Assembly: GCA_021613535.1 (NCBI GenBank)
Contig: CP075495.1
Location: 15,624,001 to 15,688,000 of the forward strand
Length of the DNA stretch: 64,000 nt
Direction of reading: 5' to 3'
Source: Adineta vaga
Lineage: Eukaryota > Animalia > Rotifera
Below, one piece after another: positions 1 through 64,000 of the stretch; positions within the stretch are counted from its first letter, which is position 1, and each line of letters begins with the position of its first letter. A program made the translations under genes and the position numbers. The notes beneath the pieces were generated by a model, which was not told the DNA's origin, ran no database searches, and was given only the letters and a program-made list of their open reading frames with translations.

Positions 1-1696
1 ATTGGTGAAGAAAACTTTGATGGATTAAGTGTACGTTGATCATGAAAATCTAAAGCAATAGCTGCATCTAAACCAAAACTCATATAATTAATAAAATGTG
101 TATTTGGTAATTCATGATATTTTTCATAAGAATTTCGATGAATTTCATTAATAAATTTCGGTGAATGTTTGAATAATGATTGAAATGTTTGAACAATTGA
201 TAATTGATTTTCACGATTTTCTTCATCGGATGAAATTAATTTTGATGCGTCGAATTTTTCTAATTCAACTTTCCAACGATCGAGTACAACGACTTCAGCT
301 TGAGGAATTCGTAGAAGTGTACGAAAGAGTTGTTTAGGATTGTATTCTCCACCCCAATTCAACACACGTGAAAGATCATTACCTGTGCCTAACGGACAAA
401 TACCTACTGGTGGATTTTTTCTTTCGGGATAAGTTTCAGCTAGACGGCTAAGAACCCATCCAACTGTACCATCACCACCGAAAACACAAATACGAAGATT
501 TGGCAATGAAGAATAGATGTCAAGTGCTTGTGTGATAGTATCATTATTTTCAAGAAGAAATACTTGACGTGGATTGAGTTTTCCTAAGAGTTGTCGATAG
601 ATTTTCTCACCGACTTGTCCACCGGAACGTTTATTGATGAAGAAAAGAATGGGCGTATATGGAAAAGAATTATTTTCGGTTAATCGAGCTCGAAAACCAG
701 TTACAGATTCAGTGGAACGACTAAGCCATTGTGGTCGAACAATGATATTACTATCAAACAAAAACAAACTATCGATCACACTTTCTTCGAAAACTCACCG
801 AAATATTCCATAATCACATTGTATTTTATCTCCTCGAGCAACGAAACGTTCCCAACATAATTGATGAAAACCTTGTGAACACCATAAACAAACAATTCCA
901 CTGGATGATTCGGACATTTTTTGAAGGAAATTTCCCGGTCTCGAAGTCATTATTGATGTAAATTGACCAGCAATATCAGCAGCAGACATTGTCGATAATT
1001 GATCAATTCCATTACTGATCAAAGTTGTAGCTGTTGATGTTCGTTGACAAAACGTACACGGTTTTGGAAGTACACGTACATGGTACCAATAATGTTGATC
1101 ATATTCCGATGGATTATCTTTACCATCGACAAATGATAGACGACAAGGTGGAGGAAAATCAGCTGCAGTTGTCTCTGAATCGTTCAAGTGATGCGAATGT
1201 ACAATCAGACCACATGATTCACAATGAAGAAGTGGAGATTTGAAATTCGTACATGAATGATAGGCACATGACTGTCCAGTGGATAAATCATCAGATGCGG
1301 CAGGAAACCAACAATGAGATGTAGGATGAGCATGATTGTTCCAATTAACTCCATATAAAATCGAATTATTCGTATCGATTTCCGATGACGTTGTCGATGA
1401 AATCGGTTGAGAAATACTATAACGAATTAAAATGACACTCTCGTATTTCGCAATACAACAAAGACATACAATAGTTACTTTGTTTGATTTGAAATATTGA
1501 GTGATTGGTCAGTCAGTTTGTATTCAGTCGATGGCGAAAACGAATAGAGTTGTTCATCATCATCATGAGAATCTACAGGAAGTCTTGGGGAAATCGATTG
1601 TTCTCTTTCAATATTTTCCGTTGATTTCGTGTTATCGTTCAAATTCAGTTGAGTTAGATCATGTTCGAGTGGATTCGAAACGGATTCTTGATTCAT
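1..1696 (-). CDS. Diacylglycerol kinase (C1-like Cys/His region plus catalytic domain); 3' end runs off the window
   Basis: The minus strand reads PILFFINKRSGG, ICVFGGDGTVGWVL, PLGTGNDLSRVL and NYMSFGLDAAIAL (DAGK motifs), with Cys/His-rich C1-like segments upstream. GT-AG introns at 751-798 and 1417-1478 splice in frame. ATG at 1696. Confidence 0.9.
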
Positions 1697-2626
1697 TTGC
1701 ACAGATATAAAATTAGATATGAAAAACTTCTGAAATAAATCGATCTAGTTACAACTAAACATAAAAATTTATGAAACAAGAAGAATAAAGTAACATTTCT
1801 GATTTGTATTTAAAACAAAAAATTTGTTCTTATTTTTTTTAATATAATCAACAATACTCACACATACAGCGATAGAATAAGGTGTTTGTTAATAGAGAGC
1901 AATAAACATGTGCACTTTTTACATACATTTTATTGTTGTGTTTTCGTTCTCTTTCAATGTCATCAAGCAAAGGTAAAAAAAAAGTTCTACGTTAGGTTTT
2001 ATATATGAAAAGAAAAATATTGTTTGAATAAATAGTTGAAGATGATAGAGGGAAAGACTCTCTTATTCATATTGTTATACTATAGTGTGACAAATCAGAA
2101 GATATATGCACAAAATTAGCTTGGAGATAAGTTTATGTTCTTTACACGCACATCTTCTCATGAATAATTAATCAACCAATGACTTTACTTAATTTATTCA
2201 TATATAAATCATTTGTATGTAATGTGTGTTATGAATGTCATATGTAGGTCAAATATTATTTCTATAGAAAATATAATCTTTTGTATCGTGTAACGTCAAT
2301 ATTCTCTACAACCTTGAGAAAATGTCTTGTTGTTTTTTATTCTTTGACAACATTTTCATTTCCTGTAAACTAGTTTTTCTAACTTGATAAGTATTATTTT
2401 CTATGTAAAGAACAGAAGATAAAACCTTAATGATTATATATAGATCATTTCCTATTCTTGATAACAATAATCATCTTTTACATCTACTTATTTCAATGTC
2501 AAACTAAACAAATTCTATATAGTAAAAGAACGCATAAATATAATTACAGATAAAGAAATTTTTATAAAATTCTATTTTTATTCATTCATTAGTAGAAAAT
2601 CAAAGTTGTTGATCATTTAATTTTCT

Positions 2627-3747
2627 ATGAAAATGTCTTTAAACAATACAATATTAATTGTTCAATATAATATAAATCGTTACGTTTGTCCAATTTTATT
2701 AATATTTGGTATTATTGGTTGTTTACTTAATATTTTACTTTTTTCACAAAAACAATTTCGAACAATTTCATGTTGTACATGTAAATTATCTATTTTATCT
2801 CAAGATAACAATTGTTTTGTTTATTTTAAAGATTTTCTTGCTGCATCAATTCCAATGTTAATTTTAGTTTTTATTGGATATGGATCATATACCTATGCTG
2901 GATATTATTCAAATCTTCAATATAAAAATATTTTATTTTGTAAATTTCGTGGTTATATTGGACAAGTATTTCAAATGATGTATCGTTGGTTAATGACAAT
3001 GGTTTGTATTGATCGATATATTGTTTCATCAACAAATTTTCATTTAAGAAAATTTACAAATCTACAACGAGTTTTATCAATAATTATTAAAATAATAATT
3101 CTTTGTTTTATTTTACCTTTACATAATTTAATATTTTTAAATCTTCGTAAAGGTTGGTGTTTATATTCAACAGCTTCTTATGCATTTTATCATAGTTTAT
3201 TTACATTTATATTTATTGCTTTTCTTCCAATATTAATTATGTTTACATGTACAATATTTATTCATCAAAATTTAACATTAAAACGAATTCGTCGACAAAC
3301 AAATCGATATTATCAACAAAATTCTTCATTACATCATACTCAAGATAATCAAGTATTATTTATTTTATTTATTCAAATTATCTTTTATATTATTTCAACA
3401 ATTCCATGGATGATTTTATTATTATATGCACCATATACATATAATATTAAAAATAAATCAATAAATCGATTTCTAATTGAAATGTTTATTGGTTATTTAA
3501 CAGAATTAAATGTTTATTTATATCCAACATTATCATTTTATATTTATATCCAACATTATCATTTTATATTTATACATTAACATCAAAAACATTTCGTCAT
3601 GAACTTATTCATATTTTATATTCTTTATTTACAGGAAGAAGAAATCATTCACAAAATCAATTAATATCATTTTCAATGATTAATGAAAATAAACTTAATT
3701 CTCAATCAATCGAAATGGAAAGAATCTTTGATAAACATGTTGTCTAA
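2627..3747 (+). CDS. Class A-like orphan GPCR with its C-terminus frameshifted by a 26-bp tandem duplication
   Basis: Seven hydrophobic segments with CKFRGY and CIDRY. In-frame intron at 2781-2831. Bases 3515-3540 are repeated at 3541-3566; removing one copy restores FYIYTLTSKTFRHEL and a stop at 3745-3747. Confidence 0.85.
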
Positions 3748-4164
3748 GATAGATTCGTTGATAAGAGAATCTTTTCATCTTTACTTTTAAATTAATCAAT
3801 ACCTTTGTTCAATTCAACTTCGTATTATCTTGATTATCATTTTTGAATGTTGAAAGTTTTCAACTTATTAATTATAACATGTTTATTACTAACCTTATGT
3901 TGTTGTTCGTCCGATGATGATCGATTCTATTTATAACAAAAATTTAATAAACTTTAACATCAACCACATTCTAATCTAAACTTTTCGATTAATTTCGAAA
4001 GATCTGAAAGCATTTCGAATAAAGACAAATTTTCAAAAGTTTTCAAAGATTTGTAAACTTTTCTTTGACATTTTAAAAGTATTTGTGATCTATCAAAAAG
4101 ATTATTAAACGCTCAAAAATCAATTTTGATCAATCTTCAAGAAATGTTTTTTTCTTTTTCTGAT

Positions 4165-4409
4165 ACTTCGAATATATTAAAATTATTTCTTTTATCTCTC
4201 TACTTTTAGATTAATATCGTCAACGAATTAATCAACTTAGATGATACATCTCGTTTTAATGTATTCATATCTATCATTTGATCAAGTATATTGCGTTATT
4301 TAAATCCTAAGAAAGGAACAGTACTGAGGAGAAATTCTTTTTAGGATTTAAATATAGCTCAATTTACTCGTTCATAGGAGAGATGACACCAGAGACTATT
4401 CCCTCGTTA
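4165..4409. repeat. Direct repeat, copy 1 (partner at 10268-10470)
   Basis: acttcgaatatatt... and gatgatac...ccagagac...ccctcgtta align with few mismatches. Copy 1 carries about 40 extra bp near 4194-4237. Confidence 0.9.
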
Positions 4410-4696
4410 TAGTGGTATTGTCCAGAAATTGAAACAGCACAAGCACTCGAAGAACCCATGGTTGAAGCTGATTTTACCTTATCACGTACTATTCTTGAAT
4501 GTCAAGTAGTAAAAAAATCGAAGCTAGTGTATCATCAGCACATTCATTTTGTCAGGTACAAATTAAAGATCTTGAACATAGTTATTCATCAGAGCGTGAT
4601 ACATATATACCAATGCATAATCTTAGTTCAGTTTACTATGTTTCAAATCATCAACGGCAACTTGCTGCTCATATTCGAACAAAATATATGTCGTAA
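4410..4696 (+). pseudogene. Frameshifted 3' fragment of an unknown gene, cut off at the repeat boundary
   Basis: CPEIETAQALEEPMVEADFTLSRTILECQVVKK then continues in another frame as IEASVSSAHSFCQ...RTKYMS*. No 5' part is visible. Confidence 0.35.
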
Positions 4697-4813
4697 AATT
4701 ATATTCAATTTGTTTTATTTAAACAAAAGAAACAAAGATAGAACAAAGTTAAATTTACTTTATATAATTACAAAATATACGAAAAAAACTGAAAATATTC
4801 TATTTCTATAATT

Positions 4814-7800
4814 CTATCTATCGAGATTTATCTTTTCCTGATTCAATTGGCAATTAGTAAAAGAATTACAAGGATAAAATAAATGAATTTTTTCTCTTTG
4901 ATCTTTAAAAGTCTCAATTAACTTGTTACGCTTTGATTTTGAAATGGATAGTTCCAATTGTCCTTTTCCACCGTACACTACAATGGTATCTTTTTTGTCT
5001 ATAACAGCAGTTTCTCTTACTAATGTCAACTTTGTTATTGCATAATACCAACAATCATTGTCCTCAGTTATAAACTGTTGAATTAATTGCTCCTCAGACA
5101 CGTTTTTTAAACAAATCGATGCGAATTTTGATTCACAAAGTTCTAAGATCTTACTCGAACCTAATTCTGAAAAAATTTCAACTGAATTCAAATTTTTTCC
5201 AATTAATTCTGCAACATCACGTGAAACCTGACGATCGTCTCCATTAAGCGGAAGAATCAGTTTACTGATCGCTACACTAGTTAGCTTTTCTTTCAATCGC
5301 TGAATGAGAAGACTCATATTGGTTCTCACCTGAACCTGTTTATCAACCAATGCATTCACTATCCTTTCGATGCCTTCGGTGATCAGAATTTTTTCGTTTA
5401 CAGAAAAAAGAGCCATACATGCCCTCTCTCTGATTTTCGAATTTTCATCATCGAGTGCTTTTATAAGCTTATTGATTACTTCAGTTGTCGCGGCTTTTTC
5501 TCGCATACATCCAACCAGAAAATATGCTGAATCTCGAACATGTATATTTTCATGGTCTAATATATCGATCAATTTAGGAATCATCTCAGATCTGGTTGCT
5601 TGTTCACAGATACTCTGTATAGCAGAGCATGCACAATTTCTGACATTTGCATCTTCATCTCCTAATACAAAGATGAGATCGTCAATTATCCAAGATAACG
5701 ACACTAATTTACTCCATAGCCAGAGTACCACATGCTCTTGCTCTAACATACACATCTTGATCTTCTAATAATTTGACAACCTTTTCAATCACTTCTGTAG
5801 TCGCCGCTTTTTCGCGCATATTTTCAAGAGCTTGACACATAGAGTCTCTCACTCGTGGATTCTTATGTTTCAATAACTTCACTATTTTGCTGATCACTTC
5901 AGTGGTTGGTGTTTTTGCACTTATTTTGATGATAGCTTGACATGTATCTCTTCTGATATCTTCATTTTTATCTTTTAATAGATTTATCAACGCATCCATT
6001 ATCTCAGTCGTTGCTTCTATTTTTCCTGCCGTACAAAGGGTATTAAATGCAACGCGCCTAACAACAAAACTATTGTCGTTGAATTTCTGCTTTAGTTTCA
6101 TAAGCACTTCGGGTATTTCTTGTGTTGCAAGCATTCTTCCTGCTGCTTCACATGCACTAACTCTAACGCGTTCTTTCTCATCATCTAATGCATTCAACAA
6201 TATGTCATTTATTTCCATTATCTGTACTTTTTCTCTCATTTGTACAAAAATGTTACATGCACTGGCTCTAACGTATTCATTATCAGCTTTAGTTGCATTT
6301 TTTAGTAAATTTATTGTTTCAATTGTCGCTGCTTTTGCACCAATGTTCCCGAGAGCAAAATAAGCATTATCTTTCAAAATAATATCTGTTTCTCTTAACG
6401 CAACTAATAACATACTAATAGCTTCAGTTGACAGTGTTTCTTTACTCACTTGTCTGAGAGCAGAACATGCAAATACTCTGACAGGGAATCTACTGTCTCT
6501 CAATGCTTTCTCTATTAATTTATTAATTACATAGGGCATGTCTGCTTTTTCACCAATATGACCAAGAAGGATACAAACATTTTGTATAACATCTTCTCGG
6601 CTATCTTCTAATAAATTCACTAATTTACGAATAATTTCATTTGTCGCTAGCTTATCATTTAACTTCATTAAAGCATCATATGCATTACTCCTAACACATT
6701 CGTTATCTGCATGAAGTGCATTTACTAATATGTTAACTATTTCAATTGTAATTACTTTTTCGGGTATTTTGATAAGAATAAATAATGCATTTGAACGAAT
6801 ACTATGATTCTTATTTTCTAATACTTTTATTAATTTACTAATAAACTCTGTCGTCGCTACTTTTCAGCTACTTGTCCAAAGAATAACACGCACTACGTCT
6901 AACATTTTCCTTTTCATCTTCTAGTAAACTTATTAATCTCTTTACTACCTCAAGTGTTGCTGCTTTTTCACCAATTGTTCCTATAGTATCACATGCATAC
7001 ATCTTAACTTGATCATTGGTATCATTTAATAAAATACTTATCGAACTAATGAGACGATCCGGTACATTTGAAATATTTAATGAACATATAAATATCAACA
7101 CTTCCATTTTGACATCTACCTCATTGCTATGTAACAGAGCAGTCAGTGTATTGATTATTATTTCTTCACATATTACAAATGGTGCTTTACGCAATGCTTG
7201 TGATAAGTGTTCTAGAACAATTTTGTTTTTTCTTAGTAAATTATAATGCATATATACAGATATTGGTAGAAGCAAATCATGTCGCCGAATAAAATTGTAA
7301 TCCAAAGATATTTCTCCAAGGCAAATTATAATAAGTTCTATGTGTCTTAAACCAACTAAATCCAATGGTTCGTTTAGAATATGATTCCAAAAGATGTTTA
7401 AGGATGTCGTTTCATCATTTTCAATAAGTAAACCAGCCATAAAAGTAAATAGCAATGCATATCGTCGGTTGTACTTCTGATTTTGAATAAATTCGATAGC
7501 TTTTTCTGTAGATGATCCTTTGAGAATATTAGTTAAATATCGTGCTGCAAAATATTCTTGAAAACTAAGATGAACAAAATAATATTCTTTATTCATTTCA
7601 ATTTGAGTACCAACTCCTTGTTTGGTAAAACATTTAAGAATACCAATATTGAGGATATGTGGATGATCTTGTGAATTGATATTAATATCTTTTAAAGTTT
7701 TTTTAAGTAGAATAGGTTTTATAATAATAATATTGTTTTCCATTGCAGTAAAAGCAAGTTTTTCTAAAAATGTTAATTCTTTTATACAACGTTGATAAAG

Positions 7801-9515
7801 TTCATCTTCGGATAATTGTGAAATCTTATCATTTGATGTTTTCAAATAACGACGACATAACCATTCTGTTATCATATTATACAATGTTGTTATTGATAAT
7901 TGTTCTGTTTCTGACCAATCTTGATTACTACAAAGACTACAAATTAATTCTAAATTTACTGGAATATGAGCAACACCCCAGATACTTAGATTTGATTTTA
8001 AATATTTCATTAATGTTTGATTTTTAACAATTGCATCATCTAGTTCATCTTTCATTTGATCAAAAAATTGTTGTATATATTGACCAATATTTTCATCTGT
8101 AAAACCAGTAATTTCCATTTGTACACCATATGATAATGTATTTAAATATGGACGTGATGTAACAATATGATGCGGAGTTTTAAGTAACTTCTCCAATAAC
8201 TCTTCTAAATGTGCTGGTACATTTTGTATGATTTCATCATACCCATCTAAGATCCAAAGGGTCTTTTTAACGTCGAACTGTTTTTCCAACAGTACATTTT
8301 CCCTTTCAGAAAGTTCATATGAGAACACTTCTTTCTTCAACAGATCAAGGAGGGAGTAATTGTGACCAGATGTTAATGGAGGATAACGATTAGCGGTCAA
8401 ACGACGTAATGGAATCAGAGCAAGTAAGTCATATTGCGACCAAAATGTACCTTTCGCCCATTGATAAGTGATATAACGACAGAATGTTGATTTTCCAATA
8501 CCAGCTCGACCAAATACAAGAATTTGTTTTGTTTCTTTCTCGCAAGATTGAAAAATATTTTGAATATCTATTGGAGTCTTCGCACCATAGATTTCTTCAT
8601 AAGAACTCAATATACTATCACTGTATGCAGCATTACGCAATTCATATTCTCTTTTGTAATGTTCTTGAGATGTAACTACTGACAAATTTATATAACTTTG
8701 TTCGATTGGAAATGATTTCGCTGGATTTATTAAACGTTCAATACGACTATTACACAGATAATTTTGTTTGATTGTTTCAAACAAATATTTTGATTTTAAT
8801 TCTATGGCACTATAAAAACGATTTAACAAAATTCAATTATGTTCATGTAGACTTACTTTTGTGAACTGATTTCTTCTAAGTGAAGAATGATATGATCTGA
8901 CAGAGGGAGTGATTCATTTTTACGGCGTACACGAGATCCAGGCATAAGAATAACTTCTTGTTCATCGGCATTCATGGAAAAGGATGAAATATCTTTACCA
9001 TTGATAACATCAATAGCAAATATAGTACCTTTATCACCTAAAAATGGTTTAATGATATTAAGTGCCTTAGAGCATGAATTGACACTCCACCAATATTGGA
9101 TATCATTTTCAACGAATGTTAAACTATCATCGTGACTAACTCCTCGCCAGACAGTTGCCCTCATTGATGGTAATTTTTCAAGAGCTCTTATAAAGAGTTT
9201 TAAAAATGCGAGCCATGGTTTTAATGTATTATGATCTTGAGCACGAAGAACTTTGTTGAAATGATCATAAACTGGTGATGGCATAGAATAAAGATATATT
9301 GCTGCAGATTCATCGAGTGTTAGTATATTTGAACTACGATTGCATTTATCTTTTGCTAATTTGACATAATTCATAACACGAGAGATGAGAGGAGTGACAT
9401 TCTCTAATGCTTCTTCTATCGACAGAACTGGTGAATCATCAAAAAATTGGAATATTGGATTTTGATTGATTTTTTCGAATTCCGAAGAAGTATTGTTTAC
9501 ATAACGATTATTCAT
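4814..9515 (-). CDS. ART-NACHT-HEAT NLR-like protein (about 1550 aa if repaired); frameshifts near 6860-6880 and 5715 (pseudogene or consensus error)
   Basis: ART motifs VWRGV, SVNSCS, DEQEVILMPG. A phase-2 intron at 8810-8856 (GTAAGT...TATAG) fuses the ART in frame to the NACHT (GRAGIGKST, WILDGYDE, VTSRP, FVHLSFQEYFAA). Roughly 17 HEAT repeats of about 39 aa follow, running across ORFs 6868-8829, 5709-6668 and 4814-5755. Confidence 0.85.
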
Positions 9516-10209
9516 TGGAAATCGTTTTGTTTTTATGATAATTTACATGAGATATTTTTGTACAAACTGAGAAATATGCAATTGTCAGTATTAAGATTAG
9601 CCATAGAGTATTCCTTAGTTGTAAAACAAGATGTTTATATGAAAATAGAAAAAAATATACAAGATTTTTTGAGTATTGATTGTCAATACTAATGACATAC
9701 AATCACATGATAATTAATTGATTTTAGTCTACTAATCATACACAGCTCTCATCGAAAGATGGCGCTTATTGTTGATAAATCCATTATAAAGTTTTTCGTT
9801 AATCAAATTTGATTCTGATGATAGTGATACGTGTCACATAGAATGAGATATAGTCGATTAATTTCGTGTTCAATCGTATTCCAATTGTTAAGTATCGCTG
9901 ATGTTGTATTTTGTATGATCTTTTTTTTGAACATGATTTTTATTCAACAAGTTTTAAATCTTTGTATAAATCATCAAATAAGAATGATATAAATTTTATT
10001 GCATTATTTGGTGCATTCTTACTGACATCAGTATCATATAACAAGAAACAATTACTGTCAACTACGAAGCAGATACAAATAATTTTCTCGTTAATCTTAT
10101 AATAGTCGAATTCCATAGATGTCATAATACCAATACGCCGGGTATCGATAGCCAGCAGTCACGATTCCCGAAACAACGTGTATCCTGAAAGTTGAGTAAT
10201 ATGAGTGGA

Positions 10210-10260
10210 TTGAGTGTGGGTGTAGGTAAAGTAAAGAAACACCCACACCCACACCCTCAG
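10210..10260. repeat. Telomere-repeat-like hairpin (TGTGGG arm ... CCCACA/CCCTCA arm)
   Basis: ttgagtgtgggtgtaggtaaagtaaagaaacacccacacccacaccctcag. Confidence 0.75.
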
Positions 10261-10267
10261 TAGAATC

Positions 10268-10470
10268 ACTTCGAATATATTGAAATTATTTCTTTACCTG
10301 TAGATGATACGTCTCGTTTTAATCTATTCATATCTATCGTTTAATCAAGTATATTGCATTATTTAAATCCTTAGAAAGGAACAGTATTGAGGAGAAATTC
10401 TTTTAAGGATTTAAATAGCTCAATTTACTCGTTCATAGGAGAGATGACACCAGAGACAGTTCCCTCGTTA
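10268..10470. repeat. Direct repeat, copy 2 (partner at 4165-4409); probably a decayed duplicated exon-intron-exon fragment
   Basis: Aligns with copy 1. On the minus strand it contains a GTAAAT...TAAG intron-like segment of about 60 bp and a CAG|GTAAAG donor, flanked by exon-like sequence with several stops. Confidence 0.85.
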
Positions 10471-10738
10471 GTAACATATTTTTCATGCTTGATAAAGAGT
10501 CAGTCATTTTCCACTGTTTAATTATTTTAAAAACACTCAATTATGTACATGGCTTTCAAACAAGATTAAAGAGATCTCCTAGTTTTTCTTTGAAATAATA
10601 ATGTTGGAATGACTAAATGCATGCATATAATTATCTTTAGAATTAATTGATACTGATCTATGAACTGTAAAGAAAAAGAATTCATTTCATAGATATACAA
10701 CCAAGTTTGTGAAACAGTATTTATTTATTTAACAAACA

Positions 10739-11812
10739 ATGTCAAACATTACCATCGTTGAATGTCAACGATCAATTTTTCGAACAATTATATTTAATTT
10801 CTATGCTATTATTCTTATTCCATCATTATTATGTTCATTATTTATTTTTTACAATTGTATTCAAATACCTCAACTACGTAATCATCCTCCAAATCGTGTT
10901 GTACTCATTCTACTCGTTTTTTTATTTATTCAAGTATGTTTTGAAAATATTTTCAAATTGACATCATCTTTATTTAGCCTGATTAAATCTATGAAGCATT
11001 TTGAATTAGTAAATTGTTTTGTTTTCTCTCTGTAGGCTTTATTCGACATACCATTTCGCATGATCTCTCTTTATCAAGGTAAAGTACCGATTCAAAACGA
11101 AGCTTTCTGTCGATTTTGGTATCTTTCCAATGTAATAATCAATATAATAGGCTTACATCTAATGGCTTTGTGTTCGATTGAACGATATATTCTTGTGTTT
11201 CATCATAGATTTTTTATTCGGTATCGTTTCTATGTCTCTACTGTCCCGATCCTTATCTGCATCATCTATCCAACTGTATGGTATATCACAATCGAAAATA
11301 CTTCCTGGTGGTGCACTTATAAGCCTGATTATTCAGCAGATGGATGTGGTACACCTTGTTTTCTAACCAATTCGATTTTTCATTTGGGTTTTGTAATATT
11401 GACGCATCATCTTTTACCCGTGTTCATTACGGTCTTCTTCAATCTCGCTTTAATGGTTGTTATATTTCATAAAAAAGCAAAAATGAAACGCAATAATTCT
11501 TGGCGTAAAAACTTTCGTATGACAAGTCAACTACTCTCAATAGCTTTTTTCTATCTTATTGTATGGTTGCCACATTGTATCTTCGCTTCATTTCCGTTAT
11601 TTACAAAAGGTAGTCTATCGATCACAGGAAGATTGTTTACCGTGGAATATTTTGCAAATCTCACACCAATTTTTACATGTCTATGTCCATTCATATCATT
11701 AATTGCTCTTTCTCATTTACATGACAAAATCAAACGAGGAATCGAAATCTATTTAACATGTTGGAAGAAACATACGGCCTTAATATTTCCTGAAACAAAT
11801 CATGTAAAATAA
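10739..11812 (+). CDS. Class A-like orphan GPCR, 2 exons
   Basis: Intron 10934-11035 joins LFIQ|ALFDIPF in frame. FCRFW, CSIERY and VWLP motifs; seven hydrophobic segments. Confidence 0.85.
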
Positions 11813-12565
11813 TGAACAAACTTATTCATATCGTCAAGTATATCGACAAAAACATCTTCTTTTTTCTTTGATCTTCAGACTTTATTCTTATCTATCTGTA
11901 TAAGCGTTTTGTCTCATTGTTTCATTCTTAAGAATTCGAATGATCATATTGTTTGTAATTACTTGTAAGTCTGACAATTCAATTATACATAAATAAAGAC
12001 AACAAAAACAGACATAAGAACGAAAATGATTGTGTAGAAAATCTTGAGGATGTAGATTTGATGAAACCAGATCAAAATGGATATTTTGAATTCTGTTTAG
12101 ATGATTTAAAATCTAGTGTCAAGAAATGATTGTTAGTTATATTATGATATGAACTGTCGAGAAAAGTTATTTCTTGTTCGAAAGAAATAAAATGCTCTTT
12201 AATAAATAAATAACAATGTCGGTAATACAACTAAAGATACCTGTTTAGATTGACGATGAAATATTTGAAGATTAATCATTAAAATATATTGACTTTCTTT
12301 AGATCTAAATAACAGATTTTATTTATTTATTTATTCTTTTTATTCGAATATTGTTAACGTCAATGATTATTACTTTCTAACACTATCTATTGTACACATC
12401 TTTTCTTTTCCTTCATTCCCTCTCAAATGTGTCTCTCTATACTCCTTGTTTACAAGAGACTACGATACGCTTGATTTATCATAGGGATATTTCTCGAAAA
12501 ACATATTGAAGGTTCGAATATTCTTTATTAAAATAAATAAAAATGAATTATTTTGTTATTATTTA

Positions 12566-13280
12566 TTATTTGAAATCATGTTTTTTCTTTGAATTTTTAA
12601 ATGTTTCAATTTCTTCATATGTAACTAAATTAGTAAGTCCAAATTTATTTAAATAATCCAAAAGAGTATGATGTGCAGCACCAGCTCGACTTGAATATCC
12701 CGAAGATTCACTAGTCGAATTACGACAAAATATTCTTCCATCCCATAACCAACTTAATTCAGTTAATTCACCTTTAACTTGAACTGTACAAGTATCATTA
12801 TTATGTAATGTTATTTGATTAAAATCATTCCATTTGCTTAATTTTTGGTATTGATTAGCAACGATATCAAGAATGCCCATCCATTTAGCGTCTCCAGTCT
12901 TTAATTCGTCCGATAATTCATGTGCTAATGAAGCTATATTAAATGAACCTTAATGAAAAAGAATATAGAAATATTATTTGATAAGTTGAAGACATTTTTC
13001 TAAACAAATTCTTACTTAAATTTTTAGATTTATCAATGAGAATCGATGCAATTGGTGCGATTGTTGATAAAGATTGAGATGATTGTTTTTTCGTACTTAT
13101 TTTTATTGCTATAATAGTTAATAAACCAATTAATAAAATAAAAAATATTGAAATAATGATAATTATAATTATATTAGTTCGACGTGAATATCGTCCAAAA
13201 TATACACGATCATCTCTATGATTTATCGAATTCTGTGAATATTGTGTTAAAGGTTCATCTAAATTAACGTCGTCTGTCAT
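12566..13280 (-). CDS. Type II membrane protein with a C-terminal anti-lipopolysaccharide factor (ALF)-like domain, about 215 aa
   Basis: Exon 1 has RYSRR followed by a poly-Ile TM and a Ser/Thr stalk. Phase-1 intron at about 12949-13015. Exon 2 has W...ITL..C-x20-C (CTVQVKGELTELSWLWDGRIFC) then SSRAGAAHHTLLDYLNK...NLVTYEEI, matching the ALF C-terminal pattern SRSG..EH..RDFV..A...GLIT..EA. Confidence 0.75.
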
Positions 13281-13409
13281 TTATCTTAATACGTATTCTT
13301 TTTTGTATGTTGGAAATTTCCGTTTGTATTAATATATGTAAATAAAGGTAATATGATTTATTTTTCTCATACGTAATTAACTTACCTAATAGAAAGACAA
13401 AATTTCGAA

Positions 13410-15719
13410 ATGCAATTTGATCGTGTGAAAAGAATCTTTCTCGTATCTGATTCGGACATTAGAAGAAGTGAAGAAAATACAAATGAACATACAAATAATT
13501 CATCTATCAATAATAAATGTCTCCAAGGATTGATTCTAATTTGGATTGATGAACATGCAAAAAATTATTCACTTAATTCATTACGAACAAAAGCAATTCT
13601 TAAAGAAATAAGTGATAATAATTGTTTATTTATTAATGATATTAATGATTTATCAACAATTATTCAAAAACAAAAAGAAGAAAACAAAGAAATATTAATT
13701 ATTATGGGAGAATCATATGCAAAGAATCATTTAAAAAACGAAATAATAACAGAAAAAATAATTATATTTTCTCCAAATTATCAAGACAAAGATGATTTGA
13801 AAAAATTGAATTCTAATATTTTAAATATTTGTACAAATTTTGAAGAATTACAAAATATTTTAGAAAATAATTGTGAATCATTATCATTTGGTTTATTTAC
13901 TAATCAAACAATGGAATCTTTTAGACCATTAACACCATTAAAAGGTGCTGATAATTGTAATTCATATTATGATTATATGTTATTTATTGAAATCTTAAAA
14001 GATATGCCACAAACAAAAGAATCCAAAGATATTATGTTAAATAAAGCAAAAGATTATTATGAAAAAATCGAAAAAAATTCTAAGTATCCAACAAAGATCG
14101 AAAAATTTCGAAATAAATACATATCAAATGATGCTATTCGTTGGTATCAAAAAGATTCATTTGTTTATCGTATAATTAATCGAGCATTTCGAACAAATAA
14201 TGTTCAAATATGGTATTTATTTCGTTATTATATCAATGATTTATGTAAACAAATAGAAAATATTCATAAAATTCAAAATATTCAACAATCTCTTAAATTA
14301 TATCGTGGACAAATTATTTCAACAAATGAAATAAAAATTTTACAATTAAATCCGAATTGTAAAATTGCAATGAATGGATTTTTTTCCACATCAAGAAATG
14401 AAAATGGTGCTGAAGCATTCATTGCGGGAGGAATGAATACAAATAATTATAAAATTGTTTTATTTCAAATTTTTGTTAATACATCTCAACTTAAAAATAT
14501 TAGTTTTGTTGATGTGCCTTTAATAACTAAAAAATTTGAAGATGAAGAAGAAATTTTATTTAATATTGGAACAGTTTTCAAAATTATTAAAATTACTGAA
14601 GGTTTAGAAAATAATCCTTGGCAAATTGAAATGGAAGCAACAGATGAAGGATTAGATGAAATGAAGAAAAACATAAATTTAGCAAAAGATAAATTTTCAT
14701 ATGGAAATATAAATTTATCATTTGGTCAATTATTAATTGAAATGAATCAATATATTAAAGGTGAATCATATTATCAAATGCTTTTAGATATTTTACCTAA
14801 ATTTCATAAAGATCGATCATCTGTTCATGATCAACTTGGAATTTTATATATGCGTTTAACTGATTGGAAAGAAGCATTTAAACATTTTCAAATTGCATAT
14901 GAAATAAAAAAGAAAAAATTTCATTTAAATCGTCAAGAATTATCAATAACACGTAATAATATTGGAAATTATTATCTTAAAATAGGAAATTATGATCAAG
15001 CACTTCGATATTATATAAAAGCATTACGTTATTCACCAAATGAAATAAATAAAATCGTTACACAATTAAATATTTGTTCAATTTATATTTTAAATAAAAA
15101 TTCTCATAAAGCTTATCTTTTAATTATTGAAATAGAAAATATTCTTAGAAAAAATTATTCATCATCTTATATTGAATTAATTAAATGTTATCTTTTACTT
15201 GGAAATATTTATTTTGATCAAGAAAAATATTTTATTTCAAAAGGATATTATGATCAAGCATTGAATATATCTCAAAAATATTTAAATATTAATCATAAAT
15301 GTCGAATTAATTCTTTATTTATTTATATTGATTTTTATAAAAAACAAAATTTAAATAAAGAAGCAATAGAATTTTGTCAAAAGAATTTTAATGATTATAA
15401 ACAACATTTATTATCAAATCATATAATAAATGCTTATTTTTTAATGAAATTTGCAGAATTATATAATGATAAAGATGATTATAAAGAAAAAGAAAGTGTT
15501 TTAAAAGAAGCATTAGTTATTTTAGAAGAAAATTTTCATTTAGAATATGAAACAACAGCAAAATGTTTAATAAGTTTAGCGAAATTTTATTTAAATAATA
15601 ATGAAAAATTAAAAGCATTAGAATATTATAAACGAACAATTGAAATCTATGAAAAAATTTATCCAGAAAATCATCAAATTATTCAACAAACAAATCAATA
15701 TTTTAATCATATCATTTAA
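13410..15719 (+). CDS. ART-TPR protein (N-terminal LIWID domain, R-S-E ADP-ribosyltransferase, TPR repeats)
   Basis: Uninterrupted 769-aa ORF with WYQKDSFVYRIINRAFR, LYRGQ, FFSTSR and DEEEILF, followed by TPRs such as NNIGNYYLKIGNYDQALRYYIKAL. Confidence 0.9.
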   Translation: MQFDRVKRIFLVSDSDIRRSEENTNEHTNNSSINNKCLQGLILIWIDEHAKNYSLNSLRTKAILKEISDNNCLFINDINDLSTIIQKQKEENKEILIIMGESYAKNHLKNEIITEKIIIFSPNYQDKDDLKKLNSNILNICTNFEELQNILENNCESLSFGLFTNQTMESFRPLTPLKGADNCNSYYDYMLFIEILKDMPQTKESKDIMLNKAKDYYEKIEKNSKYPTKIEKFRNKYISNDAIRWYQKDSFVYRIINRAFRTNNVQIWYLFRYYINDLCKQIENIHKIQNIQQSLKLYRGQIISTNEIKILQLNPNCKIAMNGFFSTSRNENGAEAFIAGGMNTNNYKIVLFQIFVNTSQLKNISFVDVPLITKKFEDEEEILFNIGTVFKIIKITEGLENNPWQIEMEATDEGLDEMKKNINLAKDKFSYGNINLSFGQLLIEMNQYIKGESYYQMLLDILPKFHKDRSSVHDQLGILYMRLTDWKEAFKHFQIAYEIKKKKFHLNRQELSITRNNIGNYYLKIGNYDQALRYYIKALRYSPNEINKIVTQLNICSIYILNKNSHKAYLLIIEIENILRKNYSSSYIELIKCYLLLGNIYFDQEKYFISKGYYDQALNISQKYLNINHKCRINSLFIYIDFYKKQNLNKEAIEFCQKNFNDYKQHLLSNHIINAYFLMKFAELYNDKDDYKEKESVLKEALVILEENFHLEYETTAKCLISLAKFYLNNNEKLKALEYYKRTIEIYEKIYPENHQIIQQTNQYFNHII

Positions 15720-15888
15720 TTTTAGAATTTTTCTATTTTTTATATAAAAATAAATAAATCAAATCAAATCAAAGATAAAATCGTTATTCGTCGATATTTT
15801 CTGCTTATGATATGAAAAAAACGTGTCAGGTGATTCATTGTAATAAATCATGATATTATTTGTTTATATCGATCTTATTTTCAAATCT

Positions 15889-16565
15889 ATGTCTGCAGTT
15901 TATACACGAGGAGGTTGGCCTTCTATTCCAGATGATTCTCTGATCATTCTTAATGATTCTTCATCAAATGAACAAACAAATATTTTCTCATTTATTAATA
16001 TTTATAATCAAAATTCTTCAATATATCAATATAAATTCATAATGATCATTATTATTATTATTATTATAATCTTTATAGTTTTATCAATATTTTTTATGAA
16101 ATTCTTTCATATAACAAAACAACCATTGACATCAAATTTAATATTATTCAATATATCTGAGAATTTCAGTATGAAAAGTTTATTTTTAACTTCGATTCAA
16201 AAATAATAAACTTTCTCATGTTATTTACTTTAGAAAGACCATCAGAAGTTAAATTTAAGGTCGATATAAATTCTGACATCAATTCATCAAATCCAATAGA
16301 TTCGGAAATGTTTAATTGGATGAATTATAAAAATATAACTTTATTCAATGAAACATGTGCATCATATGTTAAACTTTTTGCATCTGGACCAATGACAAAA
16401 TGGAAAAGTAGTTTTGAATGTCATGAAGATGGTCCAACTGGTTATGGAAAACATGTAGATAATCAACAATTAGCTGTTATTATTGCTATTGAAGATTATT
16501 TAAAGAAAACAAATCAATCTACTTTACTAACATATGAACAAATACAACAATTAACAATAATTTAA
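15889..16565 (+). CDS. Second type II membrane ALF-like paralogue, about 203 aa
   Basis: Poly-Ile TM in exon 1 and a phase-1 intron at 16169-16233. Exon 2 has W..YKNITLFNET, then C-x20-C (CASYVKLFASGPMTKWKSSFEC), then AIEDYLKK...LLTYEQI. Collinear with the 12566-13280 protein. Confidence 0.7.
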
Positions 16566-16978
16566 TCGAATTATTCTTGGTAGTTTTTAAAATATTCTTT
16601 TAAATGTTAACTTGCTCCATCTTCAATTACATTATAACGAAGTTTTTGTACAATAATACTCTTTAAAAAAAAAGAAGAATACGATTACTTCAACTTTAAT
16701 TCAATTTATTGTTTTATGCTTCAAGGTATTAGTCAAATCTTTTATTTCATGAAATATTCAACGTCAAAGTTAGAAGAAAGAATAGAAAGGTATAATATAT
16801 AATTCGAATATAAATTACCGTATTATGTCGTAATAAATCAGATAGATATTCTAAACCTTTTTATCATCGATTTGATTATCTCTAAGAATTATTGTTGTGA
16901 GTGGATGTGAAAATAGAAACAAATTCATATTCGAATAAATCCATGAAAAATTCTATTATTATTGAGATTCAATTTCGT

Positions 16979-17051
16979 GAGTGTCCATACGGGTGTGTGT
17001 GGGGGGGGGGGGTACGGATGAAAGTGAAGAAGATATACCTACACCCTCAAG
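16979..17051. repeat. Telomere-repeat-like hairpin, degenerate copy
   Basis: gggtgtgtgt-polyG-tacggatgaaagtgaagaagatatacctacaccctcaag; shares the purine-rich spacer with the 10210 and 19839 copies. Confidence 0.65.
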
Positions 17052-17321
17052 GTGGATATATTCATGTCTTTTTTGTTTCTTCTTTCTTTCCTACCGGTTT
17101 ACGGTTTTATTCTAATAATATCACACATGTTATTAGTAGAACGAACAAAAGAGTGAATAACTTCTTTTTTATCATTATGAAATAAAAATTATATCTCTAA
17201 AGAACAACATAATAATAAAAAATCTTTTTCTTGAATAGTTTAATTTATTGTAGTTTTCCTGTGCATTTAAAAATAACTATAATAGGATAAATAAAATGTT
17301 AGTATTAATTATCGAATAGAT

Positions 17322-17927
17322 TCAAACTAATCGTAAGAGATTTCTATCTGATAATTCTCTTCCAATATAACCCATAACAACATTTGAAATATCCCGTTTT
17401 TGTATAATAGCTGCTGCACCTGCACCCGCACCACCAACAACTGCACCACCAGCAGCTCCTACTGCTAATGCTGCTGCAACTCCAACATTAACACCCGGAA
17501 CTAATAGAGCTGCTCCAGCAACTGCTCCTCCGGCGACAACTCCAATCCCCATAGCAGCACCAATTCTTCCCCAGTTAACTTGTCTAGTTTGTATTGCAGA
17601 ACAATAAACAATATCGTATTTACCATTTACTTTTCTGAATGTTAAAAATACTTTTTTGAATCCAGTTTCACTCGGTACATTATGATCTGAATATCGTGCA
17701 CCTTTATCACCAACTAATCCTGATCGTTTTAAAAGATTTTTCAAATCATTATCCGTAACTCGGCTCATGAGTGTTTGAAGATCATTATCATCAATACCTT
17801 GATATGTTGCAAAATCAAAAACAAATGATTCTTGTATCATGGAAAATACACCTGCTGTGCTTTTGACTTGATCAGTATATTTTGTTACTTCTTCACGTTG
17901 AATATCATGAATAGGAGCGACCGACAT
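17322..17927 (-). CDS. Unknown 201-aa protein with a long Gly/Ala-rich (glycine-zipper) hydrophobic segment
   Basis: Intact ORF with about 55 aa of G/A/V-rich sequence. Paralogous to 18298-18984 (SAIQT...W motif). Confidence 0.85.
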   Translation of the reverse strand: MSVAPIHDIQREEVTKYTDQVKSTAGVFSMIQESFVFDFATYQGIDDNDLQTLMSRVTDNDLKNLLKRSGLVGDKGARYSDHNVPSETGFKKVFLTFRKVNGKYDIVYCSAIQTRQVNWGRIGAAMGIGVVAGGAVAGAALLVPGVNVGVAAALAVGAAGGAVVGGAGAGAAAIIQKRDISNVVMGYIGRELSDRNLLRLV

Positions 17928-18297
17928 TATAAATTCTATGAAAAAAATCTACGATTTGTAAGAATAACTGTGTCTACTATGGTAAAGATAATGGATTTCA
18001 AATAAAGTCAATTTTATTAATATATATATATACAAAGTTAAGATTTCATAACTAAAAAATGTCTTGTTTTTTTCCTTGGATTATGTTTTTTTCACTTATT
18101 TTATGCAGCGAATATTTTCATTACTCAAATCAAATATTGTGTTCTTATCAAATTTCTTCGTTGGTTTTTTCCTTCCTTCTGAGCTATATCATTGCAATTT
18201 ATATGTCGATATAAAAGATAATGTACTTTTTGTATATTTACAGCGAGAATAACGATAAATTTCTTCTCTTATTTTGTGATTTTAAATCGTTTGTACA

Positions 18298-18984
18298 ATG
18301 TCCATCCAATCTATGAATGGTAATGCAAGAATATTTAATCCACTTGAAGCATCAAAATATTTAGAAAAATTAGAAAGTGATAAGAAATTAGGAACATTAA
18401 TTCGTTATAATCATAAGTTCGATTGGAGTAAAAATGAAGGTTTAGAAGAAAATGAAGTTAAAATCATGGCTAATAGATGTCAAAGTAAGGAATTAAAAGG
18501 ACTCTACGAATCAGCATTAAAAACATTAACAAATAATGATCAATCAACATTACTTGTAAATGATGGTAATAACAATGATATGTCTCAATCAAATAGATTA
18601 AGAAAATCTTATGTTTTATATGCTGAAAGAAAAAATGATAAATTTAATATCGTCGCTGCAAGTGCAATTCAAACAAAAGAATTTGATTGGGAAAAAATCA
18701 AAACAATGGGTTTAACTTCTTTACTAGGATTTACAGCAATCGGTACTGGAATAGGTGCTGCAATTGGATCATTTGCTGGACCGGCAGGAACTTTGGCTGG
18801 AAGTGTTGTTGGTGGAAGTATCGGTGGTGCGGTAAGTGCTTCTGGAATGGTTGGTAAAGTGTATAGCGATTATCAACAACAAATGCCAGAAGCTGTTTAT
18901 GCGTATATATTTCAAGAATTACAAGAAAAACATTTATTACAAATTAATGATAATAAATTTGCTTTTGAACATAATCAAAATTAG
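18298..18984 (+). CDS. Unknown 228-aa glycine-zipper protein, divergent paralogue of 17322-17927
   Basis: Intact ORF with GxxxG repeats (GTGIGAAIGSFAGPAGTLAGSVVGGSIGG). Collinear similarity to its head-to-head neighbour. Confidence 0.85.
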   Translation: MSIQSMNGNARIFNPLEASKYLEKLESDKKLGTLIRYNHKFDWSKNEGLEENEVKIMANRCQSKELKGLYESALKTLTNNDQSTLLVNDGNNNDMSQSNRLRKSYVLYAERKNDKFNIVAASAIQTKEFDWEKIKTMGLTSLLGFTAIGTGIGAAIGSFAGPAGTLAGSVVGGSIGGAVSASGMVGKVYSDYQQQMPEAVYAYIFQELQEKHLLQINDNKFAFEHNQN

Positions 18985-19214
18985 AGGATTAATTGAATTA
19001 TATCATTTCTATTTTCACTTTTATGTTAATGATTTTTAAAATAAACGAGATGTATTGATCTTTTGTTACGTAAGAAAGCTCGTACAAAAAAATTAGTTAT
19101 TATAATTTATAATCTAAATTGGCAAAACAGATTGTTTTCAGGATAGAAGACTGTTTTTTAATACATGTTCAAAAATTATTAATTAAATTTATTTTAGATG
19201 AAAATCAAAAAATT

Positions 19215-19838
19215 TCAATAAGAAAAATTGAATTTTTTTGATTTTGTCTTTGATACAATATGTTTTAATTGTCGTCGTGCTTTTTCTGATAAACTACAAT
19301 GTTGTAATGAAAGAAATTTTAATGTTTGATTTTGTTCAAGAATTTCTATAAGAATTTGTAATGATTGATCTGTTATAAATTTATTAAATGAAATATATAA
19401 TTTTTCTAATGAAGAATTTGATTGACAAAGAATTTTTGCAAATAATTCAATACTTTGATCAGTAATACCAGTATTATGTAAAGTAAGAAATGTTATTGTT
19501 TGATTTATTTGAAATAAACGATATGAATGTTCAATACCTTTATCACCAATATTGAAATTTCCTGAAAGACCAAGATATTTTAATTGATTTGTTTCTTTAA
19601 TTAATTGATTAACAAGTAATTCAATTCCAATTGATGTTAAATAATTATCACGTAAAATAAGACGAATACATTTCTTTTTTTCATTATGAAATATTTGTTG
19701 ATTAATTAATTTTATATTATTATCAATTATTTCTAATGAAGATAAATTTAAAGTTTCATTAAGATTATCTTGTTCATATTCAATAAGTTTTTCTTCTAAT
19801 TTAAAATTTCTTTTCATTTCAACAACAATTGTTAAATC
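19215..19838 (-). pseudogene. 3' part of an RNI-type LRR gene, truncated at its 5' end
   Basis: LxLxxNxI...GxxxL repeats. The reading frame runs into the hairpin motif at 19839. Bases 19728-19838 are duplicated at 29413-29524. Confidence 0.75.
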
Positions 19839-19896
19839 TTGAGGATGTGGGTGGGTGGGTGTGGATGAGGAGAAGATACCCACACCCACACCCTAC
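19839..19896. repeat. Telomere-repeat-like hairpin at the LRR breakpoint
   Basis: ttgaggatgtgggtgggtgggtgtggatgaggagaagatacccacacccacacccta. Confidence 0.8.
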
Positions 19897-20192
19897 TGAC
19901 ACAATTTTGTACGAGCTTAAATTTAATATAAACTACTTCGTGAAGTCATTTGTTCTTAAGATCGAATCAAAGAAATGCAACGTTTTTACACTATCCTATA
20001 GAAAAAATTTATCTATATTTTTAATTGATTAATTCATTAACAATAAATAGTCGATTATAATTATAGATTTTTTATAGAAATTTTTCAATACAGGTATTAC
20101 AAAGCAAGTTATTTATTTATATCTCTATAGATGTTTCTATTCAGTTCATTTAACACTTGACCAACATATCAATATAATCCAAACTTAAACTA

Positions 20193-20447
20193 ATGTCAGC
20201 CGGTTATCCAATAATTGTTATTTTTTGGTTTGCTTTTATAATTGGTTTGACCATATGTAGTTGGTACTGTCGTTACTATCGATGAAAGCAAGCAGAGGAA
20301 CGATTTCTTCGTCGGGTAGAAATGGCTGCAGCTCAAGGTCAACCACGTATCGTCTATCATATACAACCAATTACTGTACCACTTCTACAAGAGTCAGCAC
20401 CTTCAACTTACCAACAAGTAATTTCTGCTCAACAATATACAGAATAA
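20193..20447 (+). pseudogene. Small single-pass membrane protein gene with an internal TGA
   Basis: MSAGYPIIVIFWFAFIIGLTICSWYCRYYR*KQAEERFLRR...APSTYQQVISAQQYTE*. One in-frame stop at 20283-20285, probably CGA>TGA. Confidence 0.55.
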
Positions 20448-21284
20448 AATGAATTACTAATTCTCTATTATATAATAACAAATAATGATTATGTATTTCA
20501 ATAAAATCTGAAAATGAACAATTTTTATTCTACATTCTATATAACTTAAAAGTATAGATTATATATTAATAATTATTCAATTAGAAAACGTTTATATTCA
20601 ATGATCGAATGTGGGGTATAGGTGTAGCAGAAACATTTTCTTCAAATAATATACTCGAACGTAAAGATGAATTACTTGTAGCAGTGGTTGATGAAAAGAA
20701 GGAAAGTCAATTAAGTGGTATTATCTTTTCAACCATCAACATTAACAAAAGTAAAACATTGCATGCTAATTCTTGGCGAACCAGAAAACTCAGTCGTTCA
20801 AAAAGCATTTCATGTTGAGGTTAAATATGGAGTTGCTGATTTAGGTTCAGAAGTCAGTCAAAAGAAAGATAGTATTCCTCAACTATAGAACTTTATTTCA
20901 AACCACGTGCGCTCAAGGTGAAGCTACATTAGCTAGAAAAAACATTTCTTTTCGTTCTAAATGACAATTTCGTTTCTCCGCGTTAGTTATTCTACCATAG
21001 ATTCTTTGTATTTGAAGAAACCATCAAATCATGCGTAGACGTACGATTATGAGTTGTCTAATACTAATTCAAATTGGAGGGTGAAGGAATGGGCGTGAGT
21101 TTAGCTTCTTCATCCGCACTGACATCGAGAAAAAACGACAACTACTGCCCAAAATAGAAGTTTTGCCAGTTCTGTACGGCAAACAACACGCACATAAATG
21201 ACTCACACACAGGTAACTTAAAATAATAGACGAGAAAAAAAGAGATGAAATGCACTTTCATCACAATCCTTTAAATATCGTAAC

Positions 21285-21740
21285 ATGAACTCACTCACTC
21301 CCGTTCCCGTTAATATTTTACCCGATGCAACACTTTCTGCTCTCCAAAGTCAAAATAAACATTTGGACTATTCGCATGCGACAGAGCTCGAAATAAAAAA
21401 TGATACCAATCAGTCGATTCAAATTGAGGTGTCGCACGTAGACAGTCACGATTGGGACGGCTTATCGCGTCCAGATTTCCTGTTTCAAGATGTGCATATT
21501 GAAGCTGGATCATCGAAAAGAGAACGTCAACAGATCAAAGCCAGAAGGTCAAGAGCAACATATACAATGACGGCATGCCAAGATGGAAAGAAGCAATTTG
21601 CCATAATAATCAATCAATGGGATGCCATGGCTGATGGAGTGCAAGAGAAAGATGTGGATCTTGACAACGGCTATGTGGTACACCTTACTGGTGGCAAACG
21701 AATACTGACTATTTCGATTGCAATCAAAAGACATAGCTAA
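21285..21740 (+). CDS. Unknown 151-aa beta-rich protein (VDxxDWDGxSRPD motif), intronless and GC-elevated
   Basis: Intact ORF. About 40% GC in a hand-counted 60-bp sample, visibly higher than its neighbours. Confidence 0.7.
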   Translation: MNSLTPVPVNILPDATLSALQSQNKHLDYSHATELEIKNDTNQSIQIEVSHVDSHDWDGLSRPDFLFQDVHIEAGSSKRERQQIKARRSRATYTMTACQDGKKQFAIIINQWDAMADGVQEKDVDLDNGYVVHLTGGKRILTISIAIKRHS

Positions 21741-21793
21741 GAAACTTTTTGATAAACATCTCTTCAAATACAGTACTGCCCAGAACTCCCAAA

Positions 21794-21837
21794 GGGGTGA
21801 GGGTGAAGTGGGTGTAAGTCTGACATCCTCACCCTCA
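21794..21837. repeat. Telomere-repeat-like hairpin (TGAGGG type); a weaker copy lies at about 21076-21125
   Basis: ggggtgagggtgaagtgggtgtaagtctgacatcctcaccctca. Confidence 0.55.
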
Positions 21838-22443
21838 TTGATCTTTTTAATTATTTCTTCTTATTTAATTTCAATGATCATAAGAATATTCCTAAAATTT
21901 TCTCTTGTTGTTTTTGTTATTCGTAAAAATCTTTGTGCATAAAACAAAATATTCATTTCTTTAGTTTTTCATCAAAACCAATTCGAAACAAAAGTATAAA
22001 GAAAGAAAAATAAAATCAGAAATCTTCTCTTATTCCACAATTACAGTGGCTTTCTTAAATTGGTAAGGGGAATTAGTCTTACCACTGGCACACAAAAGAA
22101 ATACTTTTACCTCACACAATCGAGGGTCAGGTGAGTCGAGACGACAAACGTTACTTGTTCGATAATATTGACTGGAAAATACCGACATAATGTATATGAT
22201 AAAATGATTTTAGATATCGTCATTATGTTTATTTCTATGAAAAAGGAAAAGAATAAGAAAAAAAATACACCTTTTTACTTTTCATCGAACATGTGTAATC
22301 TTAATGATTCGGAAGAAACTGCGAAAAAAGGTATCTATTCAACTGTGTAACACAATCAGTTTTACTTTTTTCTCATAAAATCTGGGATTCTAATAATACA
22401 TAGAGATTCACATATATTTACTTTTAGTTATAAATTTTTTTAA

Positions 22444-23000
22444 ATGGCTTCGAATACTGTTGATCAAACAATGCTTGGTGGTCGTTTTTCTGATATTACT
22501 ACAGATTCGCGTAATATATCATCATCTATTCAAGATTGTGAAACAATGTCATTATAGTTTCAATTGAAGAAGCTGTTGAACCACTTATTTTAATCGTACC
22601 TAATATACGTGAGAAAGTTTCTATTGTCAAAGAATATTGTATGAATCCAGCAGACAACTTTTCAATTGATGAATCAGCTTCCATTATGCTTTACACTTTT
22701 GAATGGGAATCAACTCATGATTCACTTTATTTTATTCTTAATTCAACTCTTCGTAATGGAAATCGAATGAAATTCAAACCATGGTTTCTTTATTTAAAAT
22801 TAATTTTTACTGGGCTTAATCATCTTCCATCAACAAATGCACGTACAGTTTATTGAGGAATTAAACTTAATATGAGTAATATATTTCAACAAGGAAAACT
22901 ATTTCATTGGCCAGCATTCTCTTCATGTACAACAAGTATTAATGTTTTAGAAGAAGAACTATTTTTTGGTAAAACAGGTACAAAAACATTATTTGCTATC
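22444..23000 (+). pseudogene. ART-domain pseudogene truncated by a transposon insertion
   Basis: SIEEAVEPL, DESASIMLYT, SLYFILNSTLR, PWFLYLKL, TVY*GI (catalytic Arg codon now TGA at 22854), WPAFSSCT, KTLFAI. Frameshift near 22555. Sequence switches abruptly to GC-rich repeat at about 23000. Confidence 0.85.
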
Positions 23001-23213
23001 CCAGGTGCATCGATCCGACCGGTGGATCCGACGGGAAACTGTCGGAACCGACACCGGATCACGTCGGAATATGCAGGAATCCTAAGAAAATCCGATCGGA
23101 ACCCGACCGACTTTCACCGGAATCTATGACGTAGGATTCCGTCCCGGATTATGTCGGAAAAGATCCGATCGGTTATTGTCGGATCTGATGATCGGACACC
23201 ACCGTAACACATA

Positions 23214-24823
23214 AAGCGGGAATCAAAAGTTTAACACATTTTTTGTTAGTCGATTTTCTACATCAAGAGTCTTCTCTTAGCGACATCTATAAAACTCTTT
23301 TGATAGCTTTCATAACGGAACATAATATTAGTATGCTAAGATCTCAGAAGAAACTATTTTTATTTATTCAGAAAAAAAAATTTTTTTTTCATGTGATCAA
23401 AAGTTTAACACTTTTTTTTCGAATATTCGTATTTTAAAAAACATTTTCAAAAAACAGCTTTTGCCTACAGAAAAAGTAATTTATAATTTCATAAGAAGTG
23501 TCCACCTTTCGCTGCTAGACATTTTTGAATACGTTCAGGCATTGATTGGACCAATTTGAGGCATAAATCTTGATCGATAGTGTTCCATTCCTCTTGTAAA
23601 CGTTCCTTCAAAGCAGCCTTTGAATAAATTGGTTTGGCAGCTAGTTTCTTATCAATAATTGACCAGAGCATCTCGATGGGATTTAGATCTGGGCTCTTTG
23701 GAGCCCAGTCAAGAACATTCAGCTTCATTTGACGAATCTTTTGGTTAACGATTTTGGAGGTATGCCAGGGAGCCAGGTCCTGTTGAAATATTATTTCTTT
23801 TTTCTTTGGAATTTTTCGAATGGATTGCTTCAATTCGTGTTCCAACACATCACAGTATAAATTACTATTCATATTTTCTGTGTAAATCTTTGCTGCTGTT
23901 GTTCCAGCACCGGAAATTCCACCCCAGATGCCGACCTTACCACCATCACCTGTGTTAGTTTGTTCCAAACATTCTGGAAGAAGTTTTTCTTTGTCTAAAC
24001 GCCATATTTTGCATAGATTTTTTCGTTTTAACACGTAAAATGTCGATTCATCAGAAAAGATCACCTTTCGCCAATCATCAGGTGTCCAACTTGAATACTG
24101 AGTACACCAATCAATACGTTTTCGTCGATGTTTGGCCGTTAACCATTGTTTTTTTAATTTCACGACATATTCATAACCCAAATCTTTCAGATATCGACGC
24201 ACTGATACCACTGAGACTGGATTTGGTAAGCTAGTATTTAATTCAGATGTAACTCTGCTTGCACTAATTCGAACATCACCACGAATCAGTTTCTTCAAAT
24301 AATGAATATCACCACCAGTAATTTTTTTTGGACGTCCTGAACGTTTCATATCATTATAATGACCATGATTTTTGAATTTCTTGATAGCATTATGAATACA
24401 ACGTAGAGATATGCCGAGTTGTATTGAAATATCGATCTGTTTAATACCAGCATTGTGAAGGGCTACTATCTGGGCCCGAACAAAAGGATTAACAGGTTTT
24501 TTACCCATAAACAAATTAAATAATTCAAAGAAATTGAAGTATATTTATTAGTAGAAAAAAACAATAGTCAAAGACATACTGTATCCTTTGTCTCCCAGAG
24601 GAGAAAGGGCTCATTCGAAAAAAAAGTGTTAAACTTTTGATCACATGAAAAAAATATTTTTTTTTCTGAATAAATAAAAATAGTTTCTTCTGAGATCTTA
24701 GCATACTAATATTATGTTCCGTTATGAAAGCTATCAAAAGAGTTTTATAGATGTCGCTAAGAGAAGACTCTTGATGTAGAAAATCGACTAACAAAAAATG
24801 TATTAAACTTTTGATTCCCGCTT
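23214..24823 (-). mobile_element. Tc1-family transposon, IR/DR type, apparently intact
   Basis: TIRs of about 211 bp (23214-23424 and 24613-24823, 2 mismatches seen), flanked by TA on both sides. atcaaaagtttaa is repeated at both ends of each TIR. Confidence 0.95.
23489..24508 (-). CDS. Tc1 transposase (DD34E)
   Basis: Paired-like HTH with GRPKK, then FSDES, QQDLAPWH and SPDLNPIE, with 34 residues between the second D and E. No stops. Confidence 0.95.
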   Translation of the reverse strand: MGKKPVNPFVRAQIVALHNAGIKQIDISIQLGISLRCIHNAIKKFKNHGHYNDMKRSGRPKKITGGDIHYLKKLIRGDVRISASRVTSELNTSLPNPVSVVSVRRYLKDLGYEYVVKLKKQWLTAKHRRKRIDWCTQYSSWTPDDWRKVIFSDESTFYVLKRKNLCKIWRLDKEKLLPECLEQTNTGDGGKVGIWGGISGAGTTAAKIYTENMNSNLYCDVLEHELKQSIRKIPKKKEIIFQQDLAPWHTSKIVNQKIRQMKLNVLDWAPKSPDLNPIEMLWSIIDKKLAAKPIYSKAALKERLQEEWNTIDQDLCLKLVQSMPERIQKCLAAKGGHFL

Positions 24824-27800
24824 TAGTATCTACTCACAGAAAACGATCGGAAAGTCAAGCGAACCGACCGTGTTTCACCGGTTCCTATCAGACGCATTAA
24901 TATATCATATGGACTTTCAGCAGATTACTGAAAACTACAACAAAAATTACCCGAGGAAACTAAGGATAACATCAACATTAGACCGAATTCTAGCCCGCCT
25001 CCATTGCATTCCGTTCCCATTACACCGAAATCCACTTGGATTAAGATGGATTACACTGAAATCCACCTGGATTACGATGGATTACATTGAATATCACCAT
25101 GACTACACGTAATTTTAGGTAGATTAGACCTAATTCTATCACAACGGTGAATTTAAGCCGAAAAAATGAGATTATCTGATTTCGACGATTGTTTTTGGAT
25201 TTTGAAATTAAAAAATGCACCGCTATATATAGACCCCCATGAGTAATCCAGATTGCGATGATTATTTGAATTAATTCAGAATTACTGGATTTCGATGGTT
25301 ATGTTTGGATTTCAAATATGTAATAGTCATCCCTATATAAATAGCCCCACCAGTAATATGGATTGTCATTGTCATTGTAATGAATTGTGGATTACTGGAT
25401 TTTGATGATTTTTCTTGGGTTTCATATCATAGGTTTATTCGACAGTTTGCGAATGATTAGGTGAAGATTTGCCACCAAATTATTGATCATATGATAGATA
25501 GCATCACAATTCCTTCGTAAGGTATCTTCGTTGAAAGGAATTTTCTCTACTTTTACTGGCTTCAATACATTTTCAATATATTTATTACAATATTGGGGCA
25601 TAGTAATATTCAAAAATACTAATGATTACGAACAACTATGTGATTCTTATGTATTGATATCTGAAGTGAAGTTAATAAGTTTGAACAAAGCGCTTTGGTT
25701 GAAATGTCTTTACCGATATGTAATAAGTTTCTGGGATTAATCTCAACATCATTATATCGCTAAACTGTCAGATGAGTGATAAATAATCTCACTATCATTT
25801 GTACTGAGATTTTCCACTTGATTTGTATTGTTAAGATTCTCTTTACTTTCCAAAAGATTTTTATCTATCTGCATTTTCAATTGATAATCAATCTCGGCTT
25901 TTTCTGTGATGTTATTTTGTAAACCGATATGAAATGGGAGTTTTTAAATAACACCCGGTAATTCATCATCATTTAGTGATTATTCATAATAAAGTTCATG
26001 TTTTTTTCATTGTACTGTCATTATGTGGCATTGAACTTTTCGAATTTTTTCTTTTCGCAAAATCCAGAACTTTGCTGAGATCAAGCATCGATGTTGAAAA
26101 TATCGATAAAATCTTTTCAGAAAAATTATTCAAAGTTAAAACTGATATCATGATCAGGATGATGATGATGTTTAACCCTTTACGGCCGGCTACCAGAAAA
26201 CAACAAGAAAAAAGTTATCTTGAATAAAAATTGATAATATAGAAAATCCTCTCATAACTATCGCCTTTCTTTTAGATCTTTTGTTAGAATTTATTAAAAT
26301 AAGAAGCAGAATAAATACATTAATTATGTATCATTGAAGAAATAATCTGCAAATTTGTACAGTGGACATGAACAATCGGAAGTGCAAGAAAATATGTGCA
26401 GGAATACAATTTATATATATCATTGTCCAAATTGTTCTAAGTGAAAATCAATCAATTCATAATTCGTCATTGACATTGAAAAGCAATTTTCACAAAAATG
26501 AATACAAAAATCGACTATTTGATTATGTAGTCGGTAGAAATTCATTCTATAAGTTCAGGAAGACATCATTTTTATCTGATGTTAATTTGATTTCTTGCAA
26601 TTCACGATACCCAGTGAAAAATTTTCATGATTAGAATTGCTTAAAATTTCAAAATCCTATAGGGATAATCATAATCAAAAATCTGATTTTTTTGCAACAG
26701 CATCAAAATTAAAACCAATTAAAATCTGAGTAATTTCTAGATTACAATCAGATTGATGACTTCGATTACAGTTGACTAGTAATTAATTTTGACCACTTAC
26801 TGTATGATTAGACGATCATCTCGGTAGATCCTAAAGTGAAAGAGACCACAATGAGGGATTTTTGTGACGGAAAATTTTGAATATTCAAGTCTAGAAACAG
26901 CTCTGAGTACACATTGGCCATTTTTTTTAGTCAATGTCAAAGATATCATCGAGAAGACGGTAATTGTCGAAAGATTAGATGAAGATTGTTGCGTTTCCTG
27001 TTTGGCGAATCTTATTCATAGTCCGTGTAAAAATAAACGGTAAAAATTTGATTTTAATCGCTTCTTTTCATGATAAAAAATGTATTAAAATGGTACGACT
27101 TTCATCAAGTTATTGTCAGATTTTTATTTAGAAAAAAATGTATTAAAATCCACCATTTGTGAAAAACCAATTTTAATCGGTTTCTATGGAAGAAGATCGA
27201 TTTAAATCTAAATCATCAATATTTCTTCATATGCGGATGAACATCGAACGATATTATCGGTCGAAGTATGACAAGGGAAATAGATTGCTCTACTCTCGTA
27301 ACTGCTATTTGTCTACGAGAGGATTCTAAGAAAAGTCGAGAAAATACGGTTTTCCTAAAGTACAGCTAAAATCAATTACGATTATTTCGGGTTTTCTCAT
27401 TTTTTATGATTTTAATCTAGTTTTTCAAAAAATAATCCATTAGAGCAATTTTTCCAGGATTTAATCGGATAAAATCTATTTGTACTTATTAAAAGCGAAA
27501 AAAACCGTTAAAATCAATTATTTTTCTTTATGTAATGGATTTTAACAGATTAAAAACAAAAAAATTTATTAAAATTGATTGTGTTTGACGTTATAGTGGA
27601 TCACAATGGATGAAAAATATAAAAATCCGTTACAATCAATTGATGGATCAAGTTTATTCGAAAAATGATATGTAAAATCAGATTTTACTGATTTTCTTGA
27701 GGAAATAATTTTAATCATATTTTTCATAAGTCTTTTTTACATGGAAGTTCATAAACTTTTTCGGCTTTCGAAGGATTTGAAGAATGTCTTTTTTCTTACC

Positions 27801-28468
27801 TGTTGTACACGATTGAAATCAAATCTATGTGAAGTAATTTATATTTTTTTTCGAGATATATAGAATGTATAATAAACTATCAATGATAGTCTATCATCGA
27901 TTTTAGAAAGAATTAAACAGTGTGCATCAGAAGTGTCCACAGAGAAAGTGAAGAATATGCCCTGCGGACATCTCGGATATGCATATTGCAAAACTACAAG
28001 TGTTGCATCTCCTTAGTTGGTACGGACATAAGAGGTAACTACAAATCTTAGTTTCGCCGAGGAGAAACTATTCAAATGAACCAGTCGACGATGATCAAAA
28101 TAGTTTATATACGCTTTCATTCAGTAATCGATTATAATGAATACTTAATTAGAAAATCGAATTTCATTTAATTGAGATTTTAATCTATTAGTTGAATTAA
28201 AACTCACTTCTTGAAATATCTTTGACTTTGGACCAATTTATCAATTAAAATAGATTGATAATTGTAGAATATGATTTTTTACAATTGAGATTTTAATCGA
28301 TTCAAAATCATAAAATCAAAGGACACCGCCGGGTTTTGACGCAAATCTGCCACCCTTTAAATTCAATCTGAAATAGGTTAGAAAGTACAGGTATATGCTT
28401 CTGGATGTCTCTACACACTTTCTTTTCCAAAAATCATACGAAAAGAAAAAAACTGTGTATGTATTTTC

Positions 28469-29411
28469 CAGGGCTGCCATCTGCTCAGGGTCGAAATGGG
28501 GTACAAAAATTTCTAAATGGGGTACAAGTGAGGTACAATACTACTTTAAATGGGGGTACACATGTTCTTTCTGAGTAACAATAGCTGTGAATGTGAAATC
28601 GATTTTGAACACTGGTTTTTACCTTATAAGATTATTTGCAATTTTTGTTCGTTTTGAAAGTTCTATTCAGGTTCTAGCTTTTATTTTAAAACAACTAGTT
28701 TACATAGACATGTCTTCTCGCGATATCTATCTGTTCAAAAAATAATAACAAATATCCACTTAAAGTAGATGTTCTACGTTTGAATTAGCGAATACACGTA
28801 TTTCACATAACTGTTTCGGTTTGATTTTCGCAAATTTGATCAATTCTGAGTGAGATTGCGCAAAAAATCAAAATCTTCTGATTTCATGGTAGCACTCACT
28901 AAATCGTGTCGTTAATTCAGTATCAATTGTTTCAGTTAGCACTTTTATGATAGAAAACTGTGACTGATAAGGAACAAGATTATATTTCGATTGCGTGACT
29001 AAAACTGGAAAAGACAAGGAGGTACAAATACTGAAAATAAGAATAGCACTATTATGCCCTTGTCAACAATTTGGTCAATAGAATTGAGTCTTCATGTCTC
29101 TATGCAAATGAAAATTTCAATTATAGCCAAGGTGGAACAAACTGATTTCCAGTGATTTCTACTGCTTTCAAAAGAGGTCGACTTCCAGGTGCAATCAGTG
29201 GAAATCACCTGAAATCTTGGAGCTAAATGTATCAGATATAATGATTTCTGGCTAGAAATCAGTTTGTTCTCCCTTGATTATAGTCAATAAATTTATTAAT
29301 TATAGCAAAATATGATTTAATCTTATACAAAAAGAAATGATCCAAAGTGGGGTACAAATTGTCGAAATGGAGTATACTGTACCCCCAAATGAGGTACGGA
29401 TGGCAGCCCTG
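28469..29411. mobile_element. Non-autonomous hAT-like element
   Basis: Perfect 13-bp TIR CAGGGCTGCCATC with subterminal tggggtac repeats at both ends. Flanks gtattttc/gttatttc match at only 6 of 8 positions. Confidence 0.75.
29122..29282. mobile_element. MITE nested inside the hAT-like element
   Basis: Imperfect TIRs of about 29 bp: tatagccaaggtggaacaaactgatttc / gaaatcagtttgttctcccttgattata. Confidence 0.65.
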
Positions 29412-29881
29412 GTTATTTCTAATGAAGATAAATTTAAAGTTTCATTAAGATTATCTTTTTCATATTCAACAAGTTTTTCTTCTAATTTAAAATTTCTTTT
29501 CATTTCAACAACAATTGTTAAATCATTTGCTGTAGTTGATATTTCAGTTTTTTCCAAAGATTGAACAAGATCTTTTTCTTCTGACTTGAAAAAAAAAGAT
29601 TGTTTCATTAAATCTTCATAATTTTGATTATCAAATTCATTATGAATATCTTCTTTAATTGACGAATGTTCAGATTCTTCAAATTTAACTTTTAATTTCG
29701 ATTTATTTGTTCTGAAAATAATAAAAATATGAAAATAATAAAAAATATCTGCATAAAACATTACTTGTTCTTTCCTTTTTCATTATGTTTTATTGAAATT
29801 TTTCTTTTTTGCTTTTGTTTTTTGATTTTTTCGCGATGAATTCTTTCCGTCTTCATCAGAATTTTCTTGAAACGACTCCAT
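29412..29881 (-). pseudogene. 5' part of the RNI-LRR gene, truncated at its 3' end by the hAT TIR
   Basis: ATG at 29881, Lys-rich exon with a frameshift in an A-run near 29800, and an intron at about 29712-29764. The DLTIVVEMKRNFKLEEKL...LSSLEI segment is shared with 19728-19838. Confidence 0.7.
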
Positions 29882-30531
29882 TTTATAAAAATAATTTCTA
29901 TTTATTCTTACAAAACATTGAAAACAACTAATCAATAATAATCATCTCCGTTGCATGATTATACTAAATCTTTTTATTTTCAAATAAGCTTAATAAGAGA
30001 AAATTCTTTTGTTGTTTTTTTGCGTATCATAAAAAGTTCATATATGTATAACTCGATACTTATATTCAACTTTTCAATATTTTTTGCAATATCATTGAAA
30101 ATCCATGTCGTATTGAAAGGATCTTTGAATCAAAAATAAAGAAAAGTTTTTCAGGTCATTTAGCGAATCTTTATTGTTGCTGAATTTCGATTAAAACAAA
30201 TGATACACGTGAAGAAATTCGAGAAGATTTAAAATCATTGAATGAAAAATTTTCTTTTTTATTTTATCGAAATTCTCTAGAATATTATTATTTATTATTG
30301 TATGACGATTAAATCCTTCGATTTCAAAAAACAAAACCTACACTATTTGTTCTTTTTTTTCAAATACAAATAATAATGACGTCAAAATAACCTATTATCA
30401 AAATATTTTACTAGATTTTTTTTAGAAACTATATGTTTCATTGGTTACAATCTTTCATATCTTTTGTAAGACATATGATAATATACTTTTATATAAAGAA
30501 GAAAAAAAATATTAAAATAGTTTTTAAAAAA

Positions 30532-31614
30532 ATGATCTTTCGTTTAGTTCTTTGTTTTTCATTGTTTTATCTTCAATGTCAATCATTGAATTGTCCAGAT
30601 AATGAAACATTAAATATGGAAAGTGATGGTTATCGATATTTAAGAAAAAAAGATCCATTAATTTCATCATTATATCGTGAATGGTGGTTTTTTGCTTTAT
30701 ATGATCCTTTAATTGATATTGGATTTTGTGTAGGTTATAGTGTAGCTGATCCAGCTAAAACATTTAATTTACAAATGTCTGGTGTGGCTGGAATGTTATG
30801 GACATCAACAAAAAATAATTCAAATGAAAATTTAATAAATCTATTAGATCAATATAATTTTACTGATTTTTCTGCTTATAAAGAAAATGCAACTGTTTAT
30901 ATTGGAAAAAATAATTTTATTAAAGTTTTAAATCCAACAACATATCAATTAATTGGAAAATCTCTTGATAATCAAATGAATTGGCAATTCATATTTCAAC
31001 AAATGTCATATCCATGTCAACAAGGTGAAGATGTTCCTGAATTACTTGAACTTGATTGGATATCTTATATGCCAAGTGCATATGTATCAGGATTTATTCA
31101 ATATAAAAATCAAACATATTTAATTAATACAACTGCTTATCATGATCATAATTATGGAGCATGGCCAACAAATCTTTTTAATTGGATTTGGGCACAATTT
31201 CATCGAATTGATAAAGAATTTTCATTAGTTTTAGGTAGTTATCATATTCCAGGAACAAAAGATTCTTATATTGGTTATGTTTTTATACGTTGGAAAAATT
31301 TACGTATTAAAATTGGAACTTTATGTGAAGATCATTTTCATTTAAAACCATTAGAATGGCAAATTATTGATGGAAAGAAATATTCAATTCATAATCAAAT
31401 TCAAACATTTAATCAACAATATAAAATTGAAATTGATTATAAAGCTAAAGTTAGTGATAACAATCCTGGTGGAAGAGGTTTAGGATTAAAAGTATTTGAA
31501 CAAATTTCATTTTATCAAGTTATTCTTTATGGAAAACAAGGAAATGAATGGATTGTTTTAGAAGAAGATCTATCAGGTTATGGTTTTAGTGAATGGAGTC
31601 ATGCTCATATTTGA
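30532..31614 (+). CDS. Secreted tocopherol-cyclase/AttH(CrtC)-like beta-barrel protein
   Basis: Signal peptide MIFRLVLCFSLFYLQCQS; YREWWFF and AYHDHNYG..P...NWIWAQ motifs; intronless. Confidence 0.7.
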   Translation: MIFRLVLCFSLFYLQCQSLNCPDNETLNMESDGYRYLRKKDPLISSLYREWWFFALYDPLIDIGFCVGYSVADPAKTFNLQMSGVAGMLWTSTKNNSNENLINLLDQYNFTDFSAYKENATVYIGKNNFIKVLNPTTYQLIGKSLDNQMNWQFIFQQMSYPCQQGEDVPELLELDWISYMPSAYVSGFIQYKNQTYLINTTAYHDHNYGAWPTNLFNWIWAQFHRIDKEFSLVLGSYHIPGTKDSYIGYVFIRWKNLRIKIGTLCEDHFHLKPLEWQIIDGKKYSIHNQIQTFNQQYKIEIDYKAKVSDNNPGGRGLGLKVFEQISFYQVILYGKQGNEWIVLEEDLSGYGFSEWSHAHI

Positions 31615-31625
31615 CTTTTTTTTAT

Positions 31626-33906
31626 TTAAAAAACAATTTCAATATTTCGATTCATTTCAAAAAAATCAATAAAACGTTCATTACCATCGGTAACAATTCG
31701 ATTATTCGAAAGATCAAGTTTCATTAATGTCTAAAATGATGAATTAGAAAAAGAAAAAGATAAAAAATTAAATTTACATTATTATCTCGTAAATCATTGA
31801 TAAGATGCATTGCTCCATGTATTGTTATATAATTATCTTTGAGAATAAGTGTTGTTAAAACCTTTAACAAAAAAAGATTTTCATTGAATAATTAAATATA
31901 AACAATTTTCATACTTTATTTTCAGCAAGCATATAAATTAAACATTCAATTCCTCGATCAGTTATTCCATTATTTGATAAATCAAGAAGAATTAATGTCT
32001 AATAGGAGAATTCTATCGAATACGAATATAAAGATAATCAACAAACTTGATTTTGTCGTAAAACATTGGAAAATATTTGAATTCCTTTTAAACTAAGATT
32101 TGTTTTTTCTAAATATAATTCATTTAATGTCTATTGAAAGAAAATATAGAAGAAAACAATTATATCTAAGATTTTACTTGATTTATTAGAAGAGCATTTG
32201 CAAGTTATTGAGCTCCTTGAAAATTTATGGAATTTATTCCAAGATGAAGTTTATTTAATGTCTAAATTAATTTTTAAAAAAAAGAAAATTATTGAAAAGA
32301 AATACAAATTTTTGACTTGATTTTGTATTAAAACATTTGCTAAATATTGTGCACCTTCAATACCAATTGAATTATCTTCAAGATAAAGTGTTATTAAGAT
32401 CTATTTATATAAATTTTAATAAAAATTAAAAAAAAAGAATTATCTATCTACTTGATTTTTGATTAAAACATTAGAAATATAAAATATTCCTTGATCCATT
32501 ATTTGATTATGTTTTAATTGAAGATTTAAAAGTGTCTAAGAATAAAACTAAATATTATAATTATAAATTCATTTGTTATATACTTGATTTTTCATTAAAC
32601 CTATTGAAATATATTGAATTCCTTTTATACCAATACGATTAGAATTAAGATTTAATGATTTTAATCCCTAAATTAATATTAATTTTATTAAAATAATTTA
32701 ACAAAAGGAATATAAAACTTTATTTCTTAAGAGAAAATTTCCAATGACTTTTGCTCCTTCAACACCAATATCATTGAATGAAAGATCAAGTGACGTTAAT
32801 GTCTATATCGATAGAAAATTAAAAGAAAATAAATTAATTAAAAATTCTTTTTACTTGATTATATTGTAAAATATTATTAAAATATTCAATTCCTTGATCA
32901 TTTATTTGATTATTTTCTAATTCAAGTATTTCAATTGTCTTAAATAAACGAAAATAGAAATGAAAATATAATTATTAATATTACTTGATTATTAAGAAGA
33001 TAATTTGATAAATATTGTGCTCCTTCTATTCCTAATTTATTAATTCCAAGATTTAATTTAATCAATGTCTATATGAGAGAAATAAATAAAAATAAATAAT
33101 TCAAATAGAAAAAATCCTTTTACTTTATTCTTCTCTAAAGCTTTAACTAAATATTGAATATGTTTTGAACCAATTTGATTCAATCGAAATTGAAGTATTT
33201 GAAGTATCTTTAAAAAATAAATTATATTAAAATAAAAAACAATTTAAATCATTGATTTACTTTATTTGTTTCTAAAGAATTACTTAAATATTTAATTCCA
33301 TCAAGATCAATTGTATTTCCTTCAATATACAATTCCGTTAGAATCTATTGAAAGAAAAATGTATTGAATAGAAACAAGATAAAATAAATAACTTGATTTA
33401 ATGAAAGAACATTTGCAAGATATTGAAATCCTTGAGAAGTTATTTTATTCCATGAAAGATCAAGTATTCTAAGTGACTGAGAAAGGAATTCATTAAGAAT
33501 GAAAAAAAAATATTTACTTTATTATTTAATAATACATTGAAGAAATTCTTTTCATTGATTTCAATATGATCGATTTTTAATTTTGTTAATATCTTCATAA
33601 TTTTAATTAAAATAGAAAAGAAAATTTGAAAAATCTTACGTGATTTTCTTGTAAAATATTTTCAAGATGTTTAATATTTTTTAATGAAATTTTATTTGGA
33701 GTTAAATGAAATGTTTTCAATGTCTATTAGAACGATTTTATTCTAATATTAATAATAATCAAAAAGTCTATTCTAACCTGATATCGATTATATGAATTAA
33801 TAATTGAATTGAGTTGTAAACAAACATTTCGACATGATAAAACAATTGTTAGATCATCAAGATAATCAAGAATTCGATAGATTAATTCAGCAGGTAATTT
33901 ATTCAT
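31626..33906 (-). CDS. F-box plus RNI-type LRR protein, about 17 exons
   Basis: Starts MNKLPAELIYRILDYLD (F-box), followed by a run of exons of about 84 bp, each encoding one TLxxLxLxxNxIxxxGxxxLxxxLxxNQ repeat and separated by introns of about 50 bp. Stop at 31626-31628. Confidence 0.85.
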
Positions 33907-34761
33907 TCTTGATGAATATTTCGTTTGAATTTGTAAATATTTGTGTCAACATAACGAATTAGCGACATCTCTTTTCTTTTTTTAAGATTTGTTTTTTTGA
34001 AGAGAATAATTAAGTATAATGTACATTTCATTTTCATCGTTAATTCGTTCAGAAATGGGTCAAAAACGAAAATGTTTATTTAGTAAAAAAGTTCGATCAA
34101 ATGATAATAAACCAACAACAAGAACTATAAAAGAAAGAAGTTCAATATGATTGTATTCATCAAGATTCAACTCGACGAGCACAAGGAAAAATTACGGAAA
34201 TTTTAACTGAAGCTAAAGTAATTGAAAAAATTTTCGATATTGATCAATCGAGATTATAGGTTATTGAGTACATTTTTTATTTATTGAATAAATATCAATT
34301 CAGTCTTGCGACTTTCTATATTGATAAATTGCGTTTAATACAGATTGATTAAAAAGGATGAGAAGAAATCTGATCCTATACTCATTCTTTCATTTAGTAA
34401 TACTGTTTTCGTTAGTTTCTAATAAAACAATTTCTTTTACTCGAAACAGAAAAAGAAATTGATCAATTTTATTAAACGTCTTGTAATAAAAGAAGTTAGA
34501 TGACTTATGTTGAGATTTTTTGATTCATTATTAAACTATTTTTGTTTTTGTATGCACACATGTCTTATTGAAAAGGTTTTGTTAAATATAAATAAATAGA
34601 GACAATAATCATCGGTTGAAAGAATATTTACAAAATAATTCAGAGTAAATATCATAAATGTAAAAAAAATCTGAATAGGATTAGAAGAAAAGAAAATACT
34701 TGAAGATTATTTGAATATAAGAGATAAGAAAAGAAACGAGTTGATAGCGAATTGATAAAAG

Positions 34762-36744
34762 ATGAAAATAAAATCTCAGATCTCAATTCTTTTTTATTTA
34801 ATAAATCTTAATTTAATATTATCAAAAGATATTGAAGATCTTTCAAAATTTAATTTAACAAATTTTGAAGATAATTCATTATTTACACGATGGCGACCCA
34901 TCTATCATATCTCATCTCCAAATTCTTGGATGAATGATCCATGTGCACCTTATTATAATCGAAAAACAAAAACTTATCATTTATATTATCAAGTTCAACC
35001 TCGTCATATTCAATGGGGAAATATTTCATGGGGTCATGTTAAATCCAAAGATATGATCTTTTGGGAAGATGTCATTTCATGGGAAAAGGAAAATTATGTT
35101 AGTCTTATTCCAGGTAAAGGAAATAATGAAAGTATTCAAGGTGTTTTTACTGGTTCTGCATTACCTATTTCACCAACTGGTGATGAAACAAATGGAATTG
35201 TTACAATTATTTATACAAGTGTCAAATATTTACCAGTTGGTTGGAATGTTCCTTATAAGAAAGGAAGTGAAACACAATCCTTAGCAATTTCATATGATGA
35301 TGGAATTACATTTGAACATTATGGAAATAATCCAATTATTATTTCTCCACCTGATGGATGGAATATAACTGGATGGAGAGATCCAAAATTTGAAAAATGG
35401 AAAGAAATGGATTTATTTCTCTATGGTTCAAATCAAAATAATTATTATATGACCATTTCATCAGGAATTCGTGGAATTGGTCCAAGATTATTACTTTATC
35501 AATCATCATCATCAAATAATTTAACACATTGGAAATATTTAGGTCCAATTTTATCTGTTCCTGGTAATTATACATTAAATAAAGAATGGTCAGGATCATT
35601 AGGATATAATTTTGAAGTATCAAATAGTTTTTCTCTTCGTGAAAAGATTGAAGATGGTGGAGATAATCAAACTATTCATATATTTACATCAATTGGAACA
35701 GAAGGTGGAAATACAAGTTTACATCAATCACCACAATGGTCAATTTGGATTGAAGGAATTTTAAGCAAAGAAAAGAATAATAATATAAAAATGGATATTA
35801 TTGCAAATGGTGTAACAGATTGGGGTGATGCATATGCTTTTAATTCATTTTATGATTCAATTTATGATCGAAGAATATTTTATGGATGGATTAAAGAAAA
35901 TCATGAAAATTATGGAGAAAGATCTTTTGGTTATAATGGTCAATTAACAATTCCACGAGAAGTTTTTGTTCAAGTTATTCCAAATATTATTAATATTAAT
36001 AATTCTTTATCTCAACAAGGTCCTTGGACAATAACATCAAATCCAAATGGAACGAATACATTTAAAACATTAGGTATTCGACCAATTAATGAAATTATTA
36101 AATTAAGAGAAAATTCTCAATTTATTCATCGAATTTCACAAAAATTCAATCGAAGAATTGATTATTTAAGTTTAAATATTTCTTCATTAAATTTTGAATT
36201 AAAAGTAAATATAAATATTTCATTAAATTCCACTGCAGGATTTATTTTTCGACGTTCATCAAATGGATTAGAATATACAACACTTTATTATGATCCATTC
36301 AATGAATATTTAATTCTTAATCGAACATATTCATCATTAATAAAACAATTTCAAAATCATACAATCTATGCAAAACATATTTTACTTACAAAACAACTTT
36401 CTTCTAATCTTTTTGAGAAAGAACTTTTATCTTTACAAATCTTTGTTGATAATTCTCTTATTGAAATTTATGCAAATAATCGAACAGTTATTTCTACACA
36501 TATTTATCCATCTTTATTAGATTCACTTCATTTGGGATATTTTGTTGGTGAAACAAATGGAGTCGTAGAATTTAGTGACATTTCAATATGGTCAAATTTA
36601 CAAAATATATTTCCATTAAGACCATTGAATACATCGATGGATTTAGTCGCTCTAACAAACAACATGACAATAATGTTATCAAATTTCTATTTTTTTACTT
36701 TATGTTTTTGTGTTATGTTTATTTTAGAAATGATTTACCCTTAA
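34762..36744 (+). CDS. GH32 beta-fructofuranosidase/inulinase, secreted, with a probable GPI-type C-terminal tail
   Basis: WMNDPC (nucleophile), WGH, FTGS, WRDP and NFEV (acid/base) motifs; C-terminal beta-sandwich (FVDNSLIEIYAN); signal peptide and hydrophobic C-terminus; intronless. Confidence 0.93.
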   Translation: MKIKSQISILFYLINLNLILSKDIEDLSKFNLTNFEDNSLFTRWRPIYHISSPNSWMNDPCAPYYNRKTKTYHLYYQVQPRHIQWGNISWGHVKSKDMIFWEDVISWEKENYVSLIPGKGNNESIQGVFTGSALPISPTGDETNGIVTIIYTSVKYLPVGWNVPYKKGSETQSLAISYDDGITFEHYGNNPIIISPPDGWNITGWRDPKFEKWKEMDLFLYGSNQNNYYMTISSGIRGIGPRLLLYQSSSSNNLTHWKYLGPILSVPGNYTLNKEWSGSLGYNFEVSNSFSLREKIEDGGDNQTIHIFTSIGTEGGNTSLHQSPQWSIWIEGILSKEKNNNIKMDIIANGVTDWGDAYAFNSFYDSIYDRRIFYGWIKENHENYGERSFGYNGQLTIPREVFVQVIPNIININNSLSQQGPWTITSNPNGTNTFKTLGIRPINEIIKLRENSQFIHRISQKFNRRIDYLSLNISSLNFELKVNINISLNSTAGFIFRRSSNGLEYTTLYYDPFNEYLILNRTYSSLIKQFQNHTIYAKHILLTKQLSSNLFEKELLSLQIFVDNSLIEIYANNRTVISTHIYPSLLDSLHLGYFVGETNGVVEFSDISIWSNLQNIFPLRPLNTSMDLVALTNNMTIMLSNFYFFTLCFCVMFILEMIYP

Positions 36745-37202
36745 ATACAGAATGAGAGCCCTTCACTACGCTTCTCCTTACAGCTCATCCTGAAGAAAAC
36801 TAAAAATGATGGTCGTAGTAATCGCTTAAGATAAAATCAGTCGTTCTTATTCTTACTCTCGTAAGACTGATCATGATTCTTTATAATAGTCACAAACATC
36901 TAAATCAACTGAACTTAGTAAAATTGCATTGTTTCACTTAAGATCAGTTGAATTGAGAGCTGTGAAACAATAGTGATTATCTGGTCGTATAAAACATTTA
37001 ATAGAAAGCACATCGTTTTTTTGCGAAGCAGAAAATATGAATAATGAAATTCTCTTGGTTATTTAAAAAAAAAGAGATAGTTAAAAACAAAATTGGATTG
37101 AACAAAACGTTATTACTAACAAATTATAGTTCTTTATCCTGAACATATTCATTTTCTAATGTCTATTATTCAACTAATGACACAGAATAATGGCTCCTCT
37201 CC

Positions 37203-37906
37203 TTAGAGATATTGAGAAAGTATGAATGATCCGAAACGAACATTAGCAGCGTTGAAACTGAGTACACCTAAACAGTCGGTCTGTTGATCTCCATTATGCG
37301 CAAATACTTTTAGATATTGTCCATGAACTTCGTGTGTATCAGAATGTTCAAACTCATTACGTGCAATAGAACTTGCAAAAACAAGAAAACTTGATAGTTC
37401 ATTTGAAGCACATGAACTGTATATCCAAATGTGATCATTATTACGAAACAATGTTCTGTTTCTCTCCGCTTTCTCGAACCATTTGCCAGAATAACAACAA
37501 TCACTTCCAATTTCTAATATATTCCGAATATTTCCATTTACTTGATGCCATAAATTTAATATATTTTCGAGGGTGATATAACCATCATTGAAACACCAAT
37601 CACCATGACCTGTTAATAAATTGCTGTGTAACTTCCAAAAATGTTATTTACGTGATCGAATAGATCTTTAATACAATTGAGAATATCCTGACGTGAAGAA
37701 CCAATTTCTCCTCCAGCATCAATCACACCTTGAATAATCGAGAAAAACATGATACAAGCGTAGTTTCTTTCCTCATTAATGTTTTCTTTTACCTAAAATT
37801 TCATATTTTCGAAATTTTCTACATCGTCGTATAAGTTGAATTTCTTCGCTTGTATACATATCGCGTCCACCATTAAATTCACTTCTGATTGCCATCGGTG
37901 GATCAT
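37203..37906 (-). pseudogene. Caspase-like (clan CD) protease gene, frameshifted
   Basis: Repairing a 1-nt deletion near 37614 gives AIYYTGHGDWCFNDGYITLENIL...LEIGSDCCYSGKW (His-Gly and Asp-x-Cys dyad motifs). A second frameshift lies near 37455 before IWIYSSC. Intron at about 37730-37791. Confidence 0.65.
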
Positions 37907-38665
37907 TTTTTGATTTTGCACTACCTGTTTACAGTTTACCGTTGGAACCAATGAGCAAAATATGATGCGGTTTTGTTATTGACATAAGTGGATAGCAATC
38001 AGAAAATTCTTGAGATTAGATCTAAACTTTTAGTCAGAATAAATGTTCGTGTACATCGATTTGTCCTTTTCACATAGTATAAGATCAGCGAGAAACTTGA
38101 TTTATTTATGATAACAATGACTTAGAATATAGTAAGAGTTATCAGCTCAAAAAGATTCTTGGAGGTGTGGGTAAGTGTTTGGATATGAATATCTGAGATC
38201 TGCATGGGTGATTAGTTGACTATTGTTTTCTCCCTTTACTTACACACACGCTCTCAAAATCTACTTATACACTTCTCTAATCTTCCGGTCAATGACGATT
38301 CTCTGTTAAGAAAAGTCGCGAATTTATATAAATATTTGACATGTTGACGTGCCGTGGCAATACTTTATCGCATCTTGGAAAGAATTTATACATGAATCAT
38401 TTAATCCTTAAATGAATAAAGCAATGAAAATTCCAAATAAAAAGAAACGTAAAAAAACAATGTTAAGAGCCATGAAAAGTTCGAACGTCTGAATATGTTT
38501 TAAATCTTTGAAGGTGAGATTAAAAGTAATACGTTTGCTTTCTCACACTCACACGGTGCATGTCTTACAAATAATTTTTAATGAAAAAGATCATTTCTAT
38601 TTAATAAAAGACAAACTATTACAACTGAAATCAAATATCAAAAGTAAATAAAAAAATGTATTTTG

Positions 38666-39583
38666 TTAATCTGTTTGAACTGGAATTGGATTTGATAAAT
38701 TATAAACTTTTGCTCCTTCAGAATAATCTTTGCCTGGAATACGTTCGACATCAGGTGGAAATTTGTTTCGTTTATCAGTATAATAAGCTTGTCGAAAATC
38801 TCCATCAGATTCTGTATTAAATGTAACATAATAAGCACGTCGTGAACGATTAGAATTATTTTTTCCTGATCGATGTGGTAATAAAGAACCAAAGAATAAA
38901 ATCGAACCCGATTCAAGTTCAATTGCTTCCCATTTCTTTTCTTTTTCCCATTTTTCAACTAATGATGTTTCTAATTCTCCACCTGGATGTGGTAACATTC
39001 CAGATTTATGTTCACCACGAACAATTTCAAGACAACCATTTTCTTTATCACATTTATCAGCAGCAATTAAAGCAGTAACATGAAGACGTTGATTAAATGT
39101 TGTATAAGCAGGTGCATCTTGATGTGCATTAAATCCTGCACCACCAGCTAGTTTAAAATTGACTTTTTCTTTAAATAAAACAGCTCGTTCTCCTAATAAT
39201 TCAGAAATAGCATCTGTAATTTTACCACGAATCAGCTGATCAAGTTCAGGAAAGTATTCTAAGAAATTTTCTGTTCGACATAATAAACGTTTACCTCCAG
39301 TTATTTCATAATATTGCATCCATTTACCAGCAGTTTCAGGTAATGCTAAGATTTTATCAGCATATTCAATAATTTGTTTCTTTTCAATTGATGATAATAA
39401 ATCTTTTGTAATAAGAAAACCATCTTCATCAAATTGTTTTTTAGATTTTTCATCAAAAATTCGAGGTTTTCCTGTTATTGATGACAGACTATTCACTGAT
39501 TGTTCTTCTTCATTAATTCTTTTTTGTTTTTGATCATTTCCATTTTTATTAATAATCGTATTATCAATGTCATTAATCGTCAT
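38666..39583 (-). CDS. Fe(II)/2-oxoglutarate dioxygenase, PhyH family (PhnY-like)
   Basis: FDEDGFL, FKEKVNFKLAGGAGFNAHQD (HxD), ENGCL and FGSLLPHRSGKNNSNRSRR (distal His, Arg); intronless. Confidence 0.88.
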   Translation of the reverse strand: MTINDIDNTIINKNGNDQKQKRINEEEQSVNSLSSITGKPRIFDEKSKKQFDEDGFLITKDLLSSIEKKQIIEYADKILALPETAGKWMQYYEITGGKRLLCRTENFLEYFPELDQLIRGKITDAISELLGERAVLFKEKVNFKLAGGAGFNAHQDAPAYTTFNQRLHVTALIAADKCDKENGCLEIVRGEHKSGMLPHPGGELETSLVEKWEKEKKWEAIELESGSILFFGSLLPHRSGKNNSNRSRRAYYVTFNTESDGDFRQAYYTDKRNKFPPDVERIPGKDYSEGAKVYNLSNPIPVQTD

Positions 39584-40235
39584 CTTGAAGAATTATTTCT
39601 TTGATCTTTTATTGTTAATTATAAAATAATACCTGAAGTCTCTCTCGAAATTATAGGCGGGTTGAATGTATCTAAAAGCAAGGATAAACAAATGTTATAA
39701 TGATTGAAGGTAGAATAAACGAGTCATATATATTTATTCATAGAATGAAAGCAATCAAGGAGAACAATAGAAGGAAATGAAGCGAATATATTGAAAAGAA
39801 TGTGTATGAGAAGGACGGTCTAAAAGTACGGTATAGTATTGACATATAATATGAAGACACTCTTTTTATCTATAGTTGCGAATATCTATCTACGCCCATA
39901 TTATATTTATTGTATTGTTTTATTATTTTGATACAATAAACAATAGTTTGTGATTGTGAAAAAATTATCATTTTTTCATTCAAATCTTTTTATCATATGT
40001 TTAGTAGAAATATTTCTATTACTTCAATGATGATTATCTGTAAGAAGATTTTATAAAAGAATTTCTCATTATTAAAATTGATTGTTAAATGGCACTTAGA
40101 TTTGTCATATTTTGATAAAAGAGATTAATTCTTCAAAGTCAAAAAGATTTTCTGCAAGGTTAATCAATAAATAATTGTAGAAACAAGGTCTTTGAGCCCT
40201 GAAGATATTTATTCTATATTTTAAACTGTTGGATG

Positions 40236-40917
40236 CAGAGTGACCAGATGAAAAAGCTGAAAATCAGAAAAGTAAATTTTTGTTAGTGTTGTTATTCAAT
40301 GATATATTGAAATATTTTTCATTCATTTATGGTTTATTTGTACAATTTCGTATGAACAGAAAAGGTGACATTACAATGAATTTGTTGCTTAGCTAATATA
40401 AAATATAAAGAGAGAACTCTGGAAGTTCAACGTTTTCATAAAATGCAAAGATCCTTTGCAAAGCCAAACGACATGCATAATATCCTGGTAAAGAGACTGT
40501 ACCGAAGCAAAAAAAATTAAACAAAATATTAAGTCGATATACTTATTTATATTTTGTTATTGTTCGAATTTGCTCTGTCAAGTCTATTTGAGATAGAAAA
40601 CGTTTGTCAAATTATGTAAAGAGATAATTAACATTAAATTTCATTGGAAACTCAGAACCACCTATAGTTTTATATATATTCGATTACAATATTCTGACCA
40701 TATAAACGTCTTGTATTACTGAATATTGATATCACCTGAGAATGTGAGCAGGGAATACAAAATATATAACAGATGATTTCGTGTCTTTAATGAAATTGCA
40801 ACGTGAAAACAGCTAGTAACTGGGAGAAAACGGAGAAAAATGCTTCAATTGGAATCATTAAAAAGAGGTGTGAAAATCAGAAAGTTTTCCTACTTTCCAG
40901 AAGATCTGGCCACCCTG
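40236..40917. mobile_element. Non-autonomous hAT element
   Basis: TIRs CAGAGTGACCAGAT / ATCTGGCCACCCTG (12/14); 8-bp TSD gttggatg/gctggatg (7/8); subterminal tgaaaatcagaaa at both ends. Confidence 0.8.
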
Positions 40918-41225
40918 GCTGGATGTCGCCAAAAACTTTTCTCACCCAAATGAAGAATCTGGACGTTTTCCTACTGATCATTTATACTCATAGATCGTTA
41001 ATATATTTCAAAAATAATTGAAAGTTTCCTAAGAAAACATTTAATCTAAAAAAAAAGCAATCAATCTAAAAGCTATTTCATAGTTGCTTTGACATGATTG
41101 TTTTTCATTTTTGAGAAATGCTAATTTTTATAACGATTAATTCCATGTTCTCTCGAAGCAATTAGTCAGACTTTAAGGATTAATTCTAATCTAACCCTTT
41201 TTTTTTAATAAAAATAATAGAAATG

Positions 41226-42164
41226 TTATTCTCGTATTGTTTGTTGATTTCGTTGAATTGGAATAATAATATTATTATTTCGTATTCGTTTAATAAATTT
41301 TCTTAATTCTGGTATTTGAAAAAGACAAATCCATGGAAGAAATAAACATACTAAATAAATAAGATTTAGTCCATAATTTGATTGAAATTCTGATGCAAAT
41401 GTTGATGAAATAGTTAATTGAATAATTGCAATAAAAGTACTTGGTAACCATGATGAAAAATATAAACATGATATTGCAAATAATTGTAATGTCATTCGTC
41501 TTTGTTTTGACCAAGATAGATTGTGATGATGAAGATATTTTTGATAAATAACTCGAATAATAAGTAAAAGATTTGCTAAAACAATAATTAATATTGGCAT
41601 TCCACTATTAATTGCCCAATCAATTGTTCCTAATGTTTTATTATATAAAAGATAACAATTAGCTCCACCACAAATATGTAATGTATAATTCCATTGTGTT
41701 CCATCACATGGATAAAATACAATTAAAATTAAATATAAAATTATTGGATAAATTAAAGAAAAACTTAATGGAATAAAATGAAATAAATATCGTTTAAATT
41801 GAATTCGTAATAAATGATTATAAAAGATTAAAATATGTCTTTGAATTGATATTATACTCATTAAAAATCCATTTATACCTGAAAGTGTATATTCAAAGAA
41901 AGTCCACCAAGTACAATAAGCAGATGTTGATGGAATAATATAACCAAAATAATAGAAATGAATTGACATTGGTAAATCACATGTTACTTGAATAAAATTA
42001 ATTAATAATAATACAAATAAAGATTGATTTTGAATATGACGTAAAAGATTACGATGTGTTACGAAAAATATTATTATTGAAAAAGAAAGAATTATTGAAG
42101 GAATTTGTAATATTAATAAAACAAAAAATCTGATTTTATTAAGAAAGGATTGGTCATTTTCCAT
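41226..42164 (-). CDS. Class A-like orphan GPCR, intronless
   Basis: Seven hydrophobic segments with YCTWW, SIQRH and SWLP; same subfamily as 10739-11812. Confidence 0.88.
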   Translation of the reverse strand: MENDQSFLNKIRFFVLLILQIPSIILSFSIIIFFVTHRNLLRHIQNQSLFVLLLINFIQVTCDLPMSIHFYYFGYIIPSTSAYCTWWTFFEYTLSGINGFLMSIISIQRHILIFYNHLLRIQFKRYLFHFIPLSFSLIYPIILYLILIVFYPCDGTQWNYTLHICGGANCYLLYNKTLGTIDWAINSGMPILIIVLANLLLIIRVIYQKYLHHHNLSWSKQRRMTLQLFAISCLYFSSWLPSTFIAIIQLTISSTFASEFQSNYGLNLIYLVCLFLPWICLFQIPELRKFIKRIRNNNIIIPIQRNQQTIRE

Positions 42165-42453
42165 TTTATTTATATCTTTATTTTGGAAATTTACATTTAC
42201 AAAATATGTTTCTATATTTGTTACTTTTTGTTATATTAATGAGAAGATTTATAATAAAAATAATTTAGAATTGTAAATATAAAAGTCAAATATTTATTAA
42301 AATCTTAAGATGACAAATTACTGACATTTTATAATAATCTTTAAGAATTGTTGTAATAAGTGTATGTTCTTCTGTCGTATTTAGTTTATAATGTTGAACA
42401 ATACGACAAAAAAAACAGATTAAATAAGTTATGTTTATTATAAATATTAATTG

Positions 42454-44060
42454 TTAAATGAGAGTAAAACGAAGAATACGATTGTTGAACATGTCATTGA
42501 CATACATATATGTTTCATTAGAATTCAAAATAACTCTTGATGGTTGATTTAAAAGTGTTAAACTAGTACCACTAGAACCGGTAGTACCTGCTATTGTAAC
42601 TCCATATGTCGCTCCAAGACTCCAACGCTGTATGCGATGATTGTTATGATCAGCAATGTATATAAAACCTGTTTTTATTGAAACATATACACTATAAGGT
42701 GTATCGAATTGATTATTCCCTGTTCCTTGACCATTTCCACCAGCAACTGTAGTACCATTCATTGAGTCACCTAATCGAAATTGTTGAATTCGATGATTCA
42801 TTGTATCAGCAATATAAAGATATGAATTAAGTTCATCAAGATGAATACCAGTAGGAAAGTTAAGTCGTTGACTATTATTACCAGCTACACATATACCAGC
42901 TACATTCGTACCATTAGTAGCATTTGATGTCCATTTCATGATGCGATGATTAACACAATCAGTTACATAAATATTTCCCATTGAATCAACGGCTAATCCA
43001 GATGCGAGACTCAAAGTAGTAGGTGTACATCCAGTAACAGTAGTAGTTCCTGCTACGACAATACCATTGGATGCATTCTTTCGCCACAACATAACACGAA
43101 CATTATTTCCATCACTAATATATATATTAGATGATGCATCAACAAATAATTCTGATGGTTTATTCAGCTGATTGATACCACTACCTAATGAGCCCGTACC
43201 AGCAACAATAGTACCCATTAAAGATCCTTCTTGTAACTTGATCACTCTATGATTGTTCATATCACTAACATAAAATGATCCATTGCTATGCAGAAATAGT
43301 CCTGTTGGATTATTAAGACCATGAAGAGAATTTCCTGACGTACCATTGCCATACCCACCAATGAGATTACCGTTCTGTAAGGCTAAGGCTAAAAAAAACA
43401 GATTGATATATATGAAAACATTCTGTGAACATTTTTTTTATTTAGCTATTGAAATTCATCATTTCATAATTCTCACTGATAATAATAATACTTACGTCCG
43501 CATTGTTGACGTGGTAAACATATATAATTCAAATCCATACGACATTCTGTATTATTATTGCAACTATCTCCAAGTAATTTTTGACTTTGACAAATAAATC
43601 CATCAAAATATGTATGGACATCACATTCACATCTAGTATTCACACATTTCAAATATCGACTTCCTTGACACAATGAACATGAATAACCTCGATTAATGAA
43701 TTGTTCATAACGAAGTTTAATTGAACCAACACGCGATTGAAGAGATGAAGAAGCAATAATGGAACCCATAGTTATGATATTACCTTCGAAAAGACGACAT
43801 CGTTTAGATTCATTATCGAAATCAAATATGCGACAACGAGATATCGAATGACATATCCGAACACAACTAATCAATGATGTTGTATTCAATTCGACAAGAA
43901 TAAGAGCTTGATGATTGATGGGTAAGAACTCAAAGCCAATACTTGATAAATTTGTTGATGATTGCCAATCAAAAGGAATACTTTCAAGTGACGATGATAT
44001 TAATATGCAACTGAAAAGGATGAACATACGAATATGTAAACTAAATATAAATAAATGCAT
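42454..44060 (-). CDS. Secreted PAN/Apple + Cys-rich EB + NHL-repeat protein
   Basis: Signal peptide, CVRICHSISRCRIFDFD...CRLF (PAN) and a Cys-rich EB-like module. Phase-1 intron 43389-43495 splices in frame to NHL repeats (IYIADxxNHRIQRW). Confidence 0.85.
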
Positions 44061-45528
44061 TTCTAGAAGAAAAAAAAAGGAAATCAAAAACTAAAATAAA
44101 AAGATTTACTTCAGAATTTCAGTTAAATATAGAGAAACAAAACAGAAAATGCTTTTTGATCGTTACTGATAAGCAGTAAAAATGTCTAGTTCAATCTTTC
44201 CAATTTGTCATTCAAAGCTGTGGAACGTAGGATTTCTGATAAACTGTTTGATAAAATTTTGTTCATACGTAGATATTATCCTCTCAAGAAGGACAATATA
44301 GTTTGAGTATATTCCTGCGTGAATATCATCTTTAATGTATAGTCAAATAGAAAACCGTTTTGCGTTCAATATGAAAGATGCTCATCAATTCATTCTTTCT
44401 ACTTCTTCTTCAATGAAGATGTTTTGAACTAAGTGATATAAAGTAAAAAGAAATTAAGATTAAATATAAATGCAACTGAACGACCTTTCTTTTTTTCAAT
44501 GATAATAACAAGATAGATAAGATAAATTAGCACCAATATAGATATAGAACTTCTCATCACAAACTTCAGGTTTAGATTTTTATAAATAAAATTTCGGTTA
44601 TTTCTTCAAAAGAGAGAGAAATTCAAAGGACAAAAGGAGTGTCATACAATAAGAACGTCAAAAAACAGTATACAAACTAGTTATTTCGACTTTTTTTTTA
44701 TATTTGAATATATTTTCATATTTTCAATATATGAAATCAAACATTAAATTAAGAAAATAATGTACAAAGTATATAGTCCGATAGATCTAACGAATATTTT
44801 TGTCCTGCGTTTACTTCACGTGTTCTAGTCTTCTCATTCCTATAGAACTGAAAAGTTGTGTAGTTCAAAATGATAAATATTCTCTTCAATACTTTGAAGA
44901 TATATAACTAATGGATTTAAATTGCATTTTCTTTCTTTTTAATATTCTAATCGATATTTTATACATAAGTAGTAAAATAACAAACCATTATTATCATTCA
45001 ATATTTCAATACTTCAGTTGAAAGAAAATAATACATTTTAATAAGAGACTCTTTTTCAAATGTCCTCAACTTTGAATTATAATATTATAAGGTCATTGAG
45101 TTCTATTTTAATACGATGATCGTAGACAGAACATCTTTGTATTCTTATCATAGGAAAAATAGTAACGAATGTAAAACGTACTTAATTGACACTATGTTCG
45201 TTTCTCAATAGAAGACATATTAATTTAAGTTCTCTCTCTATTGAATCTTTATTAAAGATAATTAGAATAAATTTGTTTGTTGATTTCAATGCCATTTTGT
45301 TTCACTTTTAACAATGTGATAAAATAGTATACAATTCAAAATTCAACGTACCAATTATATTACTTAATGCATAATATCTTTGTAGTTTGCGGCAATTGAT
45401 CAATTGACGTTAATAACCATAAACTTGTTATAATTGTCAATCAACTTGATGGAGAACCAACAGTATCAAATCAATGATTAAATAATCTTTCTTTTCGATC
45501 TTGATATATATTCAATTAGATTTATATC

Positions 45529-45533
45529 GCCGG

Positions 45534-45590
<57 letters not shown>

Positions 45591-45601
45591 GGGTCACGGC
45601 A
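45529..45601 (+). tRNA. trnF: tRNA-Phe(GAA), copy 1
   Basis: 73-nt cloverleaf, anticodon loop CTGAAGA, TTCGATC T-loop, T-run terminator downstream. Confidence 0.97.
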
Positions 45602-46050
45602 TTCTCTTCTTTTTTTGTTTATGAAAAATCATTTTCCGTGTTATTGTCATTCTTTATGTTTATGAAATCAATTATATAAATAGATTTCGTATTTTCAAGG
45701 TAGGTGAAAATAGTCATGCAATATTTCGTCGAGCTTCAGAAAAAAAGAAAAGTGGATTGATTGATATTTAATATAAGAATTTAATTGTATAAAAATTTAT
45801 CGAAATTCATTAAAGTTTATGAAAATCTTTAATCATAAAATAAACTATTTTGATTGATCTAAACAATTGAGATTGTGATATTCTTTTGTGATAAAAGTGT
45901 ATTTATTCCACAAATAATACTCATTTATTTGAGACAATATATTGTTTTAAAGAAAAAAAGTGTTGTATCAAAATTGATCTCGATAAACTTTCAATCAACA
46001 TTTGTAAAACATCAGGATTCGAGTTATTCGAACTAAAAAGATTTCTTTTT

Positions 46051-49000
46051 TCAAATATTTTCGAAATCATTTTGATATTTATTTAAAAAAATATCTTGTG
46101 ATTTCGAAGTGAGATCTATATAAATAACATCATCATAATTATCACCATTAAAATCAGCAACACCAATCCAAGTAAATAATGGATGAAATCTTGTTGAAAA
46201 TGCTGTTGCAACTTGAAAATCTCCTTTTCCATTTCCAATTAAAACATTGATTTGTTGATCATTATTAACAAAACCAATATCAAGATGACGATCACCATTC
46301 AAATCAGTAATAGAAATCTGACGTTTTATTCCATAATTACCTATTTGAAATTTTCTTCTTTGACCTAAAGTACCATTTCCATATCCAAACATAATATTAA
46401 TAAATTTCTGATCACTATAAGATATAGCAATATCTAATAAATAATCATTATTAAAATCAGCAATAGTGAAATATTCTGGATAATAACGTCCTCCTGTAAA
46501 TGATGTTATTATTTGTTGAAATGATCCATTTCCATAACCAAGAAATATTCCTATTTCACGATTATAAGGATTAATAAAAATAATATCTTGATAATTATCA
46601 TTATTAAAATCAGCAATAGAAATTCTTATTGGAAAACTATTTAATCCAGTATATAAAGTTATTTGTGATAAAAATGTTCCATCACCTTTTCCAATAAATA
46701 TCGCAATACTATTATTTGTAGGTAATGTAATAACAATATCTGAATATTGATCATTATTATTTAAATAACCAACAGTAAGACTTGATGCAGGTATATTATT
46801 TTTAATCCATAATTTATTAATCATCATAGTAAAAGTAGCATCACCATTTCCAAGTAAAATTAATAAATAACCTAAACTATTATGTAAAACAACAAGATCA
46901 ATTTTATTATCATTATTAAAATTAGCAATATACATTATATCCATATTTTGAAATTTAAATGTTAATGACATAATTTCTTTTTGAAAAGTTCCATTACCAT
47001 TTCCAATTAAAACATTCATACTACGTTTAGTATCACTAATAAAAGCAAGATCAAGTTGATTATCATTATTAAAATCAGCAATAACATGTGAATATAATTT
47101 AAATTCTGAACTACTTCTATCAGTTGATATTACTTGAAATTTTAATGAATGAATTGGTTCTAAATAAAAATAAATCTTAATCATTCTTAATTGAAATATT
47201 ATTTACTTTGTGTAACATTCGTTTTTTCTATATTTGTTTTTGTAGAATTTAAAATATCATTGATTGTTGAATATATAAAAGTATTGATTCTTGTAGATTC
47301 TATTAAAGATAAATTTTATTGAAAAACAAATCATTTTATGTAAAAGATTTTACTTGTTGATAAAAATTCTTTTGTTTCTATTTGAATCAATTGAATAGAA
47401 TATATAATAAGAATTGTTATTATTATCATTAATAATATACAAATAATAATCATTTTAAATGAACATCGAATGACTAAATGATTCGTTGATATCAATTCAT
47501 TATTAGATGTAGAATGATCACGATTTTCAATAGATATTTGTTCATTAATTGAAATAGGTTGAATTGTATCTCTTCGTTTTCTTTTATATCGATAAATTCG
47601 ATATATAATTTGAATTAATTTCGGACAAATCCATTGAAGAACAATTGTTAAACCACCTTGAAGACCAAATAACATTGTTATTGAATATAAAATATCATAT
47701 TGTTGAATATAATTATATGAACATATCATTGGTAAACATTGAGAGAAATAAGATGAATAATTTATTATTATATTCCATTCTTCGATAAATAATTCATCAA
47801 TTAATTTATCAATATTTGTATTTATTGAAAATCGACTTTTATTTGTTGATGAAAGTACAGAAAATGAATGTGATGTATTTGTGATATTTAAATAATATTG
47901 AATAAGTTGAATACATGATTGATTATAAAAACATTCAAAAGTTGAAAAACGAAATGATTCACTTGGTAAACAACCCATTTTCAAACCTTGAATTGGAATT
48001 ATTTCCAAAGAATTTTGATCAATGAAATTTGCTTGAATTATACAACTTGAAGATAATCCACAAGAACAATTATTATCATAAATTAATGCTCGTGTAGGTA
48101 CATATTGTTTAAATGAAATATCCCAAGGATTATAATATTGAAAATTTGTTCCATAAGTTGATATCATTGCATTTCCATGATTAATACTTCGAATTAAGAA
48201 AAAAAGACGATTGAATGTTTTTGGTGTTTTAGATTTTGTTTGTTCAATAATTGAATGAAGACGTTGATTAAATATTTCTTCAGGTAAAAGTTCAGGAGTA
48301 AAAAATAATGAAGAAAGAAATTGTTGAATTGATATATTCACAGTTTGATGAGAAAGTTGACATAATCGTTCAAGAAATTGTAAATGAGAAGAAAGAAAAC
48401 GACGATAATCATTTTGAGAATAAGACGAAAGATTTGAAATAATATTTAATGTAAAATTATTTCGTTGTTCTTCAGATGAAAATGAACTTGAACAAATCTA
48501 ATAATTAATAAATTTAATATAAACATACATCTCTTTCAATCTAACTTACCTCATGAAATAATACATTGATTTTTATTGACCAATTATATGTAGAAGCAAT
48601 TGATGAACATGGACATCGTATTTCATCGTTATAACGTTGAAAAAGTTCTTTAGATAGATTTATTGATGGATGATCGAAGGATTTTTGTATTATTTGAGGA
48701 CGAAATAAGTTGAGAATGTTAAGATAATAACAGTAATTGCAAATAAAATAATATGTAAACGAGTAGCCCATTGACCAAGATGTATCACTGTTATTGGATT
48801 GATACGACTACTAAAATCTCGAAGATAATAGATATTCAAATTTCTTATATAAGTAAAAATATATCTCATTAATTTTTGTATAATTTCTTTAATTCGATTC
48901 CATCCTTTCGTACGAACTAAAATAAAAACAATCATTATGATGTGATATTTAATAATAAATGAATTATACTTTCTCGTTGATTTCGATTTCTAAACTTATT

Positions 49001-52000
49001 AATCAAATAAAAGATAAATTTGATCAATCGAGGTAAAATTAATCGTAACGAAAGAGTAAAACCACCAATTGTTGATATAAATGTAATCATTACGTCAAAA
49101 AATGTTTTTATTCGAGTTCTTTTCAAATAACTACAATATTTTGGTCGACATGATTGATAAAACTGTTCATATGAAGATAATACATTCCATTTTTCGATCA
49201 TAATCTCTTTGATTATTGTTGATATTGTTGTAGTTGGAGGAAAACGACTTGAAGTCGAATTATAAATCAATGGTTGAACATGAAACCATTCTGGATATTC
49301 AACATTGTGAATATATGTCTTTTCACTATATTTCATTAGAATTGAAAAACAATCAGAATCATTATAATAACATTGAAATGTTGATAACATGAATGAATCG
49401 ATAGTAGAACATCCAATGACTAATCCTGGTACAATATAACGATTGATATAGATTGGAATGAATGTTGATTCTTTATCTATATCATAAATACCAATAGAAT
49501 CTTGACAACTAGCATTAATAGCACAAATACATAACGATGATTGGGATTGAGAATATCGTGGTCCAATTAATTGAAATATAACCTAAGAATAAGATGATCA
49601 ATTTATATCACTGAATATATTCAGATCGGAGAATCTGGTTCTGAAAAATCTCGATATCTAGTATAGAAAAATTGAAATCTGATGTCATTTCATCAGCAGA
49701 AATCCTCTCAGAATTTGTTGGATGTTTGGAATTTACAAGATTCTGTAAAATTCTATGTCGGATAGATGAATCTGGATGGAGAAATAAGATAAATTTCAAC
49801 TATTCAACTTTAAAAGTTGTACATATTCAGTGAATGTTAAGAAATAAATACCTCTACTGTTATTTTATCAGTTGTTTCATTTTTTGTGAATATTCCAATT
49901 GGATTTTGATCTTCGTATGTTCGACCATATTGTCTAATTGATCCAAAATAAGGTTGATCAACTTGTTTAAGAATTTCTGTTGTTTCAATAAACAAATCAA
50001 AATAATCAATAGTTGATTGAGAAAATTGATCAATTGTTGTATTCATTTGTTCATAAAACTCATTTTCGTTTAATACATTTGAAATAACAAATACTTGTAA
50101 AAGAAAATGATCAATCGCATCAGTAATTGTTTCATTAGATAATTTACAAAGATCAGATAATAATTGAAATTGTGATGATGCTGTATTTCTCCAATCAACC
50201 GTTTGATATTTCGTTTGTATATCTTTTAATATAAGTAACCATCGACTATTAACAAAATCACTTGAACAGATCTGATGAAATCGTGGAGAAAATGATATGA
50301 AGGTTTTGTAAGGTATGATAAGATTTGAACATGGACATTGAAGTGTTGTTGAATATATCATTTGTAAATCATTGTAAATAGTTAATGATGGATTAGTTTT
50401 TGTTATTAGAATCATATTCGTGTTTAATGAATGGAAAAGAAGAAGTGCGAAACATAAACCTTAATAAAAAAATAGAGAAAAAAAAATTCATATTTCTATG
50501 TATGAAGATAAAGATATGTATAAATATACTAATTAATAATATTAAATAAAGACGTGTAGTTATCTTTTGTTGTTTAATATCGAACTCTGTTCTTTGATCA
50601 ATGTTTTTGAATAGATTTAATCGTTTCATATATAAACTAGATCGACGTATCTTCATTATTAATGAATCTATAAATAAGCAAAAAAAAACAAAAGATAAGA
50701 AAATGAATCGTTTTATAATTAAATAATTATACCATTTTGATTATTTCTATTTTTGAAATAATTTTTCGATTGAAAACAAATATTAACTAAAAATGGTGTA
50801 ATTAATCGTAAAAGAATGATAAGACCACCATAAAGACTAATGAGTAATGTAATTGCATGAGAAAAATCTGTATGATCCCAACTTGTATAAGTACAAAATG
50901 AAGGTGAACATTGAATAAAATATTCTAAATAATCAATATCTATTGACCATTGTTGAACAAATAAATCATTGAGATATTCATAAATTGATTTCTTTTCTTG
51001 ATTTGAAGATAGAAGAGAATCATTCCATGTATTATTTATTTTATTAAGATTAGGAAATTTTGTAATTAATAATTGAATACAATTCAATGAATATAAACAA
51101 TCGAATGTTGTTTGAAGAAGAGCTTCAAGTGGTGTACATCCAGTAAAGAATCCATTGACTAATGAATCATTTGAACCAGCTTTTTTCCATCCAACATAAG
51201 AAGTATAAAAATAATTAGTTGGAAGTTTATTAAAAGTTACTTGACTTGTAGGATTTGTAATACTACAACCCATAGAAATCTCTGTAGAATTATCATTATT
51301 ATTGAGATGTATGATATGAAATGTTTCTGTACTGAAAAGTTGGTAAGTGGTTTTGGTTCTATCAATTACAATTAAATGATTGGTATTTAATGCTGAAATT
51401 AAATAATTCGCTCGATTTGCACTTCGAAGATAATTTAGAAATGAAATCATTCGAGTCGATAAACTATTTCGAAAAAATTTAATAGTATTATTAACTATTG
51501 ATTGAATTTGAGATTGAGAAAGTAAATTATTCGTAATAAATTCATAATTATTTAAATCAATTTCACTTTCAAAAATTGTCTTTTGAGAAAATGAACAAAG
51601 ATCAGATAAAAGTTGAAACTAAATTAAAAGAAAAAATACAAACATTAGTATTTGTATAATAGACCAATGATATTAATAACTATAGAGAAAATAATCTATT
51701 GTAAAGAAATTGTATCTCTTACTTGAGAATATGCTGTTGTTCGAAAATCATCTATTCCATAAAAATTTGTCGTATTCATATATAATGATTCAATCCATTC
51801 TTTTTTAATAAATATACTTGAACAAATAGGATGAAATCGAATTGTATTATTAACAAAATTCTTAAATAGAATATTAATATTTGAACATGGACATGAAAAT
51901 GTTTCTTGATGTTTAAAATAAAGTTTTGTAAAACTTTCATAAGATATATTTGAATAAATAATCGTTTTTTGTTGGTATTGAATTAAATTAGTGTAGAAAA

Positions 52001-52385
52001 GTAAATATATAGAAACTAAACAATGAGAAAGATTAATCTTTTATTTTTAATAAACGATTTTAATCAAACAATATTGACATAACTAAATAATATTCTTTCA
52101 GAAGAATTTTATACTTGACATTCGAAGTAATTTATGATATACTAACGAATATTAGTCATTCTGAAAGATTTTGATCGTAATACGGTCAAAGGTCGAATAA
52201 GTACAAAAATTCATTTTCTTACCTAAAAGAAAAAGAATATAAAACCATGTTGTATATTTTTGTTGTTTAAGAAGAATTAATGGATCTTTTTGTTCATTAT
52301 GATCATCATTATAATCATTGATTTCGTTTTTAAATAAATTATAATTTTGTATTCGTTGAATAATTTCATAAAAGAAGATTTTCAT
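46051..52385 (-). CDS. Large multi-exon membrane protein: three tandem [TM - Cys-rich ectodomain - TM] units, a further TM, a stalk and FG-GAP/VCBS repeats; one frameshift near 48700-48725
   Basis: Each unit has T[RW]xxxL-TM, CPCS, FHxICSS, QxLxxLC, GC...[ST]FxCxY, W...Y..C.P..C.Y and GG[LF]-TM. The C-terminal ORF 46051-47184 has repeated ADFNNDxxxD and LGxGxGTF. Confidence 0.75.
49609..49832. mobile_element. Small TIR element inside an intron
   Basis: 10-bp TIR CACTGAATAT / ATATTCAGTG enlarges the intron to about 270 bp. No clean TSD. Confidence 0.45.
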
Positions 52386-52872
52386 TTCGATTATTCTAAA
52401 AAAGAAAAAGAAATAATAAAAATGAATTTCTTAACTTTAATTTGATAGAATAAATTATTAATTCTCGTCTCGTTCTAATTCTGATACATTCATTTCAATA
52501 TAAATAAGAAAATAACCTTTTTTTTTCTCTCGATCAGGAAACTTTGCATTTCCTAGAAAAGATAAGTGACTTTCAAAAAGTTAATCAATAGTTTAAATCA
52601 ACAAAAGATTTCATTGAAATTCTTTCTTTCTACATCTGTTATAATATTATTTATTAGTTAAAATTCACCTTCGTCATATTAAAAATAAATGAGATTAGAT
52701 TAAATAGCGTGTTGCAGATGTAGATTTAACTAACCCTGGTATTCTCAAGTCTGTTTTTAGCGATAAAAAAATGTTAGTAGTTCGAAAGTTAATAGAATTA
52801 TTGATGAAATTCTTATAAGAACAAAAGAAATAATGTTTGTGATTATGATATGTCTTACAATAGATTTATATC

Positions 52873-52877
52873 GCCGG

Positions 52878-52934
<57 letters not shown>

Positions 52935-52945
52935 GGGTCACGGCA
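52873..52945 (+). tRNA. trnF: tRNA-Phe(GAA), copy 2
   Basis: Identical to copy 1, including the tagatttatatc leader and ttctcttcttttt trailer. Confidence 0.97.
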
Positions 52946-53239
52946 TTCTCTTCTTTTTTCTTGGAAAGATCTTTCTTAATAATTTATCATCTGAAAACAT
53001 ATGATTCAGATAGAATTTCTTTTTTCTATTTCAAATTCTTCGACTTCGAAGATGTTTTTTTTGTAACGTTTGAATTACCATCAATAAACAGAATGAATTA
53101 AATCTTTATTAAATAATAAATGCAGAAGAAAAAAATATGAAATAATCTTAATTAATTAATATTAAACAAACAAAAGAAAAAGAAAAGATAATCTAAACAG
53201 TTCAATGTCGAAATAAATCTAATCAATGAAATAAGAATT

Positions 53240-53731
53240 TTAATTATTAAAATATTTTTGCCATTGATTATTTGAATCAAAATTGATTTGATTTGAATTT
53301 GTTACTTGTAAACATGATTTGGTATTATTTCGAATAATTTTTTCATAATAATTAGTAACTTTATCCATCATTAAACGATATTCAGCAAGAATTTCACCTA
53401 AATGTGCTGTTTGACGACTACCTAATAATAAACCATTTTGAATAGGATTTTCTCCATCAATACTTATATGTGAATACATTCCTAATGGTGCATTAATCAT
53501 TGCACCAAGTTCAATCCATGTTGCATTATTAACTGCTTTCCATCGTGATGGAACAACAAAAAATCCAATATCATTTTGATTTAATGGACGATAACGAGGT
53601 GGACGTCGATCAGTTGTAAATAAAGAATATTCTTGTAAAACTGATTTTAATGTACATAAACAAAATTCTGGGGAATTTTCTGTTGAAATATATTGAAGAA
53701 AAAGAATTAAGAAACAAATAATCACTTTCAT
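53240..53731 (-). CDS. Unknown secreted protein, 163 aa
   Basis: Intact ORF with an N-terminal signal peptide; no family recognised. Confidence 0.7.
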   Translation of the reverse strand: MKVIICFLILFLQYISTENSPEFCLCTLKSVLQEYSLFTTDRRPPRYRPLNQNDIGFFVVPSRWKAVNNATWIELGAMINAPLGMYSHISIDGENPIQNGLLLGSRQTAHLGEILAEYRLMMDKVTNYYEKIIRNNTKSCLQVTNSNQINFDSNNQWQKYFNN

Positions 53732-54399
53732 TTTGAATCAATTCAATTGCTTAGAAAGAGAAATGTACTCGTTGAATGTAACAAACTATTTAACACGCGA
53801 TGGATGGATGAAATATACTGATGTAATCGAAGGAAAGAGATATGCATGAACAAGTAATGACGACGATTTTTCGTTCGACAGAAAGTGAATAAAAAGAAAC
53901 ATATGTTATGCATTAATGAAAATGATTAACAAGTTATCGATTATGTCATTGATTTCAATGAAATATCAACGTTTTTTTTTTATTCTACATTCAAACTAAT
54001 TTTTAAAAAAAAGAATTTTTCATAAGAAAATATTTGTTCAATCAAGTAATGAGCGACGTCTATCGAAATCTGACAAGAAAATCACCATGAAAGTGTTAAA
54101 AAGCTTTTCTATCATGAGATATAATGGTTAGTTAGGGCATAGTTAGAAGTGATATGCCTGAGCTATCGATTTTTTTACTAGAATGTCCTTATAGGACTCG
54201 CGATTTCGTCCATGAAACTTTATTCGTATCAAGGTCTCAACTATAGAGTTATTCATCTACTTGTAATATACAATGATATTGATTTACATTTGACATAATT
54301 AAATTAAAAAATATCTTCATCATTTGGAAGAATATATGTATATCTCAATATAAAAATCAATGCTTGTTTTTTTTTTCTTCTTTTAAAAAGATTTAAATC

Positions 54400-54960
54400 A
54401 TTAATAATTACCCAAAAAGAAGATTATTATTTGTATTGATTGTTTGTGAAGATATGAAAATAGCTGGAAAATATTTCGTTATTTGACAATGAGGAAATAA
54501 ATGATTTAATTCAATTTCAGTAACAATTAAATGGAATTTGTCGAATAAATAATTTTCTTTTATTAGATTCTTGAAAAGTTTTTAAATAATATGACATTTT
54601 TTCAGCATATTCAATTTGACAATTATTATACCAAGAAGATGAAAATATTGTTTCTACATTTATTGGTATTAATATTTCATCTATTGAAAATTCGAAAAGT
54701 TTTTCCAATTAATTTTAAAATTGTTTGATTAGGTATTTGATGTAAATTAAAATAATTTCGTGAAGTTTTTTCATCAAAGAAACTTTTATTTTTTAAAGCG
54801 AAATTATAATTTTTATTTAATTGAATTTTAATTGCACCAAATTCTACTAAATATTTTTCATATTTTAATATAAAATTTAGAAGATTATATAAATCATTAT
54901 TATTTGCTTCGAATATTGGAACGCATTGATTGATATTGAACACATTTTCGTTTTCTTCTT
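54400..54960 (-). pseudogene. Decayed JmjN(-JmjC) histone-demethylase-like fragment
   Basis: VPIFEANNNDLYNLLNFILKYEKYLVEFGAIKI resembles JmjN; frameshifts and stops follow downstream. Confidence 0.5.
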
Positions 54961-55810
54961 CTTCGAGATATTAAAAATTTAATGAAAATTTCAAGTTAAA
55001 CAATGTTAAGATTGTTCTTCCTTTTCTACAATATAAGTTTTTCTGTAAATTCTAGTCGTTAATTTCAAAAGGATTGGGATTGAAAGACAAATGAACTTAC
55101 TCAATATTTGTCAATTGTATTTCAAATAATTTTCTACGTGAACAGAAAAATTGTAAATAATAACGTTTCTTTTTTATAATTATTTGTAAGAAAAAGTCGC
55201 AATTACCTCAAGGTTATATGTATGTCAGAGCAATTGCAGTGAAAAATCGAAAATAACAGATTAATCAAGAAGGAAAAAGATTTGGGTATGGGACATTATG
55301 ATAAATAATTTAGTGTAAACGATATTTTATGGTACAAAACGAACAATTTTTAATAATTGAAATTATATTTCAATTTCTCAAATTGATTTGATAAATAAAG
55401 AAAAAAAAAGTCATTTGACATAAAATATCAACGTCTCATCCTTTTTTTCTCTTCAAGAATATTTCTCCTCGAACGTATGACATGTGTTTTTATACTTAAA
55501 CGTTTTCCTTCTGCTACGTATATCCAATCATCACGTAAATCAGTAAAACTTTTTTGTTTCTTATCTCCAAAGTAAATCCTCTTATAAAATACAATTTTTA
55601 CATTGATATGTCACTGATAGAAAGATACAAGTTTTAATATAGTTCTTTTGACCTCACACGTTTTTCGTCCAAACGACAGAGAAAAAGTGACGATCGACGA
55701 TAATTTATTGTGTCGACCGAATAAAAACCGTATTGCATATTTATATACATTTATAATCGAAAAATCGTTTTCTTTTAAAATTTGATTTTTTGAGAAAAAA
55801 AAGAAGAGAA

Positions 55811-55821
55811 TGCCGTGACCC

Positions 55822-55878
<57 letters not shown>

Positions 55879-55883
55879 CCGGC
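55811..55883 (-). tRNA. trnF: tRNA-Phe(GAA), copy 3
   Basis: Exact reverse complement of copy 1. Confidence 0.97.
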
Positions 55884-55981
55884 GATACAAATCCATTGAA
55901 AAAGAATTTTTAATCTTAAATCCATTTTTTTTTCATTATTCTTAATTGATTTTTATAAAAAAGATCAGATGAAAAGTTTTA

Positions 55982-56653
55982 TTATTTATTTTGATAAACT
56001 AAATTAAGAACCATATTGATATTTTTATAACTTATTTTCTTTTTTGGACATTGAATTTTATATAATCCATTATCGATTGTTAATTTAGCATCTTGGTGAA
56101 CTTTTTCGCAATTCAATGTTATATCCAATTTAAATTGGCCAGCAGGAATCTTACTACGATAACTAACTACTGATTCAAATTGATCTTTTATATTAACTCT
56201 CGAACCTTCAATACTGACAAATTTATCAATAACTTTTATTTTTAAATCTTCTTTTTTTATAACAGCATAAATATCGTCATTAGTTTCATATAAATCATAA
56301 AATGGTTGCCATTGTCCATATTCAATAGAACCTATTCCTAAAAGATGACTACTATCATCATAAAGCAATTTCGATGGTAAATTTAATTCATATGGATTTT
56401 CCATATCTTTTCGTTGACTAAGAATAATAAACTGTTTTTGATAATGTAATTGAACTTCAAGTTTCAGTTGATTTTCATCATTGGAAATTTTATTATTTCA
56501 TTAATAAAATCAAGATTTTTTTCTCTGTTCTACTGCATTCGTGTGTGAAATATTCATTATAGCATCGATAGTTTGTCTGTTCCATATTTTCGCTGCTTTG
56601 GAAACAGTTTTTGCAAGAATAAAATGACGAATTTTAATACTATTAACATATAG
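55982..56653 (-). pseudogene. 3' exon of a gene ending in an HSP20/alpha-crystallin-like domain, disrupted
   Basis: YDLYETNDDIY...VSIEGSR...GQFKLDITL...IDNGLYKIQCPKK. The upstream frame IRHFILAK... is broken by a frameshift near 56470. Acceptor site at about 56654. Confidence 0.5.
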
Positions 56654-57164
56654 CTGTAAAAATATATAGGTACATCATACGAAACGGAACCTCACGACAT
56701 AACACATTTCTAACAGAATCAAATACAAAACCTTTATCCGAATAACATTTAATTTTAATGAGTAAAAAGGAAAAGATCTAATGATAATGATATAAGATCA
56801 AATATCGTGATTCTATTCTTATTAGATTCTATTCAAGATATTGAAATATGAAATGAATTTTCTTTGAATAAAATTGATAGAAGATAAATTTATTTCAATA
56901 AAAATCAAATTTGAAAAACATCTTTTAACCTAATATCAATTGTACACACATATTTGTTAAGAAATTTAATTGAGATTAGTTTTCCATCATATGAAAATTA
57001 ATCTGTTTTATTCTATAACAAGAACATCAAAGTAAAGTCGAAATTTACAACAGAACAATGCAGTATGTGTAGAATTAATATGAAAATCAGTGATGAGAAT
57101 ATACGATAGTAACTCAGTTAATAATTGACCAATATTTAGTATTGACATATTCGTTCAATAAAAT

Positions 57165-57242
57165 CTTGAGGTTTGAGTGAGTGTGGCTGTATGTCCCCAT
57201 ATTTCTCACCCACACTCACACCCACCCATTCTACCCTCTAAG
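57165..57242. repeat. Telomere-repeat-like hairpin, degenerate copy
   Basis: cttgaggtttgagtgagtgtgg...cacccacactcacacccacccattctaccctctaag. Confidence 0.6.
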
Positions 57243-57569
57243 CTCTCAGATCGTAGGGTGGATGTAAGCGAGAGTGCTATTTTAGGCACGGCGGGAATCA
57301 TCCTGTTGAGGATACAGAAGCTCAATTAATTCAGTCTTCATCGGGTACCCTCCCCCCTATTTCATTATAAAGAACAGTTTTTTTTTAAATTATTTTCCCC
57401 TTTCATAGATTATAGAACTTCGAACAGAGCTTTTTTCTGGTCATAGTAAAATCAGTAATGTTAAACTTGAAATTTGAATTGAAAGTTCAATTGAACACAA
57501 CTTTCAAGTTTTACATGTATAGAAAAAATAGATTTAAGAGTGAAAAATCTTTTTAAATAGATTTGTATC

Positions 57570-57574
57570 GCCGG

Positions 57575-57631
<57 letters not shown>

Positions 57632-57642
57632 GGGTCACGGCA
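57570..57642 (+). tRNA. trnF: tRNA-Phe(GAA), copy 4
   Basis: Identical to copy 1. The downstream 130 bp or so is homologous (inverted) to that of copy 3. Confidence 0.97.
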
Positions 57643-59464
57643 TTCTCTTCTTTTTTTCAAGGTGAATTTTTAGTTAATAAATGTATATACATATGCACTA
57701 CGATTTTATTCGGTCGACACAAGAAACTATCGTGGATCGTTCCTTTTTCTCTCCGGTTTGGAAGAAAAACGTGTGAGGTTAAATGAACATTCTACAGCTG
57801 AGTTTTCAAAGAGCTATCAATCTTCAATCTGACAAAATATTTTCTTTAGAACTTAAAATCTCAACGCGTTCACTTTTTCCCTGCTTTACTTTATGAAGAT
57901 TATTTTGAATTCTCACTATGGTTATATGTCTGACCAGTACGAATGAGTGTTGATTTTAAAGGATGATAATTCTGTTTTATTTTCGTAGTGTGAATAGAGC
58001 CTGAAAGACATCCATGCATATCATATGAAAACAAAATGATCTTCTCAGTACACAAGAAAATAAACGAAAATGAATACAACTGAATAATATCTAGTGTGCT
58101 GTTGATGAAGTTGGTATTCCACATTCCACAGAGGGTTGTTTCAATTTTGGTTCATCGAATACAATGCCTTGTTTTGACATAAACATTAGTTTCATGTAAA
58201 AAATTTTAAATCGTGTAGCCACATCGATGACATTCTATAAAGCAAACAATTTAACATCATGAATATTTAATTGGTCATTATTATCAAGAAATAAAAATTA
58301 TGCTTATCACAATGATTTACATTTGTTTCGAATTTTCTATAAATAATTTTCTTCTAGTACAGCTATGACGTTGACTGGCTATTTATTCAATATGAACAAT
58401 GAAGAATAGAATAAGATGAAACAAAGTTTTTCCGAATATTATGCATTTGATATACTTTGCTATGGAAATCTAAGCGTTCAAAGAGTGAAAAATTCAATTG
58501 TTCAATATCAAAGAGAATTCTCTTCTATTGAAATAATCAATATTGATTAATTTCTGACTTTAATGATTTCACAAAGATTTTAGACTAAAGGAGAAAATCG
58601 GATATTCTAACGATTATAAGATACCAACTGGCATTTTCATCGTAGATTATTTATCTATTTCCATAGATGTAGTATTATATAAACAAAAATACATAACAAA
58701 TACATTCGTGAGAGTTTTGCATGTACACTGATAGATTCAATTATTGAATGTGGCTTCCATGTCAAAAAAATATAACTATGCTTGATCAACTGTCTTCTAT
58801 TAGTATGGAAACAAATTATTCGTTATTTGATCGAATCCGAGTATTTCATAGAAGTATAGTAAACGTTGGCTAATAGTTTAAATTTAATCAAAAACAGACG
58901 ATGTCTGAATTCATCAAACCGAGGTAATAATTATGCTCCTTACATTAACTTTCAATTGGATCGTTCCATTTCAATCGCTTAGAGAGATGCATTTATAATG
59001 ATATCGATGGAGAGAAAAAAATAACAAAGTAGAACATTTCTCGGAAACTGTATGCTGAAGCTCAAGAGTTCCTAGAAAGCAGGGACATATAAAAAAAACT
59101 AGTTTGTATTGTGTATGTTTGTATCAGGATCAAAGGTCTAGAAAACATTGAAAACCAACATTAGGTGAGCGTGGAGTGATGGGTGGGTGATTTTAGTATC
59201 ATAATTATAAATATTTTAATAACAAATTGAAAGCCCCTTTTAAGGATTTTTTGTAATAGTTTTTCATCATTATTTTTGTTGCAGTATATGTCATTTTAAT
59301 ATAATTTTTCCATGAAAAGTTTTGCCTGGGCATCACACCTAGTGTGTAAACTACTACATAGCCAATGTTCACAATGGGTCTCATCGGTTTCATCTTGAGG
59401 ATGAGTCGAGATCAAGGGGGTAAAAGTGAGACTTCCGTACTTCGAAGTATCGTGGAAGTATATG

Positions 59465-60026
59465 AAAGTACTGAATTATAGAAGTCTGGCTTTTCCCACT
59501 TGAATTCTACTCATTGTTAGCTGTTTACATGGAATACATATTCTTTTGTACTATGATATTTCATCTATCAGTAAAGCTAGTGTAATTATTAATGATACTT
59601 ATTCTGAGTACGGCATATTTTATTTACTAGGTGTTGTTTGTGTAATACCACGTTTAATTTTAATTATATTTGGATAGTTCACCTATCGCAATATTCATCA
59701 AACAACAGTTCTTGCTGAATCACATGCTGATCGTTAATTGGTCAAAATGACTTTAGTTCAAATCATACTTGTTCTTATTAGTCTAATTCCATATGGTATT
59801 TACTCTGCCTACAATTTAAGCACAACTAGAATTATCAAAGATTTCGATCGACAATTGAAAGAATATTTTTCGCCAACACTGTTCAGTATGGTGACATAAT
59901 TTCATTTTGTCGTATGTTAATTAAGCCTTTATTCAGACATGTTTTCATATATTCTTGATTTCATCAAGTCGGTTTCGAAAAAAATGTCAGAGATCAAGTA
60001 TTCTGGTGGCGACAACGGATATCAAA
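59465..60026 (+). pseudogene. GPCR pseudogene fragment (TM4-TM7), paralogue of 62432-63402
   Basis: IFG*FTYRNIHQTTVLAESHADR*LVKMTLVQIILVLISLIPYG aligns with FGWLTYHNIHQTLVLVHLRANRQLIRMTFIHALLVIFSLVPFG; contains in-frame stops. Confidence 0.75.
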
Positions 60027-61541
60027 CTAGTAACGCTCGTCGAGGCAGACTCGCTTAACCCTCGACTGAATTTTCTATAACCATCTTACATTATGTGTTC
60101 TTTGAGTGCGCTCTCAAAGCTCTCGTTGTGCAAAGCTTCATAAAAAGATGTGTCATATTAACAGGAAGGAGTACTTCAAATAAATTGTAAAAAATTCAGC
60201 ATCCCTTTGAGATTTTATATGACAAATCATCACTCACAGCTCCCAGTCGCTGGTGTTTAAAATGTTGGAACGAATTCTGGAATTGCGGTCTTTTCTCTAC
60301 ATGACAATGTGTTTGGAGCGTCGAAGAAACTCATGAGAATAACATATCTTCACATGTTCACTGTTAATCTATTCCACACTGAATGGAAGAAGCAGTTCAA
60401 TAGACTTCATATATCTACGATGGCATTTTGATGGCACTAGCATAAATCGGTGCATTGCCTGGCTTTTCTTTCTTGTTAAAGGTACGGTCTCAAAAGTTAG
60501 ACTAGACTCCAATAAGAACATACACACACTAGACATGAATGTATACGCCTATAAATAAACTACGGCTTCAAACTTTAATGTCTCAAATATGTTAATAGTT
60601 TCTGTAGTTTTCGGTCGTGTAGTCTACTATTCTTTACAGTCTTAGAACCATAAAGGATTATTGAATTTCTCCTTTCAGAATCTATGAGACCTTCATAATA
60701 TAGCCCTTGAGAACCTCTTGGGACTGCCATTATCGTGTGTTTTTGACCTATGCGTAGTCCTAAACGATATTCTCTTGACTAATATCAGTGCTCTCAAGTA
60801 CATATAGAAAAAAAGTTTTCGTATGACCCCTATCACAGCCGAAGGAACAATCCATTATGAAGACCAGGTCGAACTAATTTTAATCCTATTGGAATATTAC
60901 TAAGTAGTCTTAACGATGCTAAATTCCAAATAAGACAGCTGAGCAGCTCTCATATGCAGACGTGATTCTCCGTTATACGGTAGTTCTTTGCCTATGATCT
61001 TTCTCATTCAACTTCATGGCTTTGCAATTTTATTCATCGATCGCACTAGACATTCTCATTAAATAGTGTCGTTTACCTAAACCATTATAGCATTTTTGAC
61101 TGACTGAATATCCAGCCTGATAAAGCCTTATATTAGTCCATAGGTGAGTATAAAAAAACCTTAATTGGCTGAGTCTTTGGAACGAAGAAACCTGATCGAT
61201 CCAGAATCCAAGTTCATAGGAACAAATGTGAGCAGTGTTAGACGATGAAAAACTCTCATCGGTCCAAGTCCTACCAAAAGCAGATGTGTCGATGAATAAC
61301 CCTATAATTTTAGAAACTTGTTTGTTTGACGTTAGAACTCATCGCATATCGAGCTCTTTTGAATTTTTGAAGAAAAATTTTTTTTGACCTTTGACCTTTG
61401 ATCCCCACACCCCACCCTACTCATGACTATCCATCTTCATTGAGTCTTGAGAATTTCAATAAATCTTGACCTTTGACCCTGACACAGACACACAGACAAA
61501 CTATTTTTTTGTATGACCCTCTTTTCAGTCGAGGGAATAAA
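60027..61541 (-). mobile_element. Non-autonomous Helentron/DINE-like rolling-circle element
   Basis: 12-bp subterminal IR CCCTCGACTGAA (60059-60070) / TTCAGTCGAGGG (61524-61535). The minus-strand 5' end has a CCCTC..GAGGG hairpin followed by a TGTC/TGTG microsatellite; the 3' end has an imperfect GC hairpin then CTAG|T. A degenerate 5'-end copy lies at about 59070-59190 (+). Confidence 0.6.
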
Positions 61542-61740
61542 TCCACATCAAATCATTCAAACTACTTTTCCTCTCACTAAAAATCCAAATACAAAGTTTT
61601 AATAATGACAAATCAATTCATATTATATATATTTTTGTATTGTATCGTTCATTTCACTGTTATATTTTTAATCAAATAAAACATAACTATCAATTAATCA
61701 TAAGTATTTTTATTTATAAAAATAAAATAAATAAATAATA

Positions 61741-61885
61741 TAATATAAACCAGAGCTTTCGGCATATCAAATAATATCGTCAACTTTAGTTTTAATTAAT
61801 TCAACAACTACAATAGTCTTTTCATCTTCTATTTTCTTTCTACTGACGATGATATTTGATATGCCGAAAACTCTGGTGTATATTA
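61741..61885. mobile_element. MITE
   Basis: TIRs of about 42 bp: taatataaaccagagctttcggcatatcaaata... / ...tatttgatatgccgaaaactctggtgtatatta. Confidence 0.75.
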
Positions 61886-62431
61886 TTTTATTTTCAAATA
61901 TATCATATAAAAAACTAGGATATCTACTATTTTACCATACATTTGTTGTTGAATCAACATCAAAATAATCAAATCTGTTTCATGCACACAAGCATATGTA
62001 ATACTATGATTATGAACCCGAAAGCACATTCATCCCATCCTTCTTCAAATATTTTCCATATTATTCTCAAAAGGGAAAGATTACATGGGTAAAATAATTA
62101 TGTATTGTAAATAATAGGAAATTAGAATAGATTTCAACCTTCATTAAGGATCATCTTGACATAATTAGAGAAATCCATCTATTTGTTTTGTATAAATTTT
62201 AAGAACCTTTAAAGTAATTCTTCAAAGAAAACAAAAGTTTGAAAATCGTATGAAACGTTAAACAAAAGAGAAATCCATTTATTTCAGACGATCCATTTTG
62301 GTAATTGTTATCTCAATAAGAATCGACATTTTATATATCGAGGTAAATAATACTGAATGAGTTTAAGTGCAAATAAGAAAGATAATAGGTATTAAATTGG
62401 ATCTATAATGTCAGTTACTTTCAGGAGAATT

Positions 62432-63402
62432 TTACTGTGGCATTATTCTATGTTCTTTTCGACAAGAGAGTATTAGATTTTTCACTTTTTGACGAAATCG
62501 TTTCGATGTTATTAAGAAAGTATAAAAACCTCCCTAAAAAAACAAAACAACGATATATCTTAAATGATCACATAGAAACTTTTTGATTCACATACAATGT
62601 AATATAGATATGTTCCCATACCAACAACTGCATTAGCCAAATATTCTCTCATTTGTTGATCTGAATCTTTTCTAATTCCAATTGTAATTAAATTGTATAC
62701 ATTCATACCGCCAAATGGTACCAGACTAAAAATAACAAGTAATGCATGAATGAAAGTCATCCTTATTAACTGACGATTAGCTCGTAGATGAACAAGAACT
62801 AATGTTTGATGAATATTATGATAAGTTAACCATCCAAATACAAGAATTATGCCTACTGGTATTCCACAGATAATGCCAATTAAATAAACTGGTATATAAA
62901 TAGCTAAACCAGCATTATCACTACCACACATCTTAGTAGTAGGTAAAATACGATACAAGACTAATATAGGAATATCATAGAGACACCAGAAAATGATGAC
63001 AATGAATGATATTTGATTAGCCCATTTTATTTGACTATAACTTCGAAGTAAATTACTTTTTGAAGTGACTAAAAATTGGTCTATTACAGCCAAACATGAA
63101 AAAGTTATAGAAATAAGACTAGGAATAGTAAGAAGAAATTGTCGTATTTTACACCACACATCAGAATTTCCATATATATTTATTCCATAACTAACACTCA
63201 GAATACGAATAGTAAGATTAAGTAGAACATAAAACATATTGTCAATTGAACCCATTAAAAAGTAAAATGTACAAGGATTTGTGCGATAAATACGATCTTT
63301 TGAAAATACTAAAATATTGATTCCATTACCAATAATACATGCAATAAGAAAACAAATACCAACATAAAGTGTAAATTGTTGAGTATCGTATAGCAATGTC
63401 AT
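62432..63402 (-). CDS. Class A-like orphan GPCR, 2 exons
   Basis: GN in TM1, WCKIRQF and AVIDQF. Intron 62534-62595 joins YYI|GGFYTFLITSKRFRQKV; stop at 62432-62434. Confidence 0.88.
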
Positions 63403-64000
63403 GATAATTATTTTCTATTTGAAAAGTATTCGATGATTTCTAAAAGATAAGTAATAGATTTATATGGAGAAAAATAATGAGTTATTTAAAACAAAGCAAG
63501 ATATAGAGAATGTTGTTTGAAGTCTCATAGTCATTAAAGTGACGTTAATACCAATAAGTTAAAAGTATACAAAGAAAAATGAAGAATTATAAATATTGTT
63601 TGAAGAAAGAATAATGCGTATATATTGAGAATTCCTAACTCGCACGAAGCTTTCTGACTTAATTCATGCATTATAATTATTATCCAAATAGATTAACGTC
63701 ATAAAATTTTCAAAAAACCTAAATCAAGATCTCTAATGATTTTAGGTATATCGCACTCTTTGTAATTAGTGATACTATTTAAAGTATTTTGAAAAAAAAA
63801 GATTACCAAATAGAATGCATGAAAATTTACAAGAAAAAAAACACACACGAGCTTATGAGTAATTAAAGAAGAGGAAAAATGAAAGAGGAAATATGATCTT
63901 TTCTACTTTTATTTTAATCCAAGTCGACGAATATAGAAATCATATATACTTGTAAGCGGGTGTATATGTTTGCAATACTGAGGCAGATATTATGGTTGTA

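Follow-up and report, generated by a model that had tools for sequence, protein, structure and literature searches.

Anti-lipopolysaccharide-factor-like proteins with a predicted membrane anchor next to an ART-TPR gene in the rotifer Adineta vaga

Two genes in a stretch of 64,000 nucleotides from A. vaga (contig CP075495.1, positions 15,624,001 to 15,688,000; hereafter the window, in which all positions below are counted) encode domains of the anti-lipopolysaccharide factor (ALF)/scygonadin fold, as supported by the PF11630 HMM, a profile-profile match and AlphaFold models. These genes, here called copy 1 and copy 2, are probably old ALF paralogues in which an anchor exon has replaced the signal peptide, the displayed ectodomain serving, while tethered, to recognise or capture its ligand. 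Both would belong to a rotifer PF11630 subfamily in which a separate 5' exon encodes a short tail, a single signal-anchor helix and a stalk rich in Ser/Thr, and would be joined to the ALF exon across a phase-1 intron that is conserved. We infer a type II (N-in, C-out) topology for the products, predicted to be glycoproteins that cross the membrane once and presumably display the disulphide-closed beta-hairpin domain either at the cell surface or inside the lumen of a vesicle. There, the ectodomain would bind a microbial envelope glycolipid or glycan and would not act as a membrane-disrupting cationic peptide. What is new is the anchored architecture, together with its conservation, and not the presence of a PF11630 domain in rotifers, since some rotifer proteins are already tagged PF11630 in the databases and UniRef names the Brachionus calyciflorus protein P0010 'Anti-lipopolysaccharide factor'.

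Gene models of the two copies

The initial annotation of this DNA had described, for both copies, an N-terminal tail, one transmembrane (TM) helix, a stalk, a phase-1 intron and a C-terminal C-x20-C domain, and each of these elements was present in its place. The features of copy 1 are:

12506..13386, minus strand: transcript; 5' end of the RNA contig at 13386, poly(A) added at 12506
13016..13280, minus strand: coding exon 1; 36-aa N-terminal tail, TM helix and Ser/Thr-rich stalk, ending in phase 1
13104..13172, minus strand: transmembrane signal-anchor; residues 37–59, Kyte-Doolittle mean 3.36 over 19 aa
12949..13015, minus strand: intron of 67 nt, GT..AG, phase 1, from RNA contigs
12566..12948, minus strand: coding exon 2 including the stop codon; ALF/scygonadin domain
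12725..12790, minus strand: Cys-x20-Cys hairpin; net charge −1, preceded by an N-D-T sequon

The TM exon and the ALF exon of copy 1 (ATG at 13280; coding span 13280..12566, minus strand, two exons) are joined in polyadenylated RNA. The RNA contig (X1 record 1) consists of blocks 13386–13014 and 12946–12506, and the intron was skipped in contigs of X1, X2 and X4 (joint 12946>13014, cut +2, CT..AC on the plus strand). The contigs thereby span the very junction at which the initial annotation had allowed that transcripts might contradict its model. The splice sites are A/GTAAGA (donor, after 13016) and TTAAG/ (acceptor, before 12948), and the poly(A) is seen in the loose ends of the X1 and X3 contigs at 12506, which are plus-strand T runs. 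The spliced protein equals the public model I4U23_010693 (215 aa) and is identical to the public protein P0001, the exon 1 product making up residues 1–88; the N-terminus is confirmed by public model and RNA. The TM helix is flanked by five Arg on its N-side and three Lys on its C-side.

Copy 2 (15889..16565, plus strand) starts with the ATG at 15889 or an alternative ATG at 15850, and has the following features:

15889..16168, plus strand: coding exon 1; tail with a GWPSIPDD motif, TM helix and short stalk, ending in phase 1
16036..16104, plus strand: transmembrane segment; Kyte-Doolittle mean 3.76 over 19 aa
16169..16233, plus strand: predicted intron of 65 nt, GT..AG, phase 1, outside RNA contig cover
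16234..16565, plus strand: coding exon 2 including the stop codon; divergent ALF domain without the long N-terminal helix
16356..16421, plus strand: Cys-x20-Cys hairpin; net charge +2, preceded by an N-E-T sequon

The exon junction of copy 2 is a prediction from comparison with related genes (donor CA/GTATGA after 16168, acceptor TTTAG/ before 16234). RNA pieces in this region lie at 16349–16620, and no RNA contigs were found over 15773–16348, which includes the junction. The TM segment has one Lys on its N-side and two on its C-side, which makes the positive-inside rule ambiguous. The gap in RNA cover, the PF11630 score below threshold (see below) and the ATG that copy 2 and its relative L010 both keep a few codons upstream of the acceptor would all suit a copy 2 that is not TM-anchored in vivo, either because translation of the ALF exon by itself starts at the in-frame ATG at 16218 or because the gene is decaying. 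We consider this improbable. In A. vaga, L010, L030 and L031 the ALF exon is preceded by a B-type TM exon with the shared motif G-x-P-x-x-P-D, and at the end of L038 a B-type TM exon stands alone; phase-1 donor/acceptor pairs occur in the four B-type genes scanned; the Cys pair, the Trp and the sequons are intact; and the exon-2 ORF by itself has no signal peptide despite its disulphide domain.

Family membership, fold and charge of the ALF domain

The Pfam profile PF11630 (Anti-LPS-SCYG, 100 positions) matched exon 2 of copy 1 with 26.2 bits (cut-off 25) over profile positions 8–98, and exon 2 of copy 2 with 14.4 bits (E 0.043, below the cut-off) over positions 17–97. P0020, a relative of copy 2, matches PF11630 at E ≤ 0.01, and a profile of copy 2 plus P0020 aligned with a profile of secreted rotifer ALFs with an hhalign probability of 96.8% (E 2.5e-10). 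With copy 1 as the phmmer query against 1.8 billion proteins, the same copy 2-like P0020 was retrieved at E 4e-5. Since PF11630 aligns end to end on both second exons and copy 1 leads to P0020, the likeness of both copies is beyond chance. The profile matched 25 of the 26 aligned relatives (best E 6e-23), and nine loci in the A. vaga genome score above the Pfam cut-off, with a top score of 57 bits. The C-x20-C spacing is exact in both copies, and the Cys residues are invariant over the 26 aligned relatives, as is a Trp. Exon 2 of copy 1 continues after the hairpin with SSRAGAAHHTLLDYL...NLVTYEEI, and that of copy 2 with DYLKK...LLTYEQI. The tail motif that the copies had been said to share is present in both, but K and L[LV]TYE are separated by five residues instead of four.

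In the AlphaFold models (domain pLDDT 83.6 for copy 1 and 82.7 for copy 2), both Cys residues lie on adjacent strands, and the disulphide itself is predicted. For copy 1, the model shows four strands and two helices plus an N-terminal helix broken into two parts; that of copy 2 also has four strands and two helices, with an N-terminal helix of just 4 residues. The structure ranked first by Foldseek in the PDB was shrimp ALFPm3 (2JOB) for both models (E 0.011 and 0.023, TM 0.43–0.53), which, together with the PF11630 match of copy 1 above the cut-off, answers for copy 1, in favour of the ALF fold, the check that had been proposed. For VIA against 2JOB, Z was 5.8 with an rmsd of 2.8 Å over 70 residues, values with which dsRBD folds tie at Z 6–6.8; the modelled likeness to 2JOB is modest. 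In an ESM Atlas search, the arthropod ALF cluster was the first row returned.

Copies 1 and 2 have in common with the classical ALFs (ALFPm3, 2JOB; PF11630) the domain family, the 20-residue two-Cys hairpin, a sheet of four strands with two helices after it, and the motif S-R-x-G-A-x-E/H-H ... D-F/Y-[VL] after the hairpin. Classical ALFs, however, are secreted, mostly cationic peptides of ~100 aa with a signal peptide, encoded in three exons (PMC6213531), whereas copies 1 and 2 have two exons, one of them for tail, TM helix and stalk, anionic ectodomains and a conserved sequon before the first Cys (Cys1). Instead of a classical signal peptide and a secreted ~100-aa peptide, a 36–49-aa tail, a ~23-aa hydrophobic segment and a stalk were found, which supports the view that the N-terminal signal-anchor exon stands in for the signal peptide in both copies.

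The hairpin charges given in the initial annotation proved right, but the whole domain cores of both copies are anionic, with a pI of 5.85 (copy 1) and 5.17 (copy 2). In most secreted rotifer members the net charge of the hairpin is +4 to +6. Seven charged residues of ALFPm3 bind lipid A (PMC3701609); two of these seven positions could not be mapped, and each copy keeps 2 of the 5 mappable ones in its alignment to ALFPm3. Neither copy has the cationic lipid A-binding hairpin/sheet of a classical ALF. With their incomplete site and anionic ectodomains they resemble the shrimp Group D ALFs, which are anionic, poor LPS binders (with such a site, LPS is bound ~20-fold less well; PMC3701609); Group D ALFs are secreted, unlike the anchored rotifer copies, and the likeness is known at the level of family membership. 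The anionic ectodomains and the loss of most basic hairpin residues point to recognition or capture rather than membrane disruption, and a pattern-recognition or antimicrobial role at the surface, as originally suggested, may apply to both proteins.

The anionic cores and the loss of most basic hairpin residues would also fit a role outside immunity (adhesion, the binding of the animal's own lipids or glycans, or a part in reproduction like that of crab scygonadins), with the immune-like neighbourhood being coincidental; scygonadins too fall within PF11630, and copy 1 is expressed, at a contig depth that is moderate, in three runs, which come from two studies and were picked for holding this stretch. 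This seems unlikely to us: the sole documented activities of the ALF family are microbial ligand binding and killing (PMC6213531, PMC3701609), genes for ART-NACHT-HEAT, ART-TPR and LRR proteins adjoin, and copy 2 is a fast-evolving paralogue whose lineage-specific divergence (branch length 1.19 in the tree) fits a conflict-driven gene.

The anchored clade and the secreted rotifer ALFs

In the tree, a single bipartition (100/97) unites the sequences that are anchored or have no signal peptide; within it, L016 is the partner of copy 1 (99/97) and L010 that of copy 2 (100/100). A TM exon was found upstream in 10/10 clade genes with readable upstream DNA, which come from at least four other metagenomic rotifer-like genomes, and a strong phase-1 donor and acceptor in 8/8 clade genes scanned for the intron. 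An N-x-T/S sequon, which speaks for the proposed topology, stands directly before Cys1 in 11/12 anchored-clade sequences versus 1/22 of the secreted ones listed, and the median core pI is 7.9 in the anchored clade versus 9.2 in the secreted rotifer ALFs.

The secreted ALF-like proteins (from A. vaga L001–L008, A. steineri P0021, A. ricciae P0059 and B. calyciflorus P0010) lie on the opposite side of the 100/97 branch. Unlike the anchored genes, they are single-exon, with a hydrophobic N-terminus read as a signal peptide, and mostly cationic; many have an extra Cys pair, and the sequon before Cys1 is absent. Both kinds are nevertheless members of one phylum-level family, with the hairpin consensus K-G-R...K-W-x-W-D-G-[RK]-F, parts of which are retained in copy 1. 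The A. vaga genome has at least 8 such secreted-type loci, and at least ten PF11630-type genes in total. [quoted passage not shown] The anchored clade, in which a peptide would have become a membrane-tethered ectodomain, is a plausible case of an effector fold turned into a receptor-like or capture molecule.

The anchor might instead mark a pro-form only, a protease cutting the stalk and releasing the anionic ALF domain as a soluble factor that would act like a classical ALF. The stalks are Ser/Thr/Lys-rich, poorly conserved and 20–30 aa long, the N-terminal part of the model has a low pLDDT, and every other family member is secreted. Yet no conserved dibasic or other cleavage motif was visible in eight stalks, a signal peptide, as in the secreted paralogues, would be a cheaper route to secretion, and the position of the tail/TM exon and the intron phase have been kept across deep divergence. 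Release of this kind is therefore a minor contender, and stable tethering is the reading that we prefer.

The ART-TPR gene between the two copies

The two ALF genes flank a third gene, with these features:

13281..13409, no strand: divergent intergenic region between the ATGs of copy 1 and ART-TPR, 129 bp
13410..15719, plus strand: ART-TPR gene; single 769-aa ORF, no signal peptide
14130..14642, plus strand: ADP-ribosyltransferase domain; R (YRGQ), S (FSTS) and E-x-E (EEEILF) motifs visible
14823..15677, plus strand: TPR repeat region with Pfam TPR matches

The product matched PF03496 with 28.0 bits (cut-off 23.4) over residues 201–430, PF01129 with 22.1 bits (cut-off 22.3), TPR_12 with 89.6 bits and TPR_10 with 81.2 bits. 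With its catalytic motifs, it is an R-S-EXE ADP-ribosyltransferase plus TPR protein, which bears out the ART-TPR annotation; its RNA coverage is low. The narrow spacing to copy 1 was also as first described, and copy 2 begins 130 or 169 bp beyond the ART-TPR stop, depending on the ATG chosen. The copy 1 RNA contig begins (at 13386) 24 nt from the ART ATG, and the ART contig (X2 record 8) starts at 13406.

The ART of the window is sister to that of L030 at 97/97, to the exclusion of its nearest A. vaga paralogues. In L030, the orthologous ART-TPR gene lies head-to-head with an anchored ALF gene, ~200 bp apart, at 39% protein identity, and the gene orders of A. vaga and L030 are one inversion apart. 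Copy 1 and ART-TPR have the 129-bp divergent promoter region in common, their pairing is ancestral for part of the group at least, and functional coupling of the two is possible. The anchored ALF genes in L031 and L038 are in tandem, without an ART-TPR gene nearby. The bracketing of ART-TPR by two ALF genes, as proposed initially, holds in A. vaga but not in three relatives that have the ALF pair in tandem. The suggested co-regulation draws on the near-abutting 5' ends and the head-to-head orthologous pair in one distant relative, but the arrangement is absent in two relatives.

The chances are slightly better than even that the adjacency is inherited synteny or local rearrangement without functional or regulatory coupling to the ALF genes. 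The ART-TPR family is huge (914 first-look candidates in the A. vaga genome), the tandem pairs do without it, a single inversion accounts for the difference in order from L030, and contig depth, a poor measure, is 25–35 for copy 1 versus ~3–4 for ART; against this stand the orthologous pair retained in L030 and the closeness of the copy 1 RNA start to the ART ATG. Far less probable, and in our view a long shot, is a two-part receptor-effector module, in which the ALF ectodomain would sense a microbial envelope ligand, the TPR array of the cytosolic ART-TPR would read the short acidic/proline-rich cytosolic tail of the anchored ALF, and the ART would modify host or pathogen targets. If true, animals would have a novel type of innate-immune receptor, derived from an antimicrobial-peptide fold.

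The neighbourhood is rich in genes of immune type, among them ART-NACHT-HEAT and an LRR ORF. Research on bdelloids asks how anciently asexual animals withstand pathogens, and the innate immunity of these rotifers is poorly known; a putative surface ALF with ART-TPR amid NACHT, LRR and ART genes is a concrete, testable candidate for a part in it.

Structure and transcripts of the two ALF genes

The two membrane-anchored anti-lipopolysaccharide factor (ALF) genes, copy 1 and copy 2, and the ADP-ribosyltransferase-TPR (ART-TPR) gene between them lie in a window of chromosomal DNA from the bdelloid rotifer Adineta vaga that corresponds to G000:C2:15624001-15688000 in the genome assembly. Reading of the sequence and its open reading frames returned all the elements that the initial annotation had listed for both copies. 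The intergenic distances were also as claimed, with 129 bp separating copy 1 head-to-head from ART-TPR, and 130 or 169 bp from the ART-TPR stop to copy 2. The common C-terminal motif had been described with four residues between K and L[LV]TYE; the actual count is five.

Features of the locus (window positions)
13280, - strand: start ATG of copy 1 (sequence and ORF reading)
13016/12948, - strand: copy 1 splice sites, donor A/GTAAGA after 13016 and acceptor before 12948, phase 1
12566, - strand: stop of copy 1 exon 2, which carries C-x20-C and the tail SSRAGAAHHTLLDYL...NLVTYEEI
13410-15719: ART-TPR ORF, 769 aa, strong TPR_12 and TPR_10 matches (Pfam)
15889 (or 15850), + strand: start ATG of copy 2 (sequence and ORF reading)
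to 16168, + strand: copy 2 exon 1, plan as in copy 1
between 16168 and 16234, + strand: predicted copy 2 intron, 65 nt, GT..AG, phase 1
16234-16565, + strand: copy 2 exon 2 (sequence and ORF reading)

Exon 1 of copy 1 encodes a 36-aa tail, a hydrophobic segment of ~23 residues (Kyte-Doolittle value 3.36) and a Ser/Thr-rich stalk. RNA contigs from three public runs in two studies, mapped over 12300-16800, lack precisely the 67 nt of 12949-13015, a GT..AG intron read on the - strand, and have an A stretch following 12506; they thus represent spliced, polyadenylated RNA. The spliced product is identical to NCBI protein I4U23_010693 (P0001, 215 aa), which was also the 100%-identical match to exon 2 in the protein search; the proposed joining of the transmembrane (TM) exon to the ALF exon is thereby confirmed for copy 1. 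The spliced models were searched exon by exon, and P0001 was the sole whole protein used for copy 1. The longest contig begins at 13386, 24 nt from the ART-TPR start codon. Contigs of high depth (92-139, three runs) at 13212-13234 and 13666-13686 were rejected: they match over 21-23 nt only, with ~700 other letters between, and were judged to stem from an unrelated transcript that happens to match in low-complexity sequence.

For copy 2, the RNA contigs over 12300-16800 were limited to pieces of exon 2 and the 3' UTR (16349-16620). A word-indexed protein search with the 109-aa exon 2 gave no match; with an expected full length of ~200 aa or above, the target would be over 1.75 times as long as the query, so this blank carries no weight. 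No second genomic copy (ohnologue) of either anchored gene was found in the haploid A. vaga assembly. An in-frame ATG lies 4-5 codons before the predicted acceptor both in copy 2 (16218-16233) and in its metagenomic relative L010 (about 1831-1845), from which the reading is MLFTLERPS and MINTLERPS, respectively. This shared ATG may be chance or an alternative start yielding an isoform without the anchor.

Sequence and structural evidence for the ALF domain

The ALF assignment was assessed with sequence profiles and with predicted structures. Pfam PF11630 (Anti-LPS-SCYG) matched copy 1 exon 2 at 26.2 bits (cut-off 25, profile positions 8-98 of 100), so that the profile match expected for this copy was obtained. 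When the A. vaga genome was scanned with this profile in six frames, nine loci exceeded the cut-off, the highest with 57 bits and copy 1 the weakest. Copy 2 alone stayed below the cut-off (14.4 bits, E 0.043, profile positions 17-97), but a profile of copy 2 and P0020, the copy 2-like ORF of L010, aligned with a profile of 16 secreted rotifer ALFs at an hhalign probability of 96.8% (E 2.5e-10). With the copy 1 domain as query, phmmer run in full against 1.84 billion representative proteins gave 27 matches, including proteins of Adineta steineri and Brachionus calyciflorus, one of the latter bearing the UniRef name 'Anti-lipopolysaccharide factor', as well as P0020 (E 4e-5). PF11630 was matched individually by 25 of the 26 aligned sequences (best E 6e-23). 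A profile search with the secreted rotifer ALFs returned rotifer or metagenome proteins only, with no arthropod sequences among the matches. Two candidates were discarded and kept out of alignments and trees: P0008, a phmmer match in which 14 stretches looked ALF-like, proved to be a bacterial protein of the SprB-repeat/T9SS type, and P0019 is a repeat protein that matches the N-terminal helix only.

AlphaFold models on these alignments had pLDDT values of 83.6 (copy 1) and 82.7 (copy 2). The copy 1 model consists of an N-terminal helix, four strands and two helices; that of copy 2 has the four strands and two helices, with the N-terminal helix vestigial. Foldseek against 350,542 PDB chains placed shrimp ALFPm3 (2JOB) first for both models (E 0.011 and 0.023, TM 0.43-0.53), in line with the ALF fold that had been proposed, and an arthropod ALF cluster was the first row from the ESM Atlas search; an ESM Atlas feature search with P0001 gave no usable match. 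In VIA-align, 2JOB was recovered with Z 5.8 (2.8 Å over 70 residues, 24% identity). Because dsRBD-like folds tie with it at Z 6-6.8, the fold alone does not discriminate, and the argument for homology to ALFs rests on sequence profiles and modelled fold together.

A membrane-anchored clade among rotifer ALFs

In a maximum-likelihood tree of 38 domains, one side of a branch with 100/97 support holds all sequences with a TM exon or without a signal peptide. Copy 1 pairs with metagenomic L016/P0002 (99/97) and copy 2, on a long branch, with metagenomic L010/P0020 (100/100). Where other genomes have tandem pairs, copy 2 also groups weakly with the second gene. These relatives come from metagenome assemblies and are called 'rotifer-like' on the basis of the genes they carry, their short introns and a G+C of about 30-35%. 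An open frame with tail, TM segment and stalk precedes the ALF exon in all ten clade genes with readable upstream DNA, and a strong phase-1 donor (mostly A/GTAAGA) with an acceptor was found in each of the eight genes scanned for the intron. The first-gene TM exons of two relatives carry -STKK- or -RTKK- just past the helix, resembling that of copy 1, and the copy 2 tail shares a G-x-P-x-x-P-D motif with the second-gene tails of relatives. Among 12 anchored-clade sequences, 11 have an N-x-T/S sequon immediately ahead of the first Cys, versus 1 of 22 listed secreted ones; this sequon, together with the invariant Cys pair, argues from sequence that the ALF domain faces the lumen or exterior.

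The predicted introns range from about 46-58 nt up to about 809 nt. The longest, ~808-809 nt, occur in the copy 1-like and copy 2-like genes of one metagenomic relative (those in the other genomes are about 46-202 nt). They show no significant similarity to each other, so that no shared inserted element is indicated.

Predicted long introns
L010, about 1050-1860
L016, about 880-1690

At least eight further PF11630 loci (L001-L008, 33.9-57 bits) are present in A. vaga. The ORFs of seven of these (L001-L005, L007 and L008) were read through; each is one uninterrupted frame whose hydrophobic N-terminus was interpreted as a signal peptide, and thus the classical secreted design. The C-terminal tail of L007 is hydrophobic too and may be a GPI signal or a TM segment, and L006 contains an in-frame TGA.

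Examples of secreted-type loci (PF11630 scan)
G000:C1:14811061-14811300
G000:C6:3435945-3436196
G000:C4:9702402-9702674

Monogononts and arthropods have the secreted form, so the simplest view is that the anchored form is derived and arose by gain of a 5' exon, a direction that we infer, as the tree is unrooted. ALFs have been stated to be restricted to marine chelicerates and crustaceans, with three exons encoding a signal peptide and a mature peptide (PMC6213531, PMC3701609). In full-text searches no paper connected ALFs with rotifers or reported one with a transmembrane segment. Some rotifer proteins already carry PF11630 tags in databases, so the presence of the domain is not new to them; new are the anchoring of the domain to the membrane, a design that is conserved and has a single origin, the arrangement as a tandem pair, and the divergent pairing with ART-TPR, which is conserved in part. 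The anchored ALF finding is real and structurally well supported, with the function a putative one.

Charged residues of the hairpin and neighbouring strands give classical ALFs their binding to lipid A, lipoteichoic acid and beta-glucan, and these peptides kill microbes (PMC6213531, PMC3701609). In the secreted rotifer members the hairpin is mostly cationic (net charge mostly +3 to +6, range -2 to +6). The median core pI is 9.2 in these versus 7.9 in the less basic anchored clade, and both A. vaga anchored copies are anionic (pI 5.85 for copy 1 and 5.17 for copy 2). The opposite loop charges noted initially, -1 in copy 1 and +2 in copy 2, are correct, yet the whole domain cores are anionic in both. 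Each copy keeps two of the five LPS-binding positions that can be mapped (2JOB alignment, residue list of PMC3701609); in shrimp Group D ALFs, whose site is incomplete in this way, LPS is bound about 20-fold more weakly (PMC3701609). Given the anionic cores and the two retained positions, the best reading would be a tethered, glycosylated recognition or capture domain of altered ligand specificity, and not a membrane-disrupting peptide. Alternatively, the ectodomain may be shed from the membrane.

The ART-TPR gene and the surrounding locus

The central part of ART-TPR, scanned alone, matched PF03496 at 28.0 bits (cut-off 23.4); R, S-x-S and E-x-E motifs are visible, and the protein is without a signal peptide. 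The family is very large (914 first-look candidates in the A. vaga genome), so that adjacency alone would mean little. L030 is a 308-kb contig from a distant relative; there, an ART-TPR gene with 39% identity stands head-to-head with an anchored ALF gene at about 200 bp, with a second anchored gene in tandem behind the first. When the closest A. vaga paralogues are included in the tree, the window and L030 ART-TPR proteins come out as sisters (97/97), which indicates that the divergent pair was inherited. A single inversion of the block of first ALF gene and ART-TPR suffices to turn the L030 order into the bracketing one of A. vaga. In contrast, the anchored genes of L031 and L038 stand in tandem with no ART-TPR within 1.6-3 kb, and the short contigs L010 and L016 were uninformative or negative. 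The synteny looked for thus recurs in L030 and is absent from L031 and L038, and the ART-TPR link is conserved in part of the group only; the ALF genes may also be functionally uncoupled from ART-TPR. A repeat search around the locus gave AT-rich, chance-level matches only. An 18-nt inverted, 94%-complementary (AAAT)n-like pair (12315-12332 and 15748-15765) flanks the copy 1 and ART-TPR block; it is AT-rich, may well be chance and is too weak to support the inversion model.

Neighbouring features (window positions)
4814-9515, - strand: ART (PF01129), NACHT and HEAT ORFs in one run (Pfam)
2627-3580 and 11060-11812, + strand: two rhodopsin-type 7TM ORFs (domain match)
19215-19889, - strand: LRR ORF (domain match)
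23489-24514, - strand: Tc1/mariner-type transposase ORF (DDE_3, HTH_Tnp_Tc3_2; domain match)

The ART-NACHT-HEAT and LRR genes fit an immune context without proving it, and the anchored ALF proteins may instead serve a non-immune role. Downstream of copy 2, an RNA contig (record 11 of run X2) runs from 16789 into Gly/Ala-rich coding text matching the ORF at 17322-17927 (- strand), which gives this 'glycine-zipper' gene a 3' exon at ~16721-16789, convergent with copy 2.
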